From positions 3,656,205 to 3,720,204 of the forward strand of contig CM082577.2 of NCBI GenBank assembly GCA_040954595.2: DNA of 64,000 nt, read 5' to 3'. Numbering within the stretch: the first letter of the stretch is position 1; every line of letters begins with the position of its first letter. The notes below the pieces were generated by a model. That model did no database searches. It was given only the letters and a program-made list of their open reading frames with translations, and was not told the DNA's origin. Positions 1 through 64,000 of this stretch are shown in pieces. Origin of the DNA: Balanoglossus misakiensis (lineage: Eukaryota; Animalia; Hemichordata). The position numbers were made by a program, and so were the translations under genes.

Positions 1-1690
1 GGACAGGTTTAGTTCGGTAATTAAAGCCGCAGGACGGGTTCAGCTCCGTAATTTTGGCCGAAGGAAAGCGAAGGACACTGATTTTTCCATATTTTAGTGC
101 GAAGGACACGGTTTTCTGTATGCTAGAGGCCGAAGGACAGGTTTAGCTCAGTAATTAAAGCCAAAGGACGGGTGTAGCTCCTTAATTTTTGCCGAAGGAA
201 ACCGAAGGACGCTGATTTATCCCTATTTTAGTGCGAAGGACGTGGTTTTCTGTATGCTGGTGGCCGAAGGACAGGAGTAGCTCAGTAATTTAGGGCGAAG
301 GAAACCGAAGGACGCTGATTTATCCCTATTTTCGGCCGAAGGACGAGGTTTTCTGTATGCTAGAGGCCGAAGGACAAGTGTAGCTCAGTAATTTAGGGCG
401 AAGGAAACCGAAGGACGCTGATTTATCCCTATTTTAGTGCGAAGGACGAGGTTTTCTGTATGCTAGAGGCCGAAGGACAAGTGTAGCTCAGTAATTTAGG
501 GCGAAGGAAACCGAAGGACGCTGATTTATCCCTATTTTAGTGCGAAGGACGAGGTTTTCTGTATGCTGGTGGCCGAAGGACTGGTTTAGCTTCGAATTAA
601 ACGCCGAAGGACGGGTGTAGCTCCTTAATTTTTGCCGAAGGAAACCGAAGGACGCTGATTTATCCGTATTTTAGTGCGAAGGACGTGGTTTTCTGTATGC
701 TGGTGGCCGAAGGACTGGTTTAGCTTCGAATTAAACGCCGAAGGACGGATGTAGCTCCGTAATTTAGGCCGAAGGAAAGCGAAGGACGCTCATATCTCCA
801 TATTTTAGGGCGAAGGGAAGCCAGTAAGGTGCGGAATTGTGTTTTATCGTTTTTAGAAAGTTTAGCTACAAGTGTAGAAAGCTAAATTAGCTGTAGCTAA
901 ATAGTTCTAAACTATCTAAGTTTTAAGGATAATTATCACTACGATAATTATCGCTTTCTAAATATCGTTCTAAATTTATAAATTAGCCACAGTTTAGAAA
1001 GCCCCCCCCCCCCCGACTAAAATTTTCTGCCGACGATATAAGTGCTGTATTTCCATTCCAATATTTGCGGAATTTTCATCTATGATTTCAATTGGTGCAT
1101 TTCAATTTCAATATTTGCGGACGGGAGAATGTTGGGAATCGTTTATTGCCCAAATCAAGCCTTATCTCAAAACTCCTCTCAGTTTATTGAGATATGGGCT
1201 TCGTTTGTATGACACCATTGTTCTGTGCAACGACTGAAGTCTCAGGTTAATCAATGTCTTAACACCATTGTTCTACCATTATGAGGTGTTGTAAAATGTC
1301 AGAGTTAGAACTTCGACTATATATACTGTTAAAATAAAACAAAGATCACATTTGACTTCCCACCGAAGTACTGGCCATCCCGTCTCTCTCTTCATTCCAA
1401 GCCTACTTCCAAAGTGTACGCCGTACATTTGTAAACGCCCAAGTAGTCCAACTTTCTAAACTGCTGCTAGTTTAGAAAGTTTAGAACGATATTTAGAAAG
1501 TGATAATTATCTTGAAAAAAGCCGTGTTTATCATTATTAGCTAAATTAGCTTCCTTAGACAATACATGTAGTTTAGAAATGCCCCTTCAATAAGACCATG
1601 GACGTAAAAAGAGCATGATAAGACACAATTCCGCACCTAACTCAGGAAAGCGAAGGACAGTGATTCTCCATATTTTAGGGAGAAGGACAT
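1..1690 (+). repeat. Left arm of an inverted tandem-repeat array (134-bp and 103-bp units built from ~31-bp CGAAGGAC-anchored subunits), interrupted by a MITE at 828-1637; runs off the window start
   Basis: Recurrent (GC)CGAAGGAC motif about every 31 bp over 1-820, resuming at 1641-1690. Bases 1-180 are the reverse complement of about 2246-2425, including the rare variants GCCGCAGGAC and GCCAAAGGAC. Confidence 0.9.
828..1637. mobile_element. Non-autonomous TIR element (MITE), PIF/Harbinger-like
   Basis: TIR GGTGCGGAATTGTGTTTTATC starts at 828 and GATAAGACACAATTCCGCACC ends at 1637 (1 mismatch in 21). TAA lies on both sides (825-827, 1638-1640). An internal inverted subterminal repeat GATAATTATCGCTTTCTAAATATCGTTCTAAA is at ~943-974 and ~1480-1511. 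No ORF. Confidence 0.8.
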
Positions 1691-1695
1691 TAGTA

Positions 1696-1946
1696 TCCAT
1701 CTCTCTGTATCTCGGAATTAGGATATCAATAGTGTGATCTTGTGTTGAGATCGTTTTTTGTCAGTTGTTTTTCATTTCCAGTTCATGGAACGTAATGTCG
1801 GCTATTCCCGGTGAAGCATTTGAGCCCACGGTACAACTGCATGTTTGCTTGTAGAATTTGTTGTTTAATTCAAAAGTATTGTTACGTAGAATTAGTGATA
1901 GCATTTCTATGAGGTATGTTTGTTTAGTTTTGTTTCGTGTAAACAT
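1696..1946 (-). pseudogene. Degenerate reverse-transcriptase fragment, Penelope-like element
   Basis: ORF 1761-1946 reads LILRNNTFELNNKFYKQTCSCTVGSNASPGIADITFHELE, resembling the PLE RT pattern 'L..N.F.F...FY.Q..G.AMGS..SP..A.I.M..LE'. A decayed RY..D-like motif follows past a stop near 1696-1715. Confidence 0.7.
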
Positions 1947-2038
1947 GACACTCTACTTAAGATCTCGACATTGATATCAGTAACTCTGGTCAGACGTGTA
2001 CTAGCTGACGCCAAGTCTCTGATAATCGTGAGAGAATC

Positions 2039-3211
2039 GTGTCCTTCGCCCTAAAATATGGAAATATGACTGTCCTTCCTTTTCCTTCGCCCTAAAAAAT
2101 GGAAATATGACTGTCCTTCGGTTTCCTTCGCCCTAAATTACTGAGCTACACTTGTCCTTCGGCCTCTAGCATACAGAAAACCTCGTCCTTCGGCCGAAAA
2201 TAGGGATAAATCAGCGTCCTTCGGTTTCCTTCGCCCTAAATTACTGAGCTACACCCGTCCTTTGGCTTTAATTACTGAGCTAAACCTGTCCTTCGGCCTC
2301 TAGCATACAGAAAACCGTGTCCTTCGCACTAAAATATGGAAAAATCAGTGTCCTTCGCTTTCCTTCGGCCAAAATTACGGAGCTGAACCCGTCCTGCGGC
2401 TTTAATTACCGAACTAAACCTGTCCTTCGGCCACCAGCATAATTAATTACCGAACTAAACCTATCCTTCGGCCCCCAGCATAGAGAAAACCACGTCCTTC
2501 GCACTAAAATACGGATAAATCAGCGTCCTTCGCTTTCCTTCGGCCAAAATTACGGAGCTACACCCGTCCTTCGGCGTTTAATTCGAAGCTAAACCAGTCC
2601 TTCGGCCTCTAGCATACAGAAAACCGTGTCCTTCGCACTAAAATATGGAAAAATCAGTGTCCTTCGGTTTCCTTCGGCCAAAATTACGGAGCTACACCCG
2701 TCCTTCGGCGTTTAATTCGAAGCTAAACCAGTCCTTCGGCCTCTAGCATACAGAAAACCGTGTCCTTCGCACTAAAATATGGAAAAATCAGTGTCCTTCG
2801 GTTTCCTTCGGCCAAAATTACGGAGCTACACCCGTCCTTAAGCTTTAATTACCGAACTAAACCAGTCCTTCGGCCCCCAGCATAGAGAAAACCACGTCCT
2901 TCGCACTAAAATACGGATAAATCAGCGTCCTTCGCTTTCCTTCGGCCAAAATTACGGAGCTACACCCGTCCTTCGGCGTTTAATTCGAAGCTAAACCAGT
3001 CCTTCGGCCTCTAGCATACAGAAAACCGTGTCCTTCGCACTAAAATATGGAAAAATCAGTGTCCTTCGGTTTCCTTCGGCCAAAATTACGGAGCTACACC
3101 CGTCCTTCGGCGTTTAATTCGAAGCTAAACCAGTCCTTCGGCCTCTAGCATACAGAAAACCGTGTCCTTCGCACTAAAATATGGAAAAATCAGTGTCCTT
3201 CGGTTTCCTTC
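2039..3211 (-). repeat. Right arm of the inverted tandem-repeat array (134-bp unit)
   Basis: GTCCTTCG recurs about every 31 bp. CGAAGCTAAACC occurs at 2584, 2718, 2986 and 3120 (period 134 = 4x31+10). Confidence 0.92.
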
Positions 3212-3224
3212 GTTTTAGGTTATG

Positions 3225-4305
3225 CTATATTTTTTTCATGTTTGTAAGCATAAAATCTAGTAACTGTCTCCTTTCGTCTTTGCCAATTCTCTTCTCGAGA
3301 AGAAGTGTTTGTTTGTACCAGCACGGTATATCAAAGTTTGTGTTTCGGCCAAGCCCTTTCTTTTCCATCAGTTCCTTGGCCTCTGCGACGTAGATGGCGG
3401 TGCACAAATCGGGGTTGTGGAGAAACTGGTAAAACACAACGCTCCCTTGTTGCAGCGCCCATTCTTTGATCGTCATCTTTCTGGCGTCACCCGCCTGGCA
3501 CACCTTGTCTTTCACTTCTTTCTTACAGTACGTGTAGGACGATATTGTCCGTTCGATGGGATGGCGCAGAATTGTGAAGTAAGAACAGGGCGATTGGATG
3601 AAATTGCACACGCCTAGCGAGAAGAGGCCAAAGTACGCCCTCTGTCGCGTGTGTTTCCCCGATTTGAAATCATTGAAGACTTGAACGTAGTTACTCAACC
3701 AAATGTACTGCGGCCTTTTCAGTCGCTTCTTTGCTGTAACATTTTCCAAACACCTGTTGGTCGTAGTCCCGGCCGATTTGGGAATGTGGACGAACACAAT
3801 CGCAGTATTTTCTCGGTAGAGTTCTCTCGTTTTCGCACCACCGTCACGGGCGAAGAAAAAGTTCGGAAGCATTTTCGTTGCATTTGACCAAGGAAAGAAC
3901 GTCGAGATAAAACCTTCCGTCCGATTAAGATCACTCACTGTCTGATCATTTTGTAAAATCGAGATATTTTCCGAACCGTCTGCATAAGTAGATATTTTCA
4001 GACTTTTCGGTTCGTAGCGCCTATGTTCGATTGTCCTGCAAAAATAAAGTTTACAAGATGTTAACAATTTGTACTTTTTATAGGCCTATGATGTTAGCAA
4101 CATCATTAAAATCCGTTTTATATTTATTAGAGGAGCTTGGCATTTTAGTGAGGTATATCGAAAGTGAAATTGAGATCGTGTAGGCCTATATTTACCTGGA
4201 AGGTATGTCCACTGATGCCATGTAAAAGATATTGATGACTCCGATTATCAGACAGAGAGGGATGACGACGGCTGCAAGTTTGGCGAGTCTGCTGATGTCC
4301 ATCAT
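3225..4305 (-). CDS. Golgi type II membrane sulfotransferase (Sulfotransfer_2/HS6ST-like), probably C-terminally truncated; 2 exons (4305-4196, 4035-3225)
   Basis: Exon 1 encodes a signal anchor MMDISRLAKLAAVVIPLCLIIGVINIFYMAS and joins exon 2 in frame across a GT-AG intron. PAPS motifs FVHIPKSAGTT and YFTILRHPIERTISSY are present. The ORF stops abruptly next to the repeat arm. Confidence 0.8.
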
Positions 4306-5671
4306 TCCAACTCCTTGACATGGTCGTCTCGATCGAGAACAGCATTCACTGGAAGACGCAAAATTCAAACAAACACGTTTCAGGTGCTATAATTCAGACT
4401 ATAAATCTCGCGATACATGGATCAATGAATATACTATTGTGGCTTTTTTGCTAGAAAGACCTGCATGTCGCAAGTTGCTGGGCATTTTTAATCAACTGGG
4501 TCTAATGTGAGGATTAGATTCTAAAGAAGATTACCATGATTACAGACTTAGGAATCCGATTAAACCCCAAAGTGTGCACAACGCAGAATTATCTGCATCT
4601 TCTTTGGTTCAGCCTCAATACAATCAGCGGACAATCGGGGTCTGTATCCACCAGGAATGCATATCAATAGGCACTCTTGGAGCTTTTCAAGCGATTCCGT
4701 GGCTATTTTCGTAACCCGAGAAGAAACATAATGCCCCATGCCCCTTGAGGTCTCTAGCTCACAGAAGAATTTTCTGAAGTGCGTTTGTCTAAATCTCTTG
4801 CATGGCGCCCTCTTTGAACCGTAAACAATCTCTTCAACTTGCTATTGTCTGACATGAACCAGTATTTTCCAACCAAACAATGAAACATGCATAAGCTAAA
4901 CTGTTGCGTTCTATTAAAACTACTGCCAGTATAAAACACGTGCATTTGGTTACCAGACACCGGTGTTATCATGTTATGTAATTCTGTATAACCGGTCATA
5001 TTCAATATTTCACAAGGACTGACAACAAAATAACAAACAGAGACTCAACAGTCAACGGTATGATATTGAATATTGATAGTGGTGACAGGTTGACTAGACA
5101 AAAAGGACTCTGTCACGAAACATACTGCCATGATCAAACACTCGTCATAATCTCAATACAGGTATGAGTCAAGTCGGAAAGAATCGAGACTGAAAATACC
5201 TTGTGTGAATCGTCACTGATCACGTAGACATTTCCTGCTTTCGCATTCGTGTAAAATGTTTGCTGTGTTACGTAACCACGCAATACCTGAGGTCAAACTC
5301 TTTTAAGACATACATGTATGAAAAATCACATTGCTTTTGGAATTTTTCAAGTATTTTCCTTTCGATGCCTCATAAATTGCATGATTTAATCACCACTCTT
5401 GGGGCATATGACGCTGAGGTAAAATTGATCGATGACAGGTCGATAATTATCTTCTTCAACCCTCTCCTGCTCTGCCGGTGTTTGTCCAGGGGTCACTGCA
5501 CATGCGTGGAGTTACGCACCTTGATCACCTGGACGGACTACCAGAAAGGCGTTATCATTTCTGCTGGTAGGAGAAAATTGTAGACCGCTGAAACTAATCT
5601 TGGGAGACTGGGAAGAAAAAAGTATACCGACAGAGCTTCTCGATGAAGACATTGGTAAGAAAGGTGCAGAG

Positions 5672-6886
5672 ATGATCGGGCGCCGTGGAAACACTCTTCG
5701 GGGTATTAGACACCACCTTCGAGTCCAACACAAGAAAGTTTTAACTCTGGTTGTGATCACCGCGGTCTATTTCGCATTTACTATCGTCGGTTCAAGGTTA
5801 GCAGCTGAACCCGATGACCCCGCCGCGGCCGGTGGTGCCCATTCCCCACCCCCTCGGGAGCTGCGGACGGCTGCCCAGCTGAACGCGGCCAGCAAAGAGT
5901 CGACTGTTCTGCCAGCGTTTCTGCCGCACCAGTCGAGGATAGACCGGGAGAGCTACGCCAGGGTGAAGTTCGGAGACTGGTGCTACTCGATGAATGAGAA
6001 AACCTTCACGCACCAAAGACCTCTCCCACCGGCGGAGCTGAAAGCGAAGAAATGTCACAAACGCCTCCCGGACGCCATAATTATCGGCGTCAAGAAATGC
6101 GGCACGGGGACACTGGTGCATTTTCTCAGCTACCACCCTTCCGTTGCCATGAAACACAACGACAGCATTGAACTTCATTTCTTTGACCTCCACCAAGATA
6201 AAGGTTACAGTTGGTACCGGGATCAACTGCTGTACACCACCACCCGACAGATAGTCGTCGAGAAATCGCCCCAGTACCTCACCTGGCCGCACGATTGTGC
6301 CAAGAAGGTCCATGACTACATATCGCCCAGAGCCAAAATCATCGTCGTCTTGTGCGACCCGGTTCGGCGAGCCGTCTCCGACTTCGTCTTTTCAACCGTC
6401 TTGCGACCAAAAGCTGACCCTCGCAGAAGGCGACACTACACGCTGAGCAAAACCTTCGAGAAGTCGGTCATCGACAACGAATTTTCCGCGAATTCGGTGA
6501 ATTTCTACAACGAAATGATCGACACCGGAATTTATGCAAAACACATCGTCCGATGGCTGGAATATTTCCCCAAGGAGCAGTTTTACGTTTTGGACGGCGG
6601 AAAGTTAAAACAGGACCCGTACACGGAAGTTCACAAAGTCGAGCGTTTTCTGGGCCTGCCAGAATTCTTTACAAGGGACCACTTTTATTTTGACGAAGTC
6701 AAACGCTTTTATTGCATGGCGTTTCCATACAGACACTGTATGGGTGGGACGAAAGGTTTGAGCCACCCCGAGGTTGACGAGGAGGTCCTTGATAAATTGT
6801 ACGAATTTTATCGACCATTTGACAAACTGTTGTCACAAATGTTCAACCGAACATTTTCGTGGATGAACGCATATGAGTTATTGTAG
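5672..6886 (+). CDS. Heparan sulfate glucosamine 3-O-sulfotransferase-like protein (single coding exon)
   Basis: N-terminal TM segment, then KRLPDAIIIGVKKCGT, ELHFFD, EKSPQY, DPVRRAVSD and C-terminal FYC...C.GGTKG.SHP, typical of HS3ST. The first ATG is at 5672; the ORF track starts at a TTG. Confidence 0.88.
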   Translation: MIGRRGNTLRGIRHHLRVQHKKVLTLVVITAVYFAFTIVGSRLAAEPDDPAAAGGAHSPPPRELRTAAQLNAASKESTVLPAFLPHQSRIDRESYARVKFGDWCYSMNEKTFTHQRPLPPAELKAKKCHKRLPDAIIIGVKKCGTGTLVHFLSYHPSVAMKHNDSIELHFFDLHQDKGYSWYRDQLLYTTTRQIVVEKSPQYLTWPHDCAKKVHDYISPRAKIIVVLCDPVRRAVSDFVFSTVLRPKADPRRRRHYTLSKTFEKSVIDNEFSANSVNFYNEMIDTGIYAKHIVRWLEYFPKEQFYVLDGGKLKQDPYTEVHKVERFLGLPEFFTRDHFYFDEVKRFYCMAFPYRHCMGGTKGLSHPEVDEEVLDKLYEFYRPFDKLLSQMFNRTFSWMNAYELL

Positions 6887-9531
6887 CCTGCAGAAGACCG
6901 GGGTTCATTCTGCGAGTTATGTCGGCTACACTTCGTTTTTAGCGGTTGTATATCCTTCAAGAAAGCAATTTTGTGGCTCACCCGCGTGGTTTTTGGTGCT
7001 ATTTTTTTTTCGTTTTTATTTATTTATTGTAGCTCGCACATTTCAAAATATCGATCTTTTGTGTGGATCGGATTTTATTTATTAGTTTGAATATGACTTT
7101 TCCCCATAAAAAGTAAAAGTTGTACTGAGGATTATGTCGCTAGCCAGACGCTAAACTATTCCCAGCCACATAAGTCTGTGGCACAACGAATTGTAATGTC
7201 CAGGCTCAGTTATCCCATTATAGAAAGCGGGACCAGACTTCTTTATCAACGCCGGAAACGCCAGAAATCAAAAACAAATTCAAAACGTTTATCGGCGAAT
7301 ATAGCGACTGAGTTTTACACTTTTGTTTCACACAATAGTACTACATTTTGATTGTCTTTTTTAAAGAAAGAAATGACAATAAACGTGTTTTTTTTCATCG
7401 TTGTTTAGGCCTATAGTGTTTTCGTAATGAAATTTCATTCACGGTACTGCTACAGTGCAGTACACCATTGAGCAAATGAATCAGTATTTTGAAGGCGTCT
7501 CCCGCTTTATATAAAACAGGTCTGTAGGCCTACTTGACTTAGCCAAATCCAGCAACACATGCAACTCATGTAGAAGATAAAACACTTCCCTGCAATCAAT
7601 TACTTACAAAGTGATAACAAGCGAAGTCTAGTCGGTTTCCCGGGTGATAGTATGCCCGTCCAGTTTGTTTTAAAATTCCATTCAACTGGAGATAAGCCGG
7701 GTATAATATACACGATAGCGTACTTAGCCAGGAATCGGTTAATTTTGCATTTTAACAGGACGTCCATGCTTCATAGACTTCCCCTTTTAGCGATTTTATG
7801 CTGACCGCGCCTAAACTTGAATTTCCGAGTCCCAGGGGCGACTATCGTTCCTTCTACACATTCATCACACATTTAAAATAAATTCCTGTTTGCAAAAGTA
7901 CACAACCGCGGCGTAATAAACGAGGAAAGCGGTATGCATTCAAAGGCGTGCGCTCTTTATCAACTATCTGAAGAAAATGCATGATAACATTCCCTCGAGG
8001 AAAATCTTGGAATTTTTTCAAAGGAACAATTATCGCGTCCGTTGTTTTGTTTCTTCTTCGAAATACTAGTACATGTACATCCAAGGTTGCAACAGGTTGT
8101 CAAACTAGGCTGGACACCATCTCAAGTGCTTATACTGTTAAAGATGCTGCAGTATCACGGGCGGGCCTAGATTGGTTGGGCAAGGACCCGATTCAGTCAA
8201 GTAAGTTCTAGCCGACATGGCATGAATATTTGCCGCTCTGTTGCAGCGGTATGTTTTCTGTGGTAATAGGCTATGACCCATAGCAGACTTTCAAGGGATA
8301 CTTCAATGACTGCTGTTTTTGTTGCCAGTATTGTCTCCGAGCTTGACAGGGGTAAGACCTCCGGACGGTGTACAACAAAGGTCTCTCAGTTTTCAGACCT
8401 GGTTTGTGTATACTTAAAAATCACGTACGGGAGGTTTGGCAACAGCACGTACTCATTGACCTCAAAATCTTTTCTCGCCAACATGACTGAAAGTCGTGTG
8501 CATTTGTCGGTTCTCGAATATCGACGAGTGCGTTGAAAAAAAAACTTGAAGTTGCACGGCGAAGGATAACTTGATAGTCTGGGATAATGCGGTGCAATAT
8601 GTGTAGTGTAAATATTTTTCTGATCACCCGATCTGTTCCAGGTTTATATAGAGACAATGACTGAAGAAGTATTTGATAAACTTGACTACTTTTCCGTTGA
8701 AAATGTTGAAAACGTTATGGCTTGATTCAATCATTCATTCACTAACTACTCAACTGTGGGCTGTGTGGCGTGGGGGCGCTGTTGGTCAAATTTCTGCCGT
8801 TCAAATTCTTGATTGTCCTGTATCAGCCTAGTCCTATATGATATGAGGAATAGTTACTTGGTATTATCATCATCAGGCACGCGACCATTTGCCGAAGAAT
8901 CTTAAAAGTATGCCCATGACGTCAGATATCGTGTAAAACTTAGCTTTGCCTATGGAATTATCATTAAAACACTCCTTTGAGGACTAGCAAAACTTTGATA
9001 CAAAACAAAATACAGAAATAAGGTAGGTAGGCCGGGAACTTCTTCCATTTTATATATTTTCCCAGTGGTTTCTTCACGCAGGAAAATAAAATAATATGAT
9101 TCTTGGCCCATCATCGTATTTTCCACGAATTGACGAAAACTTTCGGTTCATCAACAGGTATCGCTTGAGAAACCTGGAATTCTGGGTACTTTGGATAAGG
9201 TCAGTCACATGATGGCATCTCATGACCTCATGACGTCACCTTACGGCATTTCCCTGTTTGCAATCGACAGATCGTTACTGACGTTAGGACTGACAAAACG
9301 TTGTTGTTTTTATAAAGTTGAAGAATCGCACAGAAGATCATTAATACCTAAGGAGAACCAGGAATCAAGGTTCCAAATAGGACATCATTTTAATACTTCG
9401 GACGTTACCGTGCGAGTAAATAACCGTGTGTCCTTTTCCAGAGAGTGTAGAGCCATTAGTTGAAGTTGAAGAGAGTAACTTGTTTGTGTAGGAAACACTG
9501 ACTCTATATACGGCACGAAAATCTCCAAACC

Positions 9532-10807
9532 ATGTCGGAATACACTGACAAACCTCCTGCATATTCGCCGTCACCCTACCCAGGTAAGTGATGATGAAAG
9601 CGAACGTTGTACGGTTCTAGCAAAGTTGAAACATCCGCTACGTAGTGCACACCTTCAGCTCAGTGGTCACGGTCGTGAGAGCTGTGCGCGTGCACGTCAA
9701 CATTCCTTTTTGCCACATAACTCATTTTCATGTTGCTATGTTTCCTTGTTGGGGCCATACTGATACATGAAGAACCCGCACAAACCATGAATCTTGCAGG
9801 CATAAGATCTGCATTGGCAGAGATTTTCACTTGAGCAAAAAACTTGTGATATGCCTGACACATGTCATATAGTTAGACTGAATTTTGTTCTTGTCCTCTT
9901 GGCCAAAAATCGCTGTAGTCAAGTCTGGGAATATTTTTACCATTGCACCCCTACATGTATTACTTCGTCATCAGCATGTCTCTTATTAAACCTACCGGTA
10001 TTCTATACTAAACCTGGGATCAAGCTGAAGGGTATTGTCAATGATTAATCAGGCTGGCCTTCATTCATCAATAATCATTGTCAAGTCAACAATGTTTAAA
10101 AGGATACATCAGTATTGGCTTTACCCTTAGGTACATGGCTGTCCTTAAGGTGGGGTCACTCAGGGGGCAGGGGTAACCAAACATGTTGCCACCACAATCA
10201 TGTGAATTATGTTGCCGACAACAGTTGTGTGATGCAACCTTCATTTGGTGTAGTTTGGGGTCAAGGTTGCAGCATGCATCAGTCTGATTTCAGTGCTCAG
10301 TTAATTTTGCAGTTGAAATTCGTTCAGTACAGAATATTTTAGCTGTGTTCGGTTGTTTTTGCTCAAATCAATGGTTTTACATTTAGAGATTTAAATTTCA
10401 CTTTCACCCATGTGATTTTACGTCACGTAGACTCGGTTGTTTCACTGTACCGCTCACTCACACCCACTCACAACCATCGTGTCCTCTCTCTTCCAGATTA
10501 CCAACACCCACCACCGCAGAGTTACCAAGGAGGTGCCCCGCCCGGCTACAACACCGGCGCTCCACCCGGCTACCAACCGATACCCACGGCCGGCCAGTCG
10601 TACACCCAGACCACAGTGACCGTGCAACCGCAGACGACCCGAGTGGTGGTGGTTGGAGGGTGCCCGGCGTGTCGGGTGGGCGTTCTGGAAGACGACTTCA
10701 CCTGCCTCGGAGTGTGCTGTGCAATCCTGTTTTTCCCCCTTGGTATTCTGTGTTGCCTGGCCTTGAGGCAGAGGAGGTGTCCCAACTGTGGGGCTGTGTT
10801 TGGTTAA
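9532..10807 (+). CDS. BRI3: Brain protein I3 (BRI3); exons 9532-9583 and 10497-10807
   Basis: [11 protein letters not shown] splices to a Pro/Tyr/Gly-rich segment followed by [57 protein letters not shown] intron is in frame. Confidence 0.93.
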
Positions 10808-13330
10808 AGATTTACAAGAACTGGGGTCATTACCAAGGGGAGGAGGTCATGCAGAATAATTTAAGCCTAGCAAAGACTTTGACAAACTTGGCAATAATTC
10901 TGTCTGCCGTGAAAGCTGAAGCCAACTTCTGATAATTCTGCGTACGGACAAGCAGCTGGCTCTGATGTCTTTACATTCTTTGATATAGCTTGTCTTTTTA
11001 CGTAAGAATTCATGGAACAAATACATCACCCTCAGAGTAGACCTCGCCCCACACCACCTCATTTTGGTACAGCCTCACTGTTCCTTGCAATGTGGCTGCA
11101 TCTAAATAAGGAGGATAGGGGTTTGGCTCATGCTCAGGTAAACATGCTAACAGTTTCAGAAAATGTAGTAGTAGGTCAACTTTGAGGATGTACAACTTAC
11201 TCTGAAAGGTTTTGTCTCGATCCAAATTATTGCATTGAGGGCTGCTGGAAAACCCCACTTCTGCTTTTCTTGTTTTCATGAATTTTGCACAAAGCTCAAT
11301 CACAAAGAATCAGACAAAATAAAATCTGCAATTCAACTAGCTCACCGATCGCACATCCTCACAACTCATTTAAGTTTGAACCATGGAAACTTTCATGATT
11401 CAAATTAGATGACTTTTAGGATGCTGCAAGAAGCTGTTTTTGAAAAGGCTCAGAAATACTGGTAAAAACTGCGAATATAAATATTGCATCATATCATTTG
11501 TGGTGGTTGGTTTATCCTATTATATAGTACATGTGTTATATAACCAGGGTTTTTCAAGCTAAATGAGTTTATTAAAAGAGGTCCCACACAACAGGGCGAT
11601 TTGACAAGCATTTGATTCTACCCAATGCATTAATATAGCACATCAACCCTCATTTGTGCCTTAGAAACTTTACGACAAGCAAGGTGATAAAATTCACCTT
11701 CAACTGCTGTCAAATCCCAACTACTTGTGCATATATTGTATTGTAATCAGAAATTCCATGTACCAAGATTTAAAAAATTCTTGAATTTTGTACGCAGGAT
11801 TTCAGTTTCCTCAGCATTTATTTCCTTGTATCAGATTCTGTATTAGCATGCTTTAGGTTGCTAATAGTTCTTTACTCCACTGATTCTCGACCATTTAAAT
11901 ATGAAATAATTTTTGTTTGTACAAATTACCAGTGGTTTTTGGGCTGTTTCACCAGGCTCATCATAGCCAAACATGTCAAGTTATTTGCAAAATATGTGAA
12001 ACTCCTGACAATTGATACTGTTCAAATGAAATTTCTGAAATCTTTATAAAGCAGCTGTCAGAGAGTGTAAGTGTCGATTTTTTATATGGTTTTGAACGAG
12101 CTTGGACATGTATTGATTTTTTTCAATCAGGTATATTTATGTGCCATGCTACATCAATAACATTTTTCCACAAGTGGATTATAAGTTTCAATCAATAATT
12201 TTGTGTAAATATGTGTATTCATATTTCTGGATTCGTTAGAGCTAGTGTGACATGAAATGTGTACAGGGCCTGTTCAACGCAGTTGTTTGGTGGAAGAGCC
12301 ACTTTTGATGGCTTCCCTTCCTTGTACATTGACCAACACTTATTGCATAACTACCCTTAGACCAACTTAATCAGGCTGAATACCAGAGAAATGCATTAGT
12401 GGTAATTTTAACTTTGACGCCTTTACTGTGGCAGTACCGTTTTGTAAAATTTGTTACGCTTAATACATCAGCCAACAATCACGCCCCCCCCCCCCCCCCC
12501 ACACCACCAAATTATGTGAATTACTCAAAACAGTTATGATTATACTTATAGGAACCGAGAAGCTATTTTACAAAACAGTAGTGCCACTGGGAGTAATTGA
12601 CCAGCTGGGTGGCTGATGTAAATTTGTATCTCGCTTTGGAAAATAAATTAACAGGATTTTGATTTTGTTTTCCATCTGATTGATCAAGTTGTTGTCTCTT
12701 CTTTCAGTCACAGACCGTGACACCTGAATGGGGTTCATTGTTCATACTGCCAAAGTGATGACAAAGTTATTCATTGTGCACTGTGCAGGAAGTTGTACAA
12801 TGCAGAAAGTATAAGCACGGAAATAGGAAAAGTTTGAATGCAGACTCCCCCCCCCCCCAAAAAAAAAGCATTAGTTAGCTTGTCCATTACGAAGCCATAA
12901 AAACACACGCCTATAGCCTACAGTTTTTACATCCCAAATCTTGTGAACTCTATACTTTCAGCTTGGCATCATGCTGGAATGTTACCAACCATTCAAAAAG
13001 AGCCACACATGAATTCACGTTTATTTGGGAAGAAAACAGCTTTGCTGAGATTGAATGATACGACAAACTACACTACAGAAATATTGCACCAGGTAGACAT
13101 TCACGCACAACTATCCTAGAGTTCCTGAAAATCATATTTGTACAAATTATATGTTTGATTTCATTTCGAAGACTCTTCTATTAAAAATTAAAAGAATGAA
13201 TCTGTTTTATGTACTGTCTTATGGTATGTACACAGTTAAAAAGAAATTACCAACAAAAGCAAGAATTGTGAGTAAGTTCTCTCTTCATTTTGAAAGTTCT
13301 ACCTATTTCAAGTCATGAGTCTGGAAAGAA

Positions 13331-16300
13331 CTATGCCGAGATGTCAAAGAATTTGTCCATCATTTGTTGAATTTGCTCTTCACTGTATTTGATGTACTTC
13401 TCTGGGTTCTTGGTAAACTGAACATTAGCATACCTGCCGAAAAATGGATCGATCACGTTAATCACATGCTGATCACATGTCTGACTTGGAACCAATGAAA
13501 TGCTCCTCTCTGCACAGATGTCAAAGATTTTAAAGATGTTTTGAGGCAGAAAGTCTCATCACACATAAAACACTTACTTTTCTCTGAAGAGTTTGTAAAT
13601 TGGCAGTATGAACTCTTTATTGTCCTTGATCAAGATGAGTCTGAGTTCCGAGTCCGGGATGGCGTATGCTTTCTGGATTCTGTAGATTTCTTCAAATTCA
13701 GTGTTGAAACCCTGGCAGAGACACACAAGACAATAGTGAGTGAACACCATCAGTTTTTCTAGCTATAAATGATGCAAATATTTATCATCAGTTTCAGGCC
13801 TACATGAAACCGTACCTGAAGAGGTACAACTACACATGATAAAAGCAAACTACAAGCGATCCAGTCATTAATGTGATATGAGAGCGACATAACTTTGACC
13901 AAATCTACACTGCCAGGTTTCTGACCTTGAATTTGTCCTTGATATTCTGCCTGTCCTTGTCTTTGAGTTTGGTCCCTCCACTGTCAGGCATACTGGCCCT
14001 CAGAGCTGAGGTCGGTTTCTGGACTTCCAGGATGTGCGTCAACACTTTGCTCCAGCTGTTAGCAACAAGAGATGCGCAAATGACTTTGTAACAGTTTTCT
14101 GATGACATTAACTCAATAAATGCGTGCAGACTTCACAATGATCTTGACTACAATGACTACATGTACAGCTCAACTTAGATGAATTAATGAATAAAGTTGG
14201 CACCTTTTAGAATATTGCCTCTTCTGCTCCAAGATCACGTCTTCGTAGTAACGTCCAACGTTCTTCTGACTTTGCTCTATTAATTTAATCATTCCAGATC
14301 TATGGAGACAATTACAACAGAACACATTTTTTGGGGTCTCGTACAGTTCTTGAAAATTTCCAGTTTTACAGTACATCAGTCTTTGTACAATTATCCAGAC
14401 TATGGCAAGATCGGTGACTGCTGATCTGTTGTGTGGCAGTGACCAAAGGTCTTACCTAAATTCCATTGAGTGCAACCAACCTTGGACAGAACTGCATCAA
14501 AAGATCAAAAGATGCAGCTGGACTAGACCACTGCATTTTAGGGGTGTGATCACTTACCTCTGGAGGGACTTCAAAATGTAATTGTAGTTGTTGAGTAGGA
14601 AAATTGAACCCAAATTTTGATCTCCATAGATTTTGGTTTTCTGGCTGAGGTTGAGTCCCAATGCACCCAAAACTTTAGCTTTAAAAACAAGAGGGAAGAA
14701 AACTTGATTTGCTGTCATACATACAATGTTTCTTTTTGGCAAGACACATTTAATCATGAAATTAAAATGAAGATTATTCGACTGAATCAGACATACCGGT
14801 GTATATAGACACGCTTTTTCTCTTGGAGTCATCGTGAACTTTGGCTGATTCTGTCAAGAAAAAATTGCAGACTTTCATGTAAAAAAATACACGTACATGT
14901 AATTTCAATTTCCCCTAAGCATTTGGGACAAAATTACTTCTATTCTGAGCACAGTTTAGAGTCTTAAACAGACTAACTTTCCGAGAAAAAAAACAGCCAC
15001 GTGTACATTCTTACAGTTGTCTTACCTTTAGCACCTCCACTGCCTGCAGCAAGCATGGCACCAGCTGTCTCCACATATTCCATTAAACTCTCCAGGAAAA
15101 TAATGGCCTGAAAGAAATATTTGCTACATGGCAACATCGTTGATTCTCAAACTCAGAACCACTGCAATATTTTAACCCAATGCTAATTCTATGGCCTGAT
15201 TTTGAATTGTCAATTTCTCCCAAAATACAAATACAACACAGTGTTGCTATGCATATATATATGTACTTACATTACTAGTCAGTTCATGAACTGTGCCATC
15301 TTTGGGTATGTTGGACTGTTTATCTGGATCACTCTGTTGAATAAATATGAAAGCATTTTGTTATGAATACTGTGAATAGTGTGGAAACTAATTGAACTGA
15401 GCATGCTCACAGAGACACTCATACAGACACACAGACTCTCCTAATCTCCCCCCCCCCCTCACATACACTACACATGCCTCAAAGATCACATACCTTAATT
15501 ATTTCAAAGAACTCTTCCAAGCCTTTCGATCCTGTCATTTCCATGCTGGTACAAAGCTGTGGAAGTTTGCCTCTCGTCTTTGGTGCAGTTCCCTGAAAGA
15601 ACGAATGCAAACAAGTGCAAAGGCAGTTAATGACACTTGGCACAATGTCCTCAATGGTGTAACTGGACCTACATACAGGAAAATAGGGATGTTAGGGTTT
15701 ATACAGGCTTCACCTACCTGTAAGGTTTCGTCAAATTCTGGTTTGATGGACTGGAGATGTTTCAGTATTGGCAGTAATGGCAACACAGCTGAGTAGTCGT
15801 GTTTCATAATACTCTTCTTGACCGACTGTACAATTCCCTGCGGACAAAATTGAAGCAGACATAAACTATTAATGGTTATTCAAGTCCATGTGCGTACATC
15901 CATCTATTGGGCAAGCAGGTGAGTCTTTGCATATAGAATCTGAGTCCCATACATGGTCATATTGTGTGTCTAACCATATGATACCTCCCAACCCTATACT
16001 TAACCCCTTCACCACTATGGTCCAGTCCAAACCCATTGTTTTCTATGGTAAGGTTGGACCTCTAAAGAGGGAACTGGGTGTGAAAGGGTTAACCCAACCA
16101 CCGACTAAGTGCCTGGCTTACCTCACCATCCTGTATGATGTAATCAAACCCCGGTTGTATAAGAACATCAAATATCTTTCTCTGGTGCTGTTCTGGAATG
16201 ACCCCTGTCATCAGCTGTGCTTCACTCTGCAAAAATACGCAAGGACACAGTGATTGTTAAAAGTCGCTACAATTATCTGAATGTCAATTGTGGCTGAAGA

Positions 16301-19300
16301 TGACTGAGCTTGCCATGATGACCTATGACATCTGCACTTCATGATTATATCATCAGTTGAAGATCAGTTCAAAGCCTTGTTGATAGATTATGCATCCAGT
16401 GCAGATGTTCACACAATACAGATGAAGAAATTTTGTTTACCGAGTGTATGTGCATGTGTGTATTTTTAAAATTCTCTATGGTTCTGTATAATGATGTAAA
16501 ATGAGTAGAATGGAAACTCTCACCGACCTGCATTAGTTTCAACAAGGCAGTGACACACGTAATGAACGCATCATATTCTACTTCAGCCACCTCTTCATAT
16601 TTCATATCTGGCGTCATGGGAGACGGGCGACGATAGCCTGAAATTGAGAAATTCAACCTGAATGAATTGCAGGGCAACAGTATCTTAAGCTACAAAGATG
16701 TCTATTCTCATTGGTTAGAGGATGAAGTGACAAAGGAATTACTGACCAATCAAAAACCACACTTGCCTCCTTCCTCTCCATTAAGAAAAATAAAATCCAG
16801 TCACACAGTCTGCAGGAGACAAAATTGATGTGACAATTCTACTTACCCACATCCAGTTTTGGGAGAGTTGCTGTCTTCTTCTGATATCTGGGGAATCAAA
16901 GGAAAACATTTCTGTACTCTGTCTGAAATCGGAACTTTGTATAGCAACCAACCGGTGCCCTAACAGCCAATTGCCAGCATGCTTTTAGCTTCATTTAACA
17001 TGATTATAGAAATGTCTAGAAAGTCTCATATTTACTGAAAACTGCAGTAAACATACATATGACATGACAGCAGAAACAAAACTACTTACTGAGCTCTCTT
17101 TAATGCAGCTCTCTTCGGCGTATCTTTCACACCCAGCTTGAGTTTTCCACTGCCCTGTACAATAAAAAAAAATATTGACCGTGAAATCTACCATTGCAAA
17201 TCTCACAGACGTGGTACGTTCACTATCACAGATCACAACTATTCATAAATTCATCATCTTACCGGTGCAGGGGAGTACGGCGCTCCTGTAGAACCAGAAG
17301 ACTTCTTGTGGAGGTGGTCCTTGAGTCCTTCTAGGGACCGCAGCAGAACATTGGACCTGATCTGGTGGTACACGTTCATGAAATCTAAACTGGCCCGGCC
17401 CATCAACCACTTGGCTATCTCTGCCAACTCCTCCATGGTTCTCTCTGAGAGAAAGGATGATGCAGCAATGAGTCAGTAACCATGACAGCATTCCAGAACT
17501 GCTTCATGAAGTGAATATACAATGAACATCAATTACACTTACACAAGAAATACAGCACATCACCAGACAAAATGCAGTTTCTACCACAGCATTACAACAA
17601 CAGAAATTACAAGACTAGAAAAAGATGTGACAAATCCACTCAAGCAAGAATACAGTTGGTGCAACTTGATGCATTCAGAATCAGTGACAGTAAAACAAGA
17701 CTCAACCGTCCCACCCCCATTTCTACATATACTGATCCGTCTACGTCACTGGAAGAAATCAGGACTGGAACAATACAGTAGAAGGAGGAGGGGGTGAGTG
17801 GGTCAAGATAGGAACACACCATTTAATGCACAGATAACTAACCTGGCAATTGCTCTAGAGGTATGTCATCTCCCGCTAGCTCTGAGAGAAAGAAAGCATT
17901 TTTTTTCTTTTACAAAAATAAATAATAAAACTCATGCAGTGTGCGGAAGACACCTCAACCCCAAAAATAAACATGAGAAGATTTGCTTCAACAAGGCAGG
18001 GTGCATTGAAACCATACTGTAACACAGTAATGTATATGTTGAAATGTTTCGGATGCAGTGTGCTTATAACCAGCACAGGCCCTTGCACATACCGTAACAG
18101 CATAACAGCTTACCTTCATCTGTACCGATCATATCGAGTATCATTACAGGAGGTACAGGTTTGCTGTGTCTCGTCAGCAATGTGCGGAATTCTCTCTCCA
18201 ACCCTTCTCTGCCCGACTCAAATAAAGATTTCTGTCACATGCAAAACAAGACAATTCTCAACAGAGTGTGTCAATGCATCAATGGGGTGTCTCTACAAAA
18301 ATAAACTACCGGTATACAGAGACAAACATCATTTTTCAAGAGGTTCCCAAATCCAACGATATAGCATACTGCTGTTCAGAAATGACCAAGCACAACTAGA
18401 TTTTCAGTATAAACTTACTGCTGTGTGTAACTCTGGACTCCCAGGGTTATTTTCAGTGAAAAACTCTACCGCGTTCTCTATTTTGCCCATACACTCCAAA
18501 TATTTCTCAATATTTCCACTTGGCCTGTGAATGAAACCCACAGTGATTCAGAAACAGAAATACTGAAATGGTTATTGATTCACAATTCAACTACAAATAA
18601 TGTGGTCCAATATTTATCACTAATGGATATTTCATAAATTTGTATAAAATACCAAACAAATTTTCAGCTGTACTGAAATATACAGGAAAGTGTTATAGCA
18701 TTTTTTGGTCGTAGCTTGGCAAGGATGATGATTTCCTTGCACATACATGTATGTATGCTCATTGGCTCCAGATTTTCATCCACTGGTATAACACAAAGCA
18801 ATGGCAAGAAGCAGACTTACCCTTCTTGTATTGTTCCTTCTACTTCTCTGGCGACATCGTAATAACATATCACATGATCAAATGCCCCAAGGGTTTTCTC
18901 AATATCTGGTGTTCATAGTCAAGGTTATTGTCATGAAATATTAATACATAACAGTATCTCACAGCAAGCGGCACTGACAACAGACTTGCCCTGTTGTCTT
19001 CGTGATGGCCAGTCTATGTGTACAGTGTACTTGGCCTAGGCACAACAAAGGATACTCTCTTGGAGTTGCTGTAAGCTGATAGTTTCTTTGTGTACGGGTT
19101 TGATGGTAGCTTCTAATTTGTGAAGACGGTTTTCAAATGAGCTCAGTATAGACACCTGAAAAGGAGATATGCAATCTTCTTATACATATACGTATAAAAA
19201 ATAGGTTGGAAAAAAATGTTTTCTAATTAGTTATTTTACTTGTGTGCATCTAGGAGGCATCCCAAGTAGTAAGTAAAGCGGTGTCCACTATAAATTAGAC

Positions 19301-19909
19301 AATGAAGAAATTCTGTTAACTTTACCATCAATATCATAATATGTTGATGATATATATGACTCACCATATTATTTGTCAACTGGTCACTTTTATTCAGGCT
19401 ATCTCTCAACTGATGCAAGTTGCTGGATTCCTGGCAAAACAAAAGTTGTGCACATAACCATCACTTACATGTACAAATTTCAGTCTGAAGTATTCCACGA
19501 AAAAGACTACATCAATATTGATTTACTAGGGTTGAGCATCTTACATCTATCAACCATAATTATTATATTTGAATGTGAAAGGGCTACAAACAGAGATAAT
19601 GCCCAAGATCTTTATAAAACGTAAACATTTCCGACCAACATGCCCCGCCCACTTTCAGATGAGCTATCCATTCCTCGTAATAATTATTTTGTTCAAGGAT
19701 CTGATTGTCTTACGGGAGTGTGGCATAAAATATCACTGCTATGTTATTTTGGGTATTGAAAAAAATACCACTGCCAATGTTTCATCCTTCATCACTCAAA
19801 AGTCAGCTTTCCTCAACCAACGAATTTTCTACTTCCGGTAAAATGTCAACACACTCACCTGACGAAGCTTTTCGTCTATTTCTCGCCTACTGATCACTTT
19901 CCCTTCCAT
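13331..19909 (-). CDS. EXOC7: Exocyst complex component 7 (Exo70), about 21 exons
   Basis: Spliced exons read MEGKVISRREIDEKLRQ, DFMNVYHQIRSNVLLRSLEGLK, PKDGTVHELTSN, IFLLNNYNYILKSL, KDKDRQNIKDKFKGFN and FTKNPEKYIKY...FFDISA*. Confidence 0.95.
16000..16092. mobile_element. 85-bp piggyBac-like MITE (copy 1, EXOC7 intron)
   Basis: TTAA|CCCCTTCAC...GTGAAAGGG|TTAA. It is homologous to the reverse complement of 35830-35922. Confidence 0.75.
18906..19055 (-). other. U12-type (minor spliceosome) GT-AG intron in EXOC7
   Basis: 5' splice site GTATCCTTT. Branch-site-like CCTTGAC (18924-18918) lies about 12 nt before the 3' splice site, with no polypyrimidine tract. Splicing restores the frame LQE|NIEKTL. 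Confidence 0.8.
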
Positions 19910-20443
19910 TGTGACACGACCAGTGGTTAAGTAACTCTACAGTCTACGAGCGTCCACGGGAAATGCGGGAACTTTGGTGACAGAAATGTTCAAAATCAAA
20001 CTTGATCACATCGTGTCGTCGTTGCTCGAGACGAACAAGTCCTTGTCTGCTGTAATCGTTTGTTTGGTATTCATTACTCCAGTATATAATGGCACTTCAA
20101 GGATCGTCTCCCACTTTATTTGCTTACGACAGCGTAGACTGGCAAACGTTCGTAAGACCAGTAATCATATGAGACAAATGCTCTTGAATGTTCACAAAAA
20201 TTACAAATTACCACATTTTAGTCTTTATCCAGGCTTGTGCGAGGTTGACTTTGTGGTCTCTTGTGGGCATTTTATCAATATGGCCCTCTAGGGAAGATTC
20301 TATCGCATGCCTTCGTTTTCATAAAATCAAATTCAAACACTGTCCTAGCGTATTCTTTATTACCAAAATTTAATAAGCATTAAAATTTGATTTCAGATGT
20401 CGTGTCTGTATGTCGTTTGCTGTAGAAGCGTGGAGGGGCTTCA

Positions 20444-22890
20444 TCAGACGCCAGCTGACACGATGCCTCCATCTATGGGCAGACATACTCCGTGAATCAT
20501 GGCCGCTTTGTCACTCAGAAGATAGACTATCGTATTCACTACATCGTCAATCTCTGAAAATAATTCAAATGATAACGGAATTTAAGCTGTGTCAATTTAA
20601 TATGGTGTAACAGTCAATGAACTAGTCACCCTCGATGACGAAAAGCGCAAAGCATCAGAATAACTTTCTATTTACACTTGTTTTCGCAGACAAACGCTGT
20701 ATGTGTTTTTCCTAACAATGGCATCAGGTTTGCCAAGAATCACCGACGGAGAATGGTGCTTGGATAGAATATGTTACTGGCAACTCACCAGCAAATCTTC
20801 CGAGAGGAATTCTCTTCATCATAGGGCCGCCCTTCGCCGGATCTGCCCAACATTTCTTGCCGAGCTCTGTCAATACAACTGTTGGGTTGACCGCATTCAC
20901 CCGAATCTGGAAGGATCACGCATATGTTCTTTAGAACGCTCAAATACGCCATTTCAGCCATATGGAGGTGATGTATACCTTTAACGTCGTGTCCGCAGGA
21001 CGTTTTATACGTAACGCGGACGCGCATTTTAGTATCACACGGTCTTGGAGCAAGACTAACATTTACATATGTAACACATCACAGGAGAGCAACACTAATA
21101 TTGTAGATTTAACAATTGGTTACAGATTTTGACCGCTTCTTTTATATTGGCTGAAAGCAACTTACTTTATGAGGACCCAGCTCCATGGCCATCGTTCTTG
21201 TTAAAGAATCAACGCCCCCCTTACTGGCAGCTTCGCAGAGAAAAGCAAGAAATAGCTATTGTTAAATGATATCCACTGAAGAAAGTAAGGTAAAAGTAGG
21301 AATGTTACTGGAGAAAAATGACCCTGAATTGTAGCGAGTAGCGACAGACCAGTGGTCAAAAAATCTTGTGTGACTAAAATCTCAAAGTATCTCAAAGCAT
21401 TAAATTTGCATCAATGTTTCGCAACAGAGTGGTTTGGAGCCCCTTTGCTAACTTACAATAAACGCAGTGGTTATTTAGGCCTATAAGCGATGCTTGACTA
21501 GAAACGTTCACTATAGCTCCACCAGAACCTCTTGCCACCATTGTACGGGCTACAATCTGAAACACAGAGAGAAAAAAGACAACATACTTACATATGGTCC
21601 ACACAGGAAATTCGGCGTAGATACAGAAGAAACATATTGCCTGCGTATTTTGCCTACACCACGGTTACTGCATTCCCACCTCAAAGATGCCTATATACCT
21701 ATTAGGTGTATCCCATTTCTGTCAAACTTTCCAGTGAGTGTATTTATTCTAACTAACCTACCTGAGATACTTGAATACAGGACCGTAGATTTGTGTTAAT
21801 TGTTCTGTAATAGAAAATTATCAAACCTTTGCTATGTACATGTATATACCTATAGTATTTTAAAGGTACGGCTCTTTACGCATAAAAACAAGTTTCCAAC
21901 ATTCTTGTATTCCTCGATATTTATTAAACAAAAGCTATAACTCTTCCAACTATCATACCATGATGGTATTCTTACTGTTCAAAAACATCCTTTGTCACGT
22001 CAAGAAGTGGCTGGAGTATCCCGATACCAGCGTTGTTGACTAGCAGATCAACAGGACCAATAGACTCTATGGCCTTCTGTGTTTCATCCCAGTCACAGAG
22101 ATCCACGGCTATGGTGTGGATCTCGGGTACCTTTTGAATAAAAAAAAAACGAAACGTATATGAGAATGATATAAATAGTCTGACACACTTGTGTGATCCC
22201 TTACCAATTAGAAAAGAGACTGCTTAAAAAAATAATTAAATGCACATCACCTCTTGTTTTAAGGTATCCAGGTGTGATTGAGTTCGGCTCACTGCATACG
22301 TTGTAGCACCACACTTGACCAGTAATTTGGCTAGATCACGACCAATGCCTGCAATGATTCTCAGAGAATGAGATGAGACAAGCAGACTGTTCAGGCCAGC
22401 AGTCACGTATATGTGTCTACAGCACTGTTAACCTATAGAGCTAGGCCATCACAACACTTTACAGTGGTCACAACATTGTACATAGCCCCTGTCACAGTAA
22501 TGGGACGTCTTTGCCGACACTATGCCAACACATGACCCGCACCACGGGGCTGTATCAAGGTCTGCAATACAGGGCGCATTGTTTTTTGTCTGTTTTTCCA
22601 TGTGTTTTATAACGCAGGCCAGCAAAGCTGTGTTTAAAAAACTGGTGATCATTGAATGTGCATCTGAAAATAGACCAGGCAATTCTGTATCGGTGGCACT
22701 TTTCTCAAGGTCACATAAGGTCGCATAAGGTCCAATGCACATAATAGCTTTTGAGTTATGTTAACAGTTGAAGAGCTTGAAAATGCTCTTTTATTATATG
22801 TCTATGTGCTCACCAACCGCGTATACAAATGTACCTACCTTGTCCAGCTCCTGTTACAACAGCTGTTTTTCCATCAAATCGTACCGCCAT
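20444..22890 (-). CDS. DCXR: L-xylulose/dicarbonyl reductase (SDR), paralog A, 8 exons
   Basis: [64 protein letters not shown] and LPIDGG. Confidence 0.9.
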
Positions 22891-23641
22891 CGTATGGCTT
22901 GTGATATGAGTACTGTATATTAAAAATAGCGTTTGCCATGTTTAATATGTATTGAGGGCACACTATTGCGTAGTCCGATACTCAAATCATAATCATTCTG
23001 GTTGGAGGAAACCAGCATACCTTCTCCAAATAGCTGTGTTTCCACAGCTATGGGAATTTTGGTAACTGCACCCGGCCGAATTACTGCATAAACTCCTGTT
23101 CCTGAGACTTTCACTGAGACAAATCTAATATGGAGAATTTATTCCGAGAATGTGTCTTTTCTGTCATACAGTTTCTAGATCTGTTGATACAGGGAGTCCG
23201 ATTGTGCTATATGGTGAACTTTGAAAACAGCAGTATTACTTTAACTTGAGGAAACGTTGCACGATTCTGGACGCGTTATATAAAAAAATTATATTACAAT
23301 GAAGAGTCAGAGAGTCGACAGCACCAGAACAGACGTCGGTTATCGAACGGACTGATACTTGATTTTTCTGATGGCGACACTCGACCTAGATGCGGGGTTT
23401 ATAGCCCACTTTTCGATTTGGTCATTCTAAATCCTGTGTGCCGCACGAGGCACCCGGCCCCCAGCCCCTGCCCCAGGAAGCATCATCGACCACATAACAG
23501 GGCGCCCTCTACACGTCTGGGATCGAAGAGCGCAGAGTACAGTACAGTGCAAGTCTGGGACTGGTAGAGAGTAGTGTGTCGTATTGTCAAATTGTCCACA
23601 CCGAAGTTCAGTTGTCTGTGTCGAGGTACATCAGATAGACG

Positions 23642-25725
23642 ATGGAAATACGATTCGATGGAAAGGTAGCCCTCGTAACAGGTGCCGGAAGAGGTGCGTA
23701 CGGCGAGAGGGGGGGGGGGGGCGTGTCCATGGCTGGCTGTCTATTTCACCGACACTTTCTCGACAGTTGCTACAGCTGTGCTGTGGATTGAGATGCAGCT
23801 TTGGTAAATTGGGCGATCACCGCCATCCATCAAGCCACGGAGGTACCCAGTCACTGTCAGGGGTTGGTGGTGGAGGGGGGGGGGTAGTGTACGTCTGCCC
23901 AGACAGACACTATATTATACACGGCGTACCCGAGCAGTGTTATATCATGTATATTATTGACACCTGATTATTACATTCCCCGATCGTTACAGGCATTGGT
24001 CGTGATCTAGCCAAATTATTGGTGAAGTGTGGTGCTACAACATATGCAGTGAGCCGAACTCAGTCACACCTGGATACCTTAAAACAAGAGGTGAGGTGCA
24101 TTTGTTTATAAAGTATTGACCTTTGTCTCTTAATTTGATGGGAATTAAGATATTACCGGTATATCATTCTCATTTACGTTTCTCTTATTCAAAAGGTACC
24201 CGAGATCCACACCATAGCTGCAGATCTCGCTGACTGGGATGAAACACAGAAGGCCATAGAGTCTATTGGTCCCGTTGATCTGCTGGTCAATAATGCTGGC
24301 ATCAACATATTGCAGCCGCTTCTTGAAGTGACAAAAGATGCATTTGAACAGTAAGAACAACATCCTGTTGGCACTTTGAAGAATCATGTTTTTGTTCAAG
24401 ACAAGCGAGTCCTACTAAAAAGTCCACTATCTGTAACTTTTGCCTATACTTGTATTTTAACAGTTTTTGGTTATGTTTCTTTCGCTCCTACAGAATAATT
24501 AACATCAATCTAAGGTCCTATCTACAAGTATCACAGGTACGACAGTTAACATTTTGCAATATTGTATGACGAAGCTATACATGCACGTTCCAAAAATAAC
24601 ATTCTGAGGCCAACACTGTTTTTGGTGACAACTCCCTTACTGTTCAAAACGTGCAGCATATGAAAGTAAGAGTAAATTTGCTTTGTGTTTTTCTTTTGTG
24701 TGTTTCAGATTGTAGCTCGCACCATGGTAGCTAGGGGAACTGGTGGAGCTATTGTACACGTCTCTAGTCAAGCATCTCTTATTGGCACAAATCTGCATAG
24801 CGTTTATTGTAAGTTTGCAAAGGGTCTCTAGTACCCCCTAGACTGGTGTGAAAACTGACGCATATACAGTAACACGTACAGCAAACCATGACTGAAATTT
24901 CATGAAAGGAAATTTGGCAGTAGTTATTTTCATTGCAAATGCAGTCTAACCAGGGAGTCTGGTTTGTGTGAAATTGCAACGAAGTTGAAATTTTGCTTTA
25001 AGGTTTTTGACCACTGTCACTTCTAGCAACAATCCAATATCCCAACTTACATCATTTCTTCAGTAGATATCATTGACAACAATCATTATTTCTTTTTCAT
25101 GTGAAGCTGCTAGTAAAGGAGGCATCGATTCATTAACAAAAACAATGGCTCTGGAGCTGGGTCCTCATAAAGTAAGTTGCTTTCCATTGTGTAATGTTTA
25201 GACCAAAATTGAAAAGTGGAAAAAATGGCTTGATTTCATTTGACAATTGTGATATTGACCTATGCATTCATATTACACAATGTTTTATTTTTCAGATTCG
25301 GGTAAATACAGTCAATCCCACAGTCACTATGACTGAGCTGGGCAAGAGAGACTGGTCAGATCCAGTCAAGGGCGGCCCTATGTTGAAAAGAATTCCTCTC
25401 GGAAAATTTGCTGGTGAGTTGCCAGTAACAGATTTTATCAACACACTATCAACATTCTTGGGAAAGGAGTGTCAAGCCATTGTTAAAAATCTTGTTTGGG
25501 ACAGTAATTTTCACTATCTATGTAGAGCTGATAAATTCTAATCTGACTTGAATCTAATCAAGCACAAAGTTTAAAAATTAAAACTGATTTTCTTTCTCAT
25601 TTGGATTATTTTCAGAGGTTGAAGATGTAGTGAATACAATAGTTTATCTTCTGAGTGACAAAGCGGCCATGATTCACGGAGTATGTCTGCCCATAGATGG
25701 AGGTCTCCTGTCAGCTGGGGTCTGA
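23642..25725 (+). CDS. DCXR: L-xylulose/dicarbonyl reductase (SDR), paralog B, 8 exons
   Basis: [34 protein letters not shown] and [23 protein letters not shown]. Intron positions are the same as in paralog A. Confidence 0.9.
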
Positions 25726-25984
25726 TCAAGACCTTTAGCAATACAAATGTAGTTTGTAGTAAAATTGTTCTGTCTTATTAAATCTGTAGAGTTACGAAAA
25801 TGAAGTTTTAGAGTTTAATTTGTACAAAAATAATGTTAGCGCTCATATATTTCAGTAGCTTCACTCAAAATGTTGTTTTCAGACCCTGCTTAAAGACAAT
25901 GAATATCATGTACAATACAGGCTATTTTACGGAAATCTCAGAGATGATAGCTCGAATGCATTTTCCAGTCTCTGGTATTTCAAC

Positions 25985-28900
25985 CTACGCACTTCCTGTA
26001 TACTGCACTGTAAATTTGGTTGACAGTTCCATGGCTGCTTTAAAGCCTGTGTATGTTACTGGTTGTATGATGAAGTCAATTGATTGGACATTGGCATCTC
26101 CGCTGCGTGGAACCGGCAAATCACACACCCTGTACATTTCGACATGGGCAGAACCGATGAAGATCATGGCGGACTTGTCCATTTCACCGTTGCCATGGGG
26201 ATCTCTTGTCAGTCCCGTGCAGTAGACGTTGAAGTGAGACGCAAAGGATGCTGGGTATTTCCAGGAGAGGGTGGCGCTGAAAAGCACGGTGTCTGGGTCG
26301 GCGTCTTTTGGTGTATCGGTCGGGGTCCTTTTCCAATGGATGTCCGAGATTTGCATGTCGGCCACTTGGTGTAGGGTTTCCTTGATGGACCGAGGGTGGA
26401 CAATCTGCAAAGGGTACACACATGCATTTCCAGAGTCAGTTGCTTGCAGAGATTCTGACAATCGTTACTGGATTTCCGTTAAGATACACTGGAGGACCAT
26501 TTATCAAATAATCAATGAGTAAACACAATTCCGTTGCAATCTTAATGCTTCATACCTGAAGCCGGCCTAACTTCAGCGTGAAGTCTGCATGCTTTGCAAC
26601 AGATTCCAGCATTGGATTGATAAAACAGCACACCCCAATCTCTTCAATGTGACTATGGGTTTCAAATTCTGATGCTGGTAGTAGGAAGTATCTGCAAAAT
26701 ACGAACATTTTGGACAGAATCACAGGCAGATGCAAAATACTCGCCTGTTAATTCTCACAGTGCCTGTGCCAAGTAGTCAAATTTTCAATTCCACAATGCA
26801 AGGCATTCTAACCATGAGCTACATGCAGCCAGCCCCCTAGTTTTACCCAGGATAACCTCATCTTCATACGTTCATTGTCAGTGCATTACATATTGCAATT
26901 TATGTACCAAGTACATCACTGATGCATATAACATGATTATTGGCCTGCCAAGGTTACCTTGTGGTCCAGCCGACATCTTCATTGGTGACCTCTGACCCCT
27001 GACATGCTGCCTGCAGGGCGGCGGTGCTCTCGTTCGTCAGGGCAGAGTAGGAACTGCACTGTCCAGCCATCTTGTCGATACCGGGAACGGACAGATGATC
27101 GGACTTCTGTGAATAGTTGATCTCGTACTCTGACAGCGACGACTGAGCCAGCTCATCCCCTGGGGGTGGGGTGGGGGGAGGGGTGCAGAAAAGAATGCGT
27201 GTTAGAAAAGTTCTGGGTTGGTATTAATCCGAGACAATCACAGTTGATATAAAATGCAGCAGCACAGGATTCATACCTTTGTAAGTGTCAGCTAGGGCTA
27301 GGAGTTTTTTACCACCATTAAATTTGAAGTAGACACAGGCATCTCGACCAAAATCTGCGTCTGACAGCTTATAAGTATAGGAGACCAACAGAGGATGGTC
27401 AATTTCAATGTCTGTAGAGAATATTCTGCAACAGATTTATCATAATATTAATCTATCCGCTTGGAAAAAAAATAGGAAACCACTACAAATGTACCTCACC
27501 CCCAACCTTTACTAGCCAATGCCAATACTCACCTTGCGAGGGAGCCCTTCCCCTCAGAAATTTTCCCTCTCACTAACAGGCATCCCCCACCGTTATAAGC
27601 ATCATCTGAACAGTATTGCAGTGTAGTGTCATCATCAGACTGATTGCTGGGTTCTGTGGGCTGTATCTGCTGGCAGCTCAGGTTTCCCCATGGCTGATTT
27701 TTGACAACCTGTACAATTCATTTTATAAGGGATAAAACATGAGAGCAGATTGCCACATGCTTAAAAATTAAAATGTCTGGCGGCCACATTGGCTATGAAT
27801 GTGAATATGACATGCTCACCTTTCCATTTTGATAGTATTTGTCTCCGTAACCATGACAAAATGATGTGACCAAAGGAAGACTCCCGATACGATGTGGTGT
27901 GCAGAACAACAATGTCCAAAATCTTGAAGGAAAATAAAAAGGTTCACAGTAAAAAGAGTTATCATTCCTGAGAAACTCAAACATTGTATTTATGTTTTTG
28001 CACATATTGTGACGTTAAAAAACCACATTATATATAAACCTGGTTTTGGCAGGTAACTTCATACGTTGATATTTACCTGTCTTGATTTTCGATGAAATTC
28101 TTCCATCCCAGTTTCTCATAAACCCAGCCTGGGGCAAAGATAGCGGCTGATAACTTTTGATCACTGATAACTTTCATTGCCTGCAGGTTAATACAGATTA
28201 TGAGACTTTACAGCAACAAGCCAAACGTGAATACAGGTTACTATTTTAAAAGTAGTGCGTGATATCATGTAGTCTTATATGGTAACGCTTGGGTCATGAA
28301 TGTATGTTTCAGGTGTCCTCAGTAACATTGCCAGACGATAGCAGAACCACTGTACAGTAAGGGATTTTCATATCCAAGCCTTTTTTTGGTGGTGCCACAA
28401 CCAGACTTTACCTTGTTGGTGTTCCAGCCACCCCCTCCGTAGCAGTTCCTTCCAAACACATCCACTCCTACATAGACATCATACTGGCGCTTGCCAGACA
28501 ACAGAACTGAGTTCTTCAATTTCTCTTCATTCCAAGTGTAGTTCAGAAAGATACCATCACAAACGTCAAAAAACATTCTGGAAATCAAGAACAGTCCCTT
28601 TCAAATAAGTAGAAGTAAATTTTTATTGATAAGGATATTATTACATCACCGATGGGGGGTATATGGCGCCCCCCCCCCCAAAAAAAAAAGACACACCCGC
28701 AAACATTTCAGCAGAGGAAGGAGAGCACTAAGGAGCACTAGGAAAGCATCTTACCTGTTTTTATCATTGAGCTGGTCTTGCCATTTCAATGAGCCATCGT
28801 CAATGACACTGTCGTACCACAGTACTTGCGAGTGAGAAATGGCTTTGTGTAGTTCCTCTGTCAAGTATTTGACAAAACCATGCAAGTGTTTGACCTTGTC

Positions 28901-30342
28901 TGACTGTATGTGTGGGAATAAAAAGACATGCACTAGGTGTTGAAGAGTACCCACATTTTTTTAATGAAAGATTAATTAAATCCTGAATTCCTTAGAAAGT
29001 TTTTCACGCCTGGCCAAGTAAGAAAACACACACATGAATACAGAGATGCTGGATCAAGGTTACAGAAATGAAATTCTCTTTACCTCAATTTTATTTTCAA
29101 TATTGATGAGCCACCCGTCAAAGTTGTAGAATTTGGTAATCTCAACCAGTTGATCTGCGAGTGTTTTGTAAGACTTCTCATCTTCGAGAAACTCTTGGCA
29201 GCGTTTCAGGCCATCGTCCCACTCTGTTATAATGGTACCTGTGTATGCAAAAGGGTGGAGAGAAAATCACTGATTATCAACAAATGTCCCACCCTGGATC
29301 ATCTGGGAAAAATTTTGAGGAAATGAATCACTGAGTGATGTTATTCTGTTTCGTAACAAGTAGGTGAATGTACATATTGTACATGTAGGTGTTTTTATGG
29401 GTTTTAATAATTCAATTTTAATAAAGTAGACTGAAACATAGGGAATTTAAAATAGTAAAACGGACCCAACATTTTGACTCCATGTCTATGAGCAGCATTG
29501 GTCCATCCTGGTGGTGGTATCGTCACAAAATAATGACTGAAGTAGATGAACGTATCCAGATACTGCCAATGGTAGTGATGGTAGTAGGTTGATGTTTTGG
29601 CACCTTGCACAAATCTGCCAATCATACGTGAATATATAAGTGATTATGATAAATGTGACTGAATATTTTTAGCGATGTCCCATTAATTCTTTCTTTTTTG
29701 GGGAGAAATTGTGGTACATGTATTACAATGTACTCTTATTTGGAAAGATAGAGAGGGATTTCACTTTGGTCACACATAAGAAACAAACCTATCATCCAGG
29801 TATCCCCCCGCCATATCATGGCATAACAGTGTACGAGGCCTGGGTTTGTTACCATGGTTCCTACAGGAAAATGGATGCCTGGCGACATTAAACTTGTTGC
29901 CTGCATCCTGTTGCCATGACAACACATCATTCATAGTTTTGAGAGGTTGTGATATTGGTTCTGTGCTGTCGACTTCATAATTTACTCCTGAAAAAAAAAA
30001 ATTGGCGTGATATACACATGTACATACTAGACTGACATAGAGTGCCCATTATCACTAAGACAACAGCCAGCCCTGTCGCTGTGTGATGTATATTGGAATG
30101 TGGGATAGAGATAGCTTAAGTTCAGTAGCTCGAGGAAAGTGGACTGGTCAGTTTCTTTGGTCGGGGTGGATTCATGGGGGACTATCCACAAATAGTGTGA
30201 TATCCACGAAATAGAATACACCCCCCCCCCCCCCGCCGAAGAAACTGGCCAGTCCCTTCTATAGTGGGATGTGCGATATCACCGTGGACGTACCTAAATT
30301 TGGCACAGTATTACACAGTTCAACTTTCACGGGTTTTGACAT
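25985..30342 (-). CDS. ENGASE: Cytosolic endo-beta-N-acetylglucosaminidase (GH85), multi-exon
   Basis: RTLLCHDMAGGYLDDRF, FIYFSHYFVTIPPPGWTNAAHRHGV, FDGWLINIEN, WYDSVIDDGSLKWQDQLN, CDGIFLNYTW, VYVGVDVFGR and AIFAPGWVYE. The start codon at 30342 is inferred. Confidence 0.94.
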
Positions 30343-30555
30343 ATTGCAGGCCAAGCCTTCAGCAGTCACACACTAAGATAGCTGCTGCCGCTACCATCCA
30401 AACTACAAGCTTCGCAACCAGCTGTGAACTTTCTGTTTCGATTACTGTTTATTTGACCTCTGACACCAAATTAGTTTGTTTTAATATAGACCTTTCTTTC
30501 CTCCTGGCGCTGATTGCGCCCCGCCTCCTCTTGAACTTGCACAACAACAATCAGG
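30343..30555. promoter_or_regulatory. Probable bidirectional promoter region, ENGASE / NTAN1 (and possibly RO60)
   Basis: The two inferred ATGs diverge about 213 bp apart. A GC-box-like CCCCGCC and a CCAAT-like CTGATTG lie near 30510-30525. Confidence 0.55.
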
Positions 30556-33500
30556 ATGCCCGTATCTATAAGCGATCAGGCGCTACTGAAAATAGAATCT
30601 GTGACAGAATTCATCGAGAAATATCCACATTTCAAGGTAAGGACCGTGTGTACTTCTAAGACAAAGCAAGACTGGAGTGGAGTTTATTTCATGAAGAAAT
30701 TGATCAAGTTAAAGACTGCACCCAGGCCTCACGACTTCCGAAGTTATCCACCGCTACAAGTTACATGGTCTGAGCAGTGAGTCAGTGTAAAATTACATTC
30801 TATAAAATTTAACTACAAACTGATGAACGACGGATTGTTAATTGTTACTAGATCTGCTGACATGTTCAACAGTTTCGCCAACGTTGGCAAAAAACACCAT
30901 GATTGCATTCAGTGAGGTCAACCCCCCCCCTTCCGTGTTCTATTTTTAGATATGACATCATTGCTTAGTAAGCAAAAAGGACGTCTATATAAATTGCTTT
31001 CACTGACAAATTCCCTTTTACGCATCCTGTTGTCGTAGCGTACACTGCAGTGTTGGTTAACTGGTTATACATCCGCTTGACATACCGTACGTGACAGAGA
31101 TCTGACACGATGGCCCAGGCTTTGAGTGGTGTACTGCAATATGTCACTGGCTTCGGAAGGACGACGGAGTCGCTCGGGAATGAAACCGGTCAACGTGAAA
31201 TGGCAAGAGAAGACCAGGTGTTGAACAGTGCAGGGGGATACGTCTGGCAGGTGTCAGACATAAACAGACTGAGGAGGTTTCTGTGCCTTGGATCTGAGGG
31301 AGGCACTTTCTACATTGGCGAGAAGGAGCTGGGCAGACAGAATGCCGAGTGCATTCAACGAATGATTTCCAACGGCGAAGGGGAAAAGGTTGTTGAAGAA
31401 ATCAAAACTTTCAGCGTGGAAGGACGAGCGGCCAAACAGAATCCGATCATCTTCGCTCTGGCGATCTGCGCTAGAGATGACGACAAGAAGACCAAAAAGG
31501 CTGCCTACGGCGCCCTGAACGACATCTGCCGGATTCCGACACATCTGTTCACTTTCATCGAATTCTGCGAGAGCCTGAGCAGAGGCACTGGGTGGGGGAG
31601 AGCGCATCGCAATGCAGTCCGAAACTGGTACAAGAGGAAGAAGGGCAAACAGTTGGCTCTTGCGGTCACCAAGTACAGACAGCGCAATGGCTGGACACAC
31701 CGAGACGTTTTGAGACTCGCTCACATCAAGTCGAGGAAGAAATCGACAGCCGCGGTGTTCAAGTACATCATCAAGGGACTGAAAGAGGCCCAAGAAGAGT
31801 TCGGTCGGGTCTCCGAGTCCGATTCGGTTGCCGACAACGATTCTGAGGAGTCTGAAACGCAGGAGGTGTCACAGGTGTTGGAATTCCTGGGCGGAGTAGA
31901 AGAAGCAAGGATGGCCAAGGAGGCGAACAGAATGGTGGAGTTGATCGAGAAGCACAGACTCGTCAGAGAGCACATTCCGACCGAACTCTTGAGTTCACAA
32001 GAGGTGTGGAGAGCCCTCCTGCAGGACATGCCCATGACTGCCATGCTGAGAAACCTCGCCAAGATGACGGCTATCGAGCTGCTGGCTCCGGGCAGGCCAG
32101 AAGTCGACGTGGTCTGTCAGAGACTGAGAAACGACGAATTGCTGAGGAGGGCCCGAATCCACCCCTTCAACGTGCTGGTTGCGTTGAGGACGTACCAATC
32201 AGGTCACGGCGACAGAGGAAAACTGAAGTGGGCTCCAAATCGCATGATTACCGAAGCTTTAGACTTCGCTTTCTATGCATCGTTCAAGTTTGTGGAACCC
32301 ACTGGTAAACGTTTCATGTTGGGCATAGACGTCAGCGGGTCCATGAGTTCGCCAATCTTAGGCGCCAACAGCGTGACTGCGGCCTGCGGTGCTGCTGCCA
32401 TGGCGATGACCACGGCCAAGACGGAGGAGGATTATAAAGTGGTGGGTTTCTCGCACAAGCTGGTTCCCATCGATATCAACCCCAGCATGAGGCTTGATGA
32501 AGTCCTCAGCGTGGTCTGCCGGATTCCAATGGGCGCGACAGACTGCGCGCTTCCCATGATCCACGCCCTGCAGAAGAAGATCCCAATAGACGTGTTCATC
32601 GTGTACACCGACTGCGAGACCTGGTTCGGCAACGTGCACCCATTTCAAGCCCTGCGCGACTACCGCGCCAAAATGGGCATCGATGCCAAACTGATCGTCT
32701 GTGGGATGACGTCCACCGGCTTCACCATTGCCGATCCCAGCGATGCCGGAATGTTGGACATGGCAGGTTTTGATGCAGCAGCGCCGGAAGTCATTCGAAA
32801 CTTTGTCCTTGGTAATATCTAGAGACAGCATTTCAAATACTTTAGGAACTTATGGGATACTAATTGCCTCCAAACACAGACCCTTACACATACCCCTGAC
32901 AGTTGTATATAATATTGTATATAATTCATAGTTATCATTTTCTCAATATCATGCATTTTCCATTTAAATATTTTCCATTTCATATTTTTCAGTTTTCACG
33001 TGTGTTTTCATTTTTTTTCAAAACCAACAAGTTAGAGTGATTTTAGCTAGCATTCACCCAATTCATTGATGATACTTAATCATGTGTGTACATTATTTCA
33101 AGAAATGTAATTCTGTTGAATATGAGTCAATAAAACGTATGCCTTTTACTGTCACAAGTCTTTGTGTTTTTGTTTCTTTTTCTGAAAAAAAAAAGATTGC
33201 TGACTATAGAAAATATTCAGCCATGTTGCAGGGTAATTACCTCTTGTATCATTTACATTTCACAAAAGTTGAAGCCAATCCAAAAACTAAACAAAATATT
33301 TGCAGTAATTATTACCAAACAATGACTGGACACAAAGCAATTTTATCACTTTGACTATTAAGTCAGGGTTGAGATAACACAACCTGTTATGAACACATTT
33401 GTTTTGTTGGTTGTGGTTTTCAGGAGTCTGCTGCCAAGCTTACCAGTCAACCAAGGAGGGAGGTTGGTCCCCAAGGCCTGTTGTATGTTGGTCAGCGAGA

Positions 33501-36500
33501 ATTTGCTACAACCACACCAGAAGATGGTAGGTCTATGATTGCCGTGGTGACTAAGCACATCTCCCTCCCCAATGTAAAAGCGTCATATAAAAATTGAATA
33601 TAACATAATTATGATCTGTAAGATTCGGTAATGTAAAATATTTCATCAAAACATTTTATCAATTCAAATATTGTCTCTTTCTTTTCAGATTCAATTCAAG
33701 TCATGGGTGCTGAAGATGCAACAACCTGCCACTTGACAGTTCTAAGACACACGGGTATGATGCAGTAAATGTAAAGTAAAATAGTGATCATTAAACTTTT
33801 TACTCATTGACAGACATTTGATGTTTTCATATGTCATTTCTTGACAAGTACAGGATGCTGAAAGGAATTCCCCGTAGCAGATGTGAAAGTTATCGCGATC
33901 CACTGAATGTTGTCTTCATTGCTTCTACAGGAAGCGGAGCTGTGTGTCTTTCACACTGCGATGGTTCTAGTGTACCGGCTGGCATCAAGGAGATGATTGG
34001 AGAAGTTGTTCGTCTGTCCGAGGGTCAAGATGGCCGGTAAGCTCAGTAACATTCACACTGATTGGCTACTGAAGGAGAATGTTGAACTCCGGGGACCAAC
34101 CGTAGCGTGTGTGAAGTTTATCTGCCCTATTGTCTCGCCTTTTCTGTCTGTAGGTTGGAATTACATGTGGTTGGTGGTTTCCTTGACGATAGGAAAATCT
34201 CCGCAGGGTTATTTCTGGAAATCCTAAGTGAGTAATTTGATTCTCAGCTAGCTCAGACAGTGTTTCTGGTACAAAATATATTACAAAATTGCAGGACAAA
34301 ACTAATGATACGGTTTCCCTTTTTCTCTTGTTATAAACAGATTCATTTCATGAGTCTTCCGAAGAAATACATTTGCAGACTGCTTGTACAACAGGTAATA
34401 TGTCAGAAAATTTGATTATTATTTTAACATTTTTAATTCCTTTTACTCATTGAATGAAAATCAGACAAATGTCTGTCACCAGTTTGAAGACTGTCTCACA
34501 AAATACTCAAATTTATTTCCTGGGTTGTTTTGAAGGTTATGTTTACAAAAAGCAGTGTGCCATGAATCGGCAAGAGATCACTTGTTTGGCATAGAAGGGC
34601 AATTAATTCATCTCCTCAGCTATTGTGTTCATAGTTCCGTAATTTAGGCTGTACCATATAATACAACATTGTCAGTATAGACAGTGCTAGCTTAAATCAT
34701 CCTGATTTATGGCACATCACTTCTTATTTTCTCTTGGTTCTCTAGATTTGAATGATGTTGTGAAAAATGGCATCCATTGGCCAATAATCTACGGCATAGG
34801 TAAGTGTTTCACGACACCTGTGAAACATAATGTCTTGACTCAAACCCTTGATAAACAGGAAAACTGCCTTCACTGAACACAAAATGCATCTAAGAGAAAG
34901 CAAACTTTTGTTGATGTGAATTCAAAAATCTTGCAAGATGTTTTGTTGCCAGGAAATGATATCAGGTGTGTTTTGACTTCACAGGTGTGGATGTGAAGAC
35001 GGGTGAAATTTTCCCTGCGTATTTCCCGGAGAAAGGTCCTGATGATGTCGCTAGGGGAGCCAGAAACATGATTGGCAAAGATGCACGTGTAAGGATACCT
35101 CTCTTTCTGAATCTTTTGATCCAGAACTGGCATTGTCCTTGAGAAAATGACTCGTTTCTAATGGTTTATGATCAATTTCACATATTGAGTGCCTACAACC
35201 GACGTTTTGCATTTGTTGCAGATGGCAAGTATATACGATTTCAGAAATAGGCAGTTACGGATTGGTCCATTCCAGTATGCGCCGTGGCCCGATGCCAAGC
35301 TGTGGTTGTCACAGTCTGATGAGGTCATTCTTAATGTGAGTTTTCCAGTTACCGTGATGAGGTAGTGTAAGGGGTCATGGATAATTGAAATATGCACATT
35401 ACATATACAAACACTACTAATTATGTTTGATCTCAAAGTGCCTTCCTCCCTCTCTCCCTGTGTGACACCGTAGTGGGTCGGCTATTGTGAGGCAGTTCAT
35501 GCTATGAGTAGTACCAGTACAGGATGTTTGGGCCCATGTCAGACTGAGGACAGGGTATATCACATTCCTCCCTTTTGTTGTTCTATGGGTTGGCATTTTC
35601 AATGGTCTTAAGCTGCCACACATTTCAGAATGCTCACAGCCGATTGGATAAGGAATTTGCACACCAGGTGCGCATGCCAGGTGGCAACTGATAATTTCAT
35701 ATCCTGCAATATACTGCTGCAAGGGTGGCTGCGTCATTGCATGCTTATGTGATTCCATTGACTGTGGCTGGGATGGAACAGAGTGCATGCTGCCTTGGCC
35801 TGTGCCTTACTGCTTTAACTGCAATTGCCCTAACCCTTTCACCCCTATTTCCCTATTTAGAGGTCCAACCTTACCATAGAAAACAATGGGTTTGGACTGA
35901 ACCATGGTTGTGAAAGGGTTAACAGTGCTGTCTTTTAAGTTACTCAGCCTTGCATCTTGTCAACCTCTTTTGCTCAGGCTTTTTTCATATCTTAGCATGC
36001 TCAGATAGAATCACCTCTATGCTCAGTGCACTACTAGGTGTTTAAAAGAAACCTTAAATTAAACACAGGTGTTCTTACATGGCAGGTGCAGACTGCAATT
36101 TATTGCTTTCCTAATGTCGATATAAAAATCCTGAGATCTAATCTCAGGAACTCAACCTATTTTCCCTACAGTCTATATCAACATCCCCCAAAGTGGAGCC
36201 ACCGTATTATATGGCAAGAAAGAGAAGCTTCGTCAATTACTACATTGATAACCCCAATACCGCAATTTCTCTGTTTCCAAATGGCAAAGCAAGGTTGTAC
36301 AGAAAAGACAGCGCTGGCTTGTGGACAAAAATTGAGTAATGGCGGTGTGAGTAATTCAGAAGCCTTGCATGTTGAATGCTGAAGCAAAGTTTCTGTTTAT
36401 AGAATTAGAAGACTGTTGTTTTGGGGTGGCTCAAAGGCCTCTGGGTATTTAAAAGTGCAGTATGACATGTTTTAAAGAAACATGTTATTCTTTGTCTCTT

Positions 36501-36678
36501 CCCGCAGTGCATGTCAACGTCACCGAAAGTGGAGCCGCCGTATTTCGTGGAACACATGCGAGTTGTTCTCGGACACGTCATTGAAAAGCCCTCACCGACG
36601 ACAAGATTGTTTCCCGATGGCAAATCAAGACTTTATGCAAAAGACGGCAGTGGACTCTGGATCAAACTTGACTCGTGA
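30556..36678 (+). CDS. NTAN1: Protein N-terminal asparagine amidohydrolase; 9 common exons (30556-30636, 33424-33526 ... 35222-35335) plus two alternative last exons (36172-36339, 36508-36678)
   Basis: VGPQGLLYVGQRE, GAEDATTCHLTVLRHTG, CLSHCDG, LELHVVGGF, HWPIIYGIG, RIGPF and STSPKVEPP match vertebrate NTAN1. Introns are GT-AG and the junctions checked are in frame. Confidence 0.93.
31110..32822 (+). CDS. RO60: Ro60 Y-RNA-binding protein (TROVE + vWA), intronless, nested in NTAN1 intron 1
   Basis: 570-aa ORF with NSAGGYVWQVSDINRLRRFLCLGSEGGTFY, RIPTHLF, WGRA, TKYRQRNGWTHRDVLRLAH, RIHPF, MIDAS motif DVSGSM, YTDCET and GMLDMAGFD. Confidence 0.96.
   Translation: MAQALSGVLQYVTGFGRTTESLGNETGQREMAREDQVLNSAGGYVWQVSDINRLRRFLCLGSEGGTFYIGEKELGRQNAECIQRMISNGEGEKVVEEIKTFSVEGRAAKQNPIIFALAICARDDDKKTKKAAYGALNDICRIPTHLFTFIEFCESLSRGTGWGRAHRNAVRNWYKRKKGKQLALAVTKYRQRNGWTHRDVLRLAHIKSRKKSTAAVFKYIIKGLKEAQEEFGRVSESDSVADNDSEESETQEVSQVLEFLGGVEEARMAKEANRMVELIEKHRLVREHIPTELLSSQEVWRALLQDMPMTAMLRNLAKMTAIELLAPGRPEVDVVCQRLRNDELLRRARIHPFNVLVALRTYQSGHGDRGKLKWAPNRMITEALDFAFYASFKFVEPTGKRFMLGIDVSGSMSSPILGANSVTAACGAAAMAMTTAKTEEDYKVVGFSHKLVPIDINPSMRLDEVLSVVCRIPMGATDCALPMIHALQKKIPIDVFIVYTDCETWFGNVHPFQALRDYRAKMGIDAKLIVCGMTSTGFTIADPSDAGMLDMAGFDAAAPEVIRNFVLGNI
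35830..35922. mobile_element. 85-bp piggyBac-like MITE (copy 2, NTAN1 intron)
   Basis: CTAA|CCCTTTCAC...GTGAAAGGG|TTAA. Same family as 16000-16092, in the opposite orientation. Confidence 0.75.
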
Positions 36679-37406
36679 CACATGCCTCTTCTATGACCTC
36701 TCACTGGAAAACTCGCCGCACAGCAAAAACGATGCATAAACTAAGTAACAATTGAATGTTTTAATATATGTCTTTGGAGCCAAGCTCTTGTAAAATACTC
36801 TGGCTGGACAATACATGGATTTCATTGTAAAAACCAACGGCAGCAGCTGATAGCTATTGTGAACGTATGTACATTGCAAGTCCTGTAAATAAATAAAATC
36901 CAATGCAGCCAATACTGAATTTGAGGAATTGATTTTGTACAAAAATGTTACTTGTCTGATTGAGTGTGCTTGTGCTGAAGCAAGAGAACTGGTTAAAATG
37001 GATTACTGTGAATCTGTGATGTGTATTTACAGAGGAATGCTGTGATGAATAATTGTTAAAATAAGTTACTACTGTTTGGTTTAAAAAAAGTGGCTGAAAG
37101 AGAAAATGGTTTTGACATCGGTAGAGGAATTTGTTTTTAAAATTGTATTCCTTTTAGGGAGAGGCAAGTCTGAATAGCCTAGGGCTTTATTTCTACAAGG
37201 ATTTCCAAAAATCGGTCAAGTTCATATGAAAGTGAGTGTACTGACATGGATATAGTTGAGGCTGTCATGTTACATGTATAAGAAGCTGCAAGTTGGTCTA
37301 TGTACAGCTTGTAAGAAAAACAAATACATATCTGAAGGTGGCCCCAACCGTCTGACTTCATGATTTTCAAACGGTTCATGAGTTCACGCGGTCAAATACG
37401 CTGATC

Positions 37407-40400
37407 TCAAGAGTCTGCTTGAATGATAACAGCTCCCGTGTGTTTAAATCCCGGCGAGACCGCGTGAGCTCCCGTGGGTGTTATCCCCAGCGGAAGATGA
37501 GAGTCTCGTCCCGAGATGCTGTATGCGTAGAATTCCTCATCTTCGTCCTCAATTTCCTCGTTCTCTTCCTGCTCCGGAAGATTCCCTTCCCACTCTTGGT
37601 ACAAACGCCTGATGTATTTCTTGGACCTGACAAAGGAAAGCAGTAGGAAAAGGAGACGGATAATCAGTGGATTTGGAGTACGCACACCCCTGGAAGGATG
37701 AGACTAGCGAGCCAGACAAGGCAATGCATGTGGTGTGTTCCTTGTTAAGAATGCCTGATTCAAACTAAAAAGAGGGCGTTTCACAGGAAGAGGGATGTCA
37801 GCTGGGTGTAATTCAAACTGGTTGAGGAGAAACTACCAGTCAGAGAATGAGTTACCAGCTATTTCAATCTCTGTGTTCAACACACTGCAATGCACCATTG
37901 GTGTGGTTCACCACAAAAACCTGAACACAGTATAAATCTAAGGCCACCTCGACCACACATAATACTAGTTTAACAGTTTAAATCTCAAAAATTATAAGAA
38001 GTCTTTTCACCAAGAATTTAATTACCAGCAAAGCAAGTTAAAAACAGAAACTTCCAAGTGAGAAATCTACATCATCAAAGTAGCCCTACCTGCTAAGTAG
38101 ATAAGGATCAAACGGAAAGAAGGCTTGAAGTGGATTAACCACGGACAGTTTCAGTTCACTGCCATGTCCATGACTGACCACAGGTAAGACAGCTCGGCTG
38201 TTGTGTTCGATGATTGTGTAACAGTAGACTATCTGATACATTCTGCAAAGCAAATTGCAAAATGTCTTGTATGTAAGAAAGTGTTGAGTTTGAAAGCCCA
38301 GATGAAGAACTTATGATCAAATACAAATCCAGAGCTATCCAGAGTACATGTAGACACCAAAATTGTGTTTACCTTGTCACTGTTGCAAACATGTTGACCA
38401 CAGTGGGAAGACAGACTCTGAGAGGATTCAGTCTGCACATCACGATTCTGTCAAAATTCAGACTTCTGGCGTGACTCAGACCTTTCTCTGACTCCAATAG
38501 TTGCTTGTGTCTGAACACAAATACATAAAACACAGCCTGTTGGGGGAAATATATAGGAGATAAAGTGAGTCAGTGCTGCATTCCAATACACTATCTCCCA
38601 AAATGGTCATGCACCTATGACAACTGCAAACAGATAATCATTACACACAAGCACAGCATTGCATTCTGTATAATGCCAGCTGACAGCAGTACTCGAGATG
38701 GATTTTAAAGCAAAACTAACCTGGCAGACTGAGTAGAATGCACCATGAACAGTAACATCAGGATACGATCTACTGCTGCCATCCTGACCGTCAATGTACT
38801 TGTGTATCCACGGTATCAAAACATCAAATGTCGCTTTTACTGTCCTGAGAGGGAGATGAACGAGTTTGGAAATAAATCACTTGGTGTGAATATTCAGGTG
38901 GCCTTAAAACTAACAAATCAATATGGACGGAATAATGCATATGGATGGAATACTCACTGAATTTGAACAAATTTTGCCCGGGATACAAAACTGGAAATGT
39001 AACCTGCAGTTGCCTTTCGTATGATACAAGGTGTATTTGGATTCTGTATTTTTTTCAAAAGAAAGTCTAAGAAAGCATCTGCTATAGTCTGAAAAAAAAA
39101 GAGGTAGAGAAATTGGGAAAGGGTTTGATGTTTATGTAAATGTTACAAGGTTGTGAGGAAAACGTACAATTAAGATAGTGAACAGCAAAATACTGAAAAC
39201 ATTTCAGCATCTAATTCTTGTGACTTGACTAATCCATGGTTTTTCATAAAATGCACGTCTGTTTGTTTGTCTGTGCTAGATCTGTCTGCATGCAAGATGA
39301 TGGAAAGATACTGCAAAGAAGGCGATGGATCTCACAAAGAGAGATGTCAGCTGGGTGTAATTCAAACTGGTTGAGGAGAAACTACCAGTCAGAGAATGAG
39401 TTACCAGCTATTTCAATCTTTGTGTTCAACACACTGCAATGCACCATTGGTGTGGTACACCACAAAAACCTGAACACAGTACCAGTAGATGCACTGTTGT
39501 CTGCATGCACGTGTATATGCCAAAAATTTTGCTATTATTCTTTTATGCACTTAAGATACACATAACTAAAATTTGCAATACATGTACCTTCTAAAAGTCA
39601 TGGACGATGAAAGTAACATGAAAACTTGTCAATTGTACAGACCCAAAAATAGTGAGAACAGCGTCCAAAGTAATTCAATTACTAAAATTCATCTGCGAAA
39701 AGTATACAACTCTAAATACTATTCTTTACCTTACCTGATTAAAACTACACATATAAAACATAATATACTGCACATGACAAGAACCATGCGTGGGTAAGAT
39801 AATTCTCTCAAATATTCCTAGTAGTTGCCTCCAAAGCGGTTTTGCACACTCCATACTGAATTCACCTGGAGACACAAACACAAGATGGAAGCTGATATCG
39901 AAGTGTGCAAGCACAACACGGTTTCACAAAGAAATGCTGTAGGTAGTTCGTGAAATGATGGACTGAGGAATACATCAGGTGCTTTATAGCTGCTAATACT
40001 TGATACTGGCAACTACATAACTGCAACCCTTTGTTAGGTATATATGCCAGTGTTTCTTATGGGAAAGTAGTTCAAACTAAATGTTACGGCGTCAACAATT
40101 TCACAGCTAAACTGACGTTTTCATTGCAGACATGTCAGAAACCCCTTGCCCATGGTTGATTGATCTGCATTCCTCTGATGACTTACCTTGCGGGTGACAA
40201 ACATTGTAAATATACTGCAACACAGAAGATATGAGGACGTCCAATTTATCGGCCATTTCGTGACTCATTGGTCCTCCTTCATCTTCATCTTTGTTATCTT
40301 TTTCCATTGTCTCATCCTTAGAATTCTCCTCGCCATCAACGCCATCCATGTCAAACTGAATGTCCATGGATTCTTCCTCTTCACTATCATCATCTTCATC

Positions 40401-42254
40401 CTCTTCTGCTTCTAACTCGTGTTTTGGAGCATGCACCTAGAGAGTCAAACACACTTTCGTTCAATACTGTGACAACAACAAAAGTAATTTTCAGTTAAAC
40501 TTTTTTCTTGCATCAAATTCGTCTGCTTGAAAAGAATCAAACACAACTTACATCAATTTTTATCATCTTCTCAATGATTAGTTCCAGGATCTTGGATCTG
40601 AGACTTGGCAGGTACAAAGTGCATTCCAGCAAATTATTTACGTAGCATTTCTGTGAGGGAAAAAGAAAAACAAAGACACATTTCAATTTAAGAACAGTCT
40701 GACAGGACTTTCACACAAATTTCTCAACACATTATTAAAAGTGAAAAAAAATTGTATAACTGAGAGACCAGCCTACCTGTATATGTGTCTCCTTCTTCAT
40801 GTACGGGAAACATTCTGATAAAGTCGGCAGTAGTATTGTTGCAGTCCTGAAATTCAAGCAATTAATATTTCAATATTACTAGATTCCCAAATCATTCTGA
40901 ACACTTCATGGCCATTTGGCTTTGGAAGGATCAACATTGAGCTTGTCCCAACTACCAAGAGTGAATTTTTTGCTAAGACTTACATTGGTGCAATCTGGAG
41001 CAGTGCCTTCAGTGTGGAGTGGGTGTGTCCAAAGATTCTGTTTTCGTCTTCAGTCAAGACTTCCTGTGGTTGATCAGCATTAGCCCATATTTCTATTCAA
41101 AGAAATCAGAGTCAAAGTGTTCTCAGCATAGCAGTAACATGCTTTCCAGCAACATTGTTTTACCAGGCTTCAGAAATAATGAAGTAAGTGTAGGGAAAAC
41201 GATACTTACTTGGCATGAAGTGCTTGACTAACATTCTGATGACAGCTCTCAAGTAAAACGTTTGTGCAGACACAAGGTGTATAACAAAGGCCTGGTATTC
41301 CTCCACTACTGCCTTGTCATGGTTCAGCCAATCTATCTTCTGTAAAATGAAAGAAATTCATTTTGTGAGAAAAGTGAAGAAAACACTACCACTGGTTGAG
41401 ATTCCATAATCCAATTAATTTATTTGGCAGGATACAACCTAATTGCATAAAATTAATGGTCAAGTTCTACAGGAAACTCAGTGAGTTCAGATTCCAGTAA
41501 ACACCTAACCACACGTACCATAAGATGGAGTTCACTTACCAAAATTACAGCCACAAGACTTTCAAATTCCCTTGTTAGAGAGGACACACAACCCCTCAGC
41601 TCATGAAGCCAGCACAGCAGTGAAGGTGACTGAAATAGAGAAGTTTGCTTGTCAAGCTTGGTACTAGTAATAGTGTGAGTGGGTCTACCAAAAGCAGTAT
41701 TGGCACGATACCCTCAGCCTGCTAAGATGATGTACATACATGTATAACAGAAATCATCTTGAAGTCAATTAAAAAATCTTATCCTCTGCTGATTAGATGG
41801 CAGATTATATTAATTATCACATTATACATACCGAAATATCATGATCAGATAGTTGATGAAGTAGAAGATCGTAATCCTTATGTAAACCCTGTGAAAAATG
41901 GAGTAAATGGGAATAAATTATTGCTGCAAGAATACCGCAATAGAACCTCGTACTCCAAGTGCCTGAGATCATATATCCCACACAAGTTGGAAATCTTGTC
42001 TCACAACAGCCTGCACGTATTTGACCACACTGTCGATCCCACGCTTTCAGTGGTTCCAGATGCACTGTTTGTCATAAATGTTATGTATAAAAAATACTGA
42101 TGTTGTCCACAACAGTTGCCATGGTGTTTTAACATTACTCGCCATATCCAAACAAAGTATACAATACCTCTCTATATTTCTTTAGGATGCTTGGAATCTG
42201 TCCACCGAACCGGACAACTTTTTTAGGACTTTGTTCTGGTTCCAGTATTTCCAT
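37407..42254 (-). CDS. RRN3: RNA polymerase I transcription initiation factor RRN3/TIF-IA, multi-exon
   Basis: KKVVRFGG, ECFPYMKK, MADKLDVL, ILPTHGSCHVQYI, YIASFVSRAKFVQ, HGAFYSVCQAVFYVFVFRH, LNPLRVCLP and LQAFFPFDPYL. Confidence 0.93.
37794..37932 (-). ncRNA. Candidate box H/ACA snoRNA, copy 1 (last RRN3 intron)
   Basis: On the sense strand of RRN3: hairpin CTGTGTTCA...TGAACACAG, a hinge, hairpin AGCTGG...CCAGCT with inner ACTGGT/ACCAGT, then ACA. 137/139 identical to 39343-39481. The H box is non-canonical (AGATTG). Confidence 0.65.
39343..39481 (-). ncRNA. Candidate box H/ACA snoRNA, copy 2 (RRN3 intron)
   Basis: Near-identical duplicate of 37794-37932, with flanks that diverge quickly. 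Same two-hairpin plus ACA architecture. Confidence 0.65.
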
Positions 42255-42997
42255 TTCTGGAGGAAGACAATGAAGATCAGTGTCAAAAACTAATCTATCT
42301 GAGAGTCGAATGTAGGACCATGCATATACGACAGACATGATGAACTTGAAAGCACTGTCGGGGTTTTACTAATACCGTCGACGCAACTAATGCTTCATCA
42401 GTTCTGCAGCCTAGTGCAGGCAATGCACATTGCGCAACCACGTGCAACATTACGATTTGTAAACACCATTCCTACTTGGTCTTCCAGTAGTCACTGTACT
42501 CACCGAATACTGCGAATTTTAGTTAAAAAAAAGTGTCCTTGTCACCGTCTTTACGTTTCAGATATCAAAGTCATGACCAAACGAGGGAAAGGCGAGTCAT
42601 TCGAGAATTCCAGACTTTCGTTTCGTTTACTTGCACCTCAGTTGCAGGTCCACGGCAGCCATTACTTCCCTAGATTCAGCCTAATTCGAAACCAGTATGG
42701 TTATTCGGATTTTTAAAATAAAAAATGGGGGAAAATGGATTTTGATAATACGTTATAATTACATATTGTTGTAAATATTACAAAATAAACTAAAAATTAG
42801 CATGTTTGATTGGCATAAAGTGTAATATTGTTTGGAAATCGTAGGCTAATATATGAGCTAAAAATACTACACTGTTTCTTGCTTGGCTAGCTTCAGCCTC
42901 ACTTTGGGTCTGGGTCATGTGGGGTCACAGAGACAGAAGCGGGTGTTTCAAAACCATCGCTCTCTCGATCGAGTGATCGTGTACTGAACTAAACAAG

Positions 42998-45017
42998 ATG
43001 TCAAATACGTTGAAAGCCTACGAGAAAGTACCGACTGTCAGTTCGGCGACTGTACTGGTAAGAATGTAGGAATCGCATAATTGTACCCCCAATTCGAATG
43101 GTTTGTCAACAAATACACACAGTACTTGAAATTAGTACAATTGTTTATTTACATGTACATACCCATACTTTATTTCTCCAGTTGGTTGGTGCAGATGGAA
43201 CAGGGAAACACAAACTGGCCCAGGCCTTGGTGGACATCTGTATAAATTTTACCCTCCAAGTGTAAGTTGAAAAAAGGCTTACAATGGCCTGAAAAGGTCA
43301 TCCTGAGAGAGACTAGAGAGAGACAGAAATTCATGAAAAGATCAGCTGGTTATTTGTCGTTATTTCATGTTTCTTCAATGTTTGTTGTACAATTAATTGT
43401 ATCAAGAGATTGTGTGAATGTTTCTGTGCATACACACCACTATCCACTCTGCTTGTTCTCCACTAACTTTTGTGGGTTTATTTTGTTACCATTGACCTAT
43501 CAAGGAGAATAGCTAACAGCCTACCACTGCCACCAGAAAATGCTGAAAGCAGACCAGGAATAGACTTCGTGGTGTTTATCACAGATCTAGCCAACAGATA
43601 CAGGTAAATATTCACATCAGCCGTGTTTCATCTGGGCTGTGGGATTGCATGATTAATAGTGTGCATGCGACTTGCAAGTATAAAGAAAGCAAAATACTGG
43701 GAGATATAAACACCCTTTTCATAAGTCTAGCGCCCTCATACATCCATCATGAATTTGAACTCAAAGCGAGGCCAATGGGGAAAGTTGACCAATCACATCA
43801 AGACTTATGAAAAGGGCAAAGCTATGTTGTGGTCAACAATAACTATTCTCACTTTCATCTTTGCAGTTTCACTGTAATTGAATCTTCTGTTAACTACCTG
43901 GATGTGGACTATTTCCTTGGGAAAGCGTGTTTTGTGGTGAAACAGGCCAGTAGACCTGATTTGCAACATGTTGACATGACTGCAGTGACTGGTCTGTGTG
44001 ATGCCTACGACTCCCCAATGATATGTGGCAATACAGAGGTCAGTTCTTGGGGGGTACATTCTTTGCGTGTACAACACAGAGTACAACTACACGAGACTGA
44101 ATCCATCATCTTTGTCGTTTGTTTTTCCGCCTTACATGAAAACAGTACATATACAATTAAATACAACAATAAAAAGTTTGCTTTATTGATAAGGAAAATT
44201 ATACAGAGTTGTCTAAATAGGAACAAACATGTAAAAAACTTTATCAAGGTATTTGAGAAATTGTGCAAAATGCCCTTCCATATTTTCAGTAGTCTATTCA
44301 TGAACAACAGCAATCATTGGTGGACTGAAACTTCAGTCCTATTTTTGTAAGGCTATAAAATTATGAAGTGATCTGAATGAAATATCTGCAAGAGGTGGAC
44401 ACAGACCTGCCTCTCATGGACTGAACACTACAGACTACAGAAGAAACTACTTATAAAAGTAGAACCAGTACTGACCTTAATTTCAAAAACTTATGTATTA
44501 CCCTGTTTTTTTTAAAGTATTTCTGTGAGGTACACAGTTATCAGTGACTGAGCACAAGTCGACAAAACGAATTCTGTACATACATGTACATACATAGAGA
44601 AGTTACCCGCTTATTAGTTGTCATTTTTGTAAAACTATACAGAGGTAGTAACAAATACAGAATAGAAAAAGTGCAGAAAAATGTTGACAAAATAGATCAT
44701 GTACAGAAAATACATGGAGAAAATTACCTGTGTGATCTAGTTATCATTGTTCTTTAATCTAGATATTACACCTCATCGTACCTTCACAGAAATAAATATA
44801 TCTTGTAACGGTATTTAATTTTCTAAATCTTGCCAACTGTTTTCTGATCAGTTACACATAATTCTGCTGTTTCTGATTTTTTTTACAGACAGAAGATGAC
44901 TGTCGCTGCCTGGCAAGAAAGCTGTTGACAATGACAGAAATAGCTGCTGGTTTCAAACCAGGTGTAACTTCAATGTTGGTAGCTTCCACAAAACGTACAT
45001 TTGCGTTTGAAAAATGA
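42998..45017 (+). CDS. CENPM: Centromere protein M, 5 exons
   Basis: MSNTLKAYEKVPTVSSATVLLVG, IANSLPLP...RPGIDFVVF, DVDYFLGKACFV, AYDSPMICG and IAAGFKPGVTS match CENP-M. Confidence 0.88.
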
Positions 45018-45993
45018 TTTTAAAGAGAGTGGCATTAATTTAACAAAGTGTAACCATAGACTGTAATACCGTCTATGGTGTAACTGTATGGTGTAACAAG
45101 CCTTTCTTGTCCAACCGACATCTTGTAAAGAGTCAGCAAAATCCACCGATTTGCTAATATATCTAAGATATATCTAAGTGAAGTGAATGCCCTATTGTAC
45201 ATCTGTACATTTTGCCATTGTATGTGCATGAAACCACTGCCACAGATATTCAGATGAACAGCATTTTGTCGATAAAAGACTTTCATATGTGTATTTTCTC
45301 AGCTGTTCTTACCATGTACAGTTATCAAGTGTTTTAAATATTTGTGTTAATACACCTAGAGATTGCAAATTGTGCCTAAAATTCAAAATAATGCGGATAA
45401 AAATGACCTGACCACATATACAAAAGAAAATGATGTAAATCTGTGATAAAAGCCCCCGATAGCAGATGCCATAAAACACTGAAAACTATACAATCAGGTG
45501 TGTTATTTACATTAATTTTTCTGTATTTTACATTGCTTCATTAAAATATTAACTTATGAAAAAAGCAGCATATCTGTTCTGTTGATGTAACTATATAATG
45601 CACCCACAACACAATGTAAAACAGACAATATATTAAATCTAGGATGAAGGAGAGTGGTCCCCTGCCACGAGGGCACATAGGTCCATATTCACCTGGAATA
45701 TTTTTTCTTACATGCCACTCAATCCATTGAGTAACGTTATATTGACAGGTTTTGTAATTGTCTACATATCTTGCCTCAAAAAGTTTGAAAAAGGACAAAT
45801 TGGATTGAGTAAATATCACATTGTATAAATACAAGAACTCTAAAATGAAATGGAAAATGTCTAACTACACAGTGATAAATGGCTAAGTTTGATTTGGCAG
45901 TGTGAGTGAAATTGATTCAGAAAGACATTCCAGGTTGGGTGAAGATGCAATGGTCCTTCACAAGTCCCAATAATACTTGGGGAAATACTTGGC

Positions 45994-48900
45994 TTATGGA
46001 AGTGGACTCCTGTCTGGGGGTACATTCCTGCCAGAGAGAGAGAAATACAAAATATGTCTATGAAAATAGCACCCCACTTCCCAACATTAAAGCCATGTGT
46101 AATAAATACGAAATAAATAAATAACATTGATCATCTAAATTCTAAAAGTTGTAACTTACAATATTCTTGCCCTGTGTGAACTGATGGTCTGTGGCGAGTA
46201 GTATTTATCCAACAGCTCTGCGTCACTCAAATGACTTTGCTTCGCAAGGAATTCTTCAAATGTGATGTCGGGATGATCGCACTGCAACACGAAAAAATCA
46301 CTTGCGTCAGATTTGATTTAATTTCACTTAAACATAGAACCTCTTCCACTTTTTAGCAAGTTCCCCTTGTTATTTGAATCAAGACTAAGTACACGTGTCA
46401 TCGAAATCGGGGAAATCTAACTTTACCTTCTTGATTGCATCAGCAACCATATGAATGAAGAATATCGTCAGAGTCTCATGGTATCCATGTACAACCTACG
46501 GGACAAAAGCAAAATAATAAGGACAGTTACATGGTATCTGGGGAAATGCCACCCACGGGCGGTAAATGTTTGACACTCCCATTGACAATTTAATGTGTAA
46601 TAGCTTGTTTTGGATAACTGCCAAAAGTTATTATTGTAATGCAGAGGAGAGTGACCATGAAATATATAAATTCTCTGTGAAGTATGCTGGTTTCCATAAC
46701 AAACATGACTTTGTGGGTTTCCATAAAGAGTCATTACAAACTCCCACAAACATAATAAGCTTATTATAATATACCACAAAGTATGCACTCAAAACATAGC
46801 ACCACATGCACATACCCCCTTTGTCAGGCGATACTCTGTGATAAGATTTTCATGCAGACTTTGCAGTGTTTTTGTTATAATTTCCAAAGGATAATTAAAT
46901 TTATAATTAATTACCTTTTCTACATTTTGCTTATTGTACTTTTTGATACCATACCTGGAAAAAGAGGAAATGAAAAAGACTTGTATTGATAAAAGTTCCT
47001 CTTACAGACCACATACTTTGAATTTTGGCAAATCATTTACTACAACCATTACTGTTTCTATGCTTAAAATGACCGCATAGTTTACATACTTATTCAGACT
47101 TATGTTGTGGACTTGTTTGTTTTGAATCACTACTACCGGTACTGTAAAATTGACCCATGACTTCCGTGGCACACAATCACGTACATTTCATCATTTCTTT
47201 TATTTGCAAATTTAAATAAATACACACATACATACGAGGCAGTCTGGGGCATTGATTAATAGAGTTGGACCCGATCTCTTCGAGTTTATATTGCGTGATT
47301 TGACAAAATACTTATTGTAAAAGAGGGATCAGTCGGAACAGCAAAGTTTTTAGTATGTTTAGAGGATTACTTTGGGAATGTTGTGATTTGTGCCAATGCT
47401 ACCACCTATCACAGTTTATTCAAATACAATTACATATCTTCAGGGGTGACATTGAGCTCATTCTACCATTAGAGGCTATACAAGCCCACACAGTGTTATT
47501 GCTCCAGCTATTTCGATATGTACTTTATTCCACTAAACTGATCATATGGATATTTTGGAACGATCAATACCAAGATCGAATTGGTCAGGATAGAAAAATT
47601 GGACGGTGTGTTCACTCTTTGTAATTAAAGTATCTTTGTTTTTATAAATAAGTATCTTGAGTTTTATAAATAAATATCTCGATACATTTATAAATAAATA
47701 AATAAATATCTTGATATTCTTTTGACAAAACATGCATTTGGTCATTAAGATTACGTTATCAAGTTTGCCATCATCACAATTACAATAAAATTAAGACAAA
47801 AACATTCACACACCACTTAAAATGTAAAAAGGAAATCCTGGATTTCCCAATTGTGGAGCATAAATAATACATCCATTTCAAATAAGTTTTTTAAACATGT
47901 AAATACTTTTTACATTTAAGCACAGCGACAAGTTTTAGATGGTATTCATGTAACTTTACCAAAACTAAAAACATCACATTTTTGGTAAGTTTTTATATAT
48001 GTGGCAACTATAGATTCTATAGTGCATAAATAATATATCCGTTTTAAATATTAAGTTTTCTTTGATATTAAGTTTATAAAAACAAGCGTTAGTTTTGTAT
48101 CCTCAAGCAATGTCAAACAGCAAGACATTTTTGTTGGTATTCATTCTTTCACATCCCCTTCTTGGCCATGCACGTGGCACTGTGAGTTTCTGTGAAGGTA
48201 AGCTCAGCTTTACACGAGGGAGCTTGGCCATGTTGGCTAACTCCTTTGGCTCAGTCACTGAGAGCACACTATACACAATAATTCAAAAATAATCCTTTGA
48301 CACTGCATTGTAAATGACACCGCCACGCAGGACGTAAAATAAGCTGAGAACACTGCAGCAGCACACCAAAGCCAGTGAGGGATGTGAAAGAGCTCTCATT
48401 GTTGTTACGGATAGTAGAGTAGAAATTCACTTTATCAGAGGAGTTGCTTTCTCTCTGCCATGCTCCCGGATGTAGTTCCAGGCCATGCGCAGGTGGGCCG
48501 CGTGGGTCCAGTCTTCAAACAGCAAGGTGGTGTCTTCAAATGCCTTCATGAACACTTCATCTCCAACTGACCTATACGAACTGTTGGGGGCAAAAATTAG
48601 ATTACAGCATGAAGGAAACAGAATGTATCAGGGTCTACCCAGTTGGGAGGAGAGCGGATGATGAAAAACATGCACATAGCAACAAAGTTTCTTCACTGAC
48701 GGGGGGAAGGGGGGTTAAAGTCAAAACTGCATCTCACTTAAGTGAACATAAGTGAACAGGTTTCTGGTTTTGTCAAGTTTCAATTTACACAAGTTCCCCA
48801 TTACTGGATCAATTTAACTACATGCAAAAATAAAAGGTGTGCAGTAGGTCTACTTGTAACACAACCACAATTATCCCATGTTTAATTAGCAACACCGCAG

Positions 48901-51265
48901 AATTTCATGAGAATATGAACTCTTCTAAAATGTTAGTTCTGCCTTTATCGCCACATAATGAAAGGAGTTATTGAGTTACTGTACACCTACCTGGCAAAAT
49001 ACAATAGCGGCTCATCTCGGAGTTCTGTTGTTTTCAACACCTCACCATACAATACATGGTGATCGCCTATTGTGTGTACGTCGTGAAGCTGACATTCAAG
49101 TACTCCAGCCACTTCATCTAAAATTGGTGATCCCTTTAAAAAAAAATCAACAGTTTTGAGCATGCAGCAAATATGTGGTAGCATTTCTGCAACCAAATGC
49201 TTCTTACATGGCGGCACTAGTAATATACTAAGGAGAACTCAGGCGGAATGAATTGGGAAGTACAGTAATATTTAGTGGGGTACAATCCCAACAAAATACA
49301 AACTCACCTGACTTCCTACTTCGTAAGGTATCGACTGTAACTGATCTTTGCTTTCCTCGGCCGGTTTGGCAAATCTCGACGCATAGTGTGCCTGAATGTT
49401 AAAAACAGAACAGTTCAACAAAGTTTTACCCACAGCTACTTAAACAAGGCATATTCCTGAGGAGGACTACCCTAAGTTGGTGTTACTAGACTGTATTTAC
49501 CGTGTACGTGGTCTGATGATCCATGGCCAAATTTTCTGTTCAGAACTTATGAACTTAGTACAATTAGACACACATTACTGTCGGATATCTCAAAATGTAA
49601 AAACATAATTGATATGTCTTACCTGGTCTTTTGACAAGACGTTGACAGCGAAATATTTGGTCTTAAGGAGCAAATCGTGCATATGACTGAAAGTGGAACA
49701 AAGTATCACCATTAGAATGTTTCACCTTTTCAATCAAGTAAAAGCTATCTCTCAGTCTGTATGTTTGTCTCTCTCTCTCTGTTCCTCTCTCACCCTGTCT
49801 AACTGTCTCTCTCTCTGTCTCACTCTCTCAAACTCTTTCTAAACTTTCAAACTCAATCCCTCACTCTCAAACTCAAACTCCAAACCTCTCTCTCTTTAAA
49901 GTTAAACTGCCAAAAAACTAAATAGCAAAGAGACCCCTCCTCAAATCACTCACACTGTGGAAATGGTGGCTGAAATGAAACTGCCGAAACTTATAAACAA
50001 ATAACAGAGACAGAATTTGCTTACCTTGGGTGTTGTATACAGAAGGAAATTATTGGCGGTCTGATTGATACACTGGTGAAGGAACCACATGTCATTCCTC
50101 TCATGATATGATCACTGGCTGTGGTTACTACAACCACTATAAAATACAAAAAGAAAAGTGTTGGATGGAGAAACTATGCGTCTGAGAATCAAAATGTGAG
50201 GATGCCAACCCGATTAATATGAAACACTACCTGGAGATGGTACTCTACGCATGACGTTCCTAAAACTTCTCTGCAGGACGGACTCATCTGGCTCTTTTCT
50301 GATTTCAACATCTTGAGGTCTCGGTTGTAGTTGTGGTGGAGCTGAAGGAAAACAGAAGACAAAAATGTAACAGGATGGTAAATTGAATAAGTTAATATTT
50401 GTACCTTATCTGCTGAAATCTATTAAATTTATTATGACACAATTATATCCCATAGACTTGGGAAAATTGTTACGTGTTTCATCATGACAGTGGAGGAAAG
50501 ATAATAATCCAGTAACAGTACACAATTTTAATTGTGGTTTACACAATTTTTTTTGTAGTTCATTGATTGGTAGCAAAAACAAAAATATACATTTAAGATC
50601 AGGTGAAGCGAGCCAATAAAAAATATGACTTCCAGGCCTGTAGAAGTGTAGTACTCTTGTTTGAAAAAAACTGTCATTCCTGTTTACTGGTAAATTACAA
50701 GTCAAATTCAAATTCCTTGGTAACGGGTTCTATTTATTCCTTTATATGGTCTTATGGAAAAACACGTATACATGAACTCAGCCACTTATAATACGTGAGT
50801 GACGCCTTCACTAACTACGTCATCACTGAGTGGGCCTCACCCGTTTCCCAGGCCAGATCCTCTTTCCCTGTTCCTGCACGTCACGGCGCGCACGTAACTG
50901 CGGAGGACTGTATTGCGCAATGGAATTCAATCACAATGACATTCAATGTAATTTCCATGTTTTTTTACTACTCAGTAAATGCTCTGTTCCAAGTGCTGAA
51001 ATAAGACAACTCCACGCGTCAAGGTTGGGTGAAGGTGACCGTGGTGTCACTGCACTTTCAAGGACACTCGCGAGCCAAGGTCGCGCGAAAGCTTGTAAAA
51101 TCCACTAATTACTCACACCTGATCCGTACTTGGACGTATGTAGACATGATAATCGAGATAAATTATGGCACCCTTACCTGAGGAACAAAACCTGCAGTTT
51201 TTACTCGTGAATTTCACAGTCCGACAGAGAGCTAAAATGCGTAACGTTCGTCTGCTTGCTGCCAT
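45994..51265 (-). CDS. Flavin reductase-like (Flavin_Reduct, HpaC/RutF-type) protein fused to an uncharacterised C-terminal helical domain; predicted mitochondrial presequence; about 11 exons
   Basis: Spliced translation: MAASRRTLRILALCRTVKF..., FRNVMRRVPSPVVVVTT, RGMTCGSFTSVSIRPPIISFCI, FAVNVLSKDQ, LECQLHDVHTIGDHHVLYGEV, PLLYFASSYRSV. It continues FMKAFEDTTLLFEDWTHAAHLRMAWNY, GYHETLTIFF, YYSPQTISSHRAR and VPPDRSPLP*. Confidence 0.85.
49769..49895. repeat. CT-rich low-complexity / microsatellite tract
   Basis: (CT)n runs interspersed with CAAACT repeats, inside an intron. Confidence 0.7.
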
Positions 51266-51383
51266 CGTTTCATATATGGTGAGCATGCGTGTTGACTTGT
51301 TGTGACGTCAAAGAATGACGTCATAGGGATTTCCTGACCCGAGACTGTCCTCTGACGCGCACGGCACATCCATCTTCACTGTC
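51266..51383. promoter_or_regulatory. Compact bidirectional promoter with two CRE/ATF palindromes
   Basis: 118 bp separate the divergent ATGs. TGACGTCA occurs at 51303-51310 and 51316-51323. Confidence 0.65.
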
Positions 51384-52455
<1,072 letters not shown>

Positions 52456-53839
52456 GGTTCATGGTGATAATTTGCAAGATTTCAGTATGACATGTCTGCT
52501 TTGTGTAACATTGAGTCCTATAATCTGATGTCATCTCCATTTTCTATCATGAAATAATGAGTTTGTGACTATCAATTCTCACTACCTTAAATAGGTTTTT
52601 GCCACCTAGGTGAGTGTTGAAAAACTCACATGGTTGGCATGATTTCAAGACATGGCTGATAGTGTGCTGCCAATGGAGAGGCCAAGAGTTTAGGTCATGG
52701 AAAATGACAATTTGTGGGACGTGTTGAAATCTGAAATTACCACAGAATGAATGGATCACATTGCAGGAATGTTAAACTGTAATGCATGCTCCCTGTGTTA
52801 ATATTTGGACAAAAAATGACAACTTTGTAGACAGTCTCAGCTTTCAATAAAGAACATTTAAAGTTTATTTACATAATGTTGAAATCATGCATTCATATCA
52901 TGAAGCTGAACATTACATCAACGACTGTGGATTTTCTCTGCAAAAAAAGTTGGTGAACTTCAGAAAACCACACTTGGATGTAATCTGTTGCCACCCTGAG
53001 TTGGAAGATTCATACATCTCATTTTCATTTTTGGAAGATGATGGTTAGTACACGTCCACGTCCATGTGCATCTTGACTCCAAAGTCAATCATCGAGCAAA
53101 CAGTGACACGATCCCACCATCATTCTGACAAAAAATATCAATTCGGGACAGATTCGTCTTCAACAGCAAAAAATCATTCTCCAGCACACTATTACATACA
53201 ATACATACAGATCTCTTATAATCATGAACTGATCATGACTTATTAAAATCTCTTGGCTATCTACAGACTGTGACGTCATCTATTTCTATACGTGATAAGT
53301 TAATTTTTCATCGGAACCCAGATGCCACTTTCCAGTCCCAGTTGTGCAGTAATCATTCAAGACTGTGCCGTTTCATTTATCAAACATTTATCGTGACACT
53401 GACATTGCAGCTTTCTCTCGCACCGCCAGAAAGGGCTAGATCATGGCAGCAAACACAGACTGTGGCACAGAACATCCCACACCCACAGGCCTGTTCACCT
53501 TCTAGGATTTCCACAGGTGTTGATCGTGAAACAAACACTGTCTCTTCAAAAACATGCATATCAGTTGGCATTTATTACATGTATGATAGAAAATGAACCT
53601 CTTTGGTAAAAAAAAAGTTTGAAGATTTCTGTGAATATCACCCAAACCAGTCCCAATTGTTGGAAAGTTATTTGCTGTATAGTACTGTCAGTGTATTACT
53701 TTGTTTCCAGTTGAGTTTCATGTCGAGGTAGAAATCCAATCACTGTGACTGAAAAAACTTAATGTCTTGATGTTTTCATTTGGCACACACTCTTCGATCA
53801 AACGGCTGTGGTGTGAAATCTGCACCTATGACATCTCCA

Positions 53840-56800
53840 TTACCGCTTCTTATCAGACGAATATATTGAGAGGAAGGCGTCTGTACTACCAGCTCCCAGT
53901 AAAACCTACCGTGTGTGAAAAAAAGAAAGAAGAAATCCACATTACAATGAATAATTATGTCAGAAATGTCATGTATTAAGAATAGCACAATTAGCAATTT
54001 AACACAATTATTATGACATTAAGAATACAACAAAGTCGAGTACCGGTAGTCTGCTTACCCGGTGTTGATGGAAGGCCATACAACTGATCGGTCCAATGCG
54101 CTGTCCCATGAAACCATCGTGGTATTTGATAGTGCTTAAATTATCACCTGCTAAACTATACACACTAATGAGTTGATTGGCTGAACCACTGTAAGAGGAC
54201 CAGAAAGTGAACGTATGTCAATGAACAGAACATCTCGTTCTTCATCATTTGTATAAAGGCATCAAGTAACTTTTCCAGGGGGTAAATGCATCAACTCACC
54301 ATGCCAGGACCTCAGCCTGCTCATGAACTTCCATTGCTGTCAGACTCTGAACTGTGTTGATTGTGTTGACAGATTCTGTAAATCTAGGATCCCAAAACCT
54401 AATGTCACCTGCAACACTGGAAAAAAAAGAAAAAAAAAGCACGAATCATTACTGGTAAAGTGCCTTGCTCAACAATACACAGCCACTGGGCTAAGATAAC
54501 TCTGGCATGCAGAACACACTTTGTCCAGTTTTATTTTGATGGTCCCTTCGGTGGATTTGTAGCTTCTAAAACATTAATGATAGAAACTTGGAAGGCTTAC
54601 CTTGCACTAATAATATTGCCATCACCACCCTTCTGTAAATGTACTTTCACTACCCAGCCTTGATGCTCCCTCAATGTCATCACTCGACTGTCAATAAAAA
54701 ATACAAGGCATTAAGTTCAGCTGTACGAGCGGGACAGGAAGCCATGGTTGATACACAACACTGAAAAGGTACTCAAAAAATTAAAGGTGCAGGTAAGTTA
54801 TGTATTACACGTGTCCTACCATTCTTGGGGTGCCAGTCTTCTGTCGTACAGCCTAACAGATCCATCTCCACATCCCGCTATGAGAAGGGATCTCCCAACT
54901 GAATCACATGCTAAGCTAGTTACACAACTATCTGCTCCTGTCGGTATATCCTGTTGGCAATAAAGAAGAATGTAAATGCAAGTAACAAACCCAACAGTCT
55001 GCTTTAGAATTTGTACATGAAATGTGCACCCACATACATTCGCAGATTTCTACACAAACTGCATTTAAGGACAAGACTTTGCAAACTAGGAGCAGTGTAG
55101 CTATTGTAGTGTACCTGAAGTCTGACTTCTCTCTGTGTGTCCCAGACTCGGATTATCCTCACATCACCCGAAGCCAGCAACATGCCGGACTCTTGCTCCC
55201 AATCCACAACTAAACCTGAACCTGTGTATAAACAAATAGACATCTGACATATTACAAACTTGATACAACACAAATCATGAACTGGGGTGTAAGGGGTTGT
55301 GGAAAGGGTTCAGCTCATTTAATGGTGTTGATGTGAAGAAATCTGTGTTGGACATTTACCTCTTGTTGATGGTAGCATATCAGTAAGTGCCTGCCATGCC
55401 GTGACCAACTCTGGTTTGCCGGTCTCCCCGGAATAATTCCTCCAAATCCTCACTGCACCATCATCTGAATATAAAACCGAAAAAGTGCATCTATTAGGTA
55501 ATATGACTGGTTGTCATGGATAAGCTCACACCCTGTACCTGGGTATATGGATAAACACATGAATACTCCAACTGTATGCCTAACTTCCAGTTGTATGCCA
55601 AGTTGAGCAATATACTGACTGACGTCAGAGTCTCACCTGATCCAGTCAGCAACAACGTCATGTCGTGCGTGTTCATGAAATCCATGGAGGTGATCTTGTT
55701 TGGCTTCACGTTTCCGTTGTAAAAGTAGTTGAGCCTGGCACCCTGCTCCCAGTTCCACGTGCTGAAATGCCAAAAAAGATGCAAACAGTCAGGTCTATAA
55801 ACATCAGATATATTTGATAGGGAAAGTCATTCATGGGTTCAAAGGTCACAAGTGCAAAAGGTCAGTTTGCCCAACCTACCTGATTCCCTCCCGATCTGCA
55901 ACCACAATATGGGGTTCATAAGCATTGAACTTCAGTGACAGAGGAACACTCTGGTTTTTGTTGATAAATATTTGGTCATCTAACCTGTTGAAAGCTGAAA
56001 CAGAACATTCAAAAAAAGTTATTGTCTATTGTGCAGTACAAACTGGTTTTAAAAATGCAATATGAAAATCAAGATAACCTGTTAAAATGTGTTGTTTGTT
56101 ACACGATGTGCACGGGACTGTCCTGCAAATCTCACATTTTATTTCTTCTGCATCTCAACACCATTGAGTTAAACTACAAAACTATACCAGATACCAGATT
56201 CAACACAAACATTTGCCAGCCAAAATTAAAAACCTAAATCTAAACTTACAAGCTTTTTTCTGTTGTTCCCTGACATCTCTCCTCAACTTTGTATTCCTGA
56301 TAAACCTCCATTCTCTTTCATGGTGCAGTGTGCTCTCTGGGTCAATCTCCTCAGGCATCTACGAGCAATTGCATAATAGATTTGGGGACTTCAAACATAC
56401 ATTTCATAGGACTTTCGAAGGTTACTAACACACGTACAAAGATAAAAGACACATCAGAAACAGGAAAAGACATACCAGACATAGAGAGAGAACGGAACAG
56501 ACAAATAGACAGACCGACGGACAGACAGACACACATCTCACCTTCATCACTGACTGTGCAAAATATTTACAACTCCACTCGGCAAACTCTGTCTGTATAA
56601 CCATCTTCTTGGATGAAAGCACCTCCTCTGCTTCTTCATATGTCTGTCAAATATTCAATATTGATGCCTTTAGTCTGGTTTACCAATCAATTTTAAGAGC
56701 AAAATGCCAAAAATTGGAGAGAAGCTGATCTAAGTCAAATTTTCAGATTAGGTGTTAAATAGTTCACTCACCACACTGGGGCCCTTGTCAAACAATTTTC

Positions 56801-59800
56801 GTGACCTCTGAAACTGATGTGTGTGTGTTGAGAACTGGGCTCCTATGGGTGCTGGGTTCTGTGGTCTGGCTGGCGGGGGTTGCTCACCAGGTTTTAAAGC
56901 GACCGGTCTGGCGATCTCATGTGGTATGGCCATTTTATCGTTAGGAGGTGAGTCCCTGTAAAGGCAAAAATATATTATATGGGACACTAAGAGTCAATTT
57001 TTACATTTTTTTTCTTTCAGTGAAACTTGAAATATTTTCTGAAATCTCTCAAAAATCAGTGACTGCAAAAAAAACCATATCAATCCTGAAAATGTATTTC
57101 AAGGAGAAAGGCGGTTCTTACTCGAGATATGAGTTTCCTAGTTGGCGATTTGTCGGGCTAGAAGGAGCCGAGTACGTCTTTCTGCTCTCTTTCACTCTCT
57201 GCGGTTTGGCCGTTATTGATGCCTGAAAGATGAGATCAGTGAATAAGTGAATAAGCATGGGATTTTAGAAATCGACAGGAAATGCATGGATTTAAGCGAA
57301 TGAATGGGCCTGATCTGGTAGTTATTGAAGTGATCAAAATTACAATTTTGGACAAATTGACACAAATTTCCGGTTGGGGAATGCACACACTACTTTTCTG
57401 GCAACACCCACCTTCAGATTTATTGCACCGACTATCTTCACCGACAGATCCCGGACCTCCGGGTGAGGGTCACTGCCCAGCTGCATGATTCCCTTCCACA
57501 CCTGTGCATAGACATTGCCGTAGGACGGCGCCCACAGCGAAGAGAGGGAGGCGCCCGATGGCACCCGTCGGATTTTGTCCGGAGAGAAGAGGACGGGGGC
57601 CTGGGGCACCAGGAGGTCTCCGCTGCCGCTGCTATGGCTACCGGTCGAGCTGCCACTGCCCAGGGGTGACATGGGACCTAGACAGGAAGGAGAAACGTGA
57701 AGCACAAGATTCTTCTTAGAACAGTCAATGAACAAAACATTGAAGTCATTCCAAAATCATACAAAACCTACATTCTAACTTCAACAATTGGTTTCAATCA
57801 GGTGCAACAATACTGCATACGATGCAATTTTGTTAGTTAACATTTTGGAAAAAATCAACATGCATGTGTGCATGTACATGCCAAATATACAAATTTGGAA
57901 CAAGTTTGGATCAGATCTGGACAACGGGAAATCATAAACATTCAACGTTAGCCCTTTCACCCCCAGTTCCCTCTTTAGAAGTCCAACTGTACTATAGAAA
58001 ATAATGGGTTTACAAAGAATCTCGTTTTTATCTACTACCTCAAATGTACACATTGTTGAAATAATGGTGGAAATGACTGGAGCCAGACATAGAAAGTCAT
58101 TATCAACGTTTTCTTCTCTGTTGTATTTTACGATGCCTGCAATGAATGCTTGACTCAATCAATGAATCAATGGGAGAGAATGCTTGCAGCTGAAGGAAAT
58201 TACAGCGCAGAAACAGAATGGGCGACTGATGGTGGTGGTGGTAGATGCAGCAACAAGACAGAGGTTAATGCACAGGTAACAAACCAGGTTTGATCAACTA
58301 CAGTGTTAGTGATTGTGTGGCAAGGACAAAATACAGTGAAACCTGTCACCAATGGTTTGACTTGGGGCAAAAACATTTGAGTTTATCTCAAAATTGAGGT
58401 TGGTGACCATACTTCAATCACTGAATTTAATGTCACTTGACTGAACTATGTTTTTTTTCCAGCAATTCTCAATGTAATCATATGGGAACAGACAAATTCC
58501 ATGTGCTCGTATTGCACAAGTACATCCTTCATAGTGTGTGGCTTTGGACAAGTTTTACTGTATATTAGTCAAACTGTTGGATGGGCTTGCAAAAATTCAC
58601 CAGCAAGACTGTTTTGCAGAAAATCATCAGAACTGCTCAACGGGAGCTCAACTCTGACCGTCTGCCAGCTATGGCAGCATAGTATGCTGAGAGCCCCAAA
58701 TATAGTCAGAATAAACTTGGGCATGTGTCGTTTCAAACATTCATTTGGGGGCACTGTCTGGTGATTATCTACAAAGGAAAAGGAGAGAGAGAGATGCACC
58801 ATGAAAACTACTAGCTGGAAAGAAAATTTGTTGAGAGAATGTGTCTGTGGAGTGACAACTACGGCGATAGCATGCGAGAGAGATGCAGCAGCTAGCTGTG
58901 AGGCTGTTTTGGGAAAAAAAGACAAAAACCATGCCGACGTTAAAAGCTGGAAATGAAGTGTCAGTAGGTCTATAGTGGGTGGATGATTTTGTTAGTAGAA
59001 TTCAGCACTTGAAACAGTATACCTCGGATAACGCAACTCTTTAAAACCAATAGCGCTTGGATAATTTCTTTTTGCATACTGGAACTTATTTTTGTCTTGT
59101 TCATAAACATTGCAATACATAATTTTTTATGACAAAAATAAATTCCAGATCTTTAAACGTTATCTGAATTTCAATAAAAAAACTGAGTCTAGTGATTAAC
59201 ATTAAGTTATATAGTCCAAACTTAAAATATACAAACAAAAATACAAAAAACATAATTTTTCTATCTTGACAGTGCAAACTACAAGGAACCTAAGCCATGC
59301 AGTTGCTGGTGTAGACACACCAACACTGATCAGGCATATATCTACACACTATGAAGAGCTATACAGAAGCATTCAAGAGTTAGACATCAATGGACGTCCA
59401 TCCATTCATGACAGGACAGAGACGGAGAGACAGATCGGAACAAGCAAGGTTTGAATGGAACTACATTGACGCCAGTAGTACATTCAACAAGTTGGACCTA
59501 TGTTTACAAAAAAAAATTATCAGTTTTGAAATATTTTTCATTTTACTTCTTTTCAAACTACATGACAGAAAAATTATTTTTTTATTTTTTTTCCAAGATC
59601 ACCAAGTTCTTTTACATTTAATATGTGAATTTTTTGTCTTTTTTTTTTGGGGGGGGGGGGCAGAAAAAAGACGGACAGAACAAGAACAGGAGGGGCTTGT
59701 TGAATGAACTACTGACACCAAAACTAAACAGTAACTAGAGAGAGGGAAGTTTTCAGTGTGAGAAGACCAAGATTTGGAGAGTCTCACCATTGAGTAGATT

Positions 59801-62800
59801 ACTACTGCTATGGCTAACAGGCAATGTGGAGTTGACACGACGCAGTGACGCGGACGAGGATCTTCGACTTCCACCATAACCTGCATCACCATCTCAGAGA
59901 TGGCGGAAAGACGTTAGCACACAAAGTAAAATATAGACACACATTTTTTTTTTAAAGAAAGGGGAAGAATTCGGATGTCGGGAGAACTGACAGCAGAGAT
60001 GAGGAAATCGACGAAGGTAATGTGACATTGGGAGGTGCCAATGAAGGTCAAATGAAGGTCAAAGCGACATTGGTATAAGGTGATGGGCACTACCATGCAA
60101 ATACAGCCATGTCTGAAAAATAAAACTGCCTATGAGCTACATATGTGTGGGAACATAGTGACATTCCCACAAACCACTACATTCCACCCGGTAACTGTTC
60201 GCGGATGTGAGATCTGTCTTTTTTTAAAGGAAAAAATTATCTTGGAAATTCCTATACCTATATAAAATCCGTCCGGACTTTGGGCTTCTTGCGCTCTCTT
60301 CTGCTCTTCTTCCATCCATTGCATAGATATCATGACAAAGTGACTCTCGAACTGACACACAAACTCGTGCAGTGCCACGGCAAGTTCCTAGGGCGATAAA
60401 ACACAAGAGTTTGACATCAGCATACAACTTTATCATGAAATTCAATGATTTCAAGAAAATTTCCCACTTTAAGGTTGACAGATGAATATTTAATTATGTG
60501 CACTGCGTTGAGTTGAAGGATTTAACACACCTTTCGAACAATTGGGCTTCCATCCATCGATACATTGAGGACAGTTAGACCCACATTGTGGTCGATGTTA
60601 TTGGCATGATCGGTTCTTTCCGAGCAATTGCCCATAAACGTACCCAGTGCCAAGACTGCTGCTGCCCGCACCTGTAAATGGAGACGACACAAGTTGGGAG
60701 TAAAGATGATTATTAACCTGCATTGCTTCAAAGAAACTTGCCAAAATACTGCAAGTGTTCCGTCCATCTCTTTCTAAGGTATTACCCACTTCAGTTGAAA
60801 AACTGCGGACTCACCTCTGGCAATTGATCGGTGAGAAGCACGTAGAGTTTTTCATGGGCACTGTCTCTCACACCACACCACCTGGCCGCATCAAAGTTCG
60901 TCCATATCCTGGCCAGACACAAAGCCAGCCATTGTCTGAGTAGATGATGCGAGTCAGATAACTGATCCAAACAGATTGCTATCATGTTGCCTTGTAGACA
61001 TGCCTCCTACGAATGCGAAATATTCAGAAAATGCCGTTAGATCTAACTATGTCAAAAATCAAACGTTTCTGTCAGACTGCAAGGTGCAAGCACTGCAAAT
61101 GGGATCGGACTGAATGTTTTTCTACTTTCTTTGAGAAATTTGAGTCTGCTTACCTGTCCATTGGGGTAGTTATGGACAATCATCGCCAGCACAAACGCAG
61201 CCATTGTCCTGTGTTCAGCCTGCAATCAACAATTAATGCTGACATTTTAAGTTCAATTTATATTTGAAACACTTACCATGTAGTGGGTTGACAGCTCTAC
61301 CCAACATTAATGTTTGTCGATTTTTATTTTTTTCTGAACTGAAAGTGTCTTGTCTACTCTACAAGATCAGGCAAATGAAAAGCTTATACATCCTCATACT
61401 TACAGGCATGTATGGATCTGCTAAAACCGACAGGAAATACTTGTGGCCATTGTCCTTGACCAAATCAGCTTGGCACGACTATAAATAAAAGAGAGATTTC
61501 AGCACTAAGCTTTTCCAACTGAAACATTTCTTCTTCAAACCTTTGAAGGTTATAAAATGATTTTCTGATCCTGAAATTGTTTTACCAGCATACTTACACT
61601 GTCCACAGCCAGTATCTTGGCCCATATAAACACAAGCAATGGCCTCAGCTCTCGCGCTGAACTCTGTAGTAACTTCAAGACATAGGGGAATATTCCAACT
61701 GACAGTGCCTGAAATTAACAATAAATCCGATATTAGCCTAGGCACACAGTTTTTGAATACATGACTTCATATTGATAGCGCATGAATCAGGGAGAATGTA
61801 ACGCCACTGTTCGTAACTCACCAGACTCACTGCCCATGGACCGAGGTCAAGAAACCTGCCCAGGAGATCTAGCGCCCTCAACCTGTGAACTTGACTCAAC
61901 AGCACCTAGAAAACGAAGGGCGCACATGTATACAGTATGTGAATCAACATTCTAAGAAGTTAGCTACAAAAATATTAAAGTTTTACAGACTCTCTGTAAT
62001 TATCACTGACCTGTAAGACAATGGGTAACTGTTCCGGAGGATTGCGTCTCTCGGAACCAAGTGTCAGCCACACTTGGAACGCCGTAAGCTGCTCCGCAAA
62101 GAACGGACTGTGATTGTATTCGGCTGGTCCGTGTAACACTGATGGCAGTTGGGATAAGCAGTGGTCCACAGCCAAGTCCCACGCTTGCCTGGAAATTGGT
62201 AGAAAACAGTGGTGAGTGATAATTTCATGGCACTTGCTGTTCTTCCTGTACTACAGTGCTCCCAAAGACACTATTTCCTTAATGAGAATTTACATGTGAG
62301 TGCCACACAACGCTGGCATTGAGGAGAGATTGTATCCACAGGGTAAAATCCATCGAACTTACCACATAGGATGATGATAGGTTGGGGGTAATCTTGGGCT
62401 CGACACTGGGGTGCAGTTATAAGATCTCATGATTCTCTCGGCCAACAGAAAGTTGCGGAATAGGCTCGCGACCAGGAGATCTTGTCGGAACAACTTCTGG
62501 AACAGTTCTGTTATCAAAGGCAATGACATTCCACAATGAGAACACCGATCACAATTTTCATGGGGGGGGGGGGGGTTTAAATGGCACGCTGGCCTTATAT
62601 TATAGAACAGAGCCAAATAGAAGAAGGTTTTAAATTCATTTCTAACCACAAAATGTGCTTTTATACAACAAATTGGCGAATACTGTGTTAATACCTCTGG
62701 GTAAAACATTCCATGCAATGGTGTCTGTTATGGCAGTAAAAATCCAATTCAACTCTCCCAGCGGTGTACGTCTGTCATTCAGGCGCCCTGGAATTCTGCA

Positions 62801-63902
62801 GAAAAAATAAAATAAGAGACAGTTATCAGAAATTTATTTGCCAGCAGGAAATAACATTCTTAACTTCTTAATATCTCACTGGACTCTTGCTTAAAATTAC
62901 TCCATGATAGGCACTTATTAACATTATTACAAATTTCCTTCAAAGGGAATTTGTTCATCCATAGGTGTGTCCTCCCAACATGTCAACTGCCCGAGATTTC
63001 CTTATGTACAGTCATTGCACCAAATGTGTGAGAGCCACAATGTAAAAGTTACAATTCACTGCAATGACCTACTTGTCTATAAGCTCCAGTGTGATTTCAG
63101 GAACTAATTTGGCACTTCTCTGACAGCAAAACCTGCAATGTATAGTAAATGGTATAAATTAAAAGTGTTGCAGATTGATATCAATATGACAATAAAGATA
63201 CAAAATAAATATTTTGAAATAGTGCCATTAGAGTCTGGCTGACACAGTTACTTACCACCTCAGAGCTATTTTGATTGGTGTGGTAAGGCAAGATGTGAAC
63301 AAATCTGAGGGCAGTTCTGGATTCATTGGAAGCAACTGACTCGAAGCACACGCAGCCAGCTGAATGCAATTCTTCAAAGGTGGTGGCAGGGGCATGTTGT
63401 TGTGTAAAGCTGGATGGTTGCGATTGATCTGTGCTAACTGCAACAACAAACAATTGTGAGCAATGTTACAATGTAATCGATTACACTTCTCACATACATA
63501 TCAAAGACAGTGAAATTAACGCAGGGATGTACATGTAGATAAGAACAGGCAGTCGGCAAAAAATTGGAAATTTTGCCATTTCTGACTGGCTACCTAATCA
63601 ATATCTATATATGAACATTCCTACTGTAATTTCTGAAAATTGTGTTGACCAAAAAAAAAAGATTTTCACGCTCACCCAGATAACAAACCTGCAACAGATT
63701 TGAACACCAAAAGGACAAGGACAATAATTAGATTTACTAACTTCATTACGTGCCTCATATTCCTGTTCTCTCTGCTTTGAGAACTGTTTGAACGATTCCA
63801 GGATGATGCCGGCATTGGAACAGTCATACACAAATAATGGACGGGCTTCCCATCCCACGTCTGCAGGTCGTAGATTGACAGTGGAATATACTGTGTGTAA
63901 CT
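53840..63902 (-). CDS. RPTOR: Regulatory-associated protein of mTOR (Raptor), 3' portion; the 5' end lies beyond the window
   Basis: [84 protein letters not shown], and WD40 exons ending [17 protein letters not shown]. Confidence 0.96.
57948..58011. mobile_element. Truncated copy of the 85-bp piggyBac-like MITE (RPTOR intron)
   Basis: TTAG|CCCTTTCACCCCCAGTTCCCTCTTTAGAAGTCCAAC...TAGAAAATAATGGGTTT matches one end of copies 1 and 2. The other TIR is missing. Confidence 0.65.
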
Positions 63903-64000
63903 CTGTCATAGGGGAAGATGTGGAGATAAAAATGTTTAAAAACAAAATGTTATACCGTAGTTTGCCGGGTAAGAACCCCTGCTCGGACAAACGCCCCCCC

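What the first reader, a model, noticed from the sequence alone, without database searches (positions are those of the whole stretch)
30556..33424. Intact intronless RO60 nested on the same strand inside NTAN1 intron 1
Seen: a complete 570-aa Ro60 ORF with no introns lies between NTAN1 exon 1 (ends 30636) and exon 2 (starts 33424), whereas most neighbouring genes are intron-rich. Known: vertebrate RO60 is multi-exon and unlinked to NTAN1, and same-strand nesting is uncommon. Inference: a retroposed RO60 that uses the ENGASE/NTAN1 promoter. Each transcript would then yield either Ro60 (RNA quality control) or NTAN1 (N-degron protein quality control), depending on splicing versus intronic polyadenylation.
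Basis: partly seen in the sequence, partly recalled or inferred. Interest (0 to 1): 0.8.

Follow-up and report, generated by a model that had tools for sequence, protein, structure and literature searches.

The report
Old second Ro60 nested inside NTAN1
In what is likely an acorn worm, an intact RNA-quality-control gene (Ro60) with an intron-free coding sequence lies inside the first intron of the unrelated NTAN1 gene, a pairing likely kept for over 370 million years, and it likely has its own start and stop signals rather than sharing the host gene's first exon.

Summary
Observation confirmed. A 570-aa Ro60 frame (31110-32822) lies on the same strand inside the 2,787-nt intron 1 of an intact 10-exon NTAN1.

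New: it belongs to one of two acorn-worm Ro60 lineages ('A', with Glandiceps and Saccoglossus; 100/99 support). In both species Ro60-A and NTAN1 are recorded on contigs of identical length, including a 589,090-bp Saccoglossus scaffold; paralogue B is not. The linkage, and likely the nesting, is therefore older than 370 My. Bacterial origin is rejected (p-AU 0.005). Retroposition is plausible but unproven.

Exon-1-led transcripts would carry up to seven upstream ATGs or stop right after the best acceptor. A TATATAAA at 30986 gives an ATG-free leader, and an AATAAA with a U-rich element at 33129 would close an independent unit. A weak in-frame acceptor at 31097 keeps a fusion isoform possible. 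No RNA data were available.

Same-strand intronless nesting is a known kind; its age, the second Ro60 lineage and that lineage's extra basic and acidic patches were not found in print.

The parts
31110..32822 (+). Ro60-A CDS, 570 aa, no intron; TROVE 38-358, vWA 401-566; ATG with A at -3 and G at +4
30556..30636 (+). NTAN1 coding exon 1 (27 codons), phase-0 donor GTAAGG at 30637
30637..33423 (+). NTAN1 intron 1, 2,787 nt, GT-AG, holds the whole Ro60-A unit
33424..36339 (+). NTAN1 exons 2-10 (33424-33526, 33689-33754, 33931-34036, 34154-34227, 34341-34394, 34746-34799, 34985-35088, 35222-35335, 36172-36339)
   Evidence: stop-free 307 aa; Pfam PF14736 on exons 2 and 10
30986..30993 (+). TATATAAA box; predicted Ro60-A start near 31015-31020 with a ~90-nt ATG-free leader
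   Evidence: 287 of 5000 shuffles hold any TATAWAWR, 25 of 5000 one with an ATG-free leader (criterion chosen after seeing the sequence); function inferred
33129..33190 (+). AATAAA (33129-33134) plus U/GU-rich downstream element; predicted Ro60-A 3' end, about 290 nt before NTAN1 exon 2
   Evidence: only AATAAA on + between 30000 and 36887; downstream T content ties for the highest of 53 AATAAA on +; 115 of 5000 shuffles as good
31075..31097 (+). Weak acceptor (10/20 pyrimidines) that would fuse exon 1 in frame to Ro60 via four extra codons
   Evidence: true NTAN1 acceptors have 12-17/20
30927..30949 (+). Strong acceptor-like site (17/20 pyrimidines); exon-1 frame stops after one codon and a further ATG follows at 30952
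31110..31151 (+). N-terminal amphipathic extension (first 14 aa), shared by the three Ro60-A proteins, absent from paralogue B and vertebrates
   Evidence: moment p=0.005, 0.003, 0.025; helix 2-12 at low pLDDT
31635..31877 (+). Ro60-A-specific basic patch (aa 176-217, net +12) and longer acidic insert (aa 226-256, net -10)
30294..30342 (-). Predicted ENGASE coding exon 1 (phase-1 donor at 30293 fits the next exon); ATG 214 nt from the NTAN1 ATG, head to head
   Evidence: frame fit only; ENGASE Pfam hits on downstream exons

Best explanation
Ro60-A is an intact Ro60 gene with an intron-free coding sequence lying inside NTAN1 intron 1; it is likely an old retro-copy that settled there before acorn-worm families split, and it is likely transcribed as its own unit from the intronic TATA box to the intronic poly(A) signal. 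Shown: the ORF, the host exon structure, the paralogue clade, the animal origin, and same-length contigs for both genes in two other acorn worms. Inferred: NTAN1 pre-mRNA starts at the bidirectional ENGASE/NTAN1 promoter and splices the whole Ro60 unit out. The exon-1 donor would shield the intronic poly(A) site (U1 telescripting), while transcripts that start at the inner TATA lack that donor and would be cut there. The start site, not a splice choice, would then decide the product. The protein likely binds Y-like or misfolded RNAs as other Ro60s do, with a changed surface.
For: ORF and domains. Host model. Clade window+Glandiceps A+Saccoglossus A 100/99 (same). Paralogue B differs from NTAN1 in 3 of 3 acorn worms, and Ro60 differs from NTAN1 in 4 of 4 other species compared. 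The Glandiceps NTAN1 model lacks exon 1 and starts with two extra residues then exon 2, as expected if a same-strand gene interrupts intron 1. TATA, ATG-free leader and poly(A) signal. All three Ro60-A proteins begin with their own homologous N-terminus, none with NTAN1 exon 1. H187 and the MIDAS DxSxS..T..D are kept (roles from PMC11277228, passages).
Against: No RNA, CAGE or 3'-end data (one search listed no run). The TATA test is post hoc, and TATAWAWR occurs 27 times on + in 64 kb. The poly(A) site is 2.5 kb from the exon-1 donor, whereas most protective donor-like sites lie within 1 kb of the signals they guard (PMC8316553, passage); six weak U1-like sites (7/11 match) lie in the kilobase before it and would be present in both transcript types. 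No Ptychodera flava Ro60-A appeared among the 120 hits listed: unannotated or lost. No target-site duplication seen; A+B sisterhood unresolved.
Confidence: 0.6

Rival explanations
1. One reading: Ro60-A is an alternative last exon of the NTAN1 unit. Transcripts start at the ENGASE/NTAN1 promoter and either splice to exon 2 (NTAN1) or splice or read into the intron and end at 33129 (Ro60), possibly as an exon-1-Ro60 fusion through the acceptor at 31097.
For: An AG at 31097 is in frame and sits right after the last in-frame stop; strong acceptor-like site at 30949; intronic poly(A) signal is good; Ro60 ATG is only 554 nt from the NTAN1 ATG; CpG o/e stays 0.7-1.0 from 30250 to about 33000; the Glandiceps NTAN1 model's missing exon 1 could mean exon 1 was given to the Ro60 model.
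Against: The 31097 acceptor has 10/20 pyrimidines, below all nine real acceptors (12-17). An unspliced leader has seven upstream ATGs, all closing before 31110; splicing to 30949 stops after one codon and adds another ATG. Neither relative's Ro60-A record carries NTAN1 exon 1, and Saccoglossus has both a full NTAN1 and a separate Ro60-A record.
Confidence: 0.22
2. The gene is real and independent but not a retro-copy of paralogue B: it is an older Ro60 lineage that lost introns in place or moved as DNA, and the nesting is neutral.
For: A and B are not grouped in any of three trees; forcing them together is borderline (p-AU 0.055). By E-value, Amphiura and sponge Ro60s rank above paralogue B. 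The N-terminal amphipathic extension also occurs in Amphiura X1, Lingula and Lineus. An octocoral-like locus has an unbroken stretch over aa 395-570 (L010), so intron-poor Ro60 may occur elsewhere.
Against: The Saccoglossus B model lacks a block whose ends match vertebrate exon 3 (boundaries 194-267 recalled; the 3' end agrees with deletions in Latimeria and Phrynosoma records), so B likely keeps ancestral introns; loss of all introns at once is most simply RNA-mediated.
Confidence: 0.2
3. Horizontal transfer of a bacterial Rsr gene, which would explain the lack of introns and high GC3.
For: Intron-free; GC3 0.67 against 0.43 for NTAN1.
Against: Bacterial loci are 41-45% identical (7 of 7), animals 51-72%; grouping A with three bacteria is rejected, p-AU 0.005; other long exons in the window have GC3 0.51-0.63.
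Confidence: 0.02
4. A silent processed pseudogene or an assembly artefact.
For: No expression data; this exact protein is not in the collection.
Against: 570 open codons, 69-72% identity to orthologues across families split over 370 My ago, key residues kept, same linkage in two other assemblies.
Confidence: 0.03

Closest known systems
Same-strand, intronless nested genes of Drosophila (Assis 2016, PMC5174743; passages read)
   Same: Intronless internal gene, same strand, in the host's longest intron.
   Different: Here the pairing is likely over 370 My old, sits 0.5 kb from the host start, and both partners are conserved housekeeping-type genes.
Mouse Mcts2/H13 and Nap1l5/Herc3 retrogene-host pairs (PMC7470969; passages read)
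   Same: Single-exon gene in a host intron with its own intragenic promoter, tied to intronic polyadenylation of host transcripts.
   Different: Mcts2 is over 90 My old, in intron 4 and imprinted; no imprinting or host truncation is shown here.
Vertebrate RO60/TROVE2 (PDB 9nen, 1yvp) and bacterial Rsr (2nvo)
   Same: TROVE plus vWA, E about 1e-192 to human and Xenopus chains, H187 and MIDAS kept.
   Different: No coding introns; second paralogue; N-terminal amphipathic extension; basic patch +10 to +12 (median +4 of 120 hits) and acidic insert; no Y RNA found nearby.

Membership tests
Ro60/TROVE2 | TROVE domain followed by Ro60 vWA domain | tested here: met
   (both far above cut-off); model pTM 0.73
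Ro60/TROVE2 | MIDAS DxSxS..T..D and Y-RNA residue H187 | tested here: met
   D376, S378, S380, T445, D469, H187 (Xenopus numbers) kept in 12 of 12 rows; roles from PMC11277228; other residue numbers checked were recalled
Ro60/TROVE2 | Binds a Y RNA | tested here: inconclusive
   No Rfam hit at gathering score in the window; 4 sub-threshold hits, none a Y RNA, in 29900-33700; binding itself untestable
Retrogene | Coding introns of the parent are absent | tested here: met
   CDS unbroken; vertebrate intron positions recalled, one supported by deletions
Retrogene | An intron-bearing parent paralogue exists elsewhere | tested here: inconclusive
   Paralogue B in three acorn worms; introns only inferred from a gapped model; own genome not held
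Retrogene | Poly(A) remnant and target-site duplication | tested here: inconclusive
   A10 at 33185-33194 but no flanking duplication; neither is expected to survive 370 My
Same-strand nested gene | Whole gene within one intron of an intact host on the same strand | tested here: met
Same-strand nested gene | Own transcription start | not testable with these tools
   Sequence signs only; no RNA run listed
Alternative last exon sharing the host promoter | Usable junction or leader from host exon 1 to the inner ORF | tested here: inconclusive
   one weak in-frame acceptor; strong acceptor gives a stop; seven upstream ATGs if unspliced
Horizontally acquired bacterial Rsr | Groups with bacterial homologues | tested here: not met
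   p-AU 0.005

The most novel reading that the evidence does not exclude
For over 370 My acorn worms have kept a single locus in which RNA quality control (Ro60-A) and N-degron protein quality control (NTAN1) are coupled: firing of the inner TATA promoter or use of the intronic poly(A) site switches output from NTAN1 to Ro60-A, perhaps with an exon-1-Ro60 fusion, and Ro60-A is a specialised, membrane-tethered Ro60 with a different RNA-binding surface and no Y RNA partner.
Probability: 0.15. Interest if true: 0.75.

Novelty: new member of a known kind. Interest (0 to 1): 0.42.

Why it matters
It is a very old, compact same-strand nesting: an intact gene with a good poly(A) signal inside a 2.8-kb first intron that the host must splice across. 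That makes it a natural reporter for how start site and U1 decide poly(A) site use in an invertebrate deuterostome (Saccoglossus is a laboratory animal). It also shows that acorn worms carry two Ro60 lineages, one of which annotation seems to miss, with surface differences that bear on what Ro60 binds outside vertebrates. If the two genes merely coexist, it is an ordinary nested gene of unusual age.

Tried and rejected
No whole genome is held, so an intron-bearing Ro60 could not be sought in this animal. RNA runs: no RNA holder listed. A homologue search with NTAN1 exon 10 alone found nothing (0 of 7 candidates); it worked through representatives and an exon alignment. Two exon alignments were dropped for misplacing exons. 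Exon 1 alone gave no Pfam or PDB hit. Y RNA: none by Rfam. Splice-donor depletion in the CDS against 3000 synonymous shuffles: GTRAG 0 vs 2.7 (p=0.048) and a wider donor set 2 vs 6.1 (p=0.026), but no depletion by U1 match; 2 of 8 measures nominal, not accepted. High GC3 as a foreign signature: rejected. Viral origin: one viral locus at 41% to an unnamed Ro60; not pursued. Accession numbers in Glandiceps differ by 335, so they give no sign of adjacency. The 46-row careful tree did not finish (quick tree used); a 24-row LG+G4 careful tree did, but placed echinoderms oddly, so deep nodes are not trusted. Literature searches 'Ro60 + intronless' (6 papers, listing only, none relevant), 'hemichordate + Ro60' (0) and 'NTAN1 + nested gene' (0) found no description; subscription papers and supplements were not seen.

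Full report
OBSERVATION. The window holds an unbroken 570-codon frame at 31110-32822 with TROVE and Ro60 vWA domains. It matches human and Xenopus Ro60 structures at E about 1e-192. Ten exons from 30556 to 36339 splice with 9 of 9 GT-AG introns into a stop-free 307-aa NTAN1. Exon 1 alone is too short for Pfam or PDB, but it matches the first 27 residues of Ptychodera (13/27) and Saccoglossus (10/27) NTAN1, 0 of 2000 shuffles as good, and human NTAN1 likewise has 27 residues before the exon-2 match. The Ro60 frame therefore lies inside intron 1 (30637-33423), the longest of nine. ENGASE lies head to head; its predicted first coding exon (30342-30294, minus) fits by frame only.

WHAT IT IS. The best hits are acorn-worm proteins: Glandiceps 72%, Saccoglossus 69%. 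Both species, and Ptychodera flava, also have a second Ro60 at 56-57%. Trees of 77, 46 and 24 rows all join the window protein with those two top hits (clade A; 100/99) and place the second copies apart (clade B; 94/92). Forcing A with three bacterial Rsr proteins is rejected (p-AU 0.005); forcing A with B is borderline (p-AU 0.055), so A's parent is not identified. Deep nodes vary between trees and are not relied on. GC3 is 0.67, against 0.43 for NTAN1 but 0.51-0.63 for five other exon stretches in the window. The MIDAS residues and H187 are kept (roles from PMC11277228, passages).

Clade A has its own features. Residues 176-217 carry net +12 (orthologues +10, the top two of 120 hits; median +4), and residues 226-256 form a longer acidic insert (-10; orthologues -8 and -9; median -2, though several unrelated hits have similar inserts). 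The first 14 residues are amphipathic in all three A proteins and not in B or vertebrates, but also in Amphiura X1, Lingula and Lineus, so that trait is older than clade A or recurrent. The predicted model (pLDDT 80, pTM 0.73) gives residues 2-12 as a low-confidence helix.

AGE OF THE PAIRING. DNA of relatives could not be read, so linkage was taken from recorded contig lengths. Saccoglossus Ro60-A and NTAN1 are both on a 589,090-bp contig; Glandiceps Ro60-A and NTAN1 both on 28,985,948 bp. Paralogue B differs from NTAN1 in 3 of 3 acorn worms, and Ro60 differs from NTAN1 in the 4 other species I compared (Lingula, Owenia, Gigantopelta, Anolis sagrei; not an exhaustive comparison). With a Saccoglossus genome of roughly 0.76 Gb (recalled) a shared 589-kb scaffold by chance is about 1 in 1000. 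The Glandiceps NTAN1 record lacks exon 1 and begins with two residues then exon 2, the kind of model expected when a same-strand gene interrupts intron 1 (inference). No P. flava Ro60-A is among the 120 hits listed, although its NTAN1 is full length; it is unannotated or lost. Ptychoderids and spengelids split over 370 My ago and harrimaniids earlier (PMC11175523, passages). Linkage of that age is well supported; nesting of that age is likely but not read directly.

ORIGIN. Retroposition fits the intron-free CDS and the second paralogue. The Saccoglossus B record lacks a block whose ends match vertebrate exon 3 (residues 194-267, recalled); deletions in Latimeria and Phrynosoma records end at the same place. 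B therefore likely keeps old introns. No target-site duplication was seen and the A10 run at 33185-33194 is uninformative at this age. About 70% for an RNA-mediated origin.

HOW IT IS LIKELY EXPRESSED. A transcript from the NTAN1 promoter that kept the first 470 nt of the intron would carry seven ATGs before the Ro60 start, all closing upstream. Splicing to the best acceptor (30949, 17/20 pyrimidines) stops the exon-1 frame after one codon and adds an ATG at 30952. Only the weak AG at 31097 (10/20; real acceptors 12-17) gives an in-frame fusion. In contrast, TATATAAA at 30986 predicts a start near 31015-31020 and a 90-nt leader with no ATG, ending in a good start context. Any TATAWAWR appears in 287 of 5000 shuffles of this stretch, and one with an ATG-free leader in 25 of 5000; the test was framed after seeing the sequence. 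At the 3' end, AATAAA at 33129 is the only one between 30000 and 36887 and has the joint most T-rich downstream stretch of 53 on the + strand (115 of 5000 shuffles as good; AATAAA alone 2077 of 5000). The simplest model is an independent unit, 31017-33150, inside the intron. NTAN1 transcripts must pass that poly(A) site; U1 bound at donor sites is known to suppress such sites (PMC8316553, passages), though mostly within 1 kb, and the exon-1 donor is 2.5 kb away. This step is inferred. Depletion of donor-like words in the CDS was nominal in 2 of 8 measures and is not counted. No RNA data could be examined.

COMPARISON. [quoted passage not shown] Mcts2/H13 is a retrogene with its own intronic promoter tied to host intronic polyadenylation (PMC7470969, passages). 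This locus works like those; it is a member of the Ro60 family and of same-strand nested genes, a probable but unproven retrogene, and not a bacterial transfer. Searches found no account of it; (listings only) found no paper on invertebrate Ro60 paralogues. PMC12135203 (passages) shows that basic surface patches vary among Ro60 homologues and matter for RNA binding in a phage protein. Earlier scan notes held nothing on this locus; one search listed six notes on other pieces, five of which also name an acorn worm.

VERDICT. Real, intact and old; a new member of a known kind. The either/or switch is possible (about 0.2) but is not the best reading. Interest 0.42.

Noticed in passing
window 30141-30255: 115-nt element with 29-nt inverted arms (83% complementary) in ENGASE intron 1; folds at z=-5.65; one copy in the window; likely a small inverted-repeat mobile element; no Rfam family.
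   Followed up: partly
window 30294-30556: ENGASE and NTAN1 start codons lie about 214 nt apart head to head, with a GC box and a CCAAT-like word (motifs recalled) just before the NTAN1 ATG: a compact bidirectional promoter.
   Followed up: partly
window 5525-6883 (+) and 3228-4085 (-): Two long single-exon sulfotransferase frames (Pfam Sulfotransfer_1 and Sulfotransfer_2), also with high GC3 and CpG.
   Followed up: partly
window 43811-44347 and 51988-52452: Exons of CENP-M and of an FtsJ-like methyltransferase.
   Followed up: no
window 33185-33283 (-): Weak U6-like Rfam match (20.9 bits, gathering 44, E=0.056) just after the Ro60 poly(A) signal; likely chance.
   Followed up: no
L010:6-539 and 2013-2267: Octocoral-like Ro60 pieces in tandem order (C-terminal part then a new N-terminus), the first unbroken over aa 395-570; Xenia has three Ro60 records on one contig, so tandem, possibly intron-poor, Ro60 arrays may exist in soft corals.
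   Followed up: partly
window 30952-30993: CRE-like words TGACATCA (30953) and GGACGTC just before the TATA box (motif identity recalled), possible upstream elements of a Ro60-A promoter.
   Followed up: no
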